From: Blastocystis sp. subtype 4
Taxonomy: Eukaryota
Length of the DNA stretch: 34,991 nucleotides
Reading direction: 5' to 3'
NCBI RefSeq assembly: GCF_000743755.1
Contig: NW_014569449.1
Span: forward strand, 1 to 34,991
In this document: one piece after another, positions 1 to 34,991 of the stretch
Layout: each line of letters starts with the position of its first letter
How positions within the stretch are numbered: the first letter of the stretch is position 1
Position numbers and translations under genes: made by a program
The notes under the pieces: model-generated
Seen by the model: the letters and a program-made list of their open reading frames with translations, nothing else
What the model was told of the DNA's origin: nothing
The model's database searches: none

Positions 1-8010: not shown

Positions 8011-10639
8011 ATGTCTGTTCTGGGTATTGACTTCGGAAGTGACGCTTGTGTTATCGGACAGGCAGGAGGAATGGGAGCCGCTCCTGGACGTGGTGGTATT
8101 GATATTATTTTGAACGACAATTCAAAGAGACGAACACCGTAATTGTTTTCAATCCATTTGATATCGTAGTTCCATTGTTTCTTTCCAAGATCAAGAGCGT
8201 TTCATTGGTGAGCATGCTGAACCTCTGGTAAGTTGATTTGATTATGTTTGAGGGATAGCTCCGCTCGAATGCTAAGAATACTCCATACATGATGAAGAGT
8301 CTCCTCGGTAAGAATTTCCACGATCCCGAGGTTCAAGAAGAGATGAAGAAACTTCCTTTCAAGTTGGTTCCTTTGGAAGATGACCATATTGGTATTGAAG
8401 TGTACTATGACGGACAGCAGCGTACCTTTACTCCCGAGCAGATTACTGCCATTCTGTTGAATCATTGTGCTGTTCTTGCTCAGAAGGGAAGTAAAACTTC
8501 TGGAAAAGCTGAGGTTGTAATTTCGGTAAACTTTCATGAGCAGTAGTAATTGTATAGGTCCCTCCTTTCTGGAATGACACGCAACGACGTGCCATGTATC
8601 ATGCTTCACAGATTGCAGGAGTGAAGTGTCTTCGTCTGATTAACGAGAATGTAGCTAGTGCTCTGGACTATGGTATATTCCGTAATCTGAAGGGTGAGTT
8701 CAGTGATAAGCCTGTTCACGTTCTTTTTGTGGACATGGGTTACACAGCCACACATGCAACTGTAGCTGCTTTTACGACAGGCAAGGTTCAGATTCTATCT
8801 TGTGCCTATGATCGTCATTTGGGTTCTCGCTGCTGCGATGAGGCTATTGCCGATTTCATTGCAAAGGGTTTTATTGCCAAGTACAAGAGTGATCCTCGTT
8901 CTTCTCCTCGTTCAATGGCAAAGTTGATGGTAGCTGCTGAGAAGGTAAAGAAAACTCTTTCACCTGCTGGTGTGAACAAAACTCCTATTTATATTGAGTG
9001 TCTGCATGATGATCGGGATTATCAATCTGAGTTAACATTGCATGATTTCCAAGATATGTGTAGCGAGAAGAAACTTCCTGATCGACTTCAGGAAGTCGCT
9101 TTGCGAGCTCTGAAGGAGGCTGGATTAACCGTGAATGATAACTTTATCTGTGAGATTATTGGAGGAGGTATGCGTGTACCTCAGATGAAGTCTGCTTTAG
9201 CTCAGGCTCTTGGACGGAATCTTGATGGATTGTCGACAACGTTGAATATGGATGAGACTGTAGCTCGTGGTTGTGCTATGCAGTGTGCTATTCTTTCTCC
9301 CCGTATTCGTGTGAAGGCTTATGAGATTGTGGATGTGGTTCCATATTGGATTCGTTGCCACTCAGAAGTAAATGGTCAGACACAGGATCTGGAGTTATAT
9401 AAGAAGGGTGATACATTCCCATCTTATCGTCGTATCACGTATCACACAAAGGAGGATATTAAACTTCGTTTGGAGTATAGTCCCGAGAGTTTAGATATTA
9501 TGATGCCTGGTTCCCGTCCTCTCATTGCTGAGACTGTGGTGAAGGCAACGGAGAAAATGAAAACGGCGGAGGATCCAGTGGTATTTGTGAATTTCTGCTT
9601 TGATGCTCATGGCTTGTGTTATTTATATAATGCTTCTGTGAAGATTGCACTGCCTCCTGAACCTGAAAAGAAGGAGGAGTCAATGGAAGTGGAGGGAGAA
9701 GAGAAGAAGGAAGAGGCTCCTAAAGAATCTCCTAAAGAGGCTCCAAAAGAGGAGGAGAAGGGAGATGAAACTAAGAAGGAGACACCCAAGGAAGAGGCTA
9801 AGAAAGAAGAGGCTCCTAAGAAGCCTGAGGTAAAGTATTCGACAGACAGTCTTCAGTCACAAAGTGTTTTCACAGGTCTGAGTGTGGACCAGATTCGTGC
9901 AGCTGAACAAACAGAGAAGCAGATGCTTCAGAAAGATGCTGATATTCGTCTTCGGAATGAGGCAAAGAATGATCTGGAGGGATATGTATACAATATGCGT
10001 GATCGTGTGAACAGCATGTACAAAGCTTACATTGCTGAAGAGATACGACAATCCTTCCTGACGAAACTTGATGCTGCCGAGAGCTGGTTGTATGATGACG
10101 AAGGCTACAACGCCTCTCGTGATACCTTTGTGGCTCGTTTACAGGAGTTGAAGACGGTTGGAGATCCTGTGGTGAACCGTTATACCGAGAGTCAGAATCG
10201 TCCAGAAGCTGTTACACAGTTGTCGCAGCGTTTGGAGTCGTTGACTCGTCTGTTAGATACTCCGAATGAGAAGTATGATCACATCACTCCTGAAGAACGG
10301 AAACCTATACGTGATTTGATTGCTGAGAGCAAGGCATGGTTAGAAAAGATGCTCAGTGCACAAGCAGAACTGGCCCTAACAGAGGATCCTGTTTTGAAGT
10401 GTTCGGATTGTTCTGATCGTATCCGTAATGTGGATAATCTATACAACAAGGTAATGAGCAAGCCAAAGCCAAAGCCAAAGGAAGAAGAGAAGAAACCAGA
10501 GGAGAAGAAGAGTGAAGAGAAGAAGGAAGAAGATGAAGGAAAGAAACCAGAAGAGAAAGAGAAGTCTGGAGAAAAGGATAGTGGTAAGATGGAAGAGGAG
10601 GAGAAGCCTGAAGAGAACTCAAAGATGGAGGAGGAATAA
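8011..10639 (+). CDS. Hsp110/SSE-family chaperone (Hsp70 nucleotide-exchange factor), 3 introns near the 5' end
   Basis: MSVLGIDFG...RGGIDIILND, ASALDYGI, VLFVDMG, LSTTLNMDETVARGCAMQCAILSP, an acidic/Lys-rich loop, AKNDLEGYVYNMRD and ESWLYDDEG. Confidence 0.95.
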
Positions 10640-10689
10640 TTATATGTATTTGTTTACAGTGATTTCTCATGATTTGTTACAAACAATTG

Positions 10690-11085
10690 TTAATTGGCAT
10701 TACTACGCTTCTGCTTCTCATCTTCAATTTCACTACGTACTACTTTTGTTACTAGGGCATAATAATCTTCATGTACTGTTACATTCTTCATAACTCAAAT
10801 CAGAAGCAGTTTTTGCAATGACCCACTGAACTAACTGGTCAATTTTTCGTAGATCATTATGTTGCGATGTATGAAACTCAATGTGCTATAAATCATATCA
10901 AAACATCTCGATTACTATATCATTATCAGTACAACTCACAGTAACATCCTTTTTGTGCTCAGCATACTTTACATTGTAACGGAACTAAATACTAATCCAT
11001 ACAAGGAACCATCAACGATCTCAGGATTATGAAGGAATAATGTCATAGCAGCAATCTTAAACTCGACCCAATTTGTGTACTTCAT
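10690..11085 (-). CDS. SRP9: Signal recognition particle 9 kDa subunit, 3 introns
   Basis: Spliced protein MKYTNWVEFKIAAMTLFLHNPEIFRYNVKYAEHKKDVTVSCTDNDIHIEFHTSQHNDLRKIDQLVQWVIAKTASDLSYEELTKVVRSEIEDEKQKRSNAN* follows the SRP9 pattern WxEFxxAAxxLxxxxP..R...KY.....TD. TAA is followed 4 nt later by TGTTTGTA. It is not in the ORF track. Confidence 0.85.
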
Positions 11086-11532
11086 TCTAGGGAAATCAGG
11101 TTGCACAAATGATCTAAAACTAAGGAGAAAACATGAAGACAAGGAATACGGAAAACAAGTCTATTTCTGTATTCCAAAAGCATGATCTAATCTCTCCTTT
11201 TGATTATTGAAATCTATTCGTTTATTTTCCGATTGTAGTGATGAAAATATATTATAGCAAGTTAGCTCATAACAATGTCATTTAATAACCGTATATACGA
11301 TTGACTGTTCGTTTAGTCGGTGATATTACATCTGTTATTCACGATACAAATAATAACTAGGTCAGTTAATTGTTATTTTGAGTCTAGTTTCACATTTTAC
11401 AATTTTGCTTTGTTACTCGAGTTTGCCCTTGCTTCCTTGTGTCTATACTCACATTTCCGTTTGTTGCAATGTTAGAGGGCTACATTGAGACTAAAAAATC
11501 CATATAATGGGAGAATACTATAAGATGAGTCA

Positions 11533-11630
11533 TCCGATCAAATGATGAAACTCCATATGTTTAGTAGTTAAGCTGCCTAACATTTCATGATTATTATAGA
11601 ACAATGAAGGAAAGAGCGCCTGACTTCGGA
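11533..11630 (+). ncRNA. Candidate box C/D snoRNA, target uncertain
   Basis: TCCGA/TCGGA terminal stem, C box ATGATGA 11542-11548, D'-like CTAA 11577-11580, C'-like ATGATTA 11587-11593 and D box CTGA 11620-11623. Confidence 0.4.
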
Positions 11631-11654
11631 AACAAGATCATATTTATTTTTGAA

Positions 11655-12496
11655 ATGAAGTGTTTTCTTGTTATTATTTTCTGTTTCTATTTAGCTGCTT
11701 CAAAATACAGTTACACTGATAAATGTTATCGATTTGGAAAGGCAGTCGATTACAGGAGTTTGCTTTCAATCAGTTTATCACTATATAGAGGATACCTATT
11801 ATCAAGTTTATGTAAACAGGAAAGGAATTCCTCATAGCAGAGATAAGATCAATGTTGAGAGGTCATATTTGTATAATTACAGTATGTTTTCGTACTACTA
11901 TCAGTGAAATATATGAATGGAGTTAAGTTCTAGTTATGTTCTTTCTGACTGCAATGCAGTGGACGCAGGATATCAGTGTCTAAGTACATGTGATTCTGTT
12001 TGGTTCAAAATCGATAACAAAACCGAAGCCGATTATTATGTTAAGTATTGTGATCCAATCTTTCAAGTGAAGTATGGTGACATAACGTGGGATTTACTGA
12101 AGAGAGTAAAAAATAGGAAACATAATTGTACCGGTTCCATGGATCCTTTTGGTTTTATTATTCAACAGATTGGCAAAACAACTACTGAAATCATTGAGAT
12201 GAGTAAGAAATGAATTAATTTAATTTATCGACAGAAGGGAAAGTGGCTCTTGCTCCTGAGGGATACACAGAAGATAAGAAATGTGTATGGGAATGGGATG
12301 TTATTGGATTGTGGTCTTTAGGTAATTGATATGAAACATGAATTGATATCTAGTAACTGTGATCGTCATCTCTGTGATTATTGTAATCTTACTGATTGTA
12401 TTCATCATTGCCATTGTCTTGGTTCAGAAACATCGTTCAACAAAACGAAAACGCCTAGAGAACTCTTTGATTCATGGAAATGAACCTAATGTGTAA
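11655..12496 (+). CDS. Cys-rich type-I membrane protein of unknown family, copy 1
   Basis: Signal peptide MKCFLVIIFCFYLAAS, ectodomain YSYTDKCYRF..GIPHSRD..SVWFKIDNKTEA..CDPIFQ..KKCVWEWDVIGLWSL, a hydrophobic TM segment, and basic tail QKHRSTKRKRLENSLI. It has 4-5 introns of about 30 nt and a genomic TAA at 12494-12496. Confidence 0.85.
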
Positions 12497-12885
12497 TTTG
12501 TTTCTTTGAGCAAGTGACGTTCAGATTTGTGAGTGCTATCAGATCTGAATCCAGCATTATGATACCATATATATGTCTGACAAAGACACTCATGTAGATT
12601 CTTGACCCAATTCAAATTTCTTGAGTTGTGGACTCATGCAACACTCTATGGCCAAATATAAAGGGGATTCGGCTCTATACAGAAATGATCTCCTTTCGTT
12701 ATTCTAACTTGGATTAACAGAATGGTTCTAACAAAGATCTCCATATGTGGCGAGAGAACGCACTATTCTTGCAATCACAGAGATACAATACAATAACAGA
12801 TTCCCGCGGTCTTAATGACTGATGAATTCTATTAGAACTAATCGTCTGTGTCATGATAAGGTATGGTTACAAATCGTTTATTCGT

Positions 12886-13734
12886 ATGATGAAGGCAAGT
12901 TATTTTGTAATTCTTCTCTGCTGTTTCTGTTTAGCAGTTTCGGAGTACAGTTATACCGATAAATGTTATCGATTCAAAGGACCTGAAGAGAGTTTCTGTA
13001 CGTTCTTTTTTCTTTATGTAACTTGACAGTCAGACCATACTATCAATTCTATTTTAATATGCATGGAATACCTCATAGTAGAGACTATATCGTCTTTCAA
13101 AGCCTGGGAAGCTCTCGTATTATGTCATGTTCGTACTACTATCAGTAATAATAACTATTCTACATGATCTCTAGTTATGTTCTCTCTGATTGCAGTAAAG
13201 TTGATGCAGGATATACATGCAAGAGTACATGCGAATCAGTATGGTTCAAAATCGAGAACAAAACCGAAGCGAAAACTTTTGTAGAGAAGTGTGATCCCAT
13301 CTTTCAAAAGAAGTATGGTGACATAACGTGGGGTTTATTGAAAATAGTTAATTATAGGAAACATAATTGTAATATGACAATGGATCCCTTCTATATTATC
13401 AGACAGCAAATTGGCACAACAACTACAAGTACAATTGAGATGGGTACGAATTGAGTCCAGTTACTGAACAGTAGATGGAAAGGTTCCTATTGCACCTGAG
13501 GGATATGTAAAGGATAAGAAATGTGTATGGGAATGGGATGTTATTGGATTGTGGTCCTTAGGTAATTGATATGAAACGTGAATTGATACCTAGTAACTGT
13601 CATTATCGTTTCTGTGATTATTGTAATCTTACTGATTGTATTCATCATTGGTATCATCTTGGTTCAGAAACATCGTTCAACAAAACGAAAACGATTAGAG
13701 AATTGTTTGCTTCATAAACAGGAGTCTCATATTT
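12886..13734 (+). CDS. Cys-rich type-I membrane protein, copy 2 (stop predicted to be made by polyadenylation after T13734)
   Basis: Same exon structure and motifs as copy 1. The codon homologous to the copy-1 TAA is TCA, followed by TT-TGTTTCTT. The first genomic stop is at 13794-13796. Confidence 0.82.
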
Positions 13735-13889
13735 CATTTGTTTCTTTGAGTAAAATATACATGTTATTCATATTATTTGAATTGAAACAAAGATGATTTG
13801 TTTGTGTTCTAATCATTGTTAACATAGAATTCTAATAGACTAATGTTCCTGCGTCATCATATTCAAATAAGAATCATTACTATTTAACT

Positions 13890-14733
13890 ATGAAATCTCT
13901 TCTTTTTGTTATTGCTTGCTGTTTCTGTTTAGCAGTTTCTAAATACAGTTATACTGATAAGTGTTATCGATTTGGAGTAGCCATTGATAAAAGCCGTTTG
14001 GTTCAATTCGTTGGATAATTACATAGATGACTTCTATTATCAAATCTATGTTAATAAGAAGGGAATTCCTCATAGCAGAGATGAAATCATCGTGGAGAGG
14101 CCTTATGGTAGGAATTGCAGTATGTATTCTTATTATTATCAGTAATACTGTTAACTGATATTTACACATAGTTATGTTCTCTCTAATTGCAGTAAAGTTG
14201 AGACAGGATATAGATGTAAAAATACATGCGAATCAGTTTGGTTCAAAATCGATAACAAAACTGAAGCGAAACTCTATGCTGATAAATGTGATCCCATCTT
14301 TCAAAAGAAGTATGCTGATGTGACGTGAGACTTGTAGAGAACAATAACTGTTTAGGAAGCATCATTGTAATATGACTACGGATCCTTTCTATTATGTAAA
14401 GGAACAAATCGGCAGAACATCCACTGAAACAATTGAGATGGGTACGAATTGAATCTCAGTCACTAAAACATAGAGGGAAAAGTTCCTATCGTTCCCAATA
14501 GATTCACAAAGGATAAGAAATGTGTATGGGAATGGGATGTCATCGGATTATGGTCCTTAGGTACTTGAAATGAAATGAGTTTTAGTCTTTAGTAAGTGTG
14601 ATCGTCTTTTCTGTGATTATTGTAATTGCTCTCATTGTATTTCTCATTGGTATCATATTGGTTCAGAAACATCGTTCAACCAAACGAAAACGACTAGAGA
14701 ATTCCTTAATTCGTAATAATGAGAATAGCATTT
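13890..14733 (+). CDS. Cys-rich type-I membrane protein, copy 3 (stop predicted to be made by polyadenylation after T14733)
   Basis: Same architecture. It is intact if the 31-nt GT-AG segment 14325-14355 is spliced. TCA occupies the stop-homologous codon, followed by TT-TGTTTCTT. Confidence 0.78.
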
Positions 14734-14754
14734 CATTTGTTTCTTTAAAACAGA

Positions 14755-17285
14755 TTACAACTTGTTTAGTCTATCCAAAGTCTTCTTCATAATCTCAGAA
14801 CGCTGTGTTTCCCTAGAATCAAAACCCAATCCTCCTCTTCGATGGCCCACAGTACCTGGCAATGGAACAGACGAATCCTCGTCTTGATGCTTTTTTAACC
14901 AACCGTCTTTGGCTAATAGCATCTGACCAACAGAAGGACCAGGTGCTGCTGAAGGAATAACAGAAGGTGGTTCTATAAATCCTGGAACAGTACTCTCAGT
15001 GGTTGCAAGAACTGAAGTGTATGAAACTGGTTGAATTGCAGGCTTGTTCGGATTACTAATGGCTGTACTACCAACCTTTCTCCTTCGTTCTTCTGCTCTA
15101 TCCTTGTACTAATGATTATAGGATTCAATCATTTCTACATCCACCGATGGATCCTTATGATACTTTTCCCATTCATGGAGTTGTCTCTATGATCAATATC
15201 CAATCTATAGTTCACCCTATGGAGTCGAGACTCAGAAACATGCCTTTTGAATTGTGCTTCATCACGGAATTGTCGACCACAAATCTATCCTTATACTCGA
15301 TTCACAATGATACGAAACAGGCAGGTGCACCGTTTCTAGTATGACCAGAGATCCGTTCAATTTGAGCTAATGAAGGAATAAACACTTCTTCCTTCTTTTC
15401 CATTCGCTTCTGTAGTACCTTTGTCTTCACTTCCATCGTAATAGCTTGTCCAGGACGCAATTGTTCACCTTCCACTTGAACAGATGATCGTTCCGTTTGA
15501 GGTTCTTCAGGTTGAGGAGGTAGAAGTTTGTCCAATGGAGTCGTGAATTTGATTTCCAGTTTGGCTGGAGTTGGTGTTGATTGGACTGTTGTAGGCGTAA
15601 ACTGGAAATTCGTTGGGGTAGAGATCAGAGGCACTTTTTCCTCCTTCACAGGTTCAGGTGAATGCTTTGGTGGAATATGATAAGGTTTGGAAGGAGGAAA
15701 GGGGATGAATGGTATTAACTGATCATCTTTTCGTGTGTAGTAAGTACCAGTAATCGAATCAAGGTACTACAAGTGACACACTCTGTAGAGTCCTACCATC
15801 TGCTGAATGGAACAGAAGTAAAACTGTGAATTAGCTTCATACCAATATCCTGAAGCAGGGTCCAATGAATAACTATCTCATATTTGTTAAGAAATCATAC
15901 CTCTCTTGTTGAAATGCTCGAGGAAATGGCCGTCCATCAGGAAGCTTCTCGTTAACTGGAGTCAATACTTCTTTCTGTAAAGGGAGGCGAGCTTGACTGG
16001 TTTTATCAAGAAGCGTTTGCTGAATGGCTTGAGACTCTTGATATGAAGGAAGTAAAATCGTTTGATAAGGGAGATACGAAGGGAATGAGTAGGTAGGCAT
16101 GTAATAGGAAACAGGCTGAGGTACTGATGACATGGTGGGTTGTGGATGGATCATTGAATGTTGAACCTCTCTAAAATAAGACTATGATAATATGAGTACC
16201 GAATACAATATGGATTTGCATATCCAATGGTAACCTGATAACCATGAACACTGATATACCCATGCATGTTCACAATTTGCATAGCTCCTTCGATAGTCTC
16301 AAATTCAACGACACCATATCCACGGGAGAGTTTACTATAACTATCATGAAAAATATAGGCTGATTTGGTTGGAGCACAGTTATTAAACGACATCATAATC
16401 TAGATCTGATTGGAGGTTAACGTACTCACATCTGTCTCTGTTGCTGACAAGCACAGACACTTAATAAGTACAAAAACAGTGGGGGTTTTGGAGAATTCAA
16501 ATAAGGCGCGATCTATATCGAGTGATTGTTCATTTCGAGTATTTTTGCATCCTTTACATTCCGAATGTCGATATGAATTAATTCCAAAACACTATATGAC
16601 AATGGATGTCTGAAAATACTCGTTCACACACCCAATCATTTTTTCGATCCTGTCTTTGCTCTTTAGATGCATATTCAATGGTACATGACTGACCAAACAG
16701 AACTAAAGCTGGCCCAGTGCCGAATCCAGAACTCGATGCTATTGATCACCAGAATAACGCATAGGAAAACGATATTTCGTAATCACATTGGATGCATCCA
16801 CAATCGAAGGAAACGAACAGAAGGCATATCCGCGATTTCTTCCCTTCTCCTACAGTTAAGGACCTACACAATGTCTACTTTATCAAATACCATCCGAACC
16901 GTCTTAATGCGATCTTCCCTTAATGCTTCCCAAATCTACACTTAAAACAGAAACAATTATATACCATCGCCTCTGTAACTTCGTAGTTGAGATTTCGTAG
17001 ATAGAGAACGTTCGTTGGATTCTTTGGTTGTACCTTTCCTATTCGATCTCGATCTACTGATGATCTGTTATCATTCCACTTGGAATCCGTAGTTTCAACA
17101 ATATTTGTCGCTGGAACGGAGAAATCACGACTTCGTTCTCGATAATCACTTCTACTTATTATGGTCCACCATGGCAAATGCCTTGAGTAATCTGAAGACC
17201 GAGAATCACCATGACGAGAATCATGTCTATCTCTTGAGTCACGACTTCTGCTGTGATGGTGTCGATCCTCACCATGACGGCCCAT
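14755..17285 (-). CDS. RBM5/RBM10/SUA-like splicing regulator (RS/RD N-terminus, RRMs, OCRE, G-patch), multi-exon
   Basis: RRM motifs TNVLYLRNL and SRGYGVVEF, an aromatic OCRE-like segment GYWYEANSQFYF...YLDSITGTYY, YKDRAEERRRKVG, and G-patch SVGQMLLAKDGW...RRGGLGF. TAA is at 14757-14755. Confidence 0.8.
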
Positions 17286-17365
17286 TTGCGTACGTCGATT
17301 TCAGGGTGTCTTATGACAGTTTATGAGGGTTTTGTTTGTTCAATAGTTTTCTTAAGAGTCGAATT

Positions 17366-20300
17366 ATGAGTTGGAATCAACATTTATCGACTCTTACCAA
17401 CTACTTTGAAAGTACTTTCACCGTATAAGTGTAATTCCTAGGAACGTGTCTAGCATCTTTTGAAACCCTCGATATCTCTCTGATTCACGATTTTATTCAG
17501 GATGGAACTACTATTGAATTGCTCCTAGCCTTTGCTAACGGAGAAGTCCATGCTATCGCTATTCAGGTTGTTATTGATGCTCAAAGTAGAACATGACTGT
17601 TATAAATGATTCCGCATAGATAATTGCGCATTGTTGCAGATTCTTCCTGCTTCTGACTTGGTTCGACCAATTATTCAGTGTGCTTTGTTTATCAATAAAT
17701 CTAAAGGCTGTCTATCGGTTGATCAACGTTTGGGGTCTCAAATATGTGTAGTTAACTTAACCCATGACGATCTTATCGATTACACCGAGTATATGTCATT
17801 TTTAGAATTGACTATCTAGAGAAAAGGCAGATTCACAAGAATATGACAATCAGTCGGTCGATCCTGTGATCATTATGCGTTCTTACTTGAAATCCACATT
17901 AAATCCATTACTTGGATCTCTTCATAACCGAAACGATAACTCAGAATCATCAATTTTGAAGCGAGTTGCTGATTTGGATATGGCTCTTGTCCACTATGAG
18001 CAGAACCTTGACATTCCTGAGGTTCACTTAGTATATACACCTCTTCTGACAGAGGCAGCAGACCGATGTCGAGCTGCTGGACGTTTATTGACATCCACAG
18101 AACTAGGATGGGGAGAGAAACCCTCTTCCGATCTCTTAAATGGCTTTCTATCGATCAAAGGGCAATGGGCCCATGAAATACACAAACTTATCAGTCACAC
18201 ACGAGAGTTGAATCAAGGAACTACGATTCAAGAGATCAACTACTGGTCTGTACTACGTTCTTCTCTTGAAACTATCAGCCATGAGCTGGAGTCGTATGAA
18301 GTTCAGCTTCTCTTCTCTATCTTGAAAGACAATAACCTTGTGGTGTCTGCAGGAACATTTGAAGCCACAACTGGTCTACGTAGTCGATTGGAAGAGGCTG
18401 TGAGTAATGAGGAGTGGTTGAGTGGTCTTCCAATGAACAGTCTTTTGGCATGTAATGATTTCTCTCAAATGGAGATTGTGATTGAGAAGATTTTCACTCA
18501 GTTGAAGCGAGTAAAGAATGTGAAGGGATATCCTGTTTCTCGTACTGTAGATCTCGTGAATAGCATCAACAAGGATGTCCTTAAGCAGTGTATTACCATA
18601 CTCAACGCATCCCACGCAATGCAGGAGGATTATGACGTTTTCTCCACATTAATTGGAGGGTGTTTGAGTGTGTTGAAACAGTGGGATAACCAGACAATTC
18701 CATTCTGGAGTTTTCTTCGTTCTAATAGTAAGATGGGACCAAAAACAGGAAACAAGCCTGTCAACTCCATTTCGATCCGATTTATTGACTTGCTTATTCC
18801 TCTAAAAGAACGATTAGAAATGATTCAGGCCTTCCGAAGCAATCATGAACGCTTTCTGGTAATTCTTCAGCAGATGTGTAAGACTGTCGAAGACAAGGCT
18901 CTGGTTAATCTAGTGCAAAGTGCCTATGAGCCATTTCGTCGTGTAGTTATTAGTGATTTGAGTGAGTCTGCTGCATCTGAATGGGTCTATTTGACCAAAG
19001 AGTATAATCGTGTTGTGGACCAGGTTGATCAGTCCATTGTTGAGACTATTCGAACACAATTGAGTGGAGTATCTTCAACTGAACAAATGTTTACTATCTT
19101 CCGTCGATTCACCAAGCTGTTCTTTCGACCTCATATTCAAGGTTTGTTTCTTTCTTTCGAATGATAATTAGCTTCCATTCAGCAGTATCAGTCAGGTTTA
19201 TTGGATCAAGTCCGCAAGGATCTGGAACAATTGAATGATATGCTTCTTGGTGTCTCCTATCCTGATAGTGAAGCTGCTCGTCTTGCCCAATTGTATGATA
19301 TTCCCAAGGTTGCAGGTGCTGTTATCTGGTCTCGTCAAATCGAGCATCAAGTGGATAAGCATCTTGAACGAGTGGAGATCCTACTGGGACCTGATTGGGA
19401 AAAGAACCAAGAAGGACGACGTTTGCGTCAATTGAGTGATTTACTGAAGAGTCGATTGGATGCCTCCTCTCAAGTAGACCGTTGGATTGAAAGTATCAAG
19501 AACACAATTGCTCGAGAGCCCTTCTCGTTACCAATCTTCACAATCACGAATAATCCAGCTACAGGCTATACATTAAGTCTAAACTATGATGAGGAGTATA
19601 TGAGTCTCTTCAAGAATGTTCGTACATTGAATTGGTTGGGGTTCCGTCCTCCAGTGACAATTCGTGTTGCCAGTGATATTGTGAAGACATATTATTCAAG
19701 GGCTGTGAGTATTCGGAGTTCATTAAGATCTTATTTACGATTGGTTCAGCAAACAGATAAACAGGTCTTGGAGTTGGCTACTGAATCTCATCAAGCTGTA
19801 CGGAATTTGATTGGACAAGCAATTCGAGATCATATGACGTGGCAAAGTCAAAAACTGAAGGATTTCACCTCTTCGTTTACCAATGCTGTGTTTACAATGC
19901 AAGATCGTGTTCATGAGATAGCTAAGCAAGTTGATTTGTTGAATTCCTATAAGCTGGATCTTCAGCGTTGTCCTTATGATAATGTTACGTTTGTTCAGAT
20001 TATGACACAGTTGCAGGGAGTGCTGGATGAATTGACAAACTTGAAGTGCAGTAATATGGACTTTTTTATCAGTTCTGTGGATGAAGAGATTGAATCCATC
20101 TTAGCAGAACGTATGAATGGAGCATTGAAGACTTGGCTCATTGCTTTCAAGCGACGTCAACGAGAGGAGACTTGTGATGCTATCCGTGAAGAGGATTTGA
20201 TTGCAGAAGAGCGAGAATCTGTTTCTGAGATAAGTGTTTATGATGGTGTGATGAGTGTTACATGTGAACATCATATGAAAGTGATTAATCATTCACTTGT

Positions 20301-23300
20301 ATTGTCTCCACCTACTGCAGATACCAAGAAGAAATGGATCGATTCCCTTCTCTTTGTGATCAGTACTGTTACAACTCTTTCTCGTCCCAAGCATCTCAGT
20401 GACTTATTTGTATCGATCACTAACTCTACAGAGGATCGAACATATTCAACACTTACTGCTCAAGTTCAACGAGAGTTGTTGATGGAAGGATTCAGTGTTA
20501 TCGAGCAACTCACTGGAAGTCTCCGCAAGTGTGTGAATGCTTGGACTAGCAACCAAGCCATATGGCGTTTGAATACACATGATATTACGGAGAAGCTTGG
20601 GAACAATGTTCAGTTGTGGCAGACTCTCTTAGTATCGCTTATGAATTCTAAGGCTGATCTCGAGAATGAGAGTACGGATCGATTAATTGGTTGTGTGCGT
20701 GTGAGTCTTGAGGAGATGCAATCTTCGCTGCTCTCTCGTTATGATGCTCTTCATAAGGAACTCCTTGGTGCTTTTGCCTCTCTTGTTCAAGAACAATCCA
20801 CTGCTTTCATTCAACAACTTCATGAAGCACGAGATCTTCTTGAGAAATTCTCTGTGAACACTTCAACTCATGAGGCGATTAACTTGATACTGGTCTCTCG
20901 TGATGTCGCTCATAGTCTGCCTCTCTGGAAACAACAGCGTGATTCTCTGATTGCATCCCAAGATCTATTAACGAAACAGGAATACGTCTATCCTGCTGGA
21001 TGGGTGTTTGTGGATCAGATTGAGAATGATTGGGAGAGTGTGAAGCAGATCCTCTCGCGTCGTCAAGATAGTATCAAGGCCTCTCAAGAGCAGTTGAAGA
21101 AGAACATTCTGGCCGAAGATGCGAAGATCTCCCATTCAATTGCAGATCTCACGCATCTGTGGGAGCAGAAAAAGCCTCTTGACGGCAGCCTGTCCGTAAA
21201 GGATGCATTGAGTCTGCTTGATGAATTCCAGAGCAAGATGGAGTCACTGGTAGGCAAGTGGGAGAAGGTGAACAAGGGACGTGATGCTCTGGGATTGGAT
21301 GTCCGTCTCCAGAATCCACTCGAGTTGCTGCAGACGGAGCTTTTGGGACTGAAAGAGGCTTGGACAGCAGTAGACGAGTTCTGGAAGCGGATGGATGTCG
21401 TGGGTGAAACCTTGTGGTCTGCAGTTGATCCAAAGAAGATGAATCAGGAGTTGGGTGTCATTGAGAAGGATCTTGAAAGCGTTAACTCCCGTGTGAGGCA
21501 ATACGGATGTTTCACGCAACTCCAGGCAACACTGCGGTCCCACCGAAAGGATTTCCGTCTGTTACAGGAGCTCAAGGACTCAACTCTGAAGGAACGTCAT
21601 TGGGTTACTCTACTTTCGATTTTGGGAGTGACAACACCATTCGAGTTCCTTCGTATCAAGGATTTCTGGACTCCTGCGTTTAAGACACAAGAGGTGAAGA
21701 TTCGTGAAGTATTGAATGTGTCGCAAGGAGAATTGGCTCTTGAAGAGTTCCTAAAACAGCTCCGCGAGTTCTGGGGCAGTTATCAGCTGGAACTTGTCAC
21801 ATATCAACAGCGCTGTAAGCTTATTCGTGGCTGGGAAACTCTCTTTGGGAAGCTGGATGAACACATCTCTGCTCTCACTTCGATGAAGCAATCGCCTTAT
21901 TTCAAGGTTTTCGCTGAGGAGGCTTTGTCATGGGAAACAAAGATCACTCACATGCGTGTACTGTTTGATACGTGGATTGATGTCCAACGACGATGGGTGT
22001 ATTTGGAAGGTATTTTCTTAGGAGGTGCTGACATCATCCAACAGTTACCACAAGATTACAATCGGTTCAAGACAATTGATACAGATTTCATTGGTCTGAT
22101 GAGAAGAGTTGCAGCTCAGCCTCGAGTCCTTGACGTGTATAATCTGCCAAACATTCAGCGTACCCTCGAAAGACTCTCCCAGCAGCTAAACAAGATCCAG
22201 AAGGCTCTCGGTGAATTCCTGGAGAAGCAACGTCAACTCTTCTCTCGTTTCTATTTCGTTGGAGATGAAGACTTGCTTGAGATTCTTGGAAACAGCAAAG
22301 ATCCTGTGAAGGTCCAGCGTCATCTCAATAAGATGTTTGCTGGAATCAATGCCTTGGAATCAGAACCAATCAGTGATCATGGATGTCGATTGACTGCAAT
22401 GGTAAGCAAAGAAGGTGAAGTGGTTCCATTGGTGAAACCTGTGGAAATCACGGAGGATTCTTCTGTGGTATCATGGCTCTCGTGTGTGGAAACCGTTATG
22501 CAGGAGACTCTGGCATTACTGCTCCAACAGGCTGTTACAGCCAATCTCTCTCTTAATATCCAGTCTCCTGAATTTGTGGAATGGATAAAGTCATATCCTT
22601 CTCAGATTATCATTCTTTCAACCCAAGTGGTTTGGTGTAAGCGTGTGGAGACGAGTCTTCAGTCATCTCATTGTTCCCAATTGCTTGCCGATGTGATCAA
22701 GAGCCTGGATGAGGTGCTTCAGATTCTAGCAGGGTTGGTAGCTCATCCACTTCCAACTGATGTGCGTAAGAAGTATGAACAGTTGATCACTGAATATGTG
22801 TATGAGAAAGGAACCACTGAGACTCTTCTCCAGAATGATGTTCACAATCCATCAGACTTTAAGTGGCAAGGAAGACTGCGTGCATATTACAATGATGAAG
22901 AACCAGAATTGCTCAAGAAGCTTACAATTTGTATTGCTGATGCTTCGTTTTATTATGGCTACGAGTATTTGGGTGTTTGTGAGCGACTCGTACAGACTCC
23001 TCTCACAGATCGATGTTTCTTAACTCTTACACAAGCCTTAACTATGGGTCTGGGAGGAAATCCATTTGGTCCTGCGGGAACAGGCAAGACAGAGTCGGTG
23101 AAGATGTTGGCGTCGCTTCTCGGTCGTTTCTGCCTTGTCTTCAATTGTGATGAAGCATTTGATTTCCAAGCAATGGGTCGTATCTTCCGTGGTTTGTGCC
23201 AAGTTGGTGCCTGGGGATGTTTTGATGAGTTCAATCGACTGGAAGAGCGCATTCTGTCAGCTGTTTCTCAACAAATTTGGACCATTCAGACCGGTCTACG

Positions 23301-26300
23301 TGACCAGAAGAAAGAAATCCGTCTGCTAGATCAGCCTGTAGCTCTTCATCCCAATGTTGGTATCTTCGTGACCATGAATCTTGGTTATGCGGGTCGTAGC
23401 AATCTTCCTGATAACTTGAAGCAACTATTCCGAAGTATTGCTATGATCCAACCGGATTGGGAGACAATTGCTCAAGTGATGCTGTTCTCTCAAGGATTCT
23501 GCTCTTCAGAAGAACTTGCTGGCAAAATTGTTCTTCTATTCTCGCTCTGTCACGATCAGTTGTCGGCGCAGGCGCACTATGACTTTGGATTGCGTGCCTT
23601 GAAGAGTGTTGTAGTGAGTGCTGGAAACTTAAAACGCAGTGAATATGAAAAGAACCAACAGAATGAGTTGTTATCTCTTTCTACTTCCCAAGAGGCGGAA
23701 TTCGAACGTGATGTGTTGTTACGAAGTGTATGTGATACTGTGGTTCCTAAGTTGGTTGCCGAGGATCTTCCTCTACTCCAGTCTCTACTTAGTAGTGTCT
23801 TCACAGGTGCTTCTGTGAAGCAGATTGAAGCATTACAGCTTCGAGCAATGCTAAAGGAAGTATGCCAAGCTCATAATCTACGTCCTACAGACAGCTTCAT
23901 TGAAAAAGCTCTTCAGTTGTATCAAGTTCAAGAGATTCGTCATGGTGTGATGTTAGTAGGTCCTTCAGGCAGTGGCAAGTCATCAATTCTTCGTTGTCTG
24001 TTGGAAGCTATGGAGCGATTGGATGGCCAGCAAGGAAGTATTTACACAATTGATCCGAAAGCTATTACGAAGGAACAGCTCTTTGGTTCTCTTGACAATA
24101 CGACTACTGAGTGGACAGATGGAATTTTCACTCGCATTATTCGTCAGATTTATAATGATGTCCGTGGTGAGAGTTCTCGAAGACATTGGATTGTGTTTGA
24201 TGGGGATGTAGATCCAGAATGGGCAGAGAATCTGAACTCAGTATTGGATGACAACAAATTGTTGACACTACCAACAGGTGACCGTCTTTTGTTGCCTACA
24301 AATGTTCGTATTCTATTTGAGGTTGAGAACCTTCGATATGCCACACCTGCTTCTGTCAGTCGTTGTGGTACTGTATGGTTCAGTCAAGATACGGTTACTC
24401 CTGCAGATATGTTTGCTCATACTCTCATGCAGTTGCGCACAGAGCCAATCTCTCATGAAATCAATACAACACATCTTCTGGAGTTGCAGAATGCTATTGC
24501 TGATCTTGTGGCTCCATTTGCTGAAGAGCATGGTCTGTTGGAACAATGTGTGGTTTGGTCTCTTTCACATGATCATATCATGGAGACAACAGTTCCTCAG
24601 TTGATTGGAAGCTTCTCAAGTCTGTTACAGCAAATGGTTCTGGATGTATTGGATTACAACATGGAACATCTCGAGGCTCCGATGACTGGAGATCACTTCA
24701 GTTCCTTCGTGATTAACTCGATGTTAGAAGCTGCTTTGTGGGGTTTCGGTGGGTCGTTATTGGGAAAAGATATGCTGGAATTGTGTGATATGATTCGTGC
24801 TTCCTCGATGATTGGCCTGCCCGCTCAGAATGCTCCTCTTACAAACTTTTATGTGGATATTCGAGATGGTCAGTGGTATGAATGGCAGAAATGTGTACCC
24901 AAGGTCGAGATAGATATGAAGACTGTTTTGGATACTTCAGTAGTGATTCCTACGGTGGATACTATTCGCAATCAGCATATCATGAGAGCCTATCTCAATA
25001 CACGTCGACCTGTCATTCTATGTGGTCCACCTGGTTCTGGAAAGACAATGACGCTTTCAGACTCTCTGAAGACGATGCCTGGCTTCGATGTGGTGTCTGT
25101 GAACTTCAGTAGTAGTACGCAGCCATCATTAGTTCTCAAGATTTTCGATCAATATGGATGTTATCAAAAGACTCCAAATGGTCTGGTTCTCCATCCTGCC
25201 AATCCTGATAAGTGGTTGATTGTGTTCTGTGATGAGGTGAATCTTCCTGAGGAAGATCAGTATGGAACCCAGCATGTGATAAGTTTCTTACGTCAGATTG
25301 TTGAACAACGAGGTTTCTGGAGTCCACGGGAACGTGTGTGGGTTGAAGTTCAGAATATCCAATTTGTGGCTGCTTGTAATCCTCCTACTGACCCAGGGCG
25401 TATTCCTCTCTCCACTCGTTTCCTCTCTCATGCTCCTGTTCTCTTTGTCGATTATCCAGAGAAGCAATCTCTCTTACAAATCTATTCTACCTTCAATCGT
25501 GCCTTACTCCAGAGTAAGCCTTCTGTTGCGGGTATGAGTGGTCCTCTCACACAAGCTATGGTTGGTTTCTATGAAGAGAATAAACAGCACTTCCTCCTTG
25601 AACAACAGCCTCAGTATGTCTATTCACCTCGTGAGCTGTCACGATGGATGCGAGCACTGCATTCAGCCTTTACTGACTTCAAGGATGTTCATCCTAACGA
25701 TTTCATCCGTTTGGTGGCTCATGAAGGATTGCGCTTGTTCTGCGATCGATTAGTAACAAATGAGGAGAAGACCTGGTGCCAACAGACTCTGGATCGTGTG
25801 TTCACATCCACGTTCTCCATATCAGATCTCACAGTCTTGCAACGACCAATTCTCTTCTCACGTTGGGTGGATGGTTGTTATCAGTCTGTGGATCGTGATT
25901 CCCTGCGTAAGTATTTGGAGTCCCGTCTTCGTGTATTCAATGAAGAAGAACTGAATGTCCCTCTTGTCCTCTTTGATGATGTATTGGAGCATGTTCTGCG
26001 GATTGATCGAGTTCTTCGCCAATATCTTGGTCATCTCTTATTGGTGGGAGAGAGTGGAGCTGGCAAGACAGTATTGACTCGGTTTGTAGCTTGGATGAAT
26101 GAGATGCAAGTATTCCAGATCAAAGTGAGTCGTCGCTACTCGTTGGATAACTTCGATGAGGATCTCCGTCAGGTGATGCGCATGGCTGGTGTGAATGGTC
26201 AGCCTGTATGTTTTATTTTTGATGAATCAAATATCTTATCAACTGGATTCTTGGAGCGAATGAATGCATTATTAGCGAATGGAGAGGTTCCTGGTTTGTA

Positions 26301-29300
26301 TGAGGGTGATGAGATGTTGTCTCTCATCACTGCTTGTCGAGAGGTTGCCTTACAAGAAGGAGTAGTATTGGATTCAAGTGAAGAATTGTTTAAATGGTTT
26401 ACGATTCGTGTCCAGCGTAATCTTCACGTTGTCTTCACAATGAATCCTGCCAATGGCGAATTCCGAGATCGTGCAGCTACATCTCCTGCTTTGTTCAATC
26501 GATGTGTAGTGGATTGGTTCGGTAGTTGGGGTCGAGATGCTCTGCTTCAAGTCTCCCAATTTTTCACACGGTCTCTGGATTTGGATGTGCCTTGTTCATT
26601 GTCTCCTCAGGCCCAGTCTCTGATTGCACAGGCATGGGGTTTGAAGGAATTACCAGCAAGTCAACATGTTGGTATGCGTGATAGTGTTACAGCAGCCATT
26701 CTCTTCATTCATCAGGGAGTAACGCAGTTTGATGCAGAGAAGACAGGAGAGAATCGATGTTACTGTTCACCTCGTGATTATATCGACTTTATCAATCAGT
26801 ATGTGACATTATTCCAACAGAAACGAGAAGAATTGGAGGATCAGCGACATCATTTGCATGTTGGCTTGGAGAAGTTGCATGAGACCGAAGAACAAGTCCG
26901 TATTCTACGAGAACAGATTGCCCAGAAGAAGGTGGAGTTAGATAGGGCTAATGTGGCAGCACAGGAGAAGTTGAAACAGATTGTGGAGAAGAAAGAGCAG
27001 GCAACGAAGAGTCAAGAGATTTCTCTTCAGTTGGCCGAGGAATTGAAGACGAAATACAGTGAGATAGCTGAGAAGCGAGGTCGTGTGAATAAGGCAATTG
27101 GTGAAGTGGAACCATTACTGCGTGAAGCTAAGAATAGTGTCAAGCAAATCAACAAGGCCCAATTGAATGAAATGCGTGCAATGGTGAAGCCTCCCATTAA
27201 TGTTCAGCTAACAATTCAGGCTGTTTGTTGCTTGCTGGGCGAAGAGTGTAGCACATGGAAAGACAGCATTAAGGCGATTCGCAAAGAAGATTTCATCAGT
27301 AGTATTGTGAACTTCAATACCTCGCAAATTACACATAAGATTGCTGAGGAAGTGAGTACTATTATGAGTACAAGGGATTTTACTTATGAAGCAGCGTATC
27401 GAAGTTCTCGAGCATGTGGTCCACTGTATATGTGGGTGAAGTCTCAACTGGCTTATGCTTCGATTATTCAACGTGTAAAGCCTTTGAATGATGAAATGGC
27501 CTTCTTAACGAAGAAGAGCGAAGAGTTAAGAGCTCAGCATGAAGAGTGTGTGGCAGCTGTCAATCGGTTGAATGAAGAAATTGAGGGATACTCGTCTGAA
27601 TATGGCTTATTGACTCAGAAGTGTCAGCGTATATCTGAAGATATTCAGGTTGTTACTCAGAAGAGTGTTCGAAGTTGGAATCTTCTTGAATCCCTGGAAT
27701 CAGAGCAAAGTCGATGGAAAGAATCATTAGAAGAGTTCAGTAAGCAGTTAGCATCTATGATTGGTGACTGTATTTTCGGAGCTTCATTTGTAACATATGG
27801 AGGTTTCTTTGATCAACATCATCGTATTCTTCTTGTTTCTGAATGGAAGCATTTGTTAGCAGAGCTTGAGATTCCATTCAATAATCATTTTGATGTTATA
27901 TCGTATTTGTCAACCTCAAAAGATCGGTTAATTTGGCAAAGTAATGGATTGCCTTCTGACGAACTATGTACTCAAAATGCAATCATACTGAATCGATTTA
28001 ATAGGTATCCATTGCTTGTCGATCCAAGTGGTCAAGGACTTCATTATCTGACAACAATGTATTCATCAAATCGTGTAATTAAAACGTCATTCCTTGACAA
28101 ATCGTTCATGAAGCAACTTGAGAGTGCTTTGCGTTTTGGCAGTATTCTCTTAGTACAAGATGTGGAGAATGCAGATCCAGTACTGAATCCACTCCTAAAT
28201 AAGGAATTCCATAAAGAAGGAGGAAGAACGTTGATTCGTATTGGAGATCAGGAAGTAGACTTTTCGCCTGCTTTCAAATTGTTCTTGAGTACTCGTGATT
28301 CAGTCCATCAATTCTCACCAGATCTCTGTTCTCGTGTGACATTTGTGAACTTCACAATGACTCCCTCATCATTACAGGATCAGTGTCTGAGTATCATTCT
28401 TGAAAAGGAAGCACCTGCTCTGTATCAGAAGCGAAATGATTTGCTTCAACTTCAAGGTGAGTTCCAGGCGAGACTTCGGGATCTGGAGGAACAACTGCTA
28501 GTGTCATTGAACAGTCTTCAAGGGAATATTTTGGATGATGATTCTGTGATGAACAATCTAGAACAATTAAAGAGAGAAGCCCGAACTATTAGTGAAGAAA
28601 TTAAACAGAGTGATGAAGTGGTTTTGTCAATCGAAGAATCATCTCGAATCTATCAACCTCTTAGTGAAGCATGTGCTCAACTGTATTTTGTTATGGATTC
28701 ATTACATCGTGTATCCTTCTTATATCGTTACAATTTACAATTCTTTTTGGATATCTTATATGACGTACTGAAAATTGTTCTTGATGCCCTTCTTACTCCT
28801 CGTCAACGAATGACAGCTCTTCTTATGGCTCTGTACCGAATGGTATATTCTCGAGTGAGTCGTGGTTTGACTCATCTTGATTCTCGAATTCTTGCTCTGC
28901 GAATGTGCCAATTGTATGTGCGTGGAACTCCAAATGAGCCTGATCCAGCTGAATTCCAGCTCTTACTCCGAGGTACACTTGTGAGAATTGACCCTTCTGC
29001 TGAGAAGTTTGTAACAGCTGTGTTTGGAGATGCATTAAGTGAGGAGCAAGAAGCTCAAGTAGAAATGCATTTGTCTCTAGAACACACAACAGCTCTCAAG
29101 AAGCATCTTCTTCAGAATGCGGCATTCTGGTGTAACGACTTCTTGACAGCTCCTCTTGAACAATTACTCTCTGTTGTCAACGATATTGGTGAGGTTGGCT
29201 GGTCTCAGCGACGTTCCTTGTGGCGATGGTTACTCTTAGTTAAGGAGTTGCGTCCTGAATTGCTTGTCTCAGCATCCGAAATGGTTGTCACGACACTCTG

Positions 29301-31234
29301 TGATCCAGACTTCTTTGCAGGTGAAGTCTATAATATGAAGGAACTTCTATTGGATGAAGTTCGATGTGATCAACCTGTTCTGTTGTGTAGCATGCCAGGT
29401 TATGATGCTAGCAAACGAGTTGAGCAGTTATACGTGGAATTACAGTCTCCATTAGAAACAGTTGCTATGGGTAACACTGAATCCTTTGTGGAAGCAGAAC
29501 GCCTTATTATGGCTGCAGCTGCTCGAGGATCTGCTGTGCTTCTTCGCAATGTTCATCTTTGTCCTGAATGGCTTTCTACTCTGGAGAAGATGCTCTTTTC
29601 GCTACGTCCTCATGCTTCATTCAGACTACTAATGACCAGTGAGATTAATCCCAAACTTCCACCTTCCCTCTTACGATTGTGTTACACCCTTGTCTTTGAG
29701 ACACCTACGGGTATTCGTGCTTCGTTAAAGCACTCTCTGAATAGTGTACCTGAAGAGGTAATGAATGCAAAACCAGTAGAACGTTGTCGTGTCTACTTCC
29801 TTCTCCTCTGGCTTCATGCTGTGGTGGAGGAACGTCTTCGATATGTGCCTGTTGGTTGGACGAAGGGATATGAGTTCAGTGAGACGGATCTGAAGTGTTC
29901 ATTGATGGTACTGGATCGTTGGATTGCTACAGCTAGTCGAGGACTCTCTCATATGGATCCAGCAGCTTTGAATTGGGAAGCGATTCAATCTTTACTTGGT
30001 CAGTCTCTGTACGGAGGTCGTATTGATAGTCCATTTGATGACAAGCTTCTTCAATCACTTGTTCGTCGTTTCTTCGTGCGTAATGTGTTCGATGGTCGAT
30101 TCCCGTTGGTTGAGAATGTGAATGCTGACGGAGTACGTGAAGTATTACTCTATGCTCCTGAAGGTACCACGAAGCAGGATTTTGAGACATGGGTAAACTC
30201 TCTTCCTGTCTATAATTCACCACTCTGGTTAGGATTACCTGCTACAGCTGAAGGTCGATTGTTATCAACTCAAGGGAGCTATATCTTACGTAGTCTCCTC
30301 CTGCTTCAAGACAGTGTGGATGTGGAGAAGGAGCTTCATGTCGATGCAGTTCCTTCTGAAGTTACAACCGCACCCTATTGGATGACAACTCTGGCTACTT
30401 CAGCAGAGAACTGGTTGCAGATGTTGCTTGTGGACATCCATCCGTTCTCCCTTACTGAGGAACAGTTGAAGAATCCTCTGAATCGATATCTGAATCGAGA
30501 AATCCAACTCCTTTGTCAACTTCAACGTCGTGTGGTTGATGATTTGAAAGGTGTTCTGGGTGTGTGTACAGGCAATATGAAGAGTACTCATCAGATTCGT
30601 CGATTGATGCGAGAACTGAGTGAAGATCAGATTCCAGAGGTCTGGTCAGGTTACTATGTCACTCCTCCTTCACAAAGTAGGGTTGGGAATATTGGATTGA
30701 TGTGTAGTTTGTTCTTTGTGGGTCCAGGATTTCATTACTCGTTGTCAACACTTTGCTTCACTATCAACTCTCTCATTACAACAGATTCGAGTTGAAGGAA
30801 TCTGGCTAGGAGGACTTATGCAGCCTGAAGCGTGTGTGACAGCTATGCGTCAATTAGTAGCACAGCAGAATACATGGCCATTAGATAAGGTGCGTTTAAC
30901 ACTTCGTCCGTTGACAACGGAACAGTATGAAGGAAGAGAAGCCTTGTTGGCAGAGAAGCAGAACTGTTTCCTGATTCATGGATTGATGTTGGAAGGTGCT
31001 GAATGGAGCAATAACGTACTGCAGCCATCAGAAGAGATTCGCTTCCCATTAGATGAAGTTGTATTTGAGTGGTCTTGTCTAGAGCATACAGATAGTGAGA
31101 TGAGCGTACCGATGTACTTGAATGATACGCGTTCAGATCTTTTATGTGTGGTAGAGATGCGATTTACTGAGACTCTTCCCAAAGAGATGTGGAGTGAAAG
31201 AGCGGTGGCTTTGATTGCTTGGAGACAAGCATAA
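17366..31234 (+). CDS. DYNC1H1: Cytoplasmic dynein-1 heavy chain
   Basis: Four P-loops GPAGTGKT, GPSGSGKS, GPPGSGKT and GESGAGKT, a stalk coiled coil, and tail motif VAGAVIWSRQI. Track ORFs 17866-19164, 19201-30795 and 30716-31234 are joined by introns 19142-19171 and 30677-30707. Several small 5' exons start from ATG 17366 (start less certain). Confidence 0.96.
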
Positions 31235-31242
31235 TGGATGAA

Positions 31243-31250
31243 TGTTTGTT
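31243..31250 (+). terminator. TGTTTGTT polyadenylation element of dynein heavy chain
   Basis: Perfect motif 8 nt after the TAA. Confidence 0.8.
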
Positions 31251-31269
31251 TGAACATATTATTCTTGGA

Positions 31270-33544
31270 ATGGAGCAAGAACAGGATTGGGTTGATATTA
31301 CAGCGTTGGTGAAGGAAGCTGCAAGCGAATTGGAAGAAGGAATTTTCATCGCTGCTCCTGATTTCAACTATGAGGCGTCGATGCGTTCTATTGATATTAC
31401 GGATCCGAAAATTGATACTGGTATCGATGCTATGAGTATTAAATCGGTAACCTATCAAGTATCACACAGTTTGGAGTATCTATAGAGTAATCATGAGTAG
31501 ATCTTATTAATTGCTATTTATCGGATTCTGATCTCCTACGAGTTGCAGAAGCATTGTTTTCTTTCTTTTACGCTTGGTCAAAAGGAGAGTGTTTCAACCA
31601 TTGCTTTCTCCAGGTTCTTTACATGCACGACGAAGTAAGGAATTATCTCAGACAGAAAATATCCGAAATCAATCCAGCATGTCCTACAGAGGAAGATAAG
31701 CGGCTTTGTGTGTTATATTCCATTCTTCAGTCATATGTCAAGTTGATTTTTATTATCAAAAGATCAATGTACTGCTCAGGAGTTCATGAAGTAGAAATGA
31801 TGGATCTTTGCGATGTAGGCGGATGAGATGGATCTCTCGTTTGGGATTACGGAAGAATCAGAAACAATACAATTTGATCCAGTTGATTCCTTTCTTGCAA
31901 CAAAGAATACTTCCATTGAACAATTAAAACTTCATTTCCTGTTTGTCCGTCGACTCACCGTCTTATTTGACAATATTATCTCAGGAACCAAGGAGTCGCT
32001 CTCGCATGTTCAAGCTCAGCTAATGCAATTCTCCACTACTTTGACTAATCTTGTTAATATTCAAGTATTCAGTCATCTATAGAGGACCCATTATGAGAAG
32101 GATGTCTCCATTACAAGTTGTGACTTTATTGACGAACGTTACACGAAATTCTCTCCTACAAATGCTCCATCTCGTAATCCTCCACTCGTTCCACTCCATA
32201 AAGTTGAGTTTGATTCTTGTGATGATTTCCAGATTCTTGATGATTTGAAGGAGGAAGTTGTACTGATAACAGACTACTCGAAATTGCTCACATCTCGTTG
32301 TGACTTACTGCTCCTTATCCGAGAATTGCCAGTATTATCCCTATATTCGTTGATTCCATATTTTCGCTCATTTCTTTATCTCTGTTTCATTGCTACTTAT
32401 CCAGTCCAGAAGGATCAACTCGATCTCTTGAGTCGAAGTGAACACATCGATCTTACTGTTCTTCGATCCAAAGCTTTCGGACCATTACTCGACGCATTAT
32501 CTTCTGCATGAAATCGATATGAATATGACAACTAGAATGTAACTTCTCTGATTCAGAGCCTTCTTTTCACCTCATGTGGAATTCATCGCAAAATCTCATT
32601 TCTCATCAAATCATGGATTGATTTATCTTCTACTGTAAGCCTTATGAAATGAATTTCATCTAGTTACTTGAAATTACGAAGACAAAGAAAAAGGATAATG
32701 GTGATGATTTCAGTCAAGATGAAATACACAAGCTAACGTACTTCCCCTATTTAGTTGCATTTTATTTGGGAGTATTGAGTGTTCATTATGAGATTCTACT
32801 TGGAATTGTCTCGAAAACAGAGTTGGCAATGACATTGTGGTTCTTGGATAACATGATTCAACAGTGCAAGGAATGGGAAACCAAATATATTACTTGTAAG
32901 AAAAAGAATTGTGTGAAGAATAGTGCCTGTTTCTGACAAGACGAAAACAAAGGGTAAATCGAAGAAAGCACCAAAAACTCGCCAATTAGCTGTCACACCT
33001 CTAATCACGGGTTACTGGGACTTTTTCTTGTATTATGGTCGAGGTCTTCTATTTGTTTGTTTTTTGGGAGGATGTGATAATTAGATGATCATGGCTTGTA
33101 TGAAGGTAAAGTTACTGAAACAAGGAAATCCAACGTTTGGATCCATGGATATCCTCTTTTCGCAGCGGATCAATACTGTGATTCAATCTGGTCTAATGCC
33201 AAGACCGCAGTATGATGATTTTATCCTTATCTTCAATAACGAGGAGTACTCCGCCGAAAAGCTCATAACTGGAAGTGTAATGTACATGAAACGCTGTCAA
33301 GAACTGATTGAATCACTAAGGAAAGATGCTTCTGTGGTATGCTCCACTTTCAATAGTGAGAACTGCAGAAGATATCAAAGAGTAAGATAGTGAGGAGCCT
33401 GAGAACTAGGCAACGTTGATGAATATTCTAGCTTCAAAGCAACTTGAAACTGCGATAAAAGATCCTTCAAAAGAATCTCAGTTGGAAGTGTCTATCGAGT
33501 TATCCACTACACTTTTGCCGACAATGAAGGTTATGAAACAATGA
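31270..33544 (+). CDS. NAA35: NatC auxiliary subunit NAA35/Mak10, many short introns
   Basis: N-terminal WVDITALVKEAASELEEG...EASMRSIDITDPKIDTG matches the Mak10 signature WVDIT...EAMSAIExxDPKMDxG. Downstream exons run to TGA 33542-33544. An alternative in-frame ATG is at 31234. Confidence 0.85.
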
Positions 33545-33546
33545 GG

Positions 33547-33564
33547 TTTGTTTGTTTGTTTGTT
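33547..33564 (+). terminator. (TTTG)4 array containing overlapping TGTTTGTT poly(A) elements after NAA35
   Basis: TGA-GGTT-TGTTTGTTTGTTTGTT; the first motif starts 4 nt after the stop. Confidence 0.8.
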
Positions 33565-33578
33565 GGTACAATCCTCTT

Positions 33579-34892
33579 ATGCCGATTCCACCAAAAGCTA
33601 CAATCGTTTCTAGTTGTGGAAAGGCCCGATGTTTGTCATTCAACTCGGTCCAAACACCTTCGATTCTGCTTCAAACAAGAACTTGCTTTCAACCCTATCT
33701 GACACTTGGTATGCCTTGAGAACTGTGACTTGATATCCAAGATATGCTTCAAAAGCTTCCAGAAAAGCCTCTATTTTCGATTGCCATTGGTGACTTGTTG
33801 GCATCTTACTTTAATTCTAATCAATAGAAACCACTTTTCAAAGATCATCAAGGATTCAGGAAAAGGTATTAAGGACTTTACAGCTCTGAAGGAGTATTAT
33901 GTCCATATCCAACTACGGAATGTGGAATCTTTCCCTGTATAACCTATTATCGTTTCCTAATATAGACTCCTAGAGCGACTGATGAGACAGTCGGAGTGAG
34001 TACAACTGAGGGAAACCGTGACGTTACTATTGATGACTATTTGGATATGATGAATTATCTTAGATGTGATTCCTTCGTCTCCTTCAATGATGAGGTCCAA
34101 CTAAGTGTTGGAAAGAGACGTGGAAAGCAGAGTGTGTTTCGAAACAAGGACTGGCTTCAAAGACACGTTCAAAAGGCAGATGAGAGTCAAGGAGGAATCA
34201 TTGCCAATATTCAAGTCACTGACAATACCCAGCTTTTAGACGAACAACTAGAGATCGTGAAGCAGAATGCGAATTCGATTCTTGGTATCAACATAGCTGG
34301 TTTGTATCTTGGTGAGAATAGCCAGCAGCGCAGTTCTCTTCTACAGTATGTTATCTCTTCAATTCCAGAAAACTTGGTTCGTTTTGTCACGGGTCCCAAT
34401 ACTCCATTCGAAGTATTGGAATCCATGCGTCAGGGAATCGATCTAACTGTTTGCTCGTATCCTATAGATCTTGCAGAAAAAGCATATCTCTCTTGGTAAG
34501 TGAGTGAAGAGATAGTGACATGTAGTTACTGGAATGGAGGTTCTGTGTATATTAATCGTATCAAATGAATAAGAGTGTTAATTATAGAGAAATCAAAGTT
34601 GAATCTGATGGATACGATCTATGAGAATGACAAGTCTCCACTGATGGAAAACTGTGATTGCTACGCTTGTAAGCACTTTACAAAGGGTTATTTGCATCAT
34701 TTATTCAATTGTCATGAATTGTTGGGAGTGATCTTATTGTAAGTGAATGAAAGAAGAATAATGTTAAGAACTCAACACAATATTCATCATTTCATACAAT
34801 TTATGTCCAATGCACGACAGAGCATTGCAACGAATGAGTTTGATAAATTTTATGAAGACTTCATGAAGAATTGTAGTGAATCGTCTCTTTGA
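33579..34892 (+). CDS. QTRT2: Queuine tRNA-ribosyltransferase accessory subunit, multi-exon
   Basis: TGT fold with PFEVLESMRQGIDL and Zn motif PLMENCDCYACKHFTKGYLHHLFNCHELLG...HNIHHF. The catalytic-subunit DSGG motif is not seen, which fits the accessory subunit. Confidence 0.88.
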
Positions 34893-34894
34893 TG

Positions 34895-34902
34895 TGTTTG
34901 TT
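34895..34902 (+). terminator. TGTTTGTT polyadenylation element of QTRT2
   Basis: T|GATG|TGTTTGTT: the motif is 4 nt after the T of the genomic TGA. Confidence 0.8.
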
Positions 34903-34924
34903 TCTATTCATCTTATTCATTAAC

Positions 34925-34932
34925 AACAAACA
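34925..34932 (-). terminator. TGTTTGTT polyadenylation element of the incoming minus-strand gene
   Basis: Perfect motif 8 nt after the TAG at 34943-34941. Confidence 0.7.
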
Positions 34933-34940
34933 CACCACAT

Positions 34941-34991
34941 CTAAATCCCCAACTCATTCTCCTGATTCGCCAGCTCTAACAACATCGCTTC
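34941..34991 (-). CDS. 3' tip of an unidentified gene entering from the right edge
   Basis: Frame ...EAMLLELANQENELGI* followed by the poly(A) element. Confidence 0.55.
   Translation of the reverse strand, partial: EAMLLELANQENELGI

Follow-up and report, generated by a model that had tools for sequence, protein, structure and literature searches.

Tandem Blastocystis paralogs with TAA or TCA at the stop position probably share one kind of polyadenylation-made stop

Why would three adjacent copies of a gene disagree about their stop codon? In a 34,991-nt stretch of DNA from Blastocystis sp. subtype 4 (contig NW_014569449.1; this whole stretch is "the window"), three tandem six-exon paralogs have TAA, TCA, and TCA where their proteins are expected to end. 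The preliminary description of the locus took this for a switch, from a genomic stop in copy 1 to a UAA made by polyadenylation in copies 2 and 3. We propose that all three copies end in the same way: very likely, each is cut after the T that lies 4 nt before a GU-rich element, and the tail supplies AA. In RNA, copy 1 is polyadenylated within its TAA.

The mutual alignment of the three copies spans about 850 nt. Their features are as follows.

11655..12496, + strand: coding sequence of copy 1 (6 exons, 228 amino acids; all 5 introns are skipped in an RNA contig)
11758–11788, 11904–11933, 12087–12116, 12203–12234, and 12322–12353, + strand: introns of copy 1
12886..13734, + strand: coding sequence of copy 2 (ATG at 12886 or 12889; about 231 amino acids up to the T of TCA)
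12998–13029, 13145–13174, 13328–13357, 13444–13474 (or –13471, in the same frame), and 13562–13593, + strand: introns of copy 2 (2 of 5 supported by RNA, the others by homology)
13890..14733, + strand: coding sequence of copy 3 (229 amino acids up to the T of TCA; 4 of 5 introns supported by RNA)
13996–14026, 14142–14171, 14325–14355, 14442–14473, and 14561–14592, + strand: introns of copy 3
12499..12506, + strand: element TGTTTCTT of copy 1 (sequence and RNA)
13739..13746, + strand: element TGTTTCTT of copy 2, with a predicted cut after T13734
14738..14745, + strand: element TGTTTCTT of copy 3, with a predicted cut after T14733
13794–13796, + strand: first genomic in-frame stop of copy 2 (TGA), 20 codons past the TCA
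14790–14792, + strand: first genomic in-frame stop of copy 3, 19 codons past the TCA, inside the convergent coding sequence and with no element at +5

The triplets at the stop position are TAA at 12494 (copy 1), TCA at 13734 (copy 2), and TCA at 14733 (copy 3). Each is followed by TT and then by TGTTTCTT, which is the element with one mismatch. This layout is observed directly. The T opens a codon in each spliced model (684, 693, and 687 coding nucleotides lie ahead of it in copies 1, 2, and 3), and it is 4 nt from the element in 3 of 3 copies; the triplets, frame, and spacing given in the preliminary description are exact at all three positions. The layout of all three copies thus matches the published sites described below, where the element may carry up to two substitutions and the in-frame T precedes it by 4 nt. 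At the end expected from homologs, a genomic stop is absent from copies 2 and 3 (TCA) and present in copy 1 (TAA).

By chance, a fixed place would carry an element with no more than one mismatch about 0.001 of the time (81 of about 70,000 positions); within the window, 8 of 3563 stop triplets are followed by one at +5. Because the three copies are homologous, their T-element layouts are one observation, not three. A metagenome scan gave five loci on three contigs, with 3' ends of the copies that are letter-identical to ours in L001 (copy 3), L002 (copy 2), and L005 (all three), which rules out assembly error behind the three ends. (L005 differs from the window at 10 places only, near the end of L005, at 15546–15580.) An Rfam search of 10600–15000 gave no matches.

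RNA evidence comes from one run (X1) that is not recorded as RNA. Five of its contigs matched the locus, and these are spliced and poly(A)-tailed, which shows that the run is RNA. They skip all five introns in copy 1, two of five in copy 2, and four of five in copy 3. Behind 12496, right at the TAA, the contig of copy 1 (depth 227) has 21 loose A, and the mRNA that it represents has no 3' UTR. Both splicing and poly(A) at the copy 1 stop are therefore observed directly, the latter in one assembled contig from one run. Cuts after 12494, 12495, or 12496 would be indistinguishable because the genome has A at 12495–12496. From the 4-nt rule, we infer a cut after 12494; the exact cut was likewise taken from the spacing in the available text of PMC4159000.

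Two other origins for this end were ruled out. Internal oligo-dT priming at 12496 would need A-rich DNA downstream, and the DNA there is T-rich. Splicing of a 32-nt GT..AG stretch (12493–12524) would remove the copy 1 stop, but the contig ends in poly(A) without a joint.

Since the copy 1 tail starts at the TAA upstream of the element, TGTTTCTT marks a real poly(A) site. The preliminary description had suggested that this string is a functional variant of the element. It does work, with poly(A) behind 12496 in copy 1, but it is not new, as it falls within the published limit of two substitutions. According to the available text of Klimes et al. 2014 (PMC4159000), Blastocystis nuclear genes have 372 created stops, about 90 converted stops, and 35 tail-replaced stops; the element is found at 4 nt, with at most two substitutions, in 2333 of 2419 sites; and cleavage 4 nt before the element is hypothesized to occur via a short CstF-64. 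Copy 1 fits the tail-replaced TAA class of 35 sites: poly(A) begins within the TAA, and the element at 12499 follows the T of this codon at the 4-nt spacing. The proposed switch between two stop mechanisms is thus not what separates copy 1 from its neighbors.

The contigs also showed other ends. In the copy 1 contig, 19 loose T precede 11643. They could mark the poly(A) end of an antisense transcript, or the T-rich stretch there could have given an oligo-dT artefact. The copy 2 contig begins 253 nt before the ATG (12633–12885, + strand), is unspliced there, crosses upstream ATGs, and has no Rfam match in this part. It could represent a long leader or a separate transcript; the copy 1 contig begins 12 nt before its ATG. 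Another contig (depth 45.8) matches only 11682–11719 and 11989–12011 and has other letters elsewhere, so it probably comes from another expressed paralog at a different place in the genome.

For copies 2 and 3, contig cover excludes 13305–13812 and 14575–14701, so their stops are predictions. (Near-identical stretches between the copies probably disrupt the assembly at these 3' ends.) Judging from the sequence, a poly(A)-made UAA is the likely stop of both. The 11 nt after the triplet (spacer and element) are identical at 11 of 11 positions in all three pairs of copies, while the last five codons before it have 53% identity. In the 45 nt beyond the element, identity is 22–29%, and for copy 2 versus copy 3, 1229 of 2000 shuffles score as well. 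The introns keep 53–94% identity. Because identity beyond the element is near random while the introns keep this much, coding sequence has not been conserved in the read-through tails.

These comparisons bear on an alternative in which copies 2 and 3 have lost their stops and are translated to the genomic ones. The proteins would gain extensions of 20 and 19 residues, and copy 3 would overlap its neighbor. The frames are indeed open to 13796 and 14792, and no RNA contradicts this directly, as both ends lie outside the contig cover. But beyond the element the two extensions show no relationship (29% identity), the genomic stop of copy 3 has no element at +5, and the identical element cuts copy 1 in RNA. 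We consider this explanation very improbable.

Instead, we propose that the pre-mRNA of each copy is cut after the T, 4 nt upstream of the GU-rich element, and that the poly(A) tail supplies AA, so that UAA would be read in all three mRNAs. The two genomic bases after the T would be discarded or replaced, with no effect on the end of the mRNA. As part of the spacer, they could drift freely (here to AA, CA, and CA, and in homologs to other sense triplets), and the TAA of copy 1 would be just one possible state. Selection would keep the T, the spacing, and the element, and it may also keep a terminal Val or Ile. The preliminary description had held that positions 2 and 3 of the stop are free to mutate. 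They do look free across the family, given the triplets, the comparison beyond the element, and the ends of the homologs described below, but their neutrality is something we infer. Neutral variation behind a common cut site describes the triplets better than a "switch" does.

The end of copy 3 faces a convergent gene.

14755..17285, − strand: convergent RBM5/10-like gene (Pfam: two RRM matches, and OCRE and C2H2 matches)
14745..14752, − strand: element TGTTTTAA (three mismatches), 4 nt behind the T in the stop of the convergent gene

We presume that this gene is RBM5/10-like from the order of its domains; several of the Pfam matches are below the cut-off as exon pieces. Read genomically, copy 3 runs to 14792 and overlaps the convergent coding sequence by 38 nt, as had been described, and this matches the convergent stop at 14757–14755. 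A cut at 14733 would remove the overlap. The TAA at 14757–14755 is also where the convergent gene's poly(A) starts (poly(T) before 14755, contig depth 201). Poly(A) thus begins within a genomic TAA, as in the tail-replaced class, and the 4-nt spacing is kept with an element that has three mismatches. The predicted site of copy 3 and the site of the convergent gene are 23 nt apart. We also noticed that their elements lie back to back (14733–14757), with base 14745 common to both.

Copy 2 has a second candidate site, which the preliminary description had missed.

13794..13806, + strand: TGA (13794–13796) and one-mismatch element TGTTTGTG (13799–13806), a candidate second in-frame site of copy 2

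TGTTTGTG is 4 nt after T13794, with a TT spacer as at the proximal site. It could serve as a second site or as a backup, or be there by chance. In one alternative, copy 2 is cut at both in-frame positions, which are 60 nt apart, or mostly at the distal one. The protein would have family length if the cut followed T13734, and a cut after T13794 would turn TGA into UAA and add 20 mostly hydrophobic residues. We think this alternative unlikely. An element would be expected at the first genomic stop by chance with a probability of 0.001–0.002 (about once in 500–1000), and both the conversion of TGA or TAG to UAA (about 90 cases) and genes with two sites are in the available text of PMC4159000. However, the proximal element and its flanks match those of copy 1, where the site is used; the extension of copy 2 has no homology to that of copy 3; nine homologs end at the short position; and the stretch is AT-rich and was noticed post hoc. 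A tentative extension of this idea, which we would not expect to hold, is that the choice of tail site toggles copy 2 between a terminal Ile and a 20-residue hydrophobic extension, and that the family, with TAA, TCA, Tyr, Trp, and Leu behind a fixed Val or Ile, is a natural experiment in which stops dissolve and re-form neutrally.

A profile search with the family gave 57 matches, mostly exon-sized fragments; we set aside P0036 and P0062, which look like unrelated Cys-rich repeats. All of the relatives' names that we saw are Blastocystis hypothetical proteins (ST3 strains DL and NMH, and ST4 strain BT1). Residues 2–213 of copy 3 are identical to the annotated protein P0106 from Blastocystis sp. 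BT1, which belongs to ST4 according to the available text of PMC12129017. This identity, introns of 30–32 nt, and a GC content of 40.3% place the locus in a human-associated Blastocystis subtype. P0106 ends 16 residues before the predicted end of copy 3, so it backs neither ending. (P0007, P0011, and P0116 appear to be mosaics of copies 1, 2, and 3, which could reflect gene conversion in other strains or misassembly.)

The tail motif is found in 15 of 147 stored proteins. Nine of the 15 end in Val, within two residues of one column, which is where copies 2 and 3 read TCA; two partial proteins stop 1–3 residues short of this column; and four read through. All four of the latter have Val followed by a residue with a possible T-initial codon (Leu, Trp, Tyr, and Tyr). 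When these were back-translated at +5, a perfect element was possible in two and an element with one mismatch in the other two, compared to 0 and 14 of 4527 control windows. The frames of the read-through homologs thus fit T-NNNN-TGTTTGTT, as back-translations rather than as DNA, from about five independent lineages, and with the end point of P0109 chosen after viewing the alignment. Furthermore, the genomic frame P0146 continues past the ends of the annotated ST3 proteins P0070 and P0071. These two have a Met start and are flagged as partial, which we read as the absence of an encoded stop. Counting against poly(A)-made ends, two BT1 models (P0109 and P0125) are listed as complete in the annotation while carrying 9 and 30 residues of read-through. 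We suspect annotation run-on because the two tails differ in length.

Why has the position of the stop been held? In the proteins of copies 1–3, the N-terminus is hydrophobic and the middle is rich in Cys; each also has a single strongly hydrophobic segment, and its tail is about 23 residues long. We predict that they are single-pass membrane proteins. The terminal Val or Ile may be the reason, by analogy to proTGF-alpha, whose terminal Val helps its export from the ER according to the available text of PMC4907727. None of six full-length family members had a Pfam match above the cut-off, a sequence search of PDB gave a single match (E = 0.48, on the membrane helix), and an Atlas search with an 89-amino-acid piece gave no usable match. 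The predicted model (pLDDT 83) has a beta-rich ectodomain that resembles APCDD1 (Z = 8.2, rmsd 4.7 over 131 residues) and VtrC of VtrC/ToxS (Z = 7.2, rmsd 4.8 over 109 residues), with 8–11% identity across the two. The best Foldseek E-value for the ectodomain model was 0.027, and Z scores of 7.2–8.2 may reflect just a common barrel arrangement. The modeled resemblance to bile- and lipid-binding barrels is of interest in a gut organism, though as a lead only. Among the titles searched, which took in few subscription papers, none concerned this fold in Blastocystis, and a literature search of the same scope found no description of this membrane-protein family.

Could the three copies still record one transition, with an ancestral TAA that copy 1 kept and that turned into TCA a single time, before copies 2 and 3 diverged? 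This is plausible, though we lean against it. TAA is one step from TCA and also from the Tyr codon of the sister paralog P0109, which mildly favors loss; the more distant homologs P0068 and P0110 are annotated as complete at the stop position; and the AU test does not reject a clade of copies 2 and 3 (p-AU 0.204). In the best tree, however, copy 1 groups with copy 3 (63/59, unsupported), and p-AU is 0.204 and 0.374 for the other two pairings, so no pairing is rejected. Informative sites favor copies 1 and 3 in exon 2, copies 2 and 3 in exon 3, and copies 1 and 2 in exon 6, a disagreement such as gene conversion would give. Nor is reading through confined to the copies. They form one clade (91/89) with an open fork, whose sister is a read-through paralog and whose next relative is annotated as complete. 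At least three changes are needed among the eight labeled rows, one for each stop-bearing row, and both states (genomic stop and sense triplet) are scattered through the family. (State labels for homologs come from annotation flags and read-through frames. The labeled tree leaves out the near-duplicates P0125, P0070, P0107, and P0117 and the fragments P0114 and P0074, all of which were in an earlier tree; P0108 and P0122 are in the tree without a state label.) The preliminary description had read the triplet as a single recorded transition, which these changes and the unrejected pairings do not support. It had also suggested that a phylogeny of the paralogs across subtypes would polarize gain versus loss; with no pairing rejected, our tree leaves the direction unpolarized.

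We also noticed related layouts elsewhere in the window. TGTTTCTT is found shortly behind two other apparent gene ends, at 2623 (− strand) and 7823 (+ strand), which suggests that it is a common variant here; from their translations, we take these genes to be LSm-like and bromodomain-like, respectively. An Hsp70-family open reading frame (628–646, − strand) has a perfect TGTTTGTT in its last codons and an in-frame TA 4 nt upstream, so a poly(A)-made stop four codons before its genomic stop is probable from the sequence. And the stop of a dynein heavy chain gene adjoins the ATG of a Mak10-like open reading frame (31232–31250, + strand), with the perfect element of the dynein gene (at 31243) inside the first codons of that frame.

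If our proposal is correct, then it fixes the true C-termini of two membrane-family proteins and removes a false gene overlap. The locus would also provide a compact set of genes on which to test the published proposal that relaxed selection makes stops disappear. We predict that bases 2 and 3 evolve neutrally wherever a T precedes the element by 4 nt, even if they spell TAA. If so, then counts of genes "with an encoded stop" overstate the number of genes that use one.

How does this locus compare to what is known? The mechanism, elements with one mismatch, and orthologs with different triplets were all published in 2014, and there is no new mechanism here. In a literature search that took in few subscription papers, we found no report of such a set of paralogs or of the string TGTTTCTT, and the available text of PMC11529991 has nothing specific to these sites. 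The locus shares with the sites of Klimes et al. 2014 the 4-nt spacing between a T and a TGTTTGTT-type element, and copy 1 belongs with their tail-replaced class. The legend of Fig 2 in that paper (PMC4159000) describes orthologs that differ at the stop position, TCG in ST1 and TTT in ST7; unlike those cases, both states are found here in adjacent paralogs of one family. In the available text of Gentekaki et al. 2017 (PMC5608401), 26% of ST1 genes are reported to have such stops, and overlaps in ST4 are resolved by a predicted poly(A)-made stop. A 37-bp overlap between the 3' ends of convergent ST4 models was removed in this way, much like the 38 nt here, but those are other genes, and here the poly(A) site of the convergent partner is visible in RNA. 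Finally, the available text of PMC12129017 (Genome Res 2025) argues that if the element suffices for cleavage, then encoded stops are lost through relaxed selection. This is the same scenario that the preliminary description had drawn from the locus, and to it we add a codon-level comparison within one family.
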